The translations under genes were made by a program, and so were the position numbers. The notes under the pieces were generated by a model, which did not search any database, was not told the origin of the DNA, and saw nothing but the letters and a program-made list of their open reading frames with translations. A stretch of DNA of 38,743 nucleotides. Source: Candidatus Woesearchaeota archaeon. GTDB lineage: Archaea; Nanobdellota; Nanobdellia; Pacearchaeales; GW2011-AR1. Shown one piece after another: positions 1 to 38,743 of the stretch. Each line of letters opens with the position of its first letter. Within the stretch, counting starts at the first letter, position 1. The stretch is from assembly GCA_964429545.1 (NCBI GenBank), contig CAYSCL010000002.1, positions 1 through 38,743 of the forward strand. Direction: 5' to 3'.

Positions 1-1
1 T

Positions 2-244
2 GATACCCCCTATATAATTTTACAAGATACAAAATGTTTTGAAAAAGGCAATGGGCATTTTAGAAAAATGTTTAATCAATTATGCGAAATAGCACAAAGA
101 AACAAAGCAGAATATATTGACTTAGATGTCGATAAAGAAAACAAAAATGCAAGAAATATTTATGAATACATGGGATTTCATTATCTCCCATCAGATGGTT
201 TTGACAATATAGAAAATATGGAAAAAATGAGATATTTTGTATAA
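2..244 (+). CDS. GNAT-family acetyltransferase, C-terminal fragment (gene begins upstream of the window)
   Basis: The frame is open from the window edge to TAA at 242-244. The translation ...GNGHFRKMFNQLCEIAQRNKAEYIDLDVDKENKNARNIYEYMGFHY... matches the acetyl-CoA-binding and C-terminal (A..lYe..GF) part of GNAT enzymes. Confidence 0.4.
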   Translation, partial: DTPYIILQDTKCFEKGNGHFRKMFNQLCEIAQRNKAEYIDLDVDKENKNARNIYEYMGFHYLPSDGFDNIENMEKMRYFV

Positions 245-245
245 A

Positions 246-509
246 ATGGAAAAATCAAAACTTATTGAAAAATTAAAAGAAAACAAAAACAATCCAAAAC
301 AAATAGCTTTTGATTCTAGAGTTTTTTTAGAAAAAACCTGTAATGAAGTAAAAGTTGATTTTAAATTAATAGAAGAAATTAGGGAAATAAATAAATTAAA
401 TTATTCTCACGATTATATTGAACTAAAGAAAAATTTGCAAAAAATATACAATGATTACATCAATTATGTTTCAAAAGAACTAAAACAAAAAGAAAAAGAT
501 TCTTTCTAA
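246..509 (+). CDS. hypothetical protein (87 aa, Lys/Glu-rich)
   Basis: ORF-track frame 237..509. The first ATG is at 246, 2 nt after the upstream stop. No motif recognised. Confidence 0.4.
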   Translation: MEKSKLIEKLKENKNNPKQIAFDSRVFLEKTCNEVKVDFKLIEEIREINKLNYSHDYIELKKNLQKIYNDYINYVSKELKQKEKDSF

Positions 510-638
510 TAAAACAATTAATTCCAAATTAAAATTTTAAACAAAATATTTGAAAAATTCTCCAACTCCAGATGTTCCCAGCGGAGCGATTAATTTCATA
601 TATCAATTCTGAGCGAAGCGAAGTTATTTTTACTTCTC

Positions 639-1262
639 CTAATTCTTCTTAACAATAAAATTAATCATCATCTCACTATTATGTGTTGAAACAATTTTAA
701 AACCAACAGATTTAAACAAATCATGAACTTCTTTTTCATCAAATAAATAATAATATCTGTCTCCCTTATCCGTCCAACCAATCATTAATTCTTTCTCTCC
801 CTTACGAGTTTTACGAAAAAAACGTTTTGACTTAGCATTCCAAACCCCAATATATGCATTCCCATTTTTTTTCAAAACCCTGAATAACTCTTCAACTGCC
901 TTTTTACGAACCCCTTCACCCTCAACACAATGTAATGCAGAAATAGAAATTGCATAATTAAAAAACTCATCCGGAAAAGGAATTTTATCCATCGAAGAAT
1001 GAACTCCTTCAAATTCAATTCCAAAGTCTTTTGCCTTTTCACCAGCCAACCTAATCATTTCAGAGGAAATATCCTGCAAATAATATTTTCCATTTTTTAT
1101 CTTAGTCAAATGTCTTCCACTTCCCCCTCCAAGATCCAAAACATTCCCTGAACAATTTTCTAAGAATATCTTGCTCCCCTCAGAAGGAATTTTCTTATAT
1201 TCATGCCATTCCCCAGCAATCCTATCCCATACTTTTTCCTGATTTTCCATAAAATAACTCAA
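639..1262 (-). CDS. class I SAM-dependent methyltransferase
   Basis: Motif I VLDLGGGSGRH and the overall Methyltransf_11-like layout (207 aa). Confidence 0.75.
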   Translation of the reverse strand: MSYFMENQEKVWDRIAGEWHEYKKIPSEGSKIFLENCSGNVLDLGGGSGRHLTKIKNGKYYLQDISSEMIRLAGEKAKDFGIEFEGVHSSMDKIPFPDEFFNYAISISALHCVEGEGVRKKAVEELFRVLKKNGNAYIGVWNAKSKRFFRKTRKGEKELMIGWTDKGDRYYYLFDEKEVHDLFKSVGFKIVSTHNSEMMINFIVKKN

Positions 1263-1328
1263 TCAAACCACATTATAACCTTTACGCATATAAAATTATA
1301 TAAATAATAAGTTCTCTTAACCTAGCAT

Positions 1329-1946
1329 ATGGGGAAGAAAAAAAGAAGAAAACAACCAACCCTTAATTTCGATTATGTTTTTTGGGATAAAGATGGAACA
1401 ATGGTTGATTACAAAAATCCACAAAAAATTTACAGAGGATTAAAAGAAATATTAATGCGTATTCCTAGTGAAAAACAAGGATTAATTACAAATTGTGTAT
1501 TACCGAAACTATTTCTTAAAAGTCAAAATATTCTCAAATATTTTAATCCAAACCTCATAATGAGTGCAGAAGATGAAATAGATAAAATAATTACAAATCC
1601 TGGACACCCATTTAGAAAATTAATAAAATTAAGTGGAATTTACATGGAAGATAACCTCAAAATAGAAGAATACATAAAAAAACCCTCGACCTATATGTTC
1701 AAAGAAGTAATGAAGCGAGAAAAAATGAATCCTTCAAACTGTGTGATGATAGGAGATTCATTTGAAGATATTATTGCAGCACAATGTTCTGGTTTTAAAA
1801 CAATCTATATGAATGGCTTGGAAAAAGAAAATAATCAATCAAAAGATAAAAAATATTCTGCAAATGTTCATGACATGAAATTAGAACCAGATTATAGAAT
1901 ACATGTTGGAGATACAAAAGCATTGGAAAAAATCCTCTTCGGATAA
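1329..1946 (+). CDS. HAD-superfamily hydrolase/phosphatase
   Basis: HAD motif I FWDKDGTMVD (DxDxT) and motif IV MIGDSFEDIIAA. Confidence 0.65.
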   Translation: MGKKKRRKQPTLNFDYVFWDKDGTMVDYKNPQKIYRGLKEILMRIPSEKQGLITNCVLPKLFLKSQNILKYFNPNLIMSAEDEIDKIITNPGHPFRKLIKLSGIYMEDNLKIEEYIKKPSTYMFKEVMKREKMNPSNCVMIGDSFEDIIAAQCSGFKTIYMNGLEKENNQSKDKKYSANVHDMKLEPDYRIHVGDTKALEKILFG

Positions 1947-1976
1947 TTTTATATAACAAAAATTCCCAATATTTCT

Positions 1977-3323
1977 ATGGAAAAACAAATAAAAAAACCC
2001 ACTAAAACAATTTCAGGAATAACACCTGTAGCAGTTATGCTTCCCCCAAGATCATGCGAACATGGAAATTGTATTTATTGTCCAAATTTAGATGTTCCTC
2101 AAAGTTATACGCCAAAAAGTCCCGTTGTACTAAGGGCATCATCTCTGGATTATGATGCATATAAACAAGTAAAAGCAAGAATAAAAGCCTTTGAAGGCAT
2201 GAATCACCCCACAGAAAAAATTGAACTAATAATTATGGGGGGCACTTTTTTAGAATATCCAAAAGAATTCCAATATAAATTTGTAAAAGGACTTTATGAC
2301 GGATTAAACAACAAGAAATCTAAAAAACTTAAAGAAGCACAAAAAATAAATGAATCTGGAAAACACAGGGCAGTAGCTTTATGCATTGAAACAAGACCTG
2401 ATGTTTGCATCCCATTCATAGACAGAATGAGGGAATGGGGAGTAACAAGGATAGAACTAGGAGTTCAAATAATAGATGACAAAATATACAAAGATATTCA
2501 AAGAGGCCACACAGTAAATGATGTAATCAAAGCAACAAAAGCCCTAAAAGAAGCAGGTTTCAAAATAGGTTACCACATAATGCCAGGTTTGCCTGGAAGT
2601 TCAATAAAAAAGGACATCAAACTATTCAAAAAAATATTTTCAGATTCAAACTTCAAACCAGACCAAGTCAAACTATATCCTTGTCAAGTTATGCCTGGTT
2701 CAGTTTTAGAAAAAAGATATTGGAATAAAGAATATGTCCCCTATACAAAAGAAGAAACAGAAAAAGTCCTTCTAGAAATGATAAAAATAGTTCCAAGATA
2801 TGCAAGAATAATGAGGGTCATGAGAGAAATTCCGACAGAATATTTAGTTGCAGGAACAAAAAGAATTGATTTGAGAAATGAAATAGAAAAAGAATTAAGA
2901 AAAAAGAAAACAAAACTAAAAGAAATTAGATACAGAGAAATCGGTTTTGCACTCCAAAGAGGAAAAGTTGACACAAACTTAAAATTAAAAAAAACAAAAT
3001 ACAAAGCATCTGAAGGAAACGAATATTTTTTAGAAATTGTAAACAAAGATGATATCCTATTCGGACTTTTAAGATTAAGACTTTCAAAAAAAGGAGCAAT
3101 GATTAGAGAAATTCATGTTTATGGCCAAAGTCTAAAGCTAGGAGAAAAAGGCAAGTTTTCGCAACACAAGGGATTCGGGAAGTGGCTAATTCAAGAAGCA
3201 GAAAAAATAACAAAGAAAAACAAATACAAAAAACTAAAAATAATTTCCGGAATAGGCGTCCGAGAATACTACAAAAAATTAGGTTACAAATTAGAAGAAA
3301 CTTATATGGTTAAAAGATTATAG
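1977..3323 (+). CDS. elp3: Elp3-type radical-SAM / GNAT tRNA-modification enzyme
   Basis: N-terminal TISGITPVAVMLPPRSCEHGNCIYCP radical-SAM cluster motif, a central TIM-barrel-like region (IETRPD, ELGVQ), and a C-terminal GNAT-like tail (HKGFGKWLIQEAEKI). Confidence 0.85.
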   Translation: MEKQIKKPTKTISGITPVAVMLPPRSCEHGNCIYCPNLDVPQSYTPKSPVVLRASSLDYDAYKQVKARIKAFEGMNHPTEKIELIIMGGTFLEYPKEFQYKFVKGLYDGLNNKKSKKLKEAQKINESGKHRAVALCIETRPDVCIPFIDRMREWGVTRIELGVQIIDDKIYKDIQRGHTVNDVIKATKALKEAGFKIGYHIMPGLPGSSIKKDIKLFKKIFSDSNFKPDQVKLYPCQVMPGSVLEKRYWNKEYVPYTKEETEKVLLEMIKIVPRYARIMRVMREIPTEYLVAGTKRIDLRNEIEKELRKKKTKLKEIRYREIGFALQRGKVDTNLKLKKTKYKASEGNEYFLEIVNKDDILFGLLRLRLSKKGAMIREIHVYGQSLKLGEKGKFSQHKGFGKWLIQEAEKITKKNKYKKLKIISGIGVREYYKKLGYKLEETYMVKRL

Positions 3324-3815
3324 AAATTTATAAAATAAATCTTTGTTATCATTTAAAAAAGTTTTAATAAATCCTAAATTTAAACAACTTTCCATGTCCA
3401 TTCCAATTTCATGAGCAATCCGACTTAATTTTCTTTTATAATGATTTAATTCCCTTTCAACTTCTTTTTCCGAATTTTGAAACTTATCAAAAGAATTCTT
3501 ATCAATATAACTATTATCTAAAATAGATAATTTATATTTTGCCATCTCTTTAAATTGATTTACAGCTTGATTAAAATATTGCTTTGATGAAAAACCACCA
3601 CCATTTCTAAATTCATCTAAAGCTAATAAATAATTTGCTTTCATAACTTCAAGATTATAATTTAATTCAGGATTGTTTTGAAAAAAATATGGAGAAGTTT
3701 TATCTCTAATTATTTTTTTTAATCTATCTCTTCTAGGAGTAGTTTTAAGTATTTTTGATACCCAAGGACTAATTGATTTTGTTCTCAAGTTGAATTTATC
3801 ATTTAATCTTTCCAT
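3318..3815 (-). CDS. hypothetical protein (165 aa)
   Basis: Long ORF convergent with elp3, with a 6-nt overlap. No motif recognised. Confidence 0.45.
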   Translation of the reverse strand: MERLNDKFNLRTKSISPWVSKILKTTPRRDRLKKIIRDKTSPYFFQNNPELNYNLEVMKANYLLALDEFRNGGGFSSKQYFNQAVNQFKEMAKYKLSILDNSYIDKNSFDKFQNSEKEVERELNHYKRKLSRIAHEIGMDMESCLNLGFIKTFLNDNKDLFYKFL

Positions 3816-3893
3816 ATCAACTCAACAAATTAAATATTTATAAAACTTTCTTTTCTTCACTACCAAATAATTACAACAAATAATAACATTAAA

Positions 3894-3903
3894 CTTTTAT
3901 AAT
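3894..3903 (+). promoter_or_regulatory. TATA box (acttttataa) about 24 nt upstream of the ATG at 3923
   Basis: Same motif and spacing recur upstream of many genes in the window. Confidence 0.4.
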
Positions 3904-3922
3904 CATCTTACTTTTTCCAATC

Positions 3923-4396
3923 ATGAAAAATTCAATAAAAAGAGGATTAGGATTTGGAATAACTTCAGGAATTATCACAACATTAGGTTTAATGACTGGA
4001 TTATTCACAGGAACACATTCAAAATTAGCAGTTTTAGGAGGGATAATTACAATAGCAATTGCTGATGCTTTCTCAGACGCATTCGGGATTCACATTTCAG
4101 AGGAATCAGCAGGAAACTCAAAGAAAAATGTAATGAGAAGCACAATCTCTGCATTTTCCACAAAATTTCTAACAGCTTTAATTTTTGTAATACCAATAAT
4201 ATTTCTAACATTAAACATAGCAATAATAACAAATGTAGCAATGGGATTAATATTGCTCTCAATTTTCACATTCATGGTTTCAAAAAACAACGGTGGAAAA
4301 CCCATAAAACATGTTTTCGAACATTTAGGAATTGCAATAACAGTAATTATAATCACTTATTTTGTAGGAGAAGGAATTAATCTTTTGTTTGTTTAA
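3923..4396 (+). CDS. small polytopic membrane protein, possibly VIT1/CCC1-like
   Basis: Four to five hydrophobic helices. The segment GIITIAIADAFSDAFGIHISEES resembles the acidic helix motif of VIT-family Fe/Mn transporters. The family assignment is tentative. Confidence 0.45.
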   Translation: MKNSIKRGLGFGITSGIITTLGLMTGLFTGTHSKLAVLGGIITIAIADAFSDAFGIHISEESAGNSKKNVMRSTISAFSTKFLTALIFVIPIIFLTLNIAIITNVAMGLILLSIFTFMVSKNNGGKPIKHVFEHLGIAITVIIITYFVGEGINLLFV

Positions 4397-4493
4397 AATG
4401 AAAAATAAAATTGTAGCTCCAAATATAAGATTTCTATTAGAAAAAGGAGAATTAATTTAATTTTCTTACTTACCTCTTTTTGAATTGTTTTTT

Positions 4494-4562
4494 AGTTCTA
4501 ACAAGGCATTTTATTTTGTGGCGTAGCAGCGCTACGCGAGAAATGAAATAACGAAGTTAGAA
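4494..4562. repeat. long imperfect hairpin repeat, copy 1 of 2 (second copy 16075-16142)
   Basis: Terminal stem gttctaac/gttagaac and core stem gcgtagc-agc-gctacgc. About 85% identical to the second copy, with compensatory changes in the terminal stem. It lies 20 nt from the stop of the minus-strand gene at 4582. Confidence 0.65.
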
Positions 4563-4581
4563 CAAAAAAGAAACAAAAAGC

Positions 4582-5502
4582 CTAAACCTTAATCTTACCT
4601 TCCTGCCAATCCTTCAAAATATCTCTCGCTGCTTGATCTTCATTAACTTCTCCACCTTTCTTCAAAAAACCTTTTTCCCGTCCAACAAATTCAATCAATT
4701 CTTCCGAATCTTCACAATCACAATCATAAAATTCATTCAAAACATCAGAATATTTTGTCATCAATCCATGAACAACCATTTCTGGATCCTTAACCTGCGT
4801 CCAACTTTTACCTCCAGCAAGAGTATGATGAGCAATTTTTTCTTTGTCAACCATTGAATATTGATTTTCAGGAATCACACCAGGTGAATCTACAAGAACT
4901 ATATCTTCAGATAACCTAACCTTTTGTACATTCCTAGTAAAACCAGCTTCTGCACCAACTCCTGCAGCACTTTTTCCAGACAAAATATTCAATAAAGAAC
5001 TCTTTCCGGTATTAGGATATCCAATAACGCCAACTTTCACTTTCTCTCCTTTTCCAACAACAACTCTATCCTTCAAAATTTCTCTTTTCTCTCTTTTTTC
5101 AATATTTTTTGCAATTCTTTTAATCAAATCACGCAAATCTTTAATTCCTTTTCTTTTAACACAAGAAACAAGAGCATAAGGATAAACTGTTCCTTTAATT
5201 TCATTCAACTTAGAAACCTTAATCAAATCGACTTTATTCAAAACATAAATAATTTTCTTGCCCTGTTTTTCAATTTCCTTTTCCAATTCTTTATTCCTAG
5301 TTTCTTCAACAAACCTTGCATCCAAAACTTCCAAAATAATGTCCGAAGTATTCACTATGTTTTTTGCAACCTCTGGATATTTAACCCGCTGCTTCTTAAT
5401 TTTATCTATATGCCTCGTTCTATGGGAGGAATATTTGTATTGTACCATAAAAACAAAAAGAAATTCCAGTTTAATAGTCTTTTTGATAAAAAATAATTTC
5501 AT
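4582..5502 (-). CDS. circularly permuted GTPase (YlqF/RbgA/Nug-like ribosome-biogenesis GTPase)
   Basis: The G4 motif NKVDL precedes G1 GYPNTGKSS and G3 DSPG, which is the permuted order typical of this family. The first ATG is at 5502. An alternative start MVQYKY at 5448 is equally plausible. Confidence 0.75.
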   Translation of the reverse strand: MKLFFIKKTIKLEFLFVFMVQYKYSSHRTRHIDKIKKQRVKYPEVAKNIVNTSDIILEVLDARFVEETRNKELEKEIEKQGKKIIYVLNKVDLIKVSKLNEIKGTVYPYALVSCVKRKGIKDLRDLIKRIAKNIEKREKREILKDRVVVGKGEKVKVGVIGYPNTGKSSLLNILSGKSAAGVGAEAGFTRNVQKVRLSEDIVLVDSPGVIPENQYSMVDKEKIAHHTLAGGKSWTQVKDPEMVVHGLMTKYSDVLNEFYDCDCEDSEELIEFVGREKGFLKKGGEVNEDQAARDILKDWQEGKIKV

Positions 5503-5690
5503 AAACAATAAAAATTTTCAAAAAATAAACTATATACTCAACAATATGATATATTTTTGGATATATATCGAAATAATTTTTGTAACGAGAAAATAATCAC
5601 GATAGCTTTATATATTAGAAGTTACTATTTTCGCCAACAACAATTAAATGACAACAAAATTAAAGAAACATTTAAAAAATAAAGCAAAAA

Positions 5691-6923
5691 ATGGGAAAAA
5701 TTGGAGTGATACATTATCTTTGGAATGAAAGTTCTAGCGGAGTAAACACCGTAGTGAACAACAACATAGAAGGGCTTCTAGAATTGTATCCTAACTTGGA
5801 ACCAGTTTTTATTTCTGACAGAGATTCAGAAAAAACCTTTTCAAAATACGAAAAAAGGAACATAAAAATGGGGGGAGAATTTTCAAAAGAATTGTTGGAG
5901 AAAACAAAAGACTTGGAGGCCGTGATTATAGAAAACCCTTTCAGAAATTTAGAAGAATTCCCTATTGCCCCTCAGGAATACAAAAAATTTACAGAAAGCT
6001 TCAACGGAGGGGTTGTATATAGACACCATGATGTAGATAATGGATTAAAAAATATAGTTCCAGAATCAAGAAATATAACTCATGTAACTTTGGTTAACCC
6101 AACAAAAAACCAATTAGAAAATGAATATAAAATAAATGTAGACATATTAAAAAACTCAGTAATTTGTGAAAATTTCTATAAAGATAATCCAAAAAAAGAT
6201 AATGAATTAAGAGAGAGACTAGAAAAATTAGGAATGGTTTTGCCAAATGAAAAAATCATTGCTGTACCCAACAGAATAGTCGATAGAAAAAACATAGAAG
6301 AATCCTTAATGATTACAAAAATGTTAAATGAATTGGGAAAAAACAATTATAGATTAATTGTAACAACAAGTATAATAAAAAATGAACCAGACAATATTTT
6401 CCAAATAAAATATCAAAAAAACTTAGAGGCTTTAGCAAGAAAACATAATATCCCTGCAACAATGGGGGAAGTTTCAGAAACATTGGATGATGTTAATTTT
6501 AACGTTGGAAATTTATACCACATATCTGATTTTGCACTTTCAACAAGCGTAAAAGAAGGTTTTGGATACATGTTTGTAGAACCATGGATTGCGGATACAC
6601 CATTAATTGGCAGACACATAGATCATGTAATCCCAGATTTCCATAAAAATGGATTAAATTTGCACCACCTATATGCAGATGATGTATTAGTAGATGGGCC
6701 AATATACAAAAAAAGAATAAAAAATTTAGATAATATCCTTTCTAACAAAAAAATACTTTACAATACAATTGATAAAATGAAAATAGAAGAAAGAACAGAA
6801 AATGCAAAAAAAGTTTTAGAGCAAAACAAAGAAGCAGTAAAAAATAATTACAATCATGTCAAAATTGCAGACCAATTAGGGCATTACCTAAAATTACCTC
6901 AATACGAAATAAAAATAGCTTAA
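5691..6923 (+). CDS. GT-B fold glycosyltransferase (GT4-like)
   Basis: C-terminal motif STSVKEGFGYMFVEPWIADTPLIGR resembles the E-x-FG...E sugar-nucleotide binding motif of group-1 glycosyltransferases. Confidence 0.5.
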   Translation: MGKIGVIHYLWNESSSGVNTVVNNNIEGLLELYPNLEPVFISDRDSEKTFSKYEKRNIKMGGEFSKELLEKTKDLEAVIIENPFRNLEEFPIAPQEYKKFTESFNGGVVYRHHDVDNGLKNIVPESRNITHVTLVNPTKNQLENEYKINVDILKNSVICENFYKDNPKKDNELRERLEKLGMVLPNEKIIAVPNRIVDRKNIEESLMITKMLNELGKNNYRLIVTTSIIKNEPDNIFQIKYQKNLEALARKHNIPATMGEVSETLDDVNFNVGNLYHISDFALSTSVKEGFGYMFVEPWIADTPLIGRHIDHVIPDFHKNGLNLHHLYADDVLVDGPIYKKRIKNLDNILSNKKILYNTIDKMKIEERTENAKKVLEQNKEAVKNNYNHVKIADQLGHYLKLPQYEIKIA

Positions 6924-7193
6924 TCACAATCCTTTTGGTTTTTCAGCCTCTTTCAATCCTTCTTTCCCTATTTTCTTTCTAACAACAATTCTCAAATCTT
7001 TTTCAGGTTCTTCTTTTTCTTCAAAATAAACCAAACCATTTAATCTAAACCTAACACAACAATCCTCATCAGTTCTCAAACCAAATTCATTATCATCTAA
7101 ATAAATAACTTTTCCATGATATTCCAACTCACGCCCAAAAACATTAATTTTCAAAAAATAAAATTTACCTTTTTCTAATTTTTTCATATGCAT
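6924..7193 (-). CDS. hypothetical small protein (89 aa)
   Basis: ORF with ATGs at 7193 and 7187 and an upstream TATA-like aaattataaatattt. No motif recognised. Confidence 0.4.
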   Translation of the reverse strand: MHMKKLEKGKFYFLKINVFGRELEYHGKVIYLDDNEFGLRTDEDCCVRFRLNGLVYFEEKEEPEKDLRIVVRKKIGKEGLKEAEKPKGL

Positions 7194-7251
7194 AATAAAA
7201 TCCTCTTGAAATATTTATAATTTTCTAAAAATTCATAATCCAAAAATAATA

Positions 7252-7324
7252 CGCCCCGACCGAGATTCGAACTCGGGTCACTTGCGTGAAAGGCAAGCAT
7301 ACTTGGCCTCTGTACTATCGGGGC
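7252..7324 (-). tRNA. tRNA-Glu (anticodon UUC)
   Basis: The reverse complement GCCCCGA-TA-GTAC..GTAT-G-CTTGC-CTTTCAC-GCAAG-...-CCGAG-TTCGAAT-CTCGG-TCGGGGC-G folds as a canonical cloverleaf. The anticodon loop is CT-TTC-AC. Confidence 0.9.
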
Positions 7325-7388
7325 ATGAGAATAATTATCTAAATTAGTTTAAAAAACTAACTATTCAAATAATTTCACAATCAAAAAC

Positions 7389-7399
7389 TTTTATATAAT
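7389..7399 (+). promoter_or_regulatory. TATA box (ttttatataat) about 27 nt upstream of tRNA-Ile
   Basis: The position and sequence match the window-wide promoter pattern. Confidence 0.4.
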
Positions 7400-7420
7400 G
7401 GAATTTTTTAATTCTTACAT

Positions 7421-7541
7421 GATCTTGTAGCTCAGCCTGGTCAGAGCGCTGGTCTTATATGAAGATGGTCCGTTAGGATTATTATCTCTTGGATTCTTCT
7501 GAGAGAGCCAGAGGTCCCGAGTTCAAATCTCGGCAAGATCA
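7421..7541 (+). tRNA. tRNA-Ile (anticodon UAU) with an inferred 46-nt intron at the canonical 37/38 position (7460-7505)
   Basis: Acceptor stem GATCTTG/CAAGATC, D-arm TAGCTCAGCCTGGTCAGAGCG, anticodon stem CTGGT/GCCAG, loop CT-TAT-A|intron|A, variable loop AGGTC, and T-arm CCGAG-TTCAAAT-CTCGG. The D-arm and variable loop are Ile-like. I could not fully verify a bulge-helix-bulge fold, so the exact splice sites are inferred. Confidence 0.75.
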
Positions 7542-7595
7542 TATTTTTTGAACTCGGTCACGAGTTTGGTACAAAGTTTCATAAACTTTTGTGCA

Positions 7596-7702
7596 ACGGA
7601 GAGTGAAACGATCCTCGTTCGATTCAAACATTCACTAGCGGGCTACGGAAAGTGAAACGACCCTCGTTTGATTCAAACATGCACTAGCAAACGACGGAGA
7701 GC
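7596..7702 (+). repeat. tandem 49-bp repeat, 2.2 copies, with a tRNA T-arm-like core
   Basis: Units acggaGagtgaaacgaTcctcgttCgattcaaacatTcactagc (7596-7639) and acggaAagtgaaacgaCcctcgttTgattcaaacatGcactagc (7645-7688). A third unit starts at 7694. An internal cgttcgattcaaac resembles a T-loop. Confidence 0.7.
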
Positions 7703-7714
7703 TTTAGCGACCCA

Positions 7715-7729
7715 CAAATCTCGGCCAAG
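7715..7729 (+). repeat. duplicate of the tRNA-Ile 3' end
   Basis: caaatctcggccaag here versus caaatctcggcaag at 7524-7537 inside the tRNA (one extra c). Confidence 0.5.
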
Positions 7730-7753
7730 GCCCCCATTACAATTTCTTCTAAT

Positions 7754-7811
7754 CTCAACTCCTAAATCCCCCTCTCCAATCCCTAATTCCTAATCCCTAA
7801 CTCCCAATTCC
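7754..7811. repeat. C-rich 10/11-nt unit array, locus 1 of 3
   Basis: ctcaactcctaaatccccctctccaatccctaattcctaatccctaactcccaattcc uses the same units as 21659-21819. It overlaps the last 7 codons and the stop of the lipase-like gene. Confidence 0.7.
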
Positions 7812-9832
7812 AAACCTTTCCTAACATACTCATAAACTTCAGGATATCTATCCACATTCAACATAGTTCGATGAAAAAATTCAACGCCACTGCAATTCCC
7901 TTCAACAAAATAATTCTTCGCCCAAGGCAAATAAGCACTTTCATTCTTAACAATTCCATCGCCAGGAGAACCATCAGTATTACAACCAACACCAACAATC
8001 ATTGAAACATTAATATCTGGTTTTTCTCCAAAATTAAGTTTATTCAAAAACAAACTATCCTTATCCATCATTTCGCAATGTATATTCGCTCCAAAAACAG
8101 GACAACTAGAAAGGACATAACCATCAACGCCATGGTTAGGTGTACCAATCATAACCAAATTATCAACGCTATCTTCCCCAAAAATCTGGACATATCTCCT
8201 AGAAACAAGTCCTCCCATACTATGTGCAACAATATTCACCTTATCCCTATTAGTCATCATCTTAACATTTTCAATAATATCATTAAGTCTCAAAGCATAA
8301 GTATCTAAACTATCTGCTTTAGCTTGTAAACTCAAAGTCTCTTCCTCATTTTGATAAATATCAAAATAATAACTAGCAGCAAAAACAATTTGCCTATTTG
8401 TCCTAGCAAATGTTCCAGTGTTTTCCAATTTTCTAACAATAACATAACCCCCATCAATAACTCCATCTTCAACCAATGATTCTTTAATAGAATTCAAATC
8501 TCCAAGACTACTATCTGCAGAAATCTTATCATTAAAAGAATGTCCATGGACCAAAATTATAGGATATTTTGAAGGATCATCTTGACATTCATTGCCACAA
8601 CAAATCTCACAATCACCCTTATAACAACAAAGAGGCTCTTCAATCTGAATTTCTTTTCCAGAAGAATAATTTGAATAAAAAGGTTTAGAAATAAAACTCA
8701 AATTAAAAGGTTTTAAAGAAGTATAATTGTAGCTAACACTAAAATTCTTCTCCAAATTTTCAAAAGTATTATTAATTATAATAAAAAAATCAGAAACTTG
8801 TTCTTGAGCAATAGATAAATTAAAAACAAAAGTCAAATTTTCCACAAAACCATTATAATCTTTTATTAGAGAAGAAATTTTATGATAATCTTGATTACTA
8901 ATATTCTTTTCATTTTTTAAATCAGAAATTTCATTTCTTACATCCAAACCATCCAAAACAAGATTATTATAGTAAACAAATTTAGAACTAAAATTATCAT
9001 TTATGCCTACAAATAATTCCCTAGTTTCATTAATTTTTTCAAATAACCTATCTCCAAGAACAGCCTCATATTCATAATCTTCCCAATCCTCAATCAATGA
9101 ATCCAAATCGCTACCAATTTGAGTAAGATTATCTCGAGAAAAATTTTCAACCACAATATGTTCAGAAAGAATTTCATACATTTCTTCATTTTCTAAATTA
9201 ATCCTCCTAAGTTCCTCATATTCAAAAATTAATTCCTGTAAAGATTCATTAGCTTCCTCCCTAAAAACTTTTTGCTCTTCACTTAATTCGTAATTCAAAG
9301 CAACCAAATAACTTCTCTTATTTACATCCTCATCAGTTTTACAAAAAGCTGTACGTTGGCTAGAGCAAGCAACTTCAAACAAATACAATTTCTGACCCTC
9401 TCCAATTCTTGGGGCAACCAAAGAATATTCTAATTCATTTGGATTAGAAATTTTGGTAGTAAAATTATTTTTATCTAAAACATAACCATTACTCAAATCT
9501 TCAAAAGAATAACTACAATGGGCTTCACAAAAGAAATTTGTAGAAACATATATGTCAAAATTAACTTTTGCAGTCTCAGAATTCTCGAGAAAAAAATCTT
9601 GGTTATCAGCAGTTAATTTAACCAAAGTATCATTTCCCAACAAAAAATTCACAAACAAATACAACCTAGTACCAAAAATTAAAAAAATTATTAAAATAAA
9701 AGCCGCAATCAAAAAGAAAAGAACCTTATGTTTTTGTTCAATATTTTTTATTTTTTTCCAGAAAGAACTTTTCTTTACTTCAGAGACTTTCTTAATATTT
9801 TTCTTAATCTCTTTTTTCACATCTCTTTTCAT
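7790..9832 (-). CDS. membrane-anchored extracellular alpha/beta-hydrolase (lipase class-2 / PGAP1-like), 680 aa
   Basis: N-terminal basic segment plus transmembrane helix (VLFFLIAAFILIIFLIFG). A long extracellular region carries many N-x-S/T sequons and a Cys cluster CCYKGDCEICCGNEC. The C-terminal domain has ILVHGH, the nucleophile elbow AHSMGG, GTPNHG, GDGIV, and a late His. The first ATG is at 9832 (the track start 9847 is TTG). Confidence 0.7.
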   Translation of the reverse strand: MKRDVKKEIKKNIKKVSEVKKSSFWKKIKNIEQKHKVLFFLIAAFILIIFLIFGTRLYLFVNFLLGNDTLVKLTADNQDFFLENSETAKVNFDIYVSTNFFCEAHCSYSFEDLSNGYVLDKNNFTTKISNPNELEYSLVAPRIGEGQKLYLFEVACSSQRTAFCKTDEDVNKRSYLVALNYELSEEQKVFREEANESLQELIFEYEELRRINLENEEMYEILSEHIVVENFSRDNLTQIGSDLDSLIEDWEDYEYEAVLGDRLFEKINETRELFVGINDNFSSKFVYYNNLVLDGLDVRNEISDLKNEKNISNQDYHKISSLIKDYNGFVENLTFVFNLSIAQEQVSDFFIIINNTFENLEKNFSVSYNYTSLKPFNLSFISKPFYSNYSSGKEIQIEEPLCCYKGDCEICCGNECQDDPSKYPIILVHGHSFNDKISADSSLGDLNSIKESLVEDGVIDGGYVIVRKLENTGTFARTNRQIVFAASYYFDIYQNEEETLSLQAKADSLDTYALRLNDIIENVKMMTNRDKVNIVAHSMGGLVSRRYVQIFGEDSVDNLVMIGTPNHGVDGYVLSSCPVFGANIHCEMMDKDSLFLNKLNFGEKPDINVSMIVGVGCNTDGSPGDGIVKNESAYLPWAKNYFVEGNCSGVEFFHRTMLNVDRYPEVYEYVRKGLELGVRD

Positions 9833-9875
9833 AAAAATTAATAACAAACAAGATTAATAACTCTTTTCCTTAATT

Positions 9876-10484
9876 TCAATCAAAAACCATCCTTGCATCA
9901 ACTATCGTGGCCACCCCATCTTTAACCATCAAAGGATTTATATCTAATTCAGAAATTTCTGGATGCTTACTCAACAATTCCGATAATTTGAAGATTACAT
10001 TTTCAATTGCTTTCCCATCAGGTTTCAAAAGTCCCTTAGAAGCTTTTGTCTCCTTAATCATTTTCTTGATTTCTTCTCTATCCAAAGGGGTTATTCTGAA
10101 ACTAATATCCTTTTTTTCTTCAACATCAGTTCCACCAGAACCAAAACCAATAACTTGACCAAACTCGGGAGTTTTTTTAACACCTATTAAAAATTCCTTT
10201 CCTTCAATCTTACTTTGAAATAACACTCCATTAGCCCCTTTTATCTTTTTTAATTCAGAAAACTCTTCAATAGCATTAGAATAAGTTTTAACATCCAACT
10301 TAATTCCGCCAAGTTTATTCTTATGAACAATATTTTTACCAGAAACTTTCATAACAAAAGGAACCCCTACTTTTTTCAAAGCTTTCCTAATTCCCGATTT
10401 ATTCGAAGAAAAAGCATGAGTAATAACATTAAACCCTTTCTTAGATAAAAATTTTTCTGTTTCCACTTCTCCAACATATTTCAT
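9876..10484 (-). CDS. acdB: ADP-forming acetyl-CoA synthetase, beta subunit (ATP-grasp domain)
   Basis: ATP-grasp-like sequence (VMKVSGKNIVHKNKLGGIKLDV ... ELDINPLMV), about 200 aa, divergent from the alpha-subunit gene. Confidence 0.7.
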   Translation of the reverse strand: MKYVGEVETEKFLSKKGFNVITHAFSSNKSGIRKALKKVGVPFVMKVSGKNIVHKNKLGGIKLDVKTYSNAIEEFSELKKIKGANGVLFQSKIEGKEFLIGVKKTPEFGQVIGFGSGGTDVEEKKDISFRITPLDREEIKKMIKETKASKGLLKPDGKAIENVIFKLSELLSKHPEISELDINPLMVKDGVATIVDARMVFD

Positions 10485-10564
10485 AAAATAATGAATAAAA
10501 AAATAGTTATATAGTTTTCTAATTTTCCCAAAAACTCTATAAATAATAATTCCTAACTAAAAGC

Positions 10565-11770
10565 ATGGAAAAAAAATTAGATTCTTTCTTCAATGCAAAA
10601 TCAGTTGCAATCATAGGAGCTTCAAACAGCCCTGGAAAAGTTGGAAACATAATTATGAAAAAATTAGATAATCTGAAAGGTAAAGTAATTCCAATAAATA
10701 GAAAAGGTGAAGAAATAGAAGGCAACAAATCATATAAAAAAGTTGGAGATTATCCAAAAAAAATAGAACTTGCAATAATTGCCACACCTGCAAAAACTGT
10801 TCCAAAAATAATATTACAATGTGCAAAAAAAGGAATAAAAAATATAATCATAATTTCAGCAGGATTTTCTGAAGTAGGAAATTTTAATTTAGAAAAGAAA
10901 ATTATGAAACTAAAATTCAAACATGAATTAAACATATTGGGTCCAAATTGTTTTGGAATGATTAATCCAAAGAAAAATTTAGATTTAACTTTTGCAAAAG
11001 AAACTGTAAAGAAAGGAAACACTGTATTCATAAGTCAAAGTGGAGCACTAGGAAGTTATATATTAGATTATAAAATACCTCTGAGAGGATTTATTTCAGT
11101 TGGAAATATGATGGATTTGAATTTTGCAGATTGGATTGAATATTTCAACGAAGACAAAAAAACAAAAAAAATTGTTTGTTATATAGAATCATTGCACGAT
11201 GGAAAAAGATTCATAGAAGCATGTAAAAAATCAACAAAAGAAATAATTGTGATAAAAGCTGGACAGACAGAAACTGGAAAACATGCAACAATGTCCCATA
11301 CTGCAAGTTTGGCAACAGATAATGAAATTTACAAAGGAGCATTCAAACAAGCAGGAGTAAAACAAACAAAATCCTTAATTAGGGCATTCGGAATTAGGGA
11401 AGAAAATATTGTCTATAAATTAAAAGGTAAAAAAATTGCAATAATAACAAATGCGGGAGGCGCAGGAGCTTTACTAACAGATCAATTAGAATCTCAAGGA
11501 TACCAAATAACTGGTCCAAAAGATATTCTTGGAACAGCCACAGCAAAAGATTACAAAAGTGCAATTAACAGAATAAAATCAAACTATGATTCAATAATTA
11601 TAATCTTAACCCCTCAAACTATGTCCCAACCAGAAAAAACAGCATGTATGATTGCAGAATCAAAATTCAAAAATAAAATAGTGGCCTGCTTTTTAGGAGA
11701 CAAATCAATTCAAGACGCAATAAAAATATTCCAAGAAAATGGAATTAGTTACATAACAAAAGCAGTTTAG
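10565..11770 (+). CDS. acdA: ADP-forming acetyl-CoA synthetase, alpha subunit (CoA-binding + ligase-CoA domains)
   Basis: N-terminal SVAIIGASNSPGKVGN CoA-binding Rossmann motif, NILGPNCFG, and a phospho-His loop region KHATMSHTASLA. Confidence 0.8.
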   Translation: MEKKLDSFFNAKSVAIIGASNSPGKVGNIIMKKLDNLKGKVIPINRKGEEIEGNKSYKKVGDYPKKIELAIIATPAKTVPKIILQCAKKGIKNIIIISAGFSEVGNFNLEKKIMKLKFKHELNILGPNCFGMINPKKNLDLTFAKETVKKGNTVFISQSGALGSYILDYKIPLRGFISVGNMMDLNFADWIEYFNEDKKTKKIVCYIESLHDGKRFIEACKKSTKEIIVIKAGQTETGKHATMSHTASLATDNEIYKGAFKQAGVKQTKSLIRAFGIREENIVYKLKGKKIAIITNAGGAGALLTDQLESQGYQITGPKDILGTATAKDYKSAINRIKSNYDSIIIILTPQTMSQPEKTACMIAESKFKNKIVACFLGDKSIQDAIKIFQENGISYITKAV

Positions 11771-11776
11771 ATTTCT

Positions 11777-12427
11777 ATGAAAAACAAAACAATTCAACCA
11801 ATAATGAAAATTCTTGAAAAAGAATTTCCTGCAAGTACAACAACACTCAACAATATGAGAGGAAAAGCAGATGCATTCAAAATATTAATTTCATGCTTAT
11901 TATCACTAAGGGCAAGAGATGAAGTAACAGAAATCATATCAGAAAAACTTTTCAAAATTGCAGATACTCCAGAAAAAATAATCCAGCTCCCAACTCCCAA
12001 ACTTAAAAAAATAATTTTCCAATCAGGTCATTATAACAAAAAAACAATCGCATTAAAATCCGTATCAAAAGAAATAATAAAAAAATTCAAAGGAAAAGTT
12101 CCAAAAACTTATGGTGAGTTAATTTCAATAAAACACATTGGACCAAAAACAGCAAATATCGTTCTTGCATTCGCATACGACCAACCAGTCATTCCTGTAG
12201 ATACGCATTGCCACAGAGTTCCAAATAGAATAGGTTGGGTAAAGACAAAAACTCCTGAACAAACAGAACAAGAATTATTAAAAATACTACCAAAAAAATA
12301 CTGGAAAGAATTTAACTCAATATTTGTCCAATTTGGAAGAACAATTTGTGTTCCAATTTCTCCAAAATGTTCTGAATGTCCAATAAACAAATATTGTGAA
12401 AAAGTTGGAGTAAAAAAATCTAGATAA
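11777..12427 (+). CDS. nth: endonuclease III (HhH-GPD DNA glycosylase/AP lyase)
   Basis: Helix-hairpin-helix LISIKHIGPKTANIVL, catalytic VDTH, and the C-terminal 4Fe-4S loop C-x6-C-x2-C-x5-C (CVPISPKCSECPINKYC). Confidence 0.85.
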   Translation: MKNKTIQPIMKILEKEFPASTTTLNNMRGKADAFKILISCLLSLRARDEVTEIISEKLFKIADTPEKIIQLPTPKLKKIIFQSGHYNKKTIALKSVSKEIIKKFKGKVPKTYGELISIKHIGPKTANIVLAFAYDQPVIPVDTHCHRVPNRIGWVKTKTPEQTEQELLKILPKKYWKEFNSIFVQFGRTICVPISPKCSECPINKYCEKVGVKKSR

Positions 12428-12434
12428 CCCAAAC

Positions 12435-12447
12435 CTTTAAAAATAAA
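12435..12447 (+). promoter_or_regulatory. TATA box (ctttaaaaataaa) about 25 nt upstream of the L41e ATG
   Basis: The spacing and sequence fit the window-wide promoter pattern. Confidence 0.35.
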
Positions 12448-12464
12448 ATCTTATTCAAACTCTT

Positions 12465-12572
12465 ATGAAAAGAAGTTCAAGACGTTGGAAAAAGAAAGGC
12501 CAAATGAGATGGAAATGGCAAAGGAAAAAGCTTAGAAAAGAAAAGCACAAGCGTAAAAGTAAGAAAAGTTAG
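12465..12572 (+). CDS. rpl41e: ribosomal protein L41e (35 aa; absent from the ORF track because it is shorter than 60 aa)
   Basis: Hand translation gives MKRSSRRWKKKGQMRWKWQRKKLRKEKHKRKSKKS. The RWKKKG-MRWKW core is as I recall it for archaeal L41e. The gene has its own TATA box. Confidence 0.65.
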   Translation: MKRSSRRWKKKGQMRWKWQRKKLRKEKHKRKSKKS

Positions 12573-12625
12573 ACTTAGATAATTCTGAACACAACTCTTA
12601 TAAAAGAGAATAATTTTAAGCAAAC

Positions 12626-12916
12626 ATGACAGTTGATAAATGGTATGAATTTTTTAATATAAATAATGGTGAACCAGTTGCTTATATGAAAGGAGAAAAA
12701 AGTTCTTTGAATTATGACAAATCTACAAATAGAGAATATTATTTTGAAGAACTCTCACAAACAGCAATAGATTTAGAATATAAATTAATAAATGAAGGTT
12801 CGCCAGAAGGATATTTCAAATACAAATCCCATGCAGAAAAATTCAATCAAGAAGCACTGAATGGAAAAGGAATAATTGAGCCAAATACTATAAATCGGAG
12901 AAAACCCAGCACATAA
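12626..12916 (+). CDS. hypothetical protein (96 aa)
   Basis: ORF with a TATA-like cttataaaag about 30 nt upstream. No motif recognised. Confidence 0.4.
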   Translation: MTVDKWYEFFNINNGEPVAYMKGEKSSLNYDKSTNREYYFEELSQTAIDLEYKLINEGSPEGYFKYKSHAEKFNQEALNGKGIIEPNTINRRKPST

Positions 12917-12948
12917 TAAAAAATATCTTTTTAAAATAAAAAATATGC

Positions 12949-13029
12949 GATTGGCATTTCACTACAGCAAAAAATCTTCCAACATTTTGACCACAAAAAG
13001 AAAATGGTGTGATTGTCATTTCACCACAG
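12949..13029 (+). promoter_or_regulatory. pair of direct 19-nt boxes upstream of the RFC operon promoter
   Basis: gattgGcatttcacTacag (12949-12967) and gattgTcatttcacCacag (13011-13029) match at 17 of 19 positions and are 62 bp apart. The second box ends 10 nt before the TATA box. Confidence 0.45.
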
Positions 13030-13038
13030 TAAAACAAT

Positions 13039-13050
13039 CTTTATAAAAAA
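13039..13050 (+). promoter_or_regulatory. TATA box (ctttataaaaaa) about 25 nt upstream of the rfcS ATG
   Basis: Sequence and spacing. Confidence 0.45.
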
Positions 13051-13068
13051 ACAATTCTTAAAATTCTT

Positions 13069-14028
13069 ATGACAAGCGAAATTTGGACAGAAAAATATAG
13101 GCCAAAAAAATTTGAAGAATTAGCAGGCCAAGAAGCAATAATAAAAAGAGTTGAAGCATTAACAAATTCATTAAATATACCTCATCTTTTATTTGCAGGC
13201 CCAGCAGGAACAGGAAAATCTACTCTGGCATTAATTGTTGTAAAAGAATTATTTGGAGAAAATTGGAGAGATAATTATTTAGAATTAAATGCCTCTGACG
13301 AAAGAGGAATTCAAGTAGTGAGGGAAAAAGTAAAGGATTTTGCAAGAACAAAATCTCTTGGAAACGTTCCATTCAAAGTTATCTTTCTTGATGAAGCTGA
13401 TGCCCTAACACCAGAAGCACAACAAGCATTAAGAAGAACAATGGAAAACTATGCTTCAACATGTAGATTCGTGATGTCTTGTAACTATTCTTCAAAAATA
13501 ATTGATCCAATACAATCGAGATGTGCAGTATTCAGATTCAAATTATTAGAAAAAAAGGATGTAGAAAAAGTAATCAAAAGAATTGCACAAGCAGAAAATT
13601 TAGAAATTGATGATGAAGCAATTACTGCGATTTATGAAGCGAGTGAAGGTGATTGTAGACGTTCAGTGAACCTGATGCAATCAACATCTTCAGTATCTCC
13701 GAAAATAACAAAAGATTTAGTATCGACAATAGCTTCAGAAGCGAGACCAAAAGATATCAAAGTTGTTTTAGAATATGCTTTAGCAGGAGACTTTGAAGGT
13801 TCAAGAGAAAAACTATTAAATGTTATGCTTAAAGAATCAGTTTCAGGACAAGATGTAATTAAACAAATGCAAAAAGAAATTTGGAATTTAACAATCGAAC
13901 CAGAAATAAAAGTAAAACTAACAGAAAAAACTGGTGAAGCAGAGTTTAGAATTGTCGAAGGCTCAGATCCATTCATTCAACTCCAAGCATTATTAGCTTC
14001 ATTTGTTTTAGCTGGTTTGGGAAAATAG
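13069..14028 (+). CDS. rfcS: replication factor C small subunit
   Basis: WTEKYRP N-terminus, Walker A GPAGTGKST, Walker B FLDEADALT, and the SRC motif QSRCAVFRF. Confidence 0.9.
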   Translation: MTSEIWTEKYRPKKFEELAGQEAIIKRVEALTNSLNIPHLLFAGPAGTGKSTLALIVVKELFGENWRDNYLELNASDERGIQVVREKVKDFARTKSLGNVPFKVIFLDEADALTPEAQQALRRTMENYASTCRFVMSCNYSSKIIDPIQSRCAVFRFKLLEKKDVEKVIKRIAQAENLEIDDEAITAIYEASEGDCRRSVNLMQSTSSVSPKITKDLVSTIASEARPKDIKVVLEYALAGDFEGSREKLLNVMLKESVSGQDVIKQMQKEIWNLTIEPEIKVKLTEKTGEAEFRIVEGSDPFIQLQALLASFVLAGLGK

Positions 14029-14035
14029 TTCTAAA

Positions 14036-14311
14036 ATGACCATAATAAAACCCAGGCATTACGAAATATGGGATGGCCAAATAAAATCTTTAAAAAAAGA
14101 ATGTGATGGTTGTGATTGGTACATAAAAATTGAAAATGAAGAATTATGTGGAGTTGGCAAAGCATTCAAATACCTATCTCCTCCAAAATTAAATAGAAAA
14201 TGTGTAGAAAAAAATAAATTATTTATGACTGATAGATCATTAGAATATTTAATAAAAATAAAAAATGGTAAACCAACAATTGATGCAGAACAATTGAGGT
14301 TATGGGAATAA
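14036..14311 (+). CDS. hypothetical small Cys-containing protein (91 aa) inside the RFC operon
   Basis: It starts 8 nt after the rfcS stop and ends 1 nt before the rfcL ATG. It contains CDGC...C...C. No family recognised. Confidence 0.5.
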   Translation: MTIIKPRHYEIWDGQIKSLKKECDGCDWYIKIENEELCGVGKAFKYLSPPKLNRKCVEKNKLFMTDRSLEYLIKIKNGKPTIDAEQLRLWE

Positions 14312-14312
14312 A

Positions 14313-15494
14313 ATGAAATCTTGGGTAGAAAAATACAGACCAGAAACATTGTCTGCTTTAATAGGGCAAGAAGAAGCAATTGAACAAGTTCAAAATTACT
14401 TGGAAGACTTTCCAAAAGTAAGAAGAAAGGCACTTTTACTTAATGGTCCCCCTGGAATAGGAAAAACGACATTAGTTCACGTATTTGCAAAAGAAAACAG
14501 ATACGAAATATTTGAATTAAATGCATCTGACTTAAGAAATAAAAGATCATTACATGAAAAATTAAAACCAGTATTAGAACAAACTTCCCTATTCAATAAA
14601 AACAAAATAATACTTGTAGATGAAGTTGATGGCCTTTCAGGGATGCAAGACAGGGGAGGCGTTTCAGAATTAGTTACATTAATAGAATCAACAAACTTTC
14701 CAATAATTTGTGCCGCAAATGATGCCTGGGCAAAAAAATTATCTCCTTTAAGGAAAAAAACAAACATCATAGAACTAAAAGACATAAGCCCTGCAGAAAC
14801 AAAACAACTACTAAAAACAATACTAGGAAAAGAAAATAAAACAATAAATGATAAAGTGCTCAACCAGATATCAATCAAGGCAAGAGGGGACCTTAGAAGC
14901 GCAATAAACGACCTTGAAGCCGCAACATCAATGGAAAACCCAGAAGAAATATTCATAGATGAACGAAACAAAAAATTAGACATCTTTAATGCATTAAAAC
15001 ATATTTTTCAAGATAAAGCAAATCAAGAAATGCTTGGAACTTTTGATAAAGTAGATATGCAAATGGATGAAATAATACTGTGGCTAGAAGAAAATATTTC
15101 AAAAGTATACTCTGGAGAAGACTTAGCAAAAGCATATCAAAGATTAGGAAATGTGGATTTGTTCAAAGGGAGAATATACAAACAACAATACTGGCGTTTC
15201 TTAGTTTACGAAAACATATTTGGAAGCTATGGAATTTCGCAAGCAAAAGGAGAAAAAAGAATTGATGGATTCAAAAAATATTCAAAACCAGGAAGAATAT
15301 TGAAAATTTGGCTAAACAACCAAAAACATGGAAAAAAGAAAACGATAGCAATAAAATACGCAGAAAAAACCCACGTAGGATACAAAAGAATAATGTCCCA
15401 ATGGAAAGAAATCAAACCCCAACTAAAAAATCCAATAATCCAAAAAGAACTAAAACTCGACCAAGATGAAATTAATTATGTTATGAAGTATTAG
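14313..15494 (+). CDS. rfcL: replication factor C large subunit (short form, 393 aa)
   Basis: WVEKYRP N-terminus, Walker A GPPGIGKTT, Walker B LVDEVDG, and an AAA+ lid region. No C-terminal PIP-like box is visible. Confidence 0.8.
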   Translation: MKSWVEKYRPETLSALIGQEEAIEQVQNYLEDFPKVRRKALLLNGPPGIGKTTLVHVFAKENRYEIFELNASDLRNKRSLHEKLKPVLEQTSLFNKNKIILVDEVDGLSGMQDRGGVSELVTLIESTNFPIICAANDAWAKKLSPLRKKTNIIELKDISPAETKQLLKTILGKENKTINDKVLNQISIKARGDLRSAINDLEAATSMENPEEIFIDERNKKLDIFNALKHIFQDKANQEMLGTFDKVDMQMDEIILWLEENISKVYSGEDLAKAYQRLGNVDLFKGRIYKQQYWRFLVYENIFGSYGISQAKGEKRIDGFKKYSKPGRILKIWLNNQKHGKKKTIAIKYAEKTHVGYKRIMSQWKEIKPQLKNPIIQKELKLDQDEINYVMKY

Positions 15495-16008
15495 GCATAT
15501 TTGGAAAAATAAATTCTAGCCCACGATAATCTTTTATTTTCATTTGATAATCTTCATATCCAGAAAAATTCCGAATTTCCCAAAGAGTATTATTAAAATA
15601 CTCATCATATTTGCCCCCAATTTCAACTATTGATTTCCCAATATTAAAAATTTCTTTCATTTTATTTTTATTCGGATTTTTGAAAAATATTTTTGATTCA
15701 TCAGAATATTTTTTTAATAATTCATCAACAATAAAAATAGGGTAAAATTCTTTCCTTTCAAAAAGATCTTCAAAATTAATAGAATCATAGTGTTTTTCAA
15801 GACGAGATATTATTCCACTAAATATTTTGCCATAATCTCTTTCAGATTTAGAATAAACAATTGCTTCAATTTGATTATTACATCCACAAATGGCATTCCC
15901 AAAACCCTTATAATAATACTTAGCCAAATGATTAGCTTTCAAAATTAAATCTTCAACTGTTTGCATAAATTCCCAATAAAAATCATACTTATAAAATTTT
16001 ATATCCAA
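15481..16008 (-). CDS. hypothetical protein
   Basis: ORF convergent with rfcL, overlapping it by 14 nt. The track start is TTG and the first ATG is at 15966. No motif recognised. Confidence 0.4.
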   Translation of the reverse strand: MDIKFYKYDFYWEFMQTVEDLILKANHLAKYYYKGFGNAICGCNNQIEAIVYSKSERDYGKIFSGIISRLEKHYDSINFEDLFERKEFYPIFIVDELLKKYSDESKIFFKNPNKNKMKEIFNIGKSIVEIGGKYDEYFNNTLWEIRNFSGYEDYQMKIKDYRGLEFIFPNMPNTS

Positions 16009-16074
16009 AATAATAATTTTGAATTACCTGATTTATCAGGTTCTTGTACAGGAAAGAAATAGGCAGTATTTTTT

Positions 16075-16142
16075 ATTCTGGAGAGGCATTTTATTCTGTG
16101 GCGTAGCAGAGCTACACGAAGATGAAATAACAAAACTAGAAT
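16075..16142. repeat. long imperfect hairpin repeat, copy 2 of 2 (first copy 4494-4562)
   Basis: Terminal stem attctgga/actagaat and core stem gcgtagc-aga-gctacac. It ends 7 nt from the stop of the minus-strand gene at 16149. Confidence 0.65.
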
Positions 16143-16148
16143 AAAAAG

Positions 16149-17105
16149 TTAACATTGGGCCGTTGTTGCAGAACCAGTAGCACTATATCCAAATCCTGGA
16201 CTAGGATTTGTAGAATCTAAACTAATAGTTCCGCATAATTCTGGAACATTATTGAAAGATTGACAAACAACATCCCCATAAGCTTGAGGATTTCTTCCAC
16301 TATTAACAATTTGTCCATTAACAACAAGTGTTGGACTACCCCTAACTCCTGCAGCTTCACTTAATACAGAATCTTCAGCATAATATTCCTCAGCTCTTCC
16401 TGATTCAATACATTCAGCTAAAGCACTAGAATCAATACCAATTTCTAATTCGCATGCTGCAGCATCATCTTGAGTACCAGTCTTACCTAAGAAACATTCT
16501 AAATATGGGATAAATTTATCAGTTTGTTCTTCTCTAATACAAACTTGCCTAGGCGTTTCAACCTCTTCTTGATTATTTGTATGCATATAATAATGTACAA
16601 ATCTAATCTCTAAATCAGCAACTTCACTCAAAGCTTTCATAGTAGGAATAAATCCTTTTTCAGCTTGAGTACCATAAGGACAATGAGTCATAACAAATAA
16701 TTGGACTAAAGGTTCATCACTCTTAATAATTTCACCAGTAACCGGAGCAGGTTTCTCTTCAACAACAACTTGTTGAGTAATAGGCATTACACCTTGAACA
16801 TAATAAAGGCCATCTTTAGTCACATGAACAGGAATTTCTTTTCCTTCAGCGGAAATAGTAACTTGATACAAACCCTCACTAAAATCAGATGAATCAATAT
16901 ACTCAATTTGGGTCGCGCCCATTGAATTAATATAATCTACAAAATTTTCTCCAGCCTGTTTAGAACTCAAAGTTCCAGCATTGAAAACCATTGAACCAAT
17001 TAAAATTAGAGACAAAATAGCAAAAACAAAAGTAGTAACTTTCCAGGGATTCTTTTTAATCTTCCCAACAAAATCATACTTTTTACTCTTTTTTTTACTT
17101 GCCAT
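16149..17105 (-). CDS. membrane-anchored thioredoxin-fold (DsbA-like) protein
   Basis: N-terminal transmembrane anchor (VTTFVFAILSLILIGSMVF). The thioredoxin-like motif FVMTHCPYG has a single Cys (C-P-Y-G). A cis-Pro-type motif RGSPTLVVNG follows, along with several additional Cys residues. Confidence 0.5.
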   Translation of the reverse strand: MASKKKSKKYDFVGKIKKNPWKVTTFVFAILSLILIGSMVFNAGTLSSKQAGENFVDYINSMGATQIEYIDSSDFSEGLYQVTISAEGKEIPVHVTKDGLYYVQGVMPITQQVVVEEKPAPVTGEIIKSDEPLVQLFVMTHCPYGTQAEKGFIPTMKALSEVADLEIRFVHYYMHTNNQEEVETPRQVCIREEQTDKFIPYLECFLGKTGTQDDAAACELEIGIDSSALAECIESGRAEEYYAEDSVLSEAAGVRGSPTLVVNGQIVNSGRNPQAYGDVVCQSFNNVPELCGTISLDSTNPSPGFGYSATGSATTAQC

Positions 17106-17480
17106 AGTTCACTAAAAACAAAAACCTTTTATAAAAGTTTCTAAGAAATTCAAAAATAATTGATACTTTCCAAAATTCCCTGCAGGAGGAATGGGGGAGA
17201 ATCGACTTAAAACCAAAAGAAGATAACTTCTATAATTCTTTATAACCAAAGAAAATTGGTATCAAAGTCACTCCTGCAGAGAATATAATATGTTTAAGCT
17301 CCCACCTCTTGAAATCCATAAGAAAAAATAATCAAATTTCTATAAAATATTAATTTGCAAAAAAGGATAAAATACATGCAACTTTTTCAAAGAATTAAAT
17401 AATTTTGATAAAAAACTTTTTCATAAACTAAAATTAATTTTCAACCAAAGCATTAAAAATAAGTTTAACTTAATTAGTTC

Positions 17481-18794
17481 ATGCCATATGACATAGTAGT
17501 AGGAAGAGGAGAATCAGATAAAAAGCTTTTAGGAAAAAAAGGACTTTTACATATCGGGAGAGGATATGTAAAAATGGGGCAATATAATTCTCTTTCAAAT
17601 AATATTTTTTTAGACATTGCAAGAAGCCACGTAGTTTTAATTGCAGGTAAAAGAGGTTCAGGAAAATCATACACCTTGGGAGTTTTAACTGAAGAAATAT
17701 CCAGTTTACCCAAAGAAGTTTCAGAAAACATTGCCTCACTAATTTTCGATACAATGGGCATATATTGGACAATGAAATATCCTAATGAAAAAGACAAAGA
17801 ACTTTTGCACGAATGGGGATTGTCTCCAAAAACACTTCCAGTAAAAATTTTCGTACCCTTTGGAAGCTATGATGAATTTATAGACAAAGGTATCCCAGTT
17901 GACGAAAAATTTGCATTAAGTGTCTCAGAATTAGACGCAGAAGATTGGATAATAACTTTTGGATTAAGTTTATTGCATCCAGTTTCAACATTAATACAGA
18001 GATCAATAATCAAATTAAAAGAAACAGGAGAAAAATATACAATAAAAGATGTCTTAGAAACAATAAAAGAAGATAAAAGAAGTGAAAAAGAAACAATAAA
18101 TTCAGCAATGGGACTTTTTGAGACTGCAGATACTTGGGGAATTTTTGCTCAAGAAGGAACAGATGAAACAAAAATCCGAGAATTAATAACGGGAGGAACA
18201 ACTTCTGTTTTAGATTTGTCAGTATACAATTCAGTTGGAGCTTTTAATGTAAGGGGACTAGTAATAAGTTTACTATCTAGAAAATTATTCAATGAAAGAA
18301 TGATGGCAAGAAAACAAGAAGAAATTAATTCTGTTTCAAGAGGACTGGATTATTCAAGTGAAGAAAAATCAAAAGAAACTCCTTTAGTTTGGCTTTTCAT
18401 CGATGAAGCCCATGAATTCCTCCCATTAAATGAAAAAGTAATTTCAACCGATGCACTAGTACAAATATTAAGAGAAGGTAGACAACCAGGAATTTCACTT
18501 GTTCTAGCAACACAACAACCAGGAAAAATCCATACAGATGTTATGACTCAATCAGACATAGTTTTAGCTCACAGAGTAACTTCAAAACCTGATGTGGATG
18601 CGCTAAACCATATGATGCAATCATACCTAACAAATACAATTCAAGGATTCATGAATGATCTTCCAAGCCTAAAAGGTTCAGCAATAATTCTAGACGACAA
18701 TTCAGAAAGAATTTATCCAATGAGAATGCGTCCAAGATTCACCTGGCACGGAGGTCAGGCTCCAACTGCCGTAAAGATAAAAAAAGAATTCTAG
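17481..18794 (+). CDS. HerA/FtsK-superfamily ATPase (DUF87-like)
   Basis: Walker A AGKRGSGKSYT, Walker B WLFIDEAHEF, and an arginine-finger region REGRQPGISLVLATQQP. No NurA-like partner is present in the window. Confidence 0.65.
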   Translation: MPYDIVVGRGESDKKLLGKKGLLHIGRGYVKMGQYNSLSNNIFLDIARSHVVLIAGKRGSGKSYTLGVLTEEISSLPKEVSENIASLIFDTMGIYWTMKYPNEKDKELLHEWGLSPKTLPVKIFVPFGSYDEFIDKGIPVDEKFALSVSELDAEDWIITFGLSLLHPVSTLIQRSIIKLKETGEKYTIKDVLETIKEDKRSEKETINSAMGLFETADTWGIFAQEGTDETKIRELITGGTTSVLDLSVYNSVGAFNVRGLVISLLSRKLFNERMMARKQEEINSVSRGLDYSSEEKSKETPLVWLFIDEAHEFLPLNEKVISTDALVQILREGRQPGISLVLATQQPGKIHTDVMTQSDIVLAHRVTSKPDVDALNHMMQSYLTNTIQGFMNDLPSLKGSAIILDDNSERIYPMRMRPRFTWHGGQAPTAVKIKKEF

Positions 18795-18796
18795 TT
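18762..18796 (+). repeat. 35-bp direct repeat, copy 1 (covers the last 10 sense codons and the stop of the herA-like gene)
   Basis: ccaactgccgtaaagataaaaaaagaattctagtt is identical to 18884-18918. Confidence 0.85.
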
Positions 18797-18883
18797 GACC
18801 AGAGTGACAGAGGCACGGAAGAACAATCTTGGCATCATCAATTACTATTGTTTTAGATGACAAGGTTGAGAGCAAGGCAAGCA

Positions 18884-18918
18884 CCAACTGCCGTAAAGAT
18901 AAAAAAAGAATTCTAGTT
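18884..18918 (+). repeat. 35-bp direct repeat, copy 2 (intergenic)
   Basis: Perfect copy 122 bp downstream of copy 1. With weaker upstream similarity, it preserves the in-frame tail QAPTAVKIKKEF*. Confidence 0.85.
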
Positions 18919-18963
18919 TTCAAATACACAAATTAATTTAAATAAACGTTTACACAAAATAAA

Positions 18964-19185
18964 ATGGGATTAAAAAAACCTTTTGAAGGAGCATATATAG
19001 AAAAAACAAAAATTTGCCCCTATGCAAAAAACCATGCAAAAGAAGATTATCTCTTCAGACAAAAAGAAATATTTTGCAATATTGAAAAATGTCCCTATAA
19101 CAATCAAATAGAACCAGAATTTATGGTAGAAAAATTACCAAAAATTTGTAAAACTAGGGGGCTTGTGGAAAAATTGAAAGAATAA
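18964..19185 (+). CDS. hypothetical small Cys-containing protein (73 aa)
   Basis: Four Cys residues including two C-P-Y motifs. No family recognised. Confidence 0.45.
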   Translation: MGLKKPFEGAYIEKTKICPYAKNHAKEDYLFRQKEIFCNIEKCPYNNQIEPEFMVEKLPKICKTRGLVEKLKE

Positions 19186-20010
19186 CTATTTTCTACCAAA
19201 CAATCTCTTCAACCAACTCTTGCCCAAAACTTCAAAATCAATTCTCAATCTAACTTTATACGGCGCAATTTCTCCAGCATCTTTTACTTTCAAAATTTTA
19301 ATCTTCTTTCCAGCTTTCTTAGCTTCTTTTTTAACCTTCTCAACAATTAATCCCTTATCTTCAATTTTACAAAAATCATAATAATAAATTCTTGTCCCAG
19401 ATTTGACAAACATAAAAGCCTCTTTCAAAAAAGTATCTTCTAACTGAGGTCTAGCCATAACAATAACATCGAAATTTTTCCCTTCTTTCACAAGTTTCGG
19501 AGCAACCTTCTTTATATCTCCGGGAACCAAAATAACTTTCTCTTCAACTTTGTTTCGAGAAATATTTTCTTTCGCATACTCATTTGCTTTCCGATTCAAT
19601 TCATTAGAATAAACAACTTTGGCATTTGTATTTTTAGCAATAACAATAGAAAAAGGAGCAACACCAGCACACATAACTAAAACTTCATCCCCTTTCTTAA
19701 TCATCTCAGAAACTTCTTTTCTCTCATTACTCAACCTTGGAGAAAAATATGTGTCATCAATATTAAACCTGAACTCGCAACCATTCTCTTTATACAAAAC
19801 TTCCTTATTTTTAACACCCGCCAAATGCTTAGTAGTTTGTTTTCTGAGCCTTCCACTAAATTTATGAGCTTTCTCAACAACCGTTTTCAAATTATTATGT
19901 TCTTTCAAAAGTTTCTTCGCAAAAACCTTCTTATCTTTTTCATTTGTATCAAATGGAAAATTCACAATTGCAACATCGCCTAATACACTAAAAGATCTTT
20001 GTTTTGTCAT
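19186..20010 (-). CDS. trm5: Trm5/Taw2 (Met-10+) family tRNA methyltransferase
   Basis: SAM-binding VLVMCAGVAPFSIVIAK followed by VYSNELN and GDIKK, with an N-terminal D2-like domain. The layout is typical of archaeal Trm5/Taw enzymes. Confidence 0.7.
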   Translation of the reverse strand: MTKQRSFSVLGDVAIVNFPFDTNEKDKKVFAKKLLKEHNNLKTVVEKAHKFSGRLRKQTTKHLAGVKNKEVLYKENGCEFRFNIDDTYFSPRLSNERKEVSEMIKKGDEVLVMCAGVAPFSIVIAKNTNAKVVYSNELNRKANEYAKENISRNKVEEKVILVPGDIKKVAPKLVKEGKNFDVIVMARPQLEDTFLKEAFMFVKSGTRIYYYDFCKIEDKGLIVEKVKKEAKKAGKKIKILKVKDAGEIAPYKVRLRIDFEVLGKSWLKRLFGRK

Positions 20011-20104
20011 TATAATATTTGGAATATTTAATTTAAATGACTTTTGTAAAATTTATCTTTTTCCCCACATAAATTCTTATAAAACAAATCAACTTTATTC
20101 TAAC

Positions 20105-20527
20105 ATGATATCACATAAAAGAGCAATAAGAAGAAACATAAAAGAATCAAAAAGAAAATATAAACAGCTTCTAAAAAAACAAAAAGAAGAACAAAAAATC
20201 AGAAAACTCAATGAAGAAGAAAAAGCAAAAAAAGAACCCTCAAAACACATCAAAAAATTAAGATTGCCAAAAGACAAAGAAACCGATTTATTAGAAAAAG
20301 AACAATTAAGACTTTCAGAACAATATGATTTATACGTTTCAAAAATTAAAAATTTAGAAGATAAATTAGAATATGTTTGTTCAAAAACAAAATACTCCAA
20401 CAATAAAGAAAAATACGAAAAATTAATAGAAGAAATCAAAACATATATTCTAAAATTTAATAATCAACTAGATTCAACAGAAGAAGAACTAAAAAAATTA
20501 CAAAAAAGAATCAAAGAATTGAAATAA
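20105..20527 (+). CDS. hypothetical Lys/Glu-rich coiled-coil protein (140 aa)
   Basis: Heptad-like charged sequence. A TATA-like ttcttataaaac sits about 30 nt upstream. Preferred over the antisense ORF 20095..20439, which is low-complexity. Confidence 0.45.
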   Translation: MISHKRAIRRNIKESKRKYKQLLKKQKEEQKIRKLNEEEKAKKEPSKHIKKLRLPKDKETDLLEKEQLRLSEQYDLYVSKIKNLEDKLEYVCSKTKYSNNKEKYEKLIEEIKTYILKFNNQLDSTEEELKKLQKRIKELK

Positions 20528-20593
20528 TTTCCATCTACAACCTAATTTTAATTTCCAAAAATCTAAAATAATTTTCTTAAAAATCTTCTCCAC

Positions 20594-20663
20594 ATTAATT
20601 TAATTCTTAAAATTCAAAGAACCACGTTCTTGAATTTTATTCTATAAATTCTGAACTTGTTCA
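20594..20663 (+). repeat. double-hairpin element, copy A
   Basis: Hairpin 1 is aaaattcaa-A-gaac cac gttc ttgaatttt (20609-20638), followed by tctataaatt, then hairpin 2 tgaac-tt-gttca (20652-20663). Confidence 0.7.
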
Positions 20664-20723
20664 ACAAATTCTCCTTGCTCTCAAAATCCACATATTTATA
20701 AAAATAAAATTCCTAAATCAACC

Positions 20724-21653
20724 ATGAAAGAGGTCAAAAAAGTAACATTAAGCCTATTCACAATAATAGCATTAAATTTAATTTCAGCTTATCAATACGC
20801 AGGAAGTTACAATAATTTTGGAATAGGAAGATTTTTTATGGATACATTAGAATATGTTCCTTTAGCCATTTCATTTCTTGCAATATTTTGGTTATTGTAT
20901 TTTGCAATAAATCGAACAAAGATAAACAATGGTTGGATAATAGCTTTAATATTATCAGTTTTCTCAACCTATGGATTAACAAAATTAAATATTCCAATAG
21001 AAAACATATTTTACAAAATAGGATTTAATCAAGAATTGCTCTTTACAATCGGACCTTGGATTCTTTTAGGTTTAACAATGCTAATAATTTGGAAATGGGG
21101 ATTTGGAAGATTATTTATCATATTTGGATTAATCTTTTTAGCATTAGGAATTTTCAAAGTAGCAGCAGAAAGCGGAGCCGCGATAGTTATTGGTTCAATT
21201 TTCTTAATCATTGGATTAATTTTATATAGAAGAAGAAGATCAAAAGAAAAATTTTACAGCGAAGAAAACATAAGAAAATTAGAAGCAGATGAAAAAAGAG
21301 AAGGCCTTAGAAGATATAGAAGAGAGAGAAGAGGAAGGAGATGGAATAGAGCTAAAACAATTGGTAAAATTGCAGGCACACCCATAAAATGGGGAACACA
21401 AGGAATAGGATTGGCAGGGGAACAATCTAAAAAACAAATAAAAAAAGCCAAAAAACAAGCAAGAAAATACAACAAAATGCAAAGACAATATGACAAATAT
21501 TCAAAAAGAATAAATAAAATAGTTAGTGACAACGGAGGACAAATTCCTTCAGCCTCTTCAAATCCAAAGGATAGTGCTGAATATTCAAGATTAATAAGTG
21601 GAATGAGGAGAATAGAAAAAATTGCAGAAAGAAACAACAGAAATCTGAGATAA
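20724..21653 (+). CDS. polytopic membrane protein with a long basic C-terminal tail (309 aa)
   Basis: Five to six hydrophobic helices followed by an Arg/Lys-rich cytoplasmic tail (RRRRSKEKF...RRYRRERRGRRWNR). Confidence 0.55.
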   Translation: MKEVKKVTLSLFTIIALNLISAYQYAGSYNNFGIGRFFMDTLEYVPLAISFLAIFWLLYFAINRTKINNGWIIALILSVFSTYGLTKLNIPIENIFYKIGFNQELLFTIGPWILLGLTMLIIWKWGFGRLFIIFGLIFLALGIFKVAAESGAAIVIGSIFLIIGLILYRRRRSKEKFYSEENIRKLEADEKREGLRRYRRERRGRRWNRAKTIGKIAGTPIKWGTQGIGLAGEQSKKQIKKAKKQARKYNKMQRQYDKYSKRINKIVSDNGGQIPSASSNPKDSAEYSRLISGMRRIEKIAERNNRNLR

Positions 21654-21658
21654 TCAAA

Positions 21659-21819
21659 CCCCTAATTCCCAATCACCAACTCCCAATTCCCAACTTCTAT
21701 CTCCAATTCCTAATCCCTAACTCCCAATTCCTAATCCCTAACTCCTAATTCCCAACTTCTATCTCCAATTCCCAATCACCAACTCCCAATTCCTAATCCC
21801 TAACTCCTAATTCCCAATT
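21659..21819. repeat. C-rich 10/11-nt unit array, locus 2 (largest; about 15 units, about 21-bp period)
   Basis: ctcc[c/t]aattcc alternates with taatccctaa, caacttctat, or caatcaccaa. There are 12 runs of three or more C on the + strand. The array starts 6 nt after the stop at 21653. Confidence 0.8.
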
Positions 21820-21865
21820 ATCATAGAAATAATTTATAAAAATCTTCATTTAATTTATTCTGCCT

Positions 21866-21935
21866 AACTAATTCTCTAAAATTTTCAGAACCACGTTCGA
21901 AAATTTTATTTTATAAATTATGAATTTTAATTCAT
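21866..21935 (+). repeat. double-hairpin element, copy B (divergent)
   Basis: Hairpin 1 is aaaattttc-A-gaac cac gttc gaaaatttt (21878-21907), followed by ttttataaatt, then hairpin 2 atgaatt-tt-aattcat (21920-21935). Confidence 0.7.
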
Positions 21936-21970
21936 TAAAAATTATTTCCTAAAAAATCCCTTATCAAATT

Positions 21971-22045
21971 CTAACCTCCAATCCCCAACTCCTAATCCCT
22001 AATTGCTAATCCCTAATTTCCAAATACTAACTCCCAATTCCTAAT
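21971..22045. repeat. C-rich unit array, locus 3 (degenerate), abutting the FEN1 stop codon
   Basis: ctaacctccaatccccaactcctaatccctaattgctaatccctaatttccaaatactaactcccaattcctaat. Confidence 0.7.
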
Positions 22046-23083
22046 TCAAAACCACTTATCCAAAGATTTCTGATTCTTAGCTTTTTTTACTTTCTCCAAT
22101 CTTTCAAGTTGAGTATCAATTCTATCCTCATTAAAACCATGCCTTTCAACCAATATTTCTTTAACTTTATCAAAATCAGGTTTAGGAAATTCAATCTCCA
22201 AATCATCAACCCTTGGAGCACGAAATAAACTAAAAATAACTTTCCAATCAAACTGATCCTCTTCATCCATTGCTTCAATCTTATCCTTAACAGCCTCGAA
22301 AATCTTTTCAGGATCCTTATACTCTTTGACCAATTCCAAAGCCTTCTTTTGACCAATCCTAAAAACTCCCTTCGGATTATAATCAGTTCCAACCAAAATA
22401 GCCAAACAAATTAATTGATCCCTATCAATTCCCCATTCATCCAACAAATCTGACAAAATAATTTTCTCAGGCCTAACTTCCACATAACCAGAATAAGTTC
22501 TCTTCTTCCTAGAAACAGTTAAATTTCTAATTAAAATCGGAGCACCAAAAATCAAAGAATCGTAATCTTGGCTAACAATCCCATAGATTTCTTCACGTCT
22601 AGCCAAATAAGCAGCTTGAGCTTCACCTTCAGAAGGCGCCTGTATAACGCAAACCCCCAATGCTTCCAACAATTCTTTACTTTCTTTAATCATTTCATCA
22701 TCCAACCTAGTCAATTGCTGGCCATATTTCCTCATAGATTCAATGTCTTCACTCTGTTTAGCTTCTTGATATTTTTCACGAGCAACATCCCTCACATCCC
22801 CTCTTTTTTTATGAATCTTCGACTTTAACTCAGGAGGGATCCCATCAAAAACATAAACCAATTTAATCCCTTCAGAAATCAAAGCAACATTACGATACAA
22901 AATTCCAGACAAATGAGAAGTTATATTCCCCTCTTCATCCATCAAAGGAGTTCCATCAGCTTGCCTAATAGTAGACAAAAACTGATAAAGAATATTAAAT
23001 GCATCAACACAAACAGTTTTTCCCTTCAAATCAGGAAAATCAATCTCTTTTCTTTTAACAATTTCCCGTATATTCAATCCCAT
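22046..23083 (-). CDS. fen1: flap endonuclease 1
   Basis: N-terminal MGLNIREI, XPG-N (VCVDAFNILYQF) and XPG-I (APSEGEAQAAYL) regions, H3TH GTDYNP, and a C-terminal PIP box QKSLDKWF. The first ATG is at 23083. Confidence 0.9.
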   Translation of the reverse strand: MGLNIREIVKRKEIDFPDLKGKTVCVDAFNILYQFLSTIRQADGTPLMDEEGNITSHLSGILYRNVALISEGIKLVYVFDGIPPELKSKIHKKRGDVRDVAREKYQEAKQSEDIESMRKYGQQLTRLDDEMIKESKELLEALGVCVIQAPSEGEAQAAYLARREEIYGIVSQDYDSLIFGAPILIRNLTVSRKKRTYSGYVEVRPEKIILSDLLDEWGIDRDQLICLAILVGTDYNPKGVFRIGQKKALELVKEYKDPEKIFEAVKDKIEAMDEEDQFDWKVIFSLFRAPRVDDLEIEFPKPDFDKVKEILVERHGFNEDRIDTQLERLEKVKKAKNQKSLDKWF

Positions 23084-23213
23084 AATCAATGTATCAAGAA
23101 CAAATTAATAAATCTTTTTGAAAATTAACTATCCAAAATATTTTCTTCACTAGAATATATGTGATTATAAATTCCAAATATAAATCTTATCTATTTACTT
23201 TAAAATTTCCCAG

Positions 23214-23284
23214 ATTAATTACAATCTTAAAATTCAAAGAACCACGTTCTTGAATTTTAGTCTATAAATTCTGAATTTATTCAG
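23214..23284 (+). repeat. double-hairpin element, copy C
   Basis: Hairpin 1 (23229-23258) is identical to copy A, followed by gtctataaatt, then hairpin 2 ctgaat-tt-attcag (23271-23284). Confidence 0.7.
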
Positions 23285-23296
23285 CAATATTAAAAA

Positions 23297-23770
23297 TCAT
23301 TCTTTCAAATAATTAATTAATTCAAAAAATTCTTCGCCCTTTCTATACATTTCCCCATGTATTGCATGAACTCTTTTAGGATTATTATCTGCGACCCAAT
23401 TAATTGACATTTTTCCCCCCTTAACAGGAACCTTCACAATTTCTGGCTCATATGCCTTTTTTATAATTCCAACTTTTGGTTTCAAATGTTTTGAACTAGG
23501 TAAAATTTTTTTACCTTGAGAAAACAAATAAACATCTAAACAATGTTTGCCATATCCTTGAAAATTCTTATAAATCCATCGCTTAGATTCTCCTTCAGCT
23601 CTTAAATTAATATTATCTAAAAGAAAATTATAATTTTTAGAATTCCTTTCCTCTTTGCTCCTATATCCAAAAAAATCACTCGCCAAATAATCATCTGGCA
23701 TAATATCATAAGGAAGAAAATCAGAAATTTCCTCGTTATCAGAAATTCTTTTTTCAAGTGCTTCTTTCAT
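23297..23770 (-). CDS. hypothetical protein (157 aa)
   Basis: The ATG lies 1 nt after the stop of the upstream 96-aa gene, suggesting translational coupling. No motif recognised. Confidence 0.5.
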   Translation of the reverse strand: MKEALEKRISDNEEISDFLPYDIMPDDYLASDFFGYRSKEERNSKNYNFLLDNINLRAEGESKRWIYKNFQGYGKHCLDVYLFSQGKKILPSSKHLKPKVGIIKKAYEPEIVKVPVKGGKMSINWVADNNPKRVHAIHGEMYRKGEEFFELINYLKE

Positions 23771-23771
23771 T

Positions 23772-24062
23772 TTAATTTATATCCTCCGAAAAATAATGGC
23801 CTTTTCTTTCATTATAAATTTTTTTACCTTCAATATATTCATCTTTCAAATCTAATGGGATAAAACCCTTGTTTTCAAAAAAATGGTAATATAGATAATC
23901 ACTTTTAGATAATTCTAAAAGATTTTTGAAAACTAAATAACTTCTTTCATCTAAAATTTCTTCAACTTCCGAAAAATCAAACTTCTTCGATTTAGAACTA
24001 AGTCTAGGCAAATCCTTCAATTTTGATTCTTTAACAGATGTAATAATTTCCCCCAATTCCAT
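23772..24062 (-). CDS. hypothetical protein (96 aa from the first ATG)
   Basis: The track ORF starts at TTG 24140 and overlaps the RCC1 gene end. ATG 24062 lies about 27 nt downstream of a TATA box (24081-24094, tactatataaagtt on the + strand). Confidence 0.45.
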   Translation of the reverse strand: MELGEIITSVKESKLKDLPRLSSKSKKFDFSEVEEILDERSYLVFKNLLELSKSDYLYYHFFENKGFIPLDLKDEYIEGKKIYNERKGHYFSEDIN

Positions 24063-24109
24063 GTTGTTACTACACAAGAGTACTATATAAAGTTTACGAA
24101 TTGATAAAT

Positions 24110-27100
24110 CTAACCAAACAACCCAACAAACCAATCCCAAATCCTTCTAAAAAATCCTTTTTTCTCCTCATCCAAATCTCCAACACCTAATCCCAAATCT
24201 CCATCTTCCACTTTTGCTTCTTCCTGAACAGCAGGAACCTTCTCATAAATCTCAGTAATAACTAAATCAGCAAAATTCCCAGTCGAACCAGAATAACCAA
24301 TTTCATAATCATAAAATCCATCCTGATCAATATCAATTTTCTCAGACTTTCCAAGTTCAACAATAACTTCACTAGAATCAAAACTCAAACTAACCTTCGA
24401 AGAATCAAACTCCCCAATCTTCAATTCCCTTTCCCCCAACTTCAAAACATGCCCCTTAGGAAATCCCCGATTAACAACTCCATTTGTAAAAATCAAATTA
24501 GTCGAACCCCCAGTCGAACCCCCAGTAGAAGCCTCAGGAAAATCAACAATTAAATTTCTCAAACTCCTAACCCATCCAAAACCATCCTGAACAAAAACCC
24601 CATAACGATAAGTCGCCTCAGCCAAATCACTAAACGACGTCGTAAAACTCCATGATGTCTCATTCAACTTCTCAAGATTTGACTTGTAAATGAATTCTAT
24701 CTCAGAATCAGACAATGAACGATTCCACATCATTAAGTCGTCAATATCTCCATTATAATTCTTTCCTAAAATAATATTTTCTAATGCAGTAGATAAAGTA
24801 AACCCAGGAGGATTAAAAGTTTCAGACAACTCCCCATTCACATAAATTTTTGCTTCCCTATCTTTGTAACTCAAAACAATATTATTATATTCAGAATCCA
24901 AATCAATTCCTCTAAATCCATTATTCACTAAAACATTTGAATTACCTTCAAAAGTAAAACCGATATCAAAAGAATTTGCATTTTTTCCAATTAACCTTCC
25001 CTTGTAAATATTTTTAGTAGGAATTTTTGAATTAAAATTAGAAAATGCCTGTTGTCCATATACGTTGTATCCCCATGAAACAACACGTCCATCAGTTAAA
25101 ACGCCAAAAATAAATGTGCCCCCGATATTAATAGAATTAAAAAGTTCATTAATTTTAACTAAATTTGGTATATATTTATTCACTTCCGTTCCATCTCCTA
25201 ATTGCCCATAAATATTATATCCCCAACAGAGTACAGTTCCATTTTGTAAAAGACCACAAGTATAAGCGATTCCCAAATCAATTATAGAAAAATTATAATT
25301 TCCATAGACAGGAGTTGGAATATGTTTTTCAGTTGTTGTGTTATCTCCCAGCTGTCCAACAGCATTAGCTCCCCAACATAAAGCAGTTCCATTTTGTAAA
25401 AGGCCACAAGAATGTGTAGCTCCTAAAGAAAGATTTAAAAAACTATAATTTCCATAGACAGGAGTTGGAATTTCTTTTTGAATAATTGTATTATCTCCTA
25501 ATTTTCCAACCCCATTATTTCCCCAGCATAAAGCAGTTCCATTTTGCAAAAGACCACAAGAAAAACTAGTTCCAAGCTTAATTGTAGAAAAATTATAATT
25601 TCCATAAACTAGAGTTGGAATATGTTTTTCAGTTGTTGTGTTATCTCCTAATTGACCATTAATATTTTTCCCCCAACATAAAGCAGTTCCATTTTGTAAA
25701 AGACCACAAGTATGATATTTTCCAACAGCTAATTTGATAAAAATATAATCTCCATAAACAGATATTGGAATATGTCTTTCAGTTGTTGTATTATCTCCTA
25801 ATTGGCCATTTGTATTATCTCCCCAACACATAGCTGAACCATTTTGCAATAAACTACAAATATGATTTGAACCTAATTTAATTGAGGAAAAATTATAATT
25901 TCCATAAACATAAGTGGGAGTTAATTTATTTTCTGTAGTATTATCTCCTAATTGGCCATAAGTGTTATCTCCCCAACACATAGCTGAACCATTTTGTAAA
26001 AGACCACATGAAAAATATGCACCACAATAAATTGAAGAATAAGAATTTTCAGAAATATTTCCATAAGAAAATAAAATAGGTAATGAAAAAAAATCTGAAA
26101 TTTCCCCTTTTCCCAAAACCCCCCATCTTGTATTTCCCCAAGAAATTAATTCATCATTTTTTAAAATTGCTAAAGTGGAAGAATATCCTGTTGAAATAGA
26201 AGAAAAATTATAATCTCCATAAGAAAAAGTGGGCGCTTTTTTAATTTCAGTAGTCCCATCACCAATCTCTCCATAAAAATTATATCCCCAACCAACAACA
26301 GAACCATTTGTTAAAATGCCTAAATAACCCCAATAATAAGGAGACAAATCAGAATAAGTATAATTATGAGAAACATAAGCAGGAGTCCAATGATTAATTC
26401 CATCACCAGTTCCAAGACCTCCCAAATCATCTGTTGAACCACCACTCGCCTGACTCCCCCAACACATAGCAAGACCATTCTGCAATATCCCACAAACCTT
26501 TTCATTACCCGCAATTATTTTTGAAAAATTATGATTACCAGCAACAAAAGTAGGAATATATTTAGTTTCGTTTGTCCCGTCTCCAACTTGCCCATTCTCA
26601 TTTCTTCCCCAACATAAAGCTGTTCCATTAACCAATAATCCACATTGTTCAGCATCTCCCGTACTCAAAGAAGAAAAATTATAACTTCCATAAACCGGGG
26701 TTGGAACATGTCTTTCAGTTGTAGTGTTATCTCCAACTTGTCCAATATCATTTCTTCCCCAACATAAAGCTGTTCCATTAACCAATAATCCACAAGTATT
26801 ATATCTTCCACAATAAAGATTAGAAAAATTATAATTGCCAGAAATAGGAACAGGAGAAGTCCTTTGAGTTGTTGTCCCGTCCCCTAACCTTCCATTTGCA
26901 TTATTTCCCCAACAATATCCTGTACCATTTTCTAAAAGACCACAAATATGAATACTATCAGAATAATCTTCACGACAAAAAGAATCAAATTCATAATTCT
27001 CCAAAGTTCTCTTAAAAATAGAACTAGAATCAGTTGTCCCCTCTCCAAACTGCCCATAATCATTATTCCCAACACAATAAATTTCTCCAGATTCAAGAAT

Positions 27101-27589
27101 CATACAAGCTGTATATCCAAAAACAGAAATTTCTTTTGGAATTTTTTTCTCCCCCTTCTTAACCCACAAACTAATCGTAAACTCATCAACATTAAAATCT
27201 TCATGTGCAGAAATATTAATTCCTTCACCTTCACTAAAACTATAAGCACCATTATACTTCCCAGAACTAACAGCAGAAGCACCTCCCAAAACCGAACCAT
27301 TGTGACCATAACGACTCAAATCCCGAACCAAAGAATCACTTTCACCCAAATCAGAATTATTATTAAAATCCATCATCAAAATCAAATCCTCGTCATAAAC
27401 ACTATAATTAGAAGCGCCCCAATTAAAAACAAAATCCAACAATCCAGTCACATTAAAAAAATTCAAACTCACTCCAACCGAATCACTCTCAGTAGAACCC
27501 GAAGGAGAATTAAAACTAAACGAAACAGCCCCAACAAAAAACAAACTAAACACTAACAACAAACCAATAAAAACTCCTCTCTTTTTCAT
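24110..27589 (-). CDS. large secreted surface protein: 14 RCC1-like beta-propeller repeats flanked by LamG (concanavalin-like) segments, 1159 aa
   Basis: Signal peptide/anchor MKKRGVFIGLLLVFSLFFVGAVS. There are 14 copies of the C[WV]G-N--GQLGD-T repeat at about 50-aa spacing. LamG-type motifs occur before (DEFTISLWVK) and after (AKIYVNGEL ... GDIDDLMMWNRSLSDSEIEFIY) the repeats. N-x-S/T sequons are dense. The track start 27634 is GTG. ATG 27589 sits 26 nt downstream of a TATA box. Confidence 0.8.
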   Translation of the reverse strand: MKKRGVFIGLLLVFSLFFVGAVSFSFNSPSGSTESDSVGVSLNFFNVTGLLDFVFNWGASNYSVYDEDLILMMDFNNNSDLGESDSLVRDLSRYGHNGSVLGGASAVSSGKYNGAYSFSEGEGINISAHEDFNVDEFTISLWVKKGEKKIPKEISVFGYTACMILESGEIYCVGNNDYGQFGEGTTDSSSIFKRTLENYEFDSFCREDYSDSIHICGLLENGTGYCWGNNANGRLGDGTTTQRTSPVPISGNYNFSNLYCGRYNTCGLLVNGTALCWGRNDIGQVGDNTTTERHVPTPVYGSYNFSSLSTGDAEQCGLLVNGTALCWGRNENGQVGDGTNETKYIPTFVAGNHNFSKIIAGNEKVCGILQNGLAMCWGSQASGGSTDDLGGLGTGDGINHWTPAYVSHNYTYSDLSPYYWGYLGILTNGSVVGWGYNFYGEIGDGTTEIKKAPTFSYGDYNFSSISTGYSSTLAILKNDELISWGNTRWGVLGKGEISDFFSLPILFSYGNISENSYSSIYCGAYFSCGLLQNGSAMCWGDNTYGQLGDNTTENKLTPTYVYGNYNFSSIKLGSNHICSLLQNGSAMCWGDNTNGQLGDNTTTERHIPISVYGDYIFIKLAVGKYHTCGLLQNGTALCWGKNINGQLGDNTTTEKHIPTLVYGNYNFSTIKLGTSFSCGLLQNGTALCWGNNGVGKLGDNTIIQKEIPTPVYGNYSFLNLSLGATHSCGLLQNGTALCWGANAVGQLGDNTTTEKHIPTPVYGNYNFSIIDLGIAYTCGLLQNGTVLCWGYNIYGQLGDGTEVNKYIPNLVKINELFNSINIGGTFIFGVLTDGRVVSWGYNVYGQQAFSNFNSKIPTKNIYKGRLIGKNANSFDIGFTFEGNSNVLVNNGFRGIDLDSEYNNIVLSYKDREAKIYVNGELSETFNPPGFTLSTALENIILGKNYNGDIDDLMMWNRSLSDSEIEFIYKSNLEKLNETSWSFTTSFSDLAEATYRYGVFVQDGFGWVRSLRNLIVDFPEASTGGSTGGSTNLIFTNGVVNRGFPKGHVLKLGERELKIGEFDSSKVSLSFDSSEVIVELGKSEKIDIDQDGFYDYEIGYSGSTGNFADLVITEIYEKVPAVQEEAKVEDGDLGLGVGDLDEEKKGFFRRIWDWFVGLFG

Positions 27590-27610
27590 AAAAGAATTTG
27601 GTAAGATACT

Positions 27611-27620
27611 CTTATAAACT
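27611..27620 (-). promoter_or_regulatory. TATA box for the RCC1/LamG gene (agtttataag on the minus strand)
   Basis: It lies 26 nt upstream of ATG 27589. Confidence 0.4.
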
Positions 27621-27642
27621 TTTTCCAACTTCACAGATTAAT

Positions 27643-27652
27643 CTTATAAAAT
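27643..27652 (+). promoter_or_regulatory. TATA box for polB (cttataaaat)
   Basis: It lies about 24 nt upstream of ATG 27672. Confidence 0.45.
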
Positions 27653-27671
27653 CCCCTTCCTTAATACCAAC

Positions 27672-30158
27672 ATGCAAACAAAATTTATTCCTTTAGATTA
27701 CGATTATTTTGATTTTGAAGGTAAAAACTACATAAAAATATATGGCAGAAATGAAGAAGGAAAAAACATATGCCTCATAGATTCATTCAATCCCTATTTC
27801 TGGGCAATATTAAAAGATAAACTTTCAATAAAAAAAATAACAGAACTAATAGAATATACAAAATCAATTGAATTAGATGTAAAAGGAAGAAAAACCAAGG
27901 TAGAAAAAGTTGAATTAAAAGATAAAAATTTCTTAGGAAAAAAAGTAAAAGCACTAAAAATATGGGGAACAAACTATAAAGATTTACACGACATCGCAGA
28001 CAAACTAGGAATGGATGAAATAGAAAAAAGAAGAGGCTATGATTTAGGCCTAATTACAAGTTACATCATGGAAAGAAAACTTAACCCTCTGACATGGTAC
28101 AAAATTGAAGGAGAGGTCCTTCACCAATCAAATGAATTCGGAGGAATAGATAATGTTCTTGAAACAGATTTTGTAATAAAATTAGAAAATAAAAAAGAAA
28201 TTGAAAAACAACCAGAATATGAACCAAGAGTTTTGGCCTATGACATAGAAACAGACGCATTAAAACCCGAAGAAGGAGAAATTTTAATGGTCTCCCTAAG
28301 GGGTAAAAATTTCAAAAAAGTAATCTCTTGGAAAAAAACAAAAACAGAAAAAAAATATGTTGAATTTGTAAAAAATGAAAAAGAATTAATAAAAAAATTT
28401 ACAGAACTTGTGAAAGAATATTCTCCTGATTTTTTAGTAGGATATAATTCAGATTATTTCGATTTACCTTTCTTAAAATATAGAGCAAAAAAAGTGAGAA
28501 CAAAATTTCCTTTAGGAAAAGATGGTTCTGATCCAAAAATTTCAAGAGGGGCCTCAAGCGTAGGAAAAATATCCGGAATTGCACATATTGATTTATTAAA
28601 ATTCATAAAAACTGCATACGCACAATACATGAAATCAGAAACCCTCTCCCTTAACGAAGTTTCAAAAGAATTCTTAGAAGATACAAAGAAAGATTTCAAA
28701 ATACAACATTCTTCAAAACTAGAAGAAGGTCATTGGGATGATTATTATGAATATAACTTACACGATTCTACTTTAACCCTACAATTATTTGAAAAATTTT
28801 GGCCGGACATGTTAGAATTCTCAAGGATTATCAAAGAACCTGTTTTTGACATATCAAGAAATGGTTTATCAAAACAAATAGAATCATATCTATTACATAA
28901 TCTGGAAAAATACGAAGAAATTCCCGAAAAAAGACCTGGCCACAATGAAATAGAAGCAAGAAAAACAAGAGGAGGAGTGGAAGGAGCATTCGTTTACGAG
29001 CCTAAACCAGGATTATATGAAAATCTTGTAATGTTCGATTTCACTTCAATGCATACTTCAATAATAATATCCCACAACATCTCAAAAGGAACACTTATTC
29101 CCAACTCCCAATCTCTATCTCCCAAATCCTACTTCAAATCTCCCGAAATGGAAATCAATGGAAAAAAACAAAAATTCTTTTTTGAAAAAAAGCCAGGATT
29201 CTTTCCATTATTACTACAAGAAATATTTGACAAAAGAAAACATTACAAAAAAGAATACAAAAAAAATCCCAATCCAATAACTCTTGCAAGAAGCAATGCA
29301 TTCAAAGTTCTTTCAGCATCAGCACATGGTTATGTAGGATTTTTTGGAGCAAGATATTATTCCTGGGAAGCCTCCTCATCAATTTTAGCATTTGTTAGAA
29401 AATACAACAAAGAAACAATTAAAAAAATAATCAAAGCTGGCCATGAAGTAATTTATGGGGACACAGATTCAGTTGCATTTACAAGAAAAAATAAAACAAA
29501 AAAGGAAATAAAAGAATTACTAAAGAAATTAAATGATAATCTTCCAGGAGTAATGCATTTAGAACTAGAAGATTTCTTCAAAAGAGGTATCTGGGTCACA
29601 ACTCGTTCAGGTGAAACTGGAGCAAAAAAGAAATATGCTTTGATAGATGAAGATGGAGAAATAAAAATCAGAGGATTTGAAACTGTAAGAAGAGATTGGT
29701 GTCAATTGGCAAGAAAAACACAAGACAAAGTTTTAAGATTAATACTAAAAGAAGGAAACGAAACAAAAGCACTTGAATATATAAAAACAATAATTAAAAA
29801 ATTAAAAGAAAGAGAAATAGACCAAGAACAACTCCTAATAAAATCCCAATTAAAAAAACCAATTCATGAATACAAAGCAATTTCTCCACATGTTGTAGCA
29901 GCAAAAAAGATGAAAGAAAAAGGTTTGCCAATGGGAATAGGCTCCTTAATAGAATTCTACATTGCAGAAGACAACGGCAAATCAAAACTTGTTAGAGATA
30001 AAACAAAACTCGCCAGTGAAAAAGGAGAATACAACATAAAATATTATTTAGAAAAACAAATACTTCCTTCAGTCGAACAAATCTTCAATGTCTTCGGACT
30101 AAAAATAAAAGAAATTATTGATGGAAAGAAGCAAGATAAATTAAGCAAATGGTTTTAA
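27672..30158 (+). CDS. polB: family-B DNA polymerase
   Basis: Exo I YDIETD, Exo II NSDYFDLPFL, Exo III YNLHD, motif C YGDTDS, KKKYA, and a C-terminal PIP box QDKLSKWF. Motifs A (DFTSMHTSII) and B (KVLSASAHGY) are non-canonical. Confidence 0.9.
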   Translation: MQTKFIPLDYDYFDFEGKNYIKIYGRNEEGKNICLIDSFNPYFWAILKDKLSIKKITELIEYTKSIELDVKGRKTKVEKVELKDKNFLGKKVKALKIWGTNYKDLHDIADKLGMDEIEKRRGYDLGLITSYIMERKLNPLTWYKIEGEVLHQSNEFGGIDNVLETDFVIKLENKKEIEKQPEYEPRVLAYDIETDALKPEEGEILMVSLRGKNFKKVISWKKTKTEKKYVEFVKNEKELIKKFTELVKEYSPDFLVGYNSDYFDLPFLKYRAKKVRTKFPLGKDGSDPKISRGASSVGKISGIAHIDLLKFIKTAYAQYMKSETLSLNEVSKEFLEDTKKDFKIQHSSKLEEGHWDDYYEYNLHDSTLTLQLFEKFWPDMLEFSRIIKEPVFDISRNGLSKQIESYLLHNLEKYEEIPEKRPGHNEIEARKTRGGVEGAFVYEPKPGLYENLVMFDFTSMHTSIIISHNISKGTLIPNSQSLSPKSYFKSPEMEINGKKQKFFFEKKPGFFPLLLQEIFDKRKHYKKEYKKNPNPITLARSNAFKVLSASAHGYVGFFGARYYSWEASSSILAFVRKYNKETIKKIIKAGHEVIYGDTDSVAFTRKNKTKKEIKELLKKLNDNLPGVMHLELEDFFKRGIWVTTRSGETGAKKKYALIDEDGEIKIRGFETVRRDWCQLARKTQDKVLRLILKEGNETKALEYIKTIIKKLKEREIDQEQLLIKSQLKKPIHEYKAISPHVVAAKKMKEKGLPMGIGSLIEFYIAEDNGKSKLVRDKTKLASEKGEYNIKYYLEKQILPSVEQIFNVFGLKIKEIIDGKKQDKLSKWF

Positions 30159-30195
30159 TAAAAACCCTTATAAAATAAATAAAACTATTCAAATT

Positions 30196-30402
30196 ATGAA
30201 AAAAAGAAAAATAAAAAAGAGTTGTGATACAAGTTCTTGTTCAGCCCCTTGGGGTGGAGCATATGGATTAGGATTCATTGGTGCAGCAATTTATTACATC
30301 GGAGCTTCAACGTCTTTCTGGATGGGAGTCTTAGGTGTCCTTAAAGCATTAATCTGGCCATTATTCCTTGTATTAGAAGTCTTGAAATTTATTGGTGCAT
30401 AA
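30196..30402 (+). CDS. small membrane protein (68 aa) with an N-terminal CxxxxC
   Basis: A basic N-terminus, CDTSSC, and two hydrophobic helices. A TATA box ccttataaaataaa sits about 24 nt upstream. Confidence 0.5.
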   Translation: MKKRKIKKSCDTSSCSAPWGGAYGLGFIGAAIYYIGASTSFWMGVLGVLKALIWPLFLVLEVLKFIGA

Positions 30403-30411
30403 AAATATAAA

Positions 30412-31035
30412 ATGAATAAAACAAAAGAATTATTTCACGAGTTAAAACATCATGCACCATTTACAATAACAGCAACAATCCTAGCAATAGGAATTGTGTT
30501 AATTTTAAAATTTATAATAAATAAAACATTCGATGAAGAAGCGTTTGAAATATTGCATCCATTACACGTAATTGCATCCGCAATTGTTTCGGCAGGAATA
30601 TTTTACAAATACAAACCCAAAATAATCCTTGCAATTTCAGTAGGAATTATTTCAGCAATTGTGATTGGAAGTTTAAGCGACATAATTTTTCCATTTCTTG
30701 GGGGGGCAATATTTGGGTTACATCCAAAATTCCACCTGCCAATAATTGAAGCGCCACTAATAATCATCAGTTCAGCAATAATTGGAAGCAGCATAGGAAT
30801 AATAACAAAAACAACAAAACTCCCACATTTATTTCATGTTGGATTATCAGTCTTTGCCAGCCTCTTTTACTTATTAGCCTTCTCACAAACACAATCAATA
30901 ATAGGATTTGCACTAGCAATAATAATTGTATTTCTGGCAGTAATAATTCCCTGTTGTGTTTCGGATATTCTTTTACCTTTCTTTTTCTTAGGAAAGAAAA
31001 TCAAACAATGTAATTGTCATAATCACAAATGTTAA
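30412..31035 (+). CDS. His-rich polytopic membrane protein with a Cys/His C-terminal tail (possible metal transporter)
   Basis: Repeated membrane-edge His pairs (HELKHH, HPLH, HPKFH, HLFH), the doublet CCVSD, and the terminal CNCHNHKC. No family recognised. Confidence 0.45.
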   Translation: MNKTKELFHELKHHAPFTITATILAIGIVLILKFIINKTFDEEAFEILHPLHVIASAIVSAGIFYKYKPKIILAISVGIISAIVIGSLSDIIFPFLGGAIFGLHPKFHLPIIEAPLIIISSAIIGSSIGIITKTTKLPHLFHVGLSVFASLFYLLAFSQTQSIIGFALAIIIVFLAVIIPCCVSDILLPFFFLGKKIKQCNCHNHKC

Positions 31036-31682
31036 ATCAAACCCAATTCTTTCTTTTTTTCTTTTGCAAAAATTAAAGCACCTTCATAGAAATTTTTACT
31101 CCCCTTAATATGGTGATTAAATTTTCCTTCCTTTCCCCACAATCCAAAATCATTAAATTTGAATCCCTTGTCTGAAGAATAAAAACAATTTTTATCCCAA
31201 TCAGCATCATGATACATATAATAACCTTCTTTCAACACAACTTCAAAAGCATAATTTTTAGCTTTTTCAAAAATTTTATATTCAGAAAATTCCAATTTTC
31301 TAGGATCCATATTAATTGCTAATTCATTGACAAAAGCTGGAACATAAAAATCCTTTGTTCCCTTTATTTTAACATCATAAACTCCCTCTGGTTTCATAGC
31401 CAAACCAAATCTATTCCATATATCTTTAGCAATTTTATTTTCATAAAAAAAACAATCTGAAAATTTATTAAGATTATAAATTTTTAAAGAACCTTCAAAT
31501 TTCTTAAAATTAGATGTTAACAATAAATAATTAAAATTTTTTATTTTTGGAAACTTCCCACAATAAACTTCTCCATTATCATCATGAACTTTGAATACAT
31601 CACTGAAAAAAGCATCACTACTTTTGCTAACTAAATCTTTAGGATTCAATAAATCCACAGTAAACTTCTTTTCCAATTTCAT
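31032..31682 (-). CDS. mini protein-kinase-fold protein, paralog 1 (216 aa)
   Basis: It shares the hinge motif FYVPAFVNE with 38162..38698 (FVPGFVNE). It has a catalytic-loop-like YHDADWDKN and a DFG motif (FKFNDFGLW). ATG 31682 is 25 nt downstream of a TATA box (31701-31713). Confidence 0.45.
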   Translation of the reverse strand: MKLEKKFTVDLLNPKDLVSKSSDAFFSDVFKVHDDNGEVYCGKFPKIKNFNYLLLTSNFKKFEGSLKIYNLNKFSDCFFYENKIAKDIWNRFGLAMKPEGVYDVKIKGTKDFYVPAFVNELAINMDPRKLEFSEYKIFEKAKNYAFEVVLKEGYYMYHDADWDKNCFYSSDKGFKFNDFGLWGKEGKFNHHIKGSKNFYEGALIFAKEKKKELGLI

Positions 31683-31785
31683 AAAAAAATAATTTGAAAA
31701 CACTATAAAAAACTTTCTAATATGTCACCATTTCACAGAAACAACAAATAGTAAATTATTTAAACCAAAATTACAATAATTGAGT

Positions 31786-32499
31786 ATGGAAAACAAAAAA
31801 ATATTGGATGAAATATATAGAACGATTGAATTTTACAAAAAAGTAGACAAGAGAAGTCAAGATAGTGGAAACCTTGTAGACAGAACCTATGTTCATGAAG
31901 CCATAAATGCTGTTGGAGCAATAGAAACGGTAAAAGAACTAATAGAAAAAGGCGAAATGAATGAAGAATTCCTATCTGAAATATTACCTGAAGCAAAAAA
32001 GAATTTGAAAAAATTAAAAGGTTTAGAAGCTCTAACAAAAATAAACGGCCTGACAAAAGAAAAATTAATTGAAGGACAGGCAAACCCTTACGAAATATTA
32101 ATCGATGAACAAGAATATTATGCAGGATATCTAAAAGAAAAAAACATAAAATCAGAAATAAAAGGAAAATCAAAAGAAATGACTCTGAATGAAGGGGCAA
32201 TGAATGCCCTATTAACAACACATTATGGAAATGCTGTTAAATGGGCGCCAGAAAATACAGAAATAAATGCAAAAGTAAAAAAGACTTTTTTAGGAAAAAT
32301 AATGATTCAAATAGAAAATGAATTTATTGAAAATCAACCACAAAGAAATGATATTGGTCAAAACAAAGGGATTGGAACAGAATTTACAAACACTTTGATT
32401 GAAAAACTAAAAGGTTCAATTCAATATTACAACGAAGCAGAATTATTAAAAACAAAAAATCCAATATATGGAATCAAAATAAAACTCCCTTTAAAATAA
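31786..32499 (+). CDS. orphan histidine-kinase-like protein (DHp-like helix + degenerate HATPase_c), 237 aa
   Basis: H-box-like YVHEAINAVG. About 110 aa later there is an N-box-like MNALLTTHYGNAVKW, a degenerate G1 (IQIENEFIEN), a G2-like NKGIGTEF, and the terminal GIKIKLPL. This is a tentative motif-level call. Confidence 0.35.
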   Translation: MENKKILDEIYRTIEFYKKVDKRSQDSGNLVDRTYVHEAINAVGAIETVKELIEKGEMNEEFLSEILPEAKKNLKKLKGLEALTKINGLTKEKLIEGQANPYEILIDEQEYYAGYLKEKNIKSEIKGKSKEMTLNEGAMNALLTTHYGNAVKWAPENTEINAKVKKTFLGKIMIQIENEFIENQPQRNDIGQNKGIGTEFTNTLIEKLKGSIQYYNEAELLKTKNPIYGIKIKLPLK

Positions 32500-32511
32500 T
32501 TCTCCCCAAGT

Positions 32512-32522
32512 CTTATAAATTT
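32512..32522 (+). promoter_or_regulatory. TATA box (cttataaattt) placed about 140 nt upstream of the m5C-methyltransferase ATG
   Basis: Its position predicts a transcript start near 32540, which implies an unusually long leader. Confidence 0.35.
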
Positions 32523-32564
32523 ACAATTTCTTTTTATGATATGCCGTTCTAATTCTCCACGTCC

Positions 32565-32591
32565 GGGCGGGCGGGAAAAGCAGAAAGGGGG
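32565..32591 (+). other. canonical G-quadruplex motif GGGcGGGcGGG-(11 nt)-GGGGG in the predicted leader
   Basis: Four G-tracts of three or more G, with loops of 1, 1, and 11 nt on the sense strand, inside a GC-rich island (about 32541-32650) in an AT-rich genome. Confidence 0.6.
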
Positions 32592-32601
32592 CGAGTATTT
32601 T

Positions 32602-32633
32602 GGTCTCTCCTAAATACAATCGTTTCAGAGACC
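32602..32633 (+). other. 7-bp stem hairpin ggtctct...agagacc upstream of the Shine-Dalgarno sequence (SD) GGAGG
   Basis: ggtctct (32602-32608) pairs with agagacc (32627-32633). GGAGG lies at 32646-32650, 8 nt before the ATG. Confidence 0.5.
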
Positions 32634-32657
32634 AAAGTAGGAGTTAGGAGGAAAAAC

Positions 32658-33686
32658 ATGACAAAAAGAAAAAAACAAAACTATGAACCAAAACAACTAT
32701 TCATAGAAAGGATGAATGAGCTTCTAACAGACAAAGAAGATAACCAAGCATATTGGGATATCCTCAAAATAGAACCTGTAAACTCAATCAGATGTAACAC
32801 TTTGAAAATTTCTCCAGAAAAATTAATAGAAAAATTAGAAAAGAAAGATTGGAAAATTTCTCAACCATGGAAAGAATATCCAGAAGTTATGATAATTGAA
32901 GGTAAAAAACCAACTGGAAAAGAAAATGAAATAATCAATGAAAAAGGTTTAGCAAAATTAGAACCAGGAGAACTAGGAAGATCACTAGAACATTTACTTG
33001 GTTACTATTATGTTCAAGAATTATCATCAATGCTTCCAGTTATTGCAATGACTCCAAAAGAAGGAGAATTATACTTAGATTTATGTGCTGCCCCAGGAAG
33101 CAAAACAACACAAGCAGCAGCAAAAATGAATAACAAAGGAACAATAATAGCCAACGAAGTTTCAATGGGCCGAATGAGAATTCTAGCTTCAAACTTAGAA
33201 AGATGTGGTGTAACAAACACAATAATAACAAGAAAAGAAGGGAGGGCTTTGTCTAGAAATTTTGAAAAACAAGAAATAGAATTTGATAAAATTTTAGTAG
33301 ATGCGCCCTGTTCAGGAGAAGGAACAATTCGAAGTTCCCCAAAAACATATGTTATGTGGAATCCAAAAACAATACAATCACTATCACATTTACAAAAACA
33401 ATTATTCAAAAGATCTTTTGAAAGACTAAAAATAGGGGGAGAAATGATTTATTCAACTTGCACTCATGCACCAGAAGAAAATGAAGAAGTAATTGATAAA
33501 ATGTTAGGAGAATTAGGTGACCAAATAGAAATTTTAGAATTCAGCCTTCCAATAAAGACAAGACCCGGAATAACTAAATGGAAAGATAAAACATACAACG
33601 AAAAAGTAAAACTTTCAAAAAGAGTTTATCCACAAGACAACAACACCGAAGGATTTTTTGTGAGTAAATTCAGGAGAATTAAATGA
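32658..33686 (+). CDS. NOL1/NOP2/Sun-family RNA cytosine-C5 methyltransferase
   Basis: SAM motif DLCAAPGSKTT and the catalytic Cys motifs DAPCSGEGT and YSTCT. Confidence 0.85.
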   Translation: MTKRKKQNYEPKQLFIERMNELLTDKEDNQAYWDILKIEPVNSIRCNTLKISPEKLIEKLEKKDWKISQPWKEYPEVMIIEGKKPTGKENEIINEKGLAKLEPGELGRSLEHLLGYYYVQELSSMLPVIAMTPKEGELYLDLCAAPGSKTTQAAAKMNNKGTIIANEVSMGRMRILASNLERCGVTNTIITRKEGRALSRNFEKQEIEFDKILVDAPCSGEGTIRSSPKTYVMWNPKTIQSLSHLQKQLFKRSFERLKIGGEMIYSTCTHAPEENEEVIDKMLGELGDQIEILEFSLPIKTRPGITKWKDKTYNEKVKLSKRVYPQDNNTEGFFVSKFRRIK

Positions 33687-33786
33687 GAATCCTCTTCCAA
33701 AAACAATTAATGAAATTAATTGACTATCTGGGAAACTCAAAATTTCAAAGGTTGGTTGGGGATAGGGATGGAGGATTCAAAATTAA

Positions 33787-34398
33787 ATGAAATCAAAAAA
33801 CATAATAACTTACATAACAGGAACAATATTAATTATAATAGGAATTATAATGGCAATAAAATTCCAAAACAAATATTTTTATTCGGTTTTTTCTTTGGGA
33901 ATCCTAATAGTTTCTTGGAAAATCTACAATTCAATTTCAGAAAAACCCTTGTTCCACAAATTTAAAACAAAACATCATTTAATTTTTTGGATAGATATTA
34001 TAATAATTTCAATAATAATTGATTACATCGGAACAAAAATAGGCTATTGGAAGGTTAGCTTTGTGGGCATGGAAGGAATAATAAAATACTTTCCTCACTG
34101 GGCCATCCCAATGGTTTCTTTAATGATAATATTCCTTATTTTCAAAAAAGTTTTAGAAAAAAAGAAAACAAACAAAATAATCTCCCCTATAATTTCATTA
34201 ACAATACCAATAACCATTTTAGGAATTGTATCGGAATATCTAAACTTTTTTGGAAATGCATGGTTAATTCAATCAATGCCCATAACTGACATAAAAATTG
34301 GACCATATTATTTAATATTCCAAACAATAGGTTTTTGGATTTTAACATTAATTCCATATATAGAATATAAACTAATAAAAAAATACTTAATAAAATGA
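33787..34398 (+). CDS. polytopic membrane protein (203 aa)
   Basis: About six hydrophobic helices. Preferred over the overlapping out-of-frame ORF 33720..33965. Confidence 0.5.
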   Translation: MKSKNIITYITGTILIIIGIIMAIKFQNKYFYSVFSLGILIVSWKIYNSISEKPLFHKFKTKHHLIFWIDIIIISIIIDYIGTKIGYWKVSFVGMEGIIKYFPHWAIPMVSLMIIFLIFKKVLEKKKTNKIISPIISLTIPITILGIVSEYLNFFGNAWLIQSMPITDIKIGPYYLIFQTIGFWILTLIPYIEYKLIKKYLIK

Positions 34399-34634
34399 AA
34401 TCAAAAATAATAAAAAAATTACTAAACATAAGCTTTTCGACATTGGGAATTCTAATCCTATTATGGACGATACTTTGGTTCATAAAATTAAAAACAGCAA
34501 CAGATTTGGGAACATTAATCATTGGAATAATTTTCCTAGCAACTGGAATTTATGCAGTATTAATTTTCATAGGATTAATACTTGCATATTTAATAATAAA
34601 ATTCATAATTAAAAAAATCACAAGAAGAAAATGA
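34395..34634 (+). CDS. small membrane protein (79 aa)
   Basis: Two hydrophobic helices. There are 4-nt start/stop overlaps with both neighbouring genes. Confidence 0.5.
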   Translation: MKSKIIKKLLNISFSTLGILILLWTILWFIKLKTATDLGTLIIGIIFLATGIYAVLIFIGLILAYLIIKFIIKKITRRK

Positions 34635-35113
34635 AACCAATAGAACCAATAAAATTATTAGCAGGAAAAGAAAGATTGAAATTCATAAATAAATTGAAAG
34701 AGCAATTTGGAATAGATGACATAAAAGGAACTTTATTGAAAAGAGGAAAAGAAAGAGTTTTCCTATTTGAAGGGGACAGGGGGAAAAAAGATATAGACAA
34801 ATTAAGTAAAGCTACATTCATAGAAAGAGTTGGAGTTTATTTGGCAAAAGAAGAAGAGATGGGAATAAGATTGTCAATTGAAGGCTCGCAAATTCTAAAA
34901 AATAAAATAACAAAAAACATAATTGAACTAACAAAAGAAGAAATGCAAACATGGATGATGGGGCATGAAGTATTAAGAAAAAATGATTTCACAGGTTTTG
35001 CAATAATAAAATACAAAGAAGACATGCTCGGAACAGGAAAAGCATCAGAAGAAAAAATAACAAACTTCATTCCCAAATCAAGAAGATTGAAAGATAAAAC
35101 TATTGAGAATTAG
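34631..35113 (+). CDS. PUA-like RNA-binding protein (Nip7-like / RsmF C-terminal-domain-like)
   Basis: The C-terminal half (W..GHEV......GFAIIKYKEDMLGTGKASEEKITNFIPKSRRL) resembles the PUA-type tail LG-GK....i-N..PK..R found at the end of RsmF-type m5C methyltransferases and in Nip7. Confidence 0.4.
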   Translation: MKPIEPIKLLAGKERLKFINKLKEQFGIDDIKGTLLKRGKERVFLFEGDRGKKDIDKLSKATFIERVGVYLAKEEEMGIRLSIEGSQILKNKITKNIIELTKEEMQTWMMGHEVLRKNDFTGFAIIKYKEDMLGTGKASEEKITNFIPKSRRLKDKTIEN

Positions 35114-35273
35114 GCTTAACCCTTCAATTAGAGGTGTTTAATCTACTTATAATTAATTTCATAATAAAAAAAGAAAAAAATTAATGCTTTCTATGAAAAA
35201 GTTCATTTAATACCTGTTACGCAATATTATTTCGAAAGTTAATTTTATATAGAACCCCAACCAATTCTATTTT

Positions 35274-35603
35274 ATGGATCAAAGAATCAATCAGATTTTC
35301 ACTGGATTAATTGCAATTTCATCTTTAATAAGTGTTGCATTATTGTGGAAATACAATTTCATCTTAACTATCGCTCTCATTATTTTAGCAATACTTATGT
35401 TATTAATGAATAAGTCCAAGCAAGAAATAAAGACATTTATTTTTTGTGCTTTTTTTGGTGCAATGGCTGAGGCATTTGCAATAACTTTTGGTACTTGGAC
35501 TTATGGAAATACTAGTTTTATTGGTATTCCAATTTGGTTAATAGTATTATGGGGAATTGCTTCTGTATTTATGGTTAGGGTTTATTTATTTTTTAAGAAT
35601 TAA
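35274..35603 (+). CDS. small membrane protein (109 aa)
   Basis: Four hydrophobic helices. No family recognised. Confidence 0.5.
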   Translation: MDQRINQIFTGLIAISSLISVALLWKYNFILTIALIILAILMLLMNKSKQEIKTFIFCAFFGAMAEAFAITFGTWTYGNTSFIGIPIWLIVLWGIASVFMVRVYLFFKN

Positions 35604-35756
35604 CTTTCTTCCGTCATACGGTTATTACGAAAATTAAAAATTTTCTCCAGCAGTTTTTCTTATAGAAAAACCATATAACATATATTAAAAAGAAAAATCT
35701 TTCAGATTTTTCTCAAATAGCTTTGCGACTTTTTTTAAGCCCGACGTTCAAGGAAA

Positions 35757-35769
35757 TAAAGTTTTGGGC
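35757..35769. repeat. left arm of a perfect 13-bp inverted repeat bracketing the GNAT gene
   Basis: taaagttttgggc is the reverse complement of gcccaaaacttta at 36300-36312. Confidence 0.75.
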
Positions 35770-35815
35770 TTTTTGATGAGAAAGTATTATATATTTGATT
35801 AAATATATTTAGGTT

Positions 35816-36298
35816 ATGGTTATAAAAATTAAGGAAGCAACAAAAGAAGATTTTGATATTTTGATTCTATTTCGATTAAAATTATTACAGCATGATTCTC
35901 AACTAGATCCAGATAGACCTTACACCATAGATAAAATACAAAAATCAAGCAAATATATGAAAAATTATCTTAAAAAAGAAGATAATAAATATTTTTTAGC
36001 ATACCATAATTCGTTGCCAATTGGATATCTCCATGTAACTTTTGACGATAAAAAAAATAAAACAAGTAGTTATATCAGCGAATTATATGTGCTTGATTTA
36101 TATCGAAATCAAGGCGTAGGGAAAAAGTTAGTTTTGTATCAATGGAACCATCTGAAAAAAATAGGAATAAATGAGAATACATTAACAACTACAAAATATA
36201 AAAATCGTCGAACAATTAATTTTTATAAAAAATTAAACTATAAATTAATTAAAGAAAATAAAGATGAAAACATAGTTTATTTCTCAAGAACAATTTGA
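35816..36298 (+). CDS. GNAT-family N-acetyltransferase
   Basis: Motif A LYVLDLYRNQGVGKKL (Q/R-x-x-G-x-G/A) and the C-terminal NFYKKLNY. Confidence 0.75.
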   Translation: MVIKIKEATKEDFDILILFRLKLLQHDSQLDPDRPYTIDKIQKSSKYMKNYLKKEDNKYFLAYHNSLPIGYLHVTFDDKKNKTSSYISELYVLDLYRNQGVGKKLVLYQWNHLKKIGINENTLTTTKYKNRRTINFYKKLNYKLIKENKDENIVYFSRTI

Positions 36299-36299
36299 C

Positions 36300-36312
36300 G
36301 CCCAAAACTTTA
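36300..36312. repeat. right arm of the 13-bp inverted repeat bracketing the GNAT gene
   Basis: gcccaaaacttta begins 2 nt after the GNAT stop codon. Confidence 0.75.
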
Positions 36313-36619
36313 ATTCTGCGGTTTGCTTTCAGCAAATTCTCGGGGACGGCTTACAGCCTTTCGCTTCGCTCATCCTCATTTAACAGAACTTAAAGAGCTA
36401 CGTCTTGCAAACTCCAACAGAATTTCTCCCATTGGTCGAAACTCTCCTTAAGCCTGATGTTAACAAAAATAGAATTATCTTAAAAAGACTATTTCTCCTT
36501 TTTTCAAAAACGAAAACAATCAAAGAATAAATTATTTTTAGATTAGTTTGAATTTAGAAATTTTAGATTAACCTATTGATTATCTAAAAATTATACAATT
36601 TTAAAATAATCAAAAAGAA

Positions 36620-36727
36620 TTATTCGGTTTTGTTTTCGTAACAATCTTCACAGTATTCACCACGTTCTTCGAATTCTTCCTGAGTGCAATCAACATGGTA
36701 ATTGCATCCCTTACATCTAAATCTCAT
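36620..36727 (-). CDS. 35-aa zinc-ribbon mini-protein, paralog 1 (not in the ORF track)
   Basis: Hand translation gives MRFRCKGCNYHVDCTQEEFEERGEYCEDCYENKTE, with CxxC ... C ... CxxC. A TATA-like aatataaatatt lies upstream. Confidence 0.55.
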   Translation of the reverse strand: MRFRCKGCNYHVDCTQEEFEERGEYCEDCYENKTE

Positions 36728-36784
36728 AAATTCAAGCATTAAATATTAAAGAATTTGAACTTTATTAATATTTATATTCGCCGA

Positions 36785-36892
36785 TTATGAGCTTTCATCA
36801 AAAAAACAATCTTCACAACACTCTTCATGACGTTCAAATTCATCCTCTTTACAATCAATCCAAACTCCACAATTCCTGCATCGAAATCTCAT
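36785..36892 (-). CDS. 35-aa zinc-ribbon mini-protein, paralog 2 (not in the ORF track)
   Basis: Hand translation gives MRFRCRNCGVWIDCKEDEFERHEECCEDCFFDESS. It has the same length and Cys spacing as paralog 1. Confidence 0.55.
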   Translation of the reverse strand: MRFRCRNCGVWIDCKEDEFERHEECCEDCFFDESS

Positions 36893-36966
36893 ATATTCTA
36901 ACATAAAAATAAAACAATAATATCAATAATATTGCTTATCAATTAAACTGGATAAATAAACAAAAT

Positions 36967-37179
36967 TCATTCTTTTTCATTAATCAAAGCTTCCAAACCT
37001 TTTTCAATGATTAAATCCCAACGAGGATTGCCTCCCCAGCCCTTTGCTTTTCCAATTAACTTTGCAGCATATTCATAATTCATTAAATTTTTCTCAAATT
37101 GATATTTCAAATCAGAATCATTAGAATAATCTTTATCTGGATTTAAAATTAATTCATAAGTTGGCTTTTGTTCTACCAT
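36967..37179 (-). CDS. hypothetical small protein (70 aa from the first ATG)
   Basis: The ORF-track start 37191 is TTG, and the first ATG is at 37179. No motif recognised. Confidence 0.4.
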   Translation of the reverse strand: MVEQKPTYELILNPDKDYSNDSDLKYQFEKNLMNYEYAAKLIGKAKGWGGNPRWDLIIEKGLEALINEKE

Positions 37180-37282
37180 AATAAGAAACAATCAAATCAC
37201 ATTTTAAACATTTATATCTTCAAATATATGTTTTTAAAAAATAAACCACCAACTTTATAACCCCACAAAATCTTTCTAAAAC

Positions 37283-38161
37283 ATGGATAAAAAATCAATA
37301 ATTGAAGCAGGAAACATAGCCAAAGAAATAAAGGAATGGATTAAACCCCAAATAAAAAAAGGGATTCCATTATTAGAAATTGCAGAAAAAATTGAAAATA
37401 AAATTGAAGAATTAGGAGGATTTCCAGCATTTCCTGTAAACTTGTCAATAAATGAACAAGCAGCACATTATACTCCAAGCCACAATGATGAAAAAACAGC
37501 CCATGGATTACTAAAAGTAGATTTTGGTGTTCAAATAGATGGGTGGATTGCAGACACCGCATTTTCAGTAGATTTAGAAAACTCAGAATTAAATCAAAAA
37601 TTAATTCAAGCATCAAAACACGCATTAGAAAATGTAGAAAAAAATATTTCTTCAGAAATAACTTTAGGAGACATGGGAAAAATAATTGAAGACACAATTA
37701 ATTCATATAATTTTCATCCAATCGCGAATCTTTCAGGACACCTGATGGAACAATTTGATTTACATGCAGGAGTTTCAGTTCCAAACATAAACAACGAATC
37801 AGATTTTGAAATGGGAGAAGGATTATATGCAATAGAACCATTTGCAACAAATGGTAATGGAAAAGTTCACGACGGTGCAAAAGGAAATATTTATCTTTGG
37901 GTTGAAGACAGAAATGTAAGAAGCCCATTTGCAAGACAAACACTAGAATTCATAAAAGATAATTTTGGAAACTTACCTTTCGCAGGAAGATGGGTAATAA
38001 AAGAATTAGGATCAAAAGCATTACTTGGACTTAGACAATTAGAAAACGAAGGAATACTCCACCAATATCCAATATTAACAGAAGAAAAAGGCAAACTTGT
38101 TTCCCAAGCAGAAAACACTTTTCTAATAGAAAAAGATCAAGTGATTGTTACAAGTGAATAA
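37283..38161 (+). CDS. map: methionine aminopeptidase, type 2 (archaeal)
   Basis: Pita-bread motifs AAHYTP, DFGVQIDGWIADTAF, GHLMEQF, and AIEPFAT..G. A TATA box actttataacc sits about 26 nt upstream. Confidence 0.9.
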   Translation: MDKKSIIEAGNIAKEIKEWIKPQIKKGIPLLEIAEKIENKIEELGGFPAFPVNLSINEQAAHYTPSHNDEKTAHGLLKVDFGVQIDGWIADTAFSVDLENSELNQKLIQASKHALENVEKNISSEITLGDMGKIIEDTINSYNFHPIANLSGHLMEQFDLHAGVSVPNINNESDFEMGEGLYAIEPFATNGNGKVHDGAKGNIYLWVEDRNVRSPFARQTLEFIKDNFGNLPFAGRWVIKELGSKALLGLRQLENEGILHQYPILTEEKGKLVSQAENTFLIEKDQVIVTSE

Positions 38162-38698
38162 TTATTTCAATTTTTTAAAGATTTCATGCCTTGGAGTTAT
38201 AATTTTTTCATCCTCTCCAATATAATCCCAATCATCGTAATCAAGCAGGTAAATTTTTTTTAATTTTAAATCGCATAACGAGTTTTCTCTTTTAACATCT
38301 CCAGGAACAAAACCTCCTCTCAAAAGATTATCCAAAATGTCCTTATGCAAATTCAAAAAATAATCATAATATAGGCCCGGAATATTATTTAATTTCTTCA
38401 AAGAATGCATATCTTCATTAACAAAACCTGGAACAAAAGAACATTTATCTTCATGATAAATTTTGAACCCTCCAAAAATTTTTGGAACATCATAACCCTT
38501 TTCATTTAATTTTCTAGCTATTTTTTCTTGATGAATTGTTAGTCTAACAACAAAATCCAAATCATCTTCTTTTTTCAAAACTTTTGCCAATCCCCCTCTA
38601 AAAACAGAATAAAGAAAAGACATCCCTCCAATATATTTACAATCATTATAATTAATTCTAAATTTTTTAGGCAAACTATCAATTAAATTATCAGTCAT
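38162..38698 (-). CDS. mini protein-kinase-fold protein, paralog 2 (Bud32/RIO/Kdo-kinase-like, 178 aa)
   Basis: Gly-rich loop YIGGMSF, AxK (LAKVLKK), hinge FVPGFVNE, catalytic loop GDVKRENS (D-x-K-x-x-N), and a metal-binding LLDYDDW. Confidence 0.5.
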   Translation of the reverse strand: MTDNLIDSLPKKFRINYNDCKYIGGMSFLYSVFRGGLAKVLKKEDDLDFVVRLTIHQEKIARKLNEKGYDVPKIFGGFKIYHEDKCSFVPGFVNEDMHSLKKLNNIPGLYYDYFLNLHKDILDNLLRGGFVPGDVKRENSLCDLKLKKIYLLDYDDWDYIGEDEKIITPRHEIFKKLK

Positions 38699-38743
38699 AA
38701 ATATAAAATCCCCAGACCCTATTTAAAATTAATTATTATGATT

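Follow-up and report, generated by a model that had tools for sequence, protein, structure and literature searches.

Three copies of a double-hairpin element in the window (the whole 38,743-nucleotide stretch of archaeal DNA that was analyzed) belong to a lineage-specific family of non-coding palindromic DNA repeats of approximately 90 bp. The account that we favor, with moderate confidence, is of a REP/MITE-like repeat that spreads, or is retained, in connection with single-stranded DNA (ssDNA) at the replication fork. It draws on the size and range of the family, the covariation of its stems, the strand symmetry of the constraint on them, the turnover of copies between relatives and their polarity, all of which were observed directly. 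An earlier note, made from the letters of the window, had offered three options: a structured small RNA, a palindromic operator pair and a MITE/REP-like mobile hairpin. The last of these was the best fit, as the family has many copies, is restricted to one lineage and differs in presence and absence between relatives.

The three places given in that note were borne out, with all copies on the plus strand. Copy A (20584..20670, +; covariance-model match of 80.9 bits) comprises a 5' motif (tcttctccacattaatttaattc), hairpin 1, a linker, hairpin 2 and a closing acaaat, and has orthologues at the same site in two sister species (G016 and G004). Its hairpin 1 (20608..20639, +) has 14 bp counting the basal T-A pair, with a bulged A at 20618 and the loop CAC at 20623-25, and its hairpin 2 (20652..20663, +) reads tgaa cttg ttca. 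Copy B (21853..21941, +; 78.3 bits) is located in the convergent gap between a membrane-protein gene and fen1; its hairpin 1 (21877..21908, +) has the bulged A at 21887 and loop CAC at 21892-94, and its hairpin 2 (21920..21935, +) reads atgaat ttta attcat. Copy C (23204..23290, +; 85.6 bits) is flanked by the start of fen1 on one side and the stop of a 157-aa gene on the other, with hairpin 1 at 23228..23259 (+; bulged A 23238, loop CAC 23243-45) and hairpin 2 at 23271..23284 (+; ctgaa ttta ttcag). Hairpin 1 of every copy and hairpin 2 of copies B and C were delimited from the sequence and from DNA folding, and hairpin 1 has 13 bp plus the basal T-A pair in all three. The linker is t/gtctataaattc in copies A and C and ttttataaatta in copy B.

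Identity between copies A and C is 90% over 78 nt, and that between copies B and A is 63%. Three stem positions of hairpin 1 differ between copies A and B, and the change (tcaa to tttc in one arm, ttga to gaaa in the other) is compensatory at every position, as had been claimed. The window contains exactly three occurrences of the 12-mer AGAACCACGTTC, and the genome eight, or 12 when up to one mismatch is allowed. For both strands of the three copies, folding as ssDNA gave z-scores between -3.4 and -5.0. C-rich heptad arrays lie on either side of copy B. One (21657..21819, +; units such as ccctaat and ctcccaa) is co-oriented with the elements and corresponds to the 3' tail of the copied unit in other members of the family; the second (21976..22047, +) lies directly 3' of copy B, at a site where a related strain has 13 nt instead. 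The complement of the heptad tail is G-rich and quadruplex-prone, with GGG every 7 nt.

The covariance-model scan of the genome and its relatives that the earlier note had proposed recovered many further copies in a narrow range of hosts. The genome studied (G000, 792 kb) holds approximately 25 copies on 14 contigs, and the sister species G004 and G016 hold approximately 37 and 16, respectively. Only weak matches were obtained in G002 and G021, and the same search returned no copies from 18 other genomes of the genus; none were found in 150 further genomes of the order, representing 84 genera. The family is young and is carried by a few tiny Nanoarchaeota-type archaeal genomes. From 5' to 3', its members consist of the motif TTTCCCnCATTAATTA, a bulged hairpin 1 of 13-14 bp with the tip GAAC-CAC-GTTC, the linker AGTCTATMAATTC, a short hairpin 2 whose sequence varies between copies, and GCAAA, after which a weak T-rich stretch is conserved; some copies also carry the C-rich heptad tail. 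By gene context, eight copies are antisense and two sense between co-directional genes, five lie between convergent genes and four between divergent genes. Their spacing is irregular, with three copies within 2.7 kb of one 51-kb contig and none elsewhere on it.

The claim that pairing is preserved over sequence, whether by selection or by another mechanism, was strongly supported by covariation among 58 copies from three genomes, for which 500 shuffles served as the control. Of the cells, 91.1% were paired compared with 74.7% in the shuffles, and double-change cells numbered 200 compared with 68, a count reached in 0 of the 500 shuffles. When the structure was shifted by 1-3 columns, pairing was 53% or less. 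Compensatory changes were found at 15 of 20 pairs, across both hairpins, and the differences between syntenic orthologous copies were likewise compensated. A neutral relic duplication, which the earlier note had named as the outcome that would overturn its reading, is excluded. The extrahelical base and the loop are also conserved in the family alignment. The constraint is symmetric between strands: G.U and A.C were equally common at paired positions (38 and 35, respectively; p = 0.8), and fold energies, calculated for RNA and DNA, were equal for both strands.

Comparison of relatives for presence and absence, also proposed in the note, revealed differences that fit mobility. Copies B and C are missing from the closest genome, G016, whose Fen1 is 92% identical; there, the position of copy B is occupied by another gene and the site of copy C is an intergenic gap of 44 nt with no copy. 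Copy C is also missing from a related metagenome strain (run X4), in which the joint skips 23118-23306. A 126-nt insertion that carries a copy in G004 is lacking from G000 at C2:20011-20104, and one decayed copy was found in contig C34. The copies of contigs C16 and C23 are identical at 83 of 86 positions at unlinked sites; homology between them extends approximately 60 nt into the C-rich tail, with no similarity between their flanks. At two presence/absence sites (the G004 insertion and copy C), no terminal inverted repeats or target-site duplications were found, and the inserted stretches at both are longer than the conserved core, with ragged 5' parts. Many copies persist stably at syntenic sites, where the element is conserved better than its flanks; this could alternatively mean that it has a host function. 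Contigs of metagenome assemblies break off within hairpin 1.

The strand polarity of the repeats is a new observation that goes beyond the earlier note. The '+' form lies on the strand of negative GC skew (the C-rich strand) for 25 of 25 copies on 14 of 14 contigs of G000, and third-codon-position skew corrected for coding sense gave the same sign on 13 of 13 contigs. In the same genome the G-rich strand carries 56% of protein ORFs, and tRNA genes are divided 14:14. On the larger contigs of G004 and G016, about 14 of 18 copies obey the rule and three are clear exceptions. We infer that the compositional bias marks the direction of replication. A replication origin and a skew switch were sought as an anchor for the polarity, and neither was found on any contig; the sole Cdc6/Orc1 match is truncated by the end of its 4.6-kb contig.

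A second double-hairpin family, of different sequence, was encountered in G001 and G021. It shares the layout of a 5' TTTTCC-type motif, a covarying hairpin, a conserved linker and a second covarying hairpin, the latter closed by a GGAC/GTCC helix to give a three-way shape, and six of its seven copies have the same polarity. Like the present family, it occurs in tens of copies in genomes of less than 1 Mb and behaves in a REP-like manner. The covariance models of the present family do not find it and the sequences are unrelated; the hairpin sequence family has been replaced within one genus.

In the way it works, the present family would resemble the REP elements of bacteria or miniature transposons with hairpin ends: its copies are scattered through intergenic DNA and are gained, are lost and decay between sister species. 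The stems would stay complementary because the element must fold as a single strand. Because the constraint is strand-symmetric and orientation relative to strand bias is near-uniform, the folded form is most likely ssDNA at the replication fork. Insertion or retention would be strand-specific, as in IS200/IS605-type elements that target the lagging-strand template, and a putative enzyme would mobilize the element.

REPs are bulged hairpins mobilized by enzymes related to those of IS200/IS605, and the 'long hairpin with bulge' form has a basal stem, a 1-3-nt bulge, a short upper stem and a 2-5-nt loop (PMC6006769). Hairpin 1 has this layout: in its 31-32 nt, 9-10 bp are followed by a 1-nt bulge and then by 4 bp closed with a 3-nt loop. 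As with REP, BIME and REPIN sequences, the family consists of short imperfect palindromes in many intergenic copies (25 in G000), and its species-specific sequence families, covarying stems and patchy occurrence among relatives are also REP-like. However, the GT[AG]G / CGTC foot tetranucleotide of REPs is absent from the family alignment, in which the foot of the hairpin is flanked by ..ATCTT/AAAATT on one strand and ..ATAGACT/AAAATT on the other. Family copies are single and neighbors are co-oriented, without the inverted doublets of REPINs and BIMEs; the unit further includes hairpin 2, which is unrelated to hairpin 1, along with the conserved 5' motif and, in some copies, the C-rich tail; and the copies are almost invariably polar with respect to strand bias. 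The RAYT classes are bacterial (PMC6006769), whereas the host here is an archaeon, and no Y1/RAYT gene was found in the three carriers.

IS200/IS605 elements have subterminal hairpins and insert as ssDNA into the lagging-strand template (PMC6006769). They and their gene-less derivatives, such as the PATEs of haloarchaea, share with the family ssDNA hairpins with an extrahelical base and the lack of both terminal inverted repeats and target duplications. Orientation bias is a further likeness, arising from fork-coupled insertion in IS200/IS605 (PMC6006769) and seen here as the co-orientation of 25 of 25 copies with compositional bias. In contrast, hairpins 1 and 2 share neither length nor loop nor sequence, even though both ends would need to be recognized by a single transposase dimer; no defined cleavage-site tetranucleotides were found; TnpA was not found in the carriers and TnpB was found in one (G004); and PATEs are far longer than the element. 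Classical MITEs (Correia, ERIC, Sulfolobus SM) are likewise small, non-coding, multi-copy and intergenic, vary in presence between relatives and may carry promoter-like or terminator-like sequences. Unlike these elements with terminal inverted repeats and target-site duplications, the 5' motif and 3' end of the family are not inverted repeats, no duplication accompanies the two presence/absence sites, and the internal hairpins covary rather than being conserved.

A partner enzyme was sought in the carriers. The Y1 (HUH) transposase domain PF01797 had no match in G000, G004 or G016, genomes that are 81-87% complete, so that its absence is not proven; it is present in 5-6 non-carrier genomes of the genus. 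Neither TnpB (zinc ribbon) nor reverse transcriptase tracks the carriers, occurring among them only in G004 and G016, respectively. Contig C41, the densest in elements, was searched as a REPtron-like locus and yielded no enzyme candidate; it encodes RPA, EF-1beta, a HIT protein and a membrane peptidase-like protein.

The covariation of both hairpins and the conservation of the loop and linker would also be expected of small non-coding RNA genes, in which an upstream motif drives an RNA of ~70-90 nt whose single-stranded loop and linker bind a protein or target. The conserved 5' motif, the weak T-rich stretch after GCAAA, the separation of copies from neighboring genes in any orientation and their synteny between species are consistent with this. 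Such an RNA is nonetheless unlikely. RNA folding predicts a strand asymmetry that neither the G.U and A.C counts nor the fold energies show; against Rfam 15, only two tRNAs in the window reached the gathering score and nothing overlapped the elements at E values up to 10; and the linker has no complementary target. The family is confined to three sister species and readily lost, and is strand-polar where tRNA genes are not. Nor is there a canonical promoter in front: the 5' motif is unlike the BRE/TATA elements before this genome's tRNA and protein genes and, read as a TATA box, would put the start site in the loop of hairpin 1. A promoter matrix was built from leaderless-gene promoters of the same genome (622-625 gene upstreams, with tRNA upstreams for comparison), which have an A-rich BRE at -36..-32 and TTTAWAAA at -29..-22. 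The rightward TATA box proposed in the earlier note (tctataaatt) was not among the promoter-like sites identified by this matrix; the best such sites in the elements are on the minus strand and of moderate score, lower than that of the median gene promoter. Only ~2% of genes have CCACA immediately before the BRE. The operator pair is not supported either, as a dimeric protein site cannot account for copy-specific covariation.

Those minus-strand matches (GGAAATTTTAAGA, GGGAAATTTTTAAAG), which lie above the 99th percentile in 44-46% of copies, would suit a cis-acting transcription module, in which hairpins 1 and 2 terminate transcription in both directions or act as an insulator between genes, perhaps alongside an outward promoter, and stems are constrained in transcripts of both strands. 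An RNA hairpin used in both directions predicts the Watson-Crick-only, strand-symmetric constraint; AAAA and TTTT flank hairpin 1, as in bidirectional intrinsic terminators; and before a same-sense gene the element ends 40-53 nt from the ATG, just upstream of the gene's own TATA. This reading is rather unlikely, since four of 19 copies lie between divergent genes with nothing to terminate, the 3' ends of genes are not enriched for copies beyond chance, neighbors, fen1 among them, are served by their own canonical promoter at -29, and G016 does without copies B and C. It also leaves unexplained the conserved loop, linker and 5' motif and the near-absolute polarity (genes are divided 56:44), and archaeal termination uses oligo-T tracts without requiring hairpins. 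That polarity, far above that of genes or tRNAs and recurring in six of seven copies of the G001/G021 family, could instead reflect a polar DNA signal serving the host in replication or chromosome handling, such as a lagging-strand-template hairpin read by the replisome or by a factor for priming or repair, or else a barrier or guide sequence that depends on direction. The conserved extrahelical base and loop, and syntenic copies better conserved than their flanks, point the same way. We nevertheless regard it as very unlikely: single copies are dispensable between sister species and strains, spacing is irregular, the sequence family was replaced within one genus, and the known polar signals Ter, KOPS and Chi are recognized in duplex DNA, without any requirement for a covarying hairpin.

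Several known element types were also considered and rejected. Integron attC sites do not match in hairpin length (too short here), R-box geometry or cassette arrays; CRISPR repeats do not have stems that vary from copy to copy; C/D and H/ACA guide RNAs would require boxes and a guide region that are missing, and no convincing target was found for the linker complement as a guide (the assembly lacks rRNA genes). Origin recognition boxes are incompatible with copies spread over 14 contigs, and dif/Xer sites with a multi-copy family whose center is only 3 nt.

A further possibility is tentative: both the present and the G001/G021 families may be archaeal counterparts of REP/IS200-type elements without a Y1 transposase, folding on fork ssDNA and being inserted or kept in one orientation, with the heptad tails part of the mechanism and the agent either enzymes of a class without a previous link to transposition or the host replication and repair machinery. 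REP-like repeats and their enzymes are a bacterial phenomenon, no RAYT-type enzymes are known from archaea, and a literature search found nothing resembling this family. In practical terms, the repeats break metagenome assemblies and could be mistaken for small-RNA genes, operators or origins. Their interest lies in a gene-less hairpin repeat, with compensated stems and near-perfect polarity, filling the intergenic DNA of genomes of less than 1 Mb, which would represent either a novel route of ssDNA mobilization in DPANN archaea or a replication-linked use of hairpins.

The three double-hairpin elements described in the earlier note (copies A, B and C; whole elements at 20584..20670, 21853..21941 and 23204..23290) were found at the positions claimed, all on the + strand, and the core 12-mer of the element occurs exactly three times in the window. 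Hairpin 1 (A, 20608-20639; B, 21877-21908; C, 23228-23259) comprises in each copy 13 bp and a basal T-A pair; the loop is CAC, and four pairs separate it from a single bulged A in the 5' arm. It is followed by a linker, t/gtctataaattc in A and C and ttttataaatta in B, and then by hairpin 2 (A, 20652-20663; B, 21920-21935; C, 23271-23284), the sequence of which is indeed specific to each copy. Identity between copies A and C is 90% over 78 nt, and that between A and B is 63%; all three of the consecutive stem changes from A to B are compensated, as had been proposed. Compared with shuffled sequence, all three copies fold much more stably (z = -3.4 to -5.0), and equally well on either strand.

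Profile and covariance-model searches located ~25 copies of this family on 14 contigs of the genome to which the window belongs (G000; 792 kb, 67 contigs, 29.5% G+C; the window is C2:1-38743). The common layout is an A-rich stretch, TTTCCCnCATTAATTA, ~8 nt, hairpin 1 (consensus TAAAATT-nnn-A-GAAC-CAC-GTTC-nnn-AATTTTA), AGTCTATMAATTC, hairpin 2 and GCAAA(TT). Covariation was assessed in 58 copies from three genomes, with shuffles (500) and slid structures as controls. Paired cells amounted to 91%, against 74.7% in the shuffles and at most 53% in slid structures, and there were 200 double-change cells against 68, a number reached in 0 of 500 shuffles. Compensatory change was seen at 15 of 20 pairs, including the apical stem, which in hairpin 1 occurs as GAAC/GTTC, GCAC/GTGC, GCAT/ATGC and AAAC/GTTT. 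The covariation statistics therefore indicate that base pairing itself is preserved. In one copy (contig C41:3245-3364), 35 nt of G+C-rich sequence (aggccttgcagatgcaaggtcatcccttgggaaag) are inserted precisely at the loop of hairpin 1. Each arm of this copy is of a different stem variant, the pattern that a fusion of two copies at that point would leave; its ortholog in the sister species G004 is intact. Elsewhere (C18:13876-14235), a tRNA-Thr gene (C18:14072-14144) lies between two co-oriented elements, the second of which begins on the other strand, 5 nt beyond the 3' end of the tRNA.

The first covariance model found 37 copies in G004 and 16 in a second sister species, G016. Its matches in two further genomes of the genus were weak (three in G002 and one in G021), and the remaining 18 genomes of the genus gave none, nor did 18 from elsewhere in the order. 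Searching 150 additional genomes of the order (84 genera) with a second model, for which 58 copies were used, gave zero matches. The closest relative is G016 (Fen1 92% identical). Many copies are syntenic across G000, G004 and G016; syntenic copies differ by compensated changes, and their flanks are much more diverged. Despite this synteny, individual copies are gained and lost between relatives. A 126-nt insertion with a copy in G004 corresponds to an empty 95-nt gap in G000; G016 has copy A, lacks copy C (a 44-nt gap at that site) and has another gene in place of the array-B-array segment; and neither copy C nor the second array is present in a related strain from a 2025 subsurface metagenome, whose joints skip 23118-23306 and 21955-22046. 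On contig C34 of G000 a copy has decayed to a remnant, and its G016 counterpart is intact. The copies on C16 and C23 are identical at 83 of 86 positions; their homology runs on through ~60 nt of a C-rich heptad tail before it ends at unrelated flanks. In the corresponding region of G016 (G016:C11, ~14500-15250) the extra gene is on the minus strand, where the window is non-coding (21654-22045, between the membrane-protein gene and fen1), a gap that may be the mark of gene loss or replacement. The dyad at the centre of this gap, which could suggest an origin, is just copy B of the family. Assembler contigs from the source samples (runs X1-X3, window 19800-24000) break off inside copies A and C, within hairpin 1 (overlaps 20610-20634 and 23230-23254). 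The hairpin repeats break up assemblies and may produce chimeric joins, for example in the pair of alternative contigs that G004 has upstream of the membrane-protein gene.

The earlier note had offered a structured small RNA, an operator pair around a promoter, or a MITE/REP-like hairpin as explanations. A functional RNA made from one strand should tolerate G.U pairs, and not A.C; the two are equally common at paired positions (38 and 35), which speaks against an RNA gene, as do fold energies that are alike on both strands and the lack of an Rfam family matching the elements. An operator pair bound by a dimeric protein cannot account for copy-specific complementary changes. Genes in G000 essentially lack leaders: TTTAWAAA occupies -29 to -22 and is preceded by an A-rich BRE at -36 to -32 (AAAnCTTTAWAAA upstream of tRNA genes). 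The proposed rightward TATA box (tctataaatt) was not promoter-like when scored with this gene-promoter profile. The 5' motif was also rejected as a TATA box; transcription would start in the loop of hairpin 1. The best promoter-like matches, GGAAATTTTAAGA (from a hairpin arm) and GGGAAATTTTTAAAG, are on the minus strand. In 44-46% of copies they score above the 99th percentile, which still leaves them below the typical gene promoter in strength. Canonical promoters of their own precede both fen1 and the membrane-protein gene. That of fen1 (window 23084-23125) reads caaaaaga tttattaa, followed by 21 nt and an ATG at 23083; the TTG at 23089, given as its start in the ORF list, is unlikely to be the true one. 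A dedicated terminator or 5' leader is unlikely, because copies occur in all intergenic contexts: between co-directional genes (8 antisense, 2 sense), convergent genes (5) and divergent genes (4).

The elements are co-oriented within every G000 contig, and the '+' form is on the strand of negative GC skew in 25 of 25 copies. Strand asymmetry in G000 is very strong and separate from coding sense. Although C1 and C2 code about equally on either strand (~50:50), their + strand is C-leaning in + genes, in - genes, in intergenic DNA and at third codon positions alike. Third-position skew, once corrected for coding sense, agrees in sign on each of the 13 testable contigs, and the G-rich strand holds only 56% of protein ORFs (tRNAs, 14:14), so that genes and tRNAs hardly follow the asymmetry. 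The corrected third-position skew is about +/-0.4, the intergenic skew on C1 and C2 is -0.2 to -0.3, and A exceeds T on the C-rich strand. No origin was found to which the skew could be tied; by the general pattern of skew in prokaryotes, the G-rich strand would be the leading strand. On the larger G004 and G016 contigs about 14 of 18 copies obey the same polarity, with three clear exceptions; on one of these contigs copy orientation switches where the skew of the last gene switches. The polarity of copies relative to strand bias is a new observation.

G000 also contains 11 C-rich heptad arrays of ccctaat and ctcccaa types (window 21657-21819, 21976-22047 and 7760-7825; contigs C3, C6, C10, C16, C23, C24 and C34). 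Every array for which this could be checked is on the C-rich strand, co-oriented with the elements; four adjoin an element in the same orientation, one forms the 3' tail of a duplicated unit, and an array forms the 3' tail in several copies. Their complement has GGG every 7 nt and could therefore form a quadruplex. G+C-rich repeats (atgcgaagcgactgtgtcggcgagcatcc and relatives) lie beside tRNA genes (C41 end, C25, C26 and C30; window 7596-7698), and a 49-nt tandem repeat adjoins the intron-containing tRNA-Ile(UAU) at window 7420-7542.

G001 and G021 (one weak match of the first model in the latter) carry, in place of this family, a different double-hairpin family of the same design: TTTTCCGCA, a covarying hairpin, CGAGGACCGAA, a second covarying hairpin within a GGAC/GTCC closing helix, and TGAGTCCAATT. 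Its 11-mer has seven exact occurrences in G001 (~0.05 expected). In that genome fen1 lies between two copies, and the polarity is the same in 6 of 7.

A known precedent is offered by IS200/IS605 elements, which transpose through ssDNA into the lagging-strand template, and by REPs, which are processed by related Y1 enzymes (PMC6006769). Unlike these families, the elements lack a GTAG foot and inverted doublets, and their two hairpins are unlike each other; on these differences, and on the failure to find a Y1 gene in the carriers G000, G004 and G016 (genomes 81-87% complete), they do not qualify as members. Neither TnpB nor reverse transcriptase tracks the carrier genomes. Of the explanations in the earlier note, the MITE/REP-like one fits best, and the elements are most readily seen as REP/MITE-like DNA repeats, selfish or semi-domesticated. 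The family is of interest mainly for its strand polarity and for having no known enzyme. The hairpins would have to form in single-stranded nucleic acid, and insertion or survival of the element would depend on the replicative strand that it occupies; alternatively, the elements may have a host function linked to replication.

Follow-up and report, generated by a model that had tools for sequence, protein, structure and literature searches.

DPANN archaea need contact with host cells, and to our knowledge no attachment molecule is known from lineages of the Woesearchaeota type. SPEARE-type proteins of Nanohaloarchaeota are LamG/ConA-like surface proteins of the same kind as those discussed here. 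DPANN archaea possess expanded sets of strain-specific LamG/ConA-like proteins, which were proposed as host-attachment factors (PMC7443923, PMC5498576); in nanohaloarchaea they are rich in N-glycosylation sites (PMC7443923), and in Mia14 some of the genes show linkage to loci for type IV pili (PMC5498576). The protein described below, P0001, comes from the same kind of organism as those of Mia14 (PMC5498576) and Ca. Nanohalobium (PMC7443923) and, like them, is proposed to serve in host attachment. Its family has likewise expanded into paralogs, is rich in sequons and includes copies that are situated at type IV pilus loci. In contrast to P0001, neither propellers nested in LamG nor re-assortment of frame and cassette is described in PMC5498576 and PMC7443923. 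No description of a LamG domain with nested propellers was found in the searchable literature.

The placement of one domain inside another is a design of large adhesins, as in the split Ig-like domains of RTX adhesins. In P0001, as in these split-domain adhesins, a beta-sandwich serves as host domain and the binding module is looped from one of its hairpins, so that both ends of the insert are tied together; in P0001 a LamG domain hosts a double RCC1 propeller as guest. The nesting in the sialidase of Vibrio cholerae, in which a lectin domain is inserted into a propeller, runs the opposite way. A second point of reference is provided by variable surface-protein families with conserved ends and exchangeable centres, such as Msp2 of Anaplasma and PilE/pilS of Neisseria.

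The gene and its features

The window is the whole stretch of 38,743 nucleotides that was analysed. P0001 denotes the protein of the gene at 24110-27589 (minus strand), a single intact ORF of 1159 codons, and the other P numbers denote members of its family. Most of the gene is covered by Logan contigs of run X1, in short pieces with zero differences; the sequencing runs that were found are all of DNA. It is placed between polB and fen1, and no conserved neighbourhood was found around it. The genome of ~0.8 Mb and its relatives (Woesearchaeota/Pacearchaeota) agree with the DPANN archaeon that had been assumed from the DNA. The 33 nt preceding the ATG are almost identical in the paralog P0002, the similarity ending further upstream, and blastn of 27622-27153 matched L045 at 91.7%. 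The features are as follows, in the direction of transcription.

27612..27618 (-), TTTATAA, a TATA-like box, 23-29 nt before the ATG, from upstream comparison
27521..27589 (-), signal peptide, residues 1-23 (MKKRG / VFIGLLLVFSLFFVG / AVS), with the n-h-c layout of the family and a predicted helix at 3-18
27395..27520 (-), short N-terminal beta region before LamG, residues 24-65, five predicted strands
27149..27394 (-), LamG/ConA-like jelly-roll part 1, residues 66-147, six strands, ending ...DEFTISLWVKKGE; part of the frame
24755..27154 (-), variable "cassette", residues ~146-945, both propellers and the middle LamG strands; not congruent in history with the frame on either side
26030..27148 (-), RCC1-like propeller 1, blades 1-7, residues 148-520
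25007..26029 (-), RCC1-like propeller 2, blades 8-14, residues 521-861; holds the pair of 32-mers
24674..25006 (-), LamG jelly-roll part 2, residues 862-972, nine strands and a helix
24539..24673 (-), "post" beta extension, residues 973-1017, four strands; in relatives it also follows LamG domains that are contiguous
24506..24538 (-), flexible STGGSTGGST linker, residues 1018-1028, pLDDT < 50; a 12-nt tandem repeat in the DNA
24236..24505 (-), "tail" module, ~90 residues, all-beta, containing KIDIDQDGFYDYEI, a DxDxDG-like motif
24113..24235 (-), residues 1119-1143 as an acidic linker, then KKGFFRRIWDWFVGLFG, a short amphipathic/hydrophobic end
24110-24112 (-), stop codon

The LamG domain and the fourteen blades

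The earlier note had read the two sides of the propeller region as halves of one LamG domain, and both halves were recovered. The N-terminal part, which follows the signal peptide, ends at ...DEFTISLWVKK, and in the C-terminal part residues 898-964 match positions 78-150 of the Laminin_G_3 profile. When the whole protein was compared with Pfam, the match to Laminin_G_3 (PF13385) was limited to these positions (43.0 bits), and the N-terminal piece alone gave zero matches. Joining residues 45-149 to 860-989 extended the match to positions 4-150 and raised it to 53.8 bits; both scores exceed the gathering score of 27.6 bits. A profile of 20 spliced family members matched 5hon_A (E 7e-9, query 39-189) and 4qvs_A (E 9e-9, query 32-189), each in one stretch across the splice. 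Used by itself, the N-half profile finds the initial strands of a jelly-roll subdomain of the ConA-like type. The matches to HMMs of the two halves are separated by 25-60 aa in the ordinary, uninterrupted LamG domains from other archaea and from bacteria, in contrast to ~715 aa in the nested family, with 13-14 blades in between.

The spliced-profile matches and the spacing of the half-HMMs place the propeller pair within a single split LamG rather than between two separate domains, again as had been proposed. At the level of sequence these comparisons show one LamG/ConA-like jelly-roll, interrupted in the hairpin after the ...FTISLWVK strand by a double-propeller insert of 715 residues. That the split is illusory, with an unrelated small domain before the propellers and a truncated LamG after them, would fit the lack of a Pfam match for the N-terminal piece alone, but is exceedingly improbable in view of the longer and higher-scoring spliced match, the single-stretch matches to solved domains, the adjacency of the half-HMMs in contiguous relatives, the jelly-roll match of the N-half profile, and the number of strands, which is too small for a sandwich in either piece alone.

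In the AlphaFold model of P0001 (mean pLDDT 85.5, pTM 0.76) the LamG parts consist of six and nine strands, with pLDDT of 70-93 in both, while the Foldseek matches of the model are dominated by propellers. A pTM of this size over 1159 aa implies that the protein, as modelled, would form one large rigid body, and we infer that the two LamG parts are in physical contact in one sandwich. By profile, the solved LamG-like domains (the C-terminal arabinanase domain 5HON/5HO0 and the S-layer domain-containing protein 4QVS) belong to the same family; the spliced domain of P0001 matches over nearly the whole length, and the setting is likewise extracellular and carbohydrate-related. All of the solved relatives found are contiguous, in contrast to the LamG of P0001, which is broken in one hairpin by the two propellers.

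The C-W-G motif, Pfam and the model all give exactly 14 RCC1 repeats, the number counted in the earlier note. P0001 matched WD40_RLD (PF25390, E 5e-109), RCC1 (PF00415, E 1.7e-72; 11 stretches) and RCC1_2 (PF13540, E 4e-78; 13 stretches), and four strands were predicted per blade. The best Foldseek matches were UVR8, RPGR, the HERC2 RLDs and RCC1 (E down to 5e-32, TM (target) ~0.8). The RLDs of RCC1, UVR8, RPGR and HERC1/2 thus share with P0001 the seven-bladed fold and the RCC1 signature. They are protein-binding platforms; P0001 differs in being extracellular and archaeal, in carrying two propellers in tandem, and in having conserved sequons and a covarying Cys pair that pins each blade, and it is unrelated to the Ran-GEF function. 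A Cys pair occurs in each of blades 1-5 and is missing from blades 6 and 7. Among 294 blade cells of the family, positions i/i+10 hold both cysteines in 265, neither in 27 and a single one in two, and the two positions therefore covary.

The description of blades 8-13 as near-identical in DNA, and of the repeats as recently homogenised or expanded, did not survive. Blades 8-12 are the most canonical and most alike, and the exact 32-mer at 25317 indeed recurs at 25617. Pairwise DNA identity is 58-83%, and 60-77% for the 150/300-nt repeat families; the best pair, blades 10 and 12, reaches 85% in amino acids (BLASTP local alignment) and 83% in nucleotides. At positions with the same amino acid in different repeats, 720 identical codons were counted versus 625 expected from the strong codon bias of the gene, and the long exact words would therefore mostly reflect conserved peptide and AT-biased codons. 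Moreover, all 20 of 20 relatives (36-53% identity) align collinearly through the 14 blades, a number that is fixed in the family, which argues against a recent expansion.

Frame, cassette and paralogs

At least four nested-propeller paralogs, the P0001 gene among them, belong to the organism: one has a PQQ propeller, and at least three are of the RCC1 type. As far as the start of its gene, the contig of P0002 is 99.94% identical to contig C16 of the organism itself, P0038 is located on C23, and the PQQ-type copy on C27/C46. The nested family was detected in 39 of the 151 genomes of the order; no members were found in five other species of the same genus, and the nested protein is thus not essential to the lifestyle.

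In these proteins a constant frame, comprising the signal peptide, the outer LamG strands and the post region, surrounds the variable cassette. The border runs through LamG part 2, in which residues 862-~945 go with the propellers and the last strands (GDIDDLMMWNRSLSDSEIEFIY) with the frame. Between P0001 and P0002 identity is 92-98% over residues 1-146, 31-48% in the blades and 75-87% over residues 941-1118, and dS is 0.04 in the signal-peptide region versus ~1 in the propellers. Between paralogs the central cassette shows dN of 0.5-0.7 and dN/dS of 0.6-1.0, while the frame is conserved and partly homogenised. Diversifying selection was not demonstrated, the dN/dS of the propellers being 0.6-0.7, not above 1, with dS saturated.

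P0004, from a syntenic relative, is a clear chimera, whose DNA resembles P0001 at the 5' (79%) and 3' (78%) ends and P0038 in the centre (73.6%). Trees of frame and cassette conflict in AU tests (p 2.9e-61, 2e-5 and 3e-4) of clades that were picked after the identity tables had been seen. Several paralogs, conserved ends, divergent centres and incongruent histories are the marks of a recombining family. As judged from these comparisons, the family is shown to consist of separately assorting parts (constant frame, variable cassette and anchor module), and the chimeras to have arisen by recombination within the conserved LamG strands. "Rapidly evolving", as the protein had been called, is consequently not the proper term: variation between paralogs concerns the central cassette as a whole, with frames and cassettes re-assorted by recombination.

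The conserved ends, divergent centre and several copies are shared with the Msp2 and PilE/pilS families, as is recombination at the borders of frame and centre. Unlike those systems, the copies seen in the P0001 family look complete and expressible rather than like silent donors, and no promoterless (silent donor) cassette was seen. In Logan contigs of three sediment runs, which drop rare variants, no clear population variants were found (the same sequence and paralog-derived joints were recovered), nor was there evidence of programmed or frequent switching.

Export, glycosylation and possible roles

The N-terminus (MKKRG, VFIGLLLVFSLFFVG, AVS) bears out the signal or anchor peptide that had been noted, since 20 of 20 full-length relatives carry signal peptides; in the alignment all of them keep the n-h-c layout with an [VI][SG]A site. 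It is most likely a Sec signal with a signal-peptidase-I site. The conserved signal peptide, together with the covarying Cys pairs, supports the assignment of P0001 as an exported protein.

The region after LamG, previously given as about 200 residues with an acidic Gly-rich segment, comprises 174 residues with the STGGSTGGST linker and an acidic stretch. Its tail module is common to at least seven ORFs of the genome, most of them recognisably exported and one an S8 protease, and gave zero matches to Pfam families or PDB folds. Most relatives have a TM helix and a Lys-rich tail in place of the amphipathic end; this anchor is absent from the frame-A proteins P0001, P0002 and P0004. P0001 gave zero matches to NCBIfam, including the PGF-CTERM and PGF-pre-PGF domains of archaeosortase substrates; in the relative P0006 PGF_pre_PGF (TIGR04213, E 2e-24) replaces the tail module.

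P0001 contains 34 N-x-S/T sequons versus 16.4 +/- 3.6 in shuffles, a density of 2.9 per 100 aa versus a genome median of 0.52, and at 21 alignment columns a sequon is kept in at least 70% of the members. An STT3/AglB gene is present (an 885-aa ORF on C25, STT3 34.1 bits, above the cut-off). P0001 is thus probably N-glycosylated, and the heavy glycosylation proposed earlier is plausible. The accompanying statement that nearly every repeat holds two to three sequons is true of the nine canonical blades only (0, 2, 3, 3, 1, 2, 1, 3, 2, 3, 3, 3, 1 and 0 in blades 1-14).

On this evidence we think it fairly probable that P0001 is an exported, disulfide-stabilised, probably N-glycosylated surface protein, a variable adhesin with a double-propeller head; its role in adhesion or host recognition is one that we infer from sequence features. 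The LamG would serve as a rigid socket, tying together the points where the chain enters and leaves the propeller pair, and, on a C-terminal stalk or anchor, would hold the pair off the cell. The propeller faces may form the ligand-binding, specificity-determining surface, the most likely target being glycoproteins or glycans of the host-cell envelope, and the paralog repertoire with cassette exchange could vary what the cell can attach to.

Alternatively, P0001 could be a structural coat or S-layer-type glycoprotein, whose head builds or shields the envelope and whose paralog variation evades viruses or predators rather than serving host recognition. Many exported proteins of the genome are dense in sequons, the distribution of the tail module, which also ends the S8 protease, is that expected for a general envelope-attachment module, and 4qvs_A, one of the two best solved LamG matches, bears the name "S-layer domain-containing protein". 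Propeller domains have been described in S-layer proteins of archaea (Jing et al. 2002, as cited in PMC5498576). This role is nevertheless unlikely: the patchy occurrence (39/151 genomes of the order, 0/5 other species of the genus) would be surprising in a principal component of the wall, single genomes contain several divergent paralogs, and no lattice-forming domain was recognised.

We regard as quite unlikely a pilus-associated adhesin, in which a class III (prepilin-type) signal would be cut after KKRG and the hydrophobic helix, being retained, would set the head into a type IV pilus-like fibre or onto its tip. The 21 hydrophobic residues directly after KKRG, the like use of K[KR]G by small pilin-like ORFs of the genome, the lack of a C-terminal TM anchor in the frame-A proteins and the pilus-linked LamG genes of Mia14 (PMC5498576) are consistent with it, as is the location of P0038 and the chimera P0004, which has the frame of P0001, in a type-IV-pilus-like gene cluster that also encodes a T2SSE ATPase and a Peptidase_A24. 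These two are the only family members with pilus gene context. However, the P0001 gene lies outside any pilus locus. The [KR]-[GA]-type motif before the hydrophobic helix occurs in P0001, P0002, P0004, P0012, P0018 and P0022 but is absent from many members (P0003, P0008, P0009, P0038), every member has a short h-region followed by the small-residue site typical of signal peptidase I, and the C-terminal TM helix and Lys tail of most members are incompatible with a pilin.

A released binding protein (a lectin, a polysaccharide scavenger or an inhibitor of foreign hydrolases) is very doubtful, since most family members carry a TM anchor, the tail with its amphipathic end resembles an attachment device common to other exoproteins, and searches of P0001 with Pfam and NCBIfam revealed neither catalytic motifs nor known motifs of inhibitors; the TM anchor missing from P0001 itself, the frequent binding of carbohydrate by LamG/ConA-like domains and the best solved match, to the LamG-like domain of an extracellular arabinanase, would speak for it. 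A secreted bacterial RCC1-type propeller, BLIP-II, inhibits beta-lactamases.

For the surface adhesin that we favour, a further possibility is put forward tentatively. The propellers found at the LamG socket are the RCC1 pair of P0001, a PQQ-type propeller in a paralog from the same genome and, at the same hairpin, an unnamed seven-repeat propeller in a Nanoarchaeota protein. LamG might thus be a general socket for different beta-propellers, with its outer strands acting as recombination handles for cassette exchange between paralogous frames and anchors. If so, a minimal-genome symbiont would possess combinatorial, switchable attachment heads, with which it might change host range or evade viruses.

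Nested LamG domains of the P0001 type are missed in databases, because profile searches report just the C-terminal Laminin_G_3 fragment. Since the LamG strands bound it, the head is a defined construct for expression. The nested family provides a concrete candidate for attachment, with a constant frame for export, scaffold and anchor and an exchangeable double-propeller head, and the re-assortment of frame and cassette is direct sequence evidence for surface heads shuffled among paralogs in minimal genomes.

Nested architecture of the window protein

The gene under study occupies window positions 24110-27589 (minus strand) as one unbroken ORF of 1159 codons with its ATG at 27589; a GTG located 15 codons further upstream is an unlikely start, because it lies beyond a TATA-like box at 27612-27618. 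Most of the gene is covered, with no differences, by short Logan contig pieces from a marine-sediment metagenome run; a search for RNA runs returned none. The genome bin comprises 0.79 Mb in 67 contigs, with a G+C content of ~30% and a completeness of 87%. Contigs from relatives are labelled Candidatus Woesearchaeota, Pacearchaeota or Nanoarchaeota, which places the source organism among the DPANN archaea, in keeping with the assumption of the earlier note.

The encoded protein, P0001, carries 14 C-W-G motifs at a spacing of ~50 residues, and Pfam profiles detected WD40_RLD (E 5e-109), RCC1_2 (13 stretches) and RCC1 (11 stretches). An AlphaFold2 model based on 21 aligned family members (mean pLDDT 85.5, pTM 0.76) contains four strands per blade, with six more in residues 66-147; residues 862-972 hold nine strands plus a helix and are followed by a flexible linker (1018-1028), a beta module (1029-1117) and an acidic end that is disordered apart from a short helix. 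Foldseek comparison with the PDB matched UVR8, the RCC1-like domains of RPGR, HERC1 and HERC2, and RCC1 itself (E down to 5e-32, target TM ~0.8). From these fold matches, the 14 blades are two seven-bladed RCC1-type propellers, in line with the motif count, the Pfam results and the original reading of the repeats.

The earlier note had read the propellers as apparently nested inside one split LamG domain. By itself, the LamG N-terminal piece of P0001 gave no Pfam match, and Laminin_G_3 was detected at residues 898-964, over profile positions 78-150 only; when the two pieces were joined, the match grew to positions 4-150 and the score rose from 37-43 to 53.8 bits. Two half-LamG HMMs made from family members match side by side, 25-60 residues apart, where the LamG domain is of the ordinary kind (proteins of other DPANN archaea, Thermoplasmata, Methanosarcinales and bacteria); in the family members the gap is ~715 residues and holds 13-14 blades. 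A profile of 20 spliced family domains matched solved, contiguous LamG-like domains in single stretches across the splice point:

5hon_A, arabinanase domain: query 39-189, E 7e-9
4qvs_A, S-layer domain-containing protein: query 32-189, E 9e-9

Compared with the PDB by itself, the N-half profile matched a ConA-like jelly-roll subdomain at its first strands (E 8e-4), and the strand count of each LamG piece alone is too low for a sandwich. By these four concordant sequence tests (spliced Pfam match, half-HMMs, spliced family profile and N-half profile), the LamG of P0001 is one split domain, and the proposed nesting was upheld at the level of sequence. On the Laminin_G_3 profile, the propellers enter at about position 31/32, in the hairpin following the ...FTISLWVK strand. 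Given the pTM over 1159 residues, the propellers and both LamG parts are predicted to form one rigid body.

Paralogs and the frame/cassette mosaic

The closest database relative, P0002, is encoded on a contig (L045) that is 99.94% identical to contig C16 of the same bin over 9,967 nt. C16 ends (at 19578) exactly at the start of the P0002 gene, which lies complete on L045:10001-13450. By its sequence, P0002 is a paralog from the same organism or population that is missing from the bin, since the assembly broke at the 5' end that it has in common with the window gene. The shared 5' segments have a Logan contig depth 3-4 times the baseline of the window gene. A dispersed element of ~105 nt (73-91% identity) occurs at L045:7870-7980 and on contigs C1, C6, C14, C15, C23 and C32 of the bin. 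A third RCC1-type copy, P0038, is TM-anchored and encoded on C23. An assembly gap divides the fourth nested paralog, whose two parts are assigned to one gene because an identical repeat occurs at both contig ends:

C27:8875-9654 and C46:163-2661: paralog with a PQQ-type propeller

This PQQ copy shares the signal peptide and the LamG N-part, continues with a PQQ-type propeller (PF13570, E 1e-62; repeats PF13570/PF13360) and the last LamG strands, and closes with the same tail and FFRRIWDWF (FFRRIWDWFIGLFGK) end. Its spliced LamG matches Laminin_G_3 positions 18-151 with 39.3 bits (C-part alone, 25.4 bits), and its insertion point is apparently a later LamG loop, at about profile position 88/89. 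In the Nanoarchaeota isolate DeMMO1_8 (L042:1109-4009), the same hairpin as in P0001 is interrupted, after ...DNFTISFWVKGK, by ~400 residues comprising seven Y-rich repeats of ~55 residues with no Pfam matches, and LamG resumes at profile position 32; this insert is read as a different guest in the same LamG socket. No conserved operon partners were found, the neighbourhoods of P0001, P0002 and the relatives P0003 and P0004 all being different.

Identity along the family alignment is sharply mosaic. A constant frame (signal peptide, outer LamG strands and the beta extension after LamG, termed post) surrounds a variable cassette at residues ~146-945, which contains both propellers and the middle LamG strands.

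Identity of P0001 and P0002 along the protein
Residues 1-146, signal peptide and LamG N-part: 92-98%
Blades and residues 866-940, variable cassette: 31-48%
Residues 941-1118, last LamG strands, post and tail: 75-87%

The reverse pattern was observed with P0003, from another metagenome, which is 62-67% identical to P0001 in blades 1-7 and 13-14 and 19-55% in the frame. P0004 combines a cassette 80% like that of P0038 with a frame 82-87% like those of P0001 and P0002. Its contig is syntenic with C10-C23-C41-C15 (DNA identity 78-84%), and its own DNA resembles P0001 at both ends (79% at the 5' end, 78% at the 3' end) and P0038 in the centre (73.6%). The cassette of P0002 pairs with that of P0006 (70%, rising to 93% in residues 866-940), a relative in which a PGF-pre-PGF domain stands in place of the tail.

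In the maximum-likelihood frame tree, P0001, P0002, P0004, P0006 and P0007 form a clade with 98% support. The cassette tree unites P0004 with P0038 (100%), P0002 with P0006 (100%) and P0001 with P0003 (92%, within a 99% trio that includes P0010). AU tests reject the clades of each partition on the other (p = 2.9e-61, 2e-5 and 3e-4, for clades named post hoc). The frame and cassette trees thus conflict, and at the level of sequence, re-assortment of frames and cassettes is demonstrated. The borders of the mosaic, at residues ~146 and ~945, fall within the most conserved LamG strands.

Between P0001 and P0002, dS rises from 0.04 in the signal-peptide region through 0.40 in the LamG N-part to ~1 in the propellers. 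The low 5' value, together with 33 upstream bases in common (TATA box included), indicates that the 5' end was recently homogenised. In the last LamG strands dS is saturated and dN only 0.13, which points to purifying selection. Cassette dN/dS is 0.6-0.7, and about 1.0 in residues 866-940; the cassettes are judged to be old and divergent. A search for proteins that have the N-half, directed at other cassettes on the frame of the window gene, returned, at that sensitivity, essentially RCC1 members only. Within the order, the N-half profile matched in 39 of 151 genomes, and five other species of the same genus gave no match; the matching ORFs are 469-6117 residues long. The complete RCC1-nested form occurs in ~20 database proteins.

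Divergence among the blades

The earlier note described blades 8-13 as near-identical in DNA and the repeats as recently homogenised or expanded. The exact 32-mer that it cited is indeed present at 25317 and again at 25617, but blades 8-13 are only 58-83% identical in DNA (42-82% in protein); tandem-repeat and repeat-family tools gave 60-77%. Codon bias in the window gene is extreme (chance of identical codons 0.85-0.97 for F, N, C, Y, D and H), and at same-residue positions of the canonical blades 720 identical codons were observed versus 625 expected from this bias. The long exact words therefore mainly reflect peptide conservation (GDNTTTEKHIP, for example) together with biased codon choice. 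Each of the 20 full-length relatives is collinear through 14 blades (36-53% identical), and blades 1-7, 13 and 14 retain positional orthology with P0003. Recent expansion or homogenisation of the blades was thus ruled out by the DNA identities, the codon test and the collinear relatives. Blades 10 and 12 differ from this picture: they are 85% identical in a local BLASTP alignment (82% over fixed 50-residue units), which exceeds their match to any other protein, and share 34 of 41 codons versus 24.9 expected, which suggests limited intragenic conversion at this pair only. Logan contigs examined for variants in blade number or cassette were broken up by the repeats, and their joints were accounted for by paralogs.

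Export, C-terminal module and putative function

At its N-terminus, P0001 combines a basic n-region with an h-region of 15 residues and a small-residue site, which reads VGA-VS here and [IV]SA-TP in relatives; the arrangement is kept family-wide and bears out the signal peptide noted earlier. Each blade contains a Cys pair, ten residues apart on neighbouring strands. Among 294 blade-by-sequence cells, both Cys are present in 265, neither in 27 and a single one in two, a covariation that is the pattern of a putative disulfide and argues for an extracytoplasmic location.

P0001 contains 34 sequons versus 16.4 +/- 3.6 in shuffled sequences (maximum 30 in 2000). Their density is 2.9 per 100 residues, compared with a median of 0.52 for the genome, and at 21 alignment columns the sequon is kept in at least 70% of members, typically as NG[ST] in the A-B hairpin and NFS before strand D. 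Many exported proteins of this genome are likewise dense in sequons. N-glycosylation requires the oligosaccharyltransferase STT3/AglB, a homologue of which was detected at C25:5712-6521 (885-aa ORF, 34 bits, above the Pfam cut-off). N-glycosylation of P0001 is plausible in view of the sequon excess, the conserved columns and the presence of this enzyme.

The C-terminal tail module (window 24236-24505) spans ~90 residues and includes a DxDxDG-like loop with the motif KIDLDxDGxYDLEI. A model of the module by itself is all-beta (pLDDT 77). No Pfam family was assigned (scattered weak matches, best E 3e-4 in two of 10 members), PDB searches gave no sequence match, and Foldseek found nothing better than E 0.17. 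The tail also closes an S8 protease, and it closes or occurs in five further ORFs of the genome. Its usual place is near the C-terminus of exported proteins, many of which carry it, and it probably serves them as a common module for envelope attachment or as a stalk.

Tail-module sites in the genome
C3:15496-18102
C28:4363-8853
C27:4759-8205
C1:48877-49956
C46
C23

Runs of N (X in translation), either gaps or stretches that were withheld, lie within ORFs on C27 (~4800-4900) and C23 (~1600-1700) and restrict the reading of two surface-protein genes.

In most family members the tail module leads, via an acidic linker, into a TM helix with a Lys-rich tail. Instead of this anchor, P0001, P0002, P0004 and the PQQ copy end in KKGFFRRIWDWF(V/I)GLFG (window 24113-24160), a possible in-plane membrane anchor or sorting signal; a similar amphipathic stretch, FFQKILNLFQKLFNFIKRFRLF, closes the S8 protease on C3. 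The tail module and its end together are read as a common device for attachment to the envelope. C-terminal truncation by frameshift was rejected, as no TM helix with a Lys tail occurs in other frames past the stop, and is also disfavoured by the same FFRRIWDWF end in P0002, P0004 and the PQQ paralog.

The best-supported reading of P0001 is that of a putative surface display protein. Strain-specific LamG/ConA-like proteins of DPANN archaea have been proposed as mediators of host attachment, in agreement with this reading (PMC7443923, PMC5498576), and those of nanohaloarchaea were described as rich in N-glycosylation sites (PMC7443923). Under rival readings, P0001 would be part of the envelope or S-layer, an adhesin that has a class III signal and is carried on a pilus, or a binding or inhibitor protein that is released. 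For the pilus, P0038 is encoded inside a type-IV-pilus-like cluster (C10, C23:1-13238, C41; locus L046:1-13200) with a T2SSE ATPase, a ~720-aa membrane protein, a Peptidase_A24 prepilin peptidase and at least six small pilin-like ORFs bearing ...K[KR]G signals followed by ~20 hydrophobic residues; the chimera P0004 is located 4 kb further along the same cluster in a related genome, and some LamG-like genes of Mia14 were linked to type IV pilus loci (PMC5498576). Against it, however, the site is of signal-peptidase-I type family-wide, and most members carry C-terminal TM anchors.

Already known are the component parts, the domain-in-domain principle and, as a kind of protein, the LamG surface glycoproteins of DPANN archaea. 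A literature search found no paper on a propeller inserted in a laminin-G fold, on RCC1 nested in LamG or on RCC1 combined with LamG in DPANN archaea, so the architecture appears undescribed, as first thought. What is new is the RCC1-in-LamG nest and the re-assortment of frames and cassettes. In the proposed surface display protein, the LamG socket would clamp both ends of the double-propeller head, the head would be the specificity-determining part, and the repertoire of paralogs with re-assorted cassettes would vary what the cell binds.
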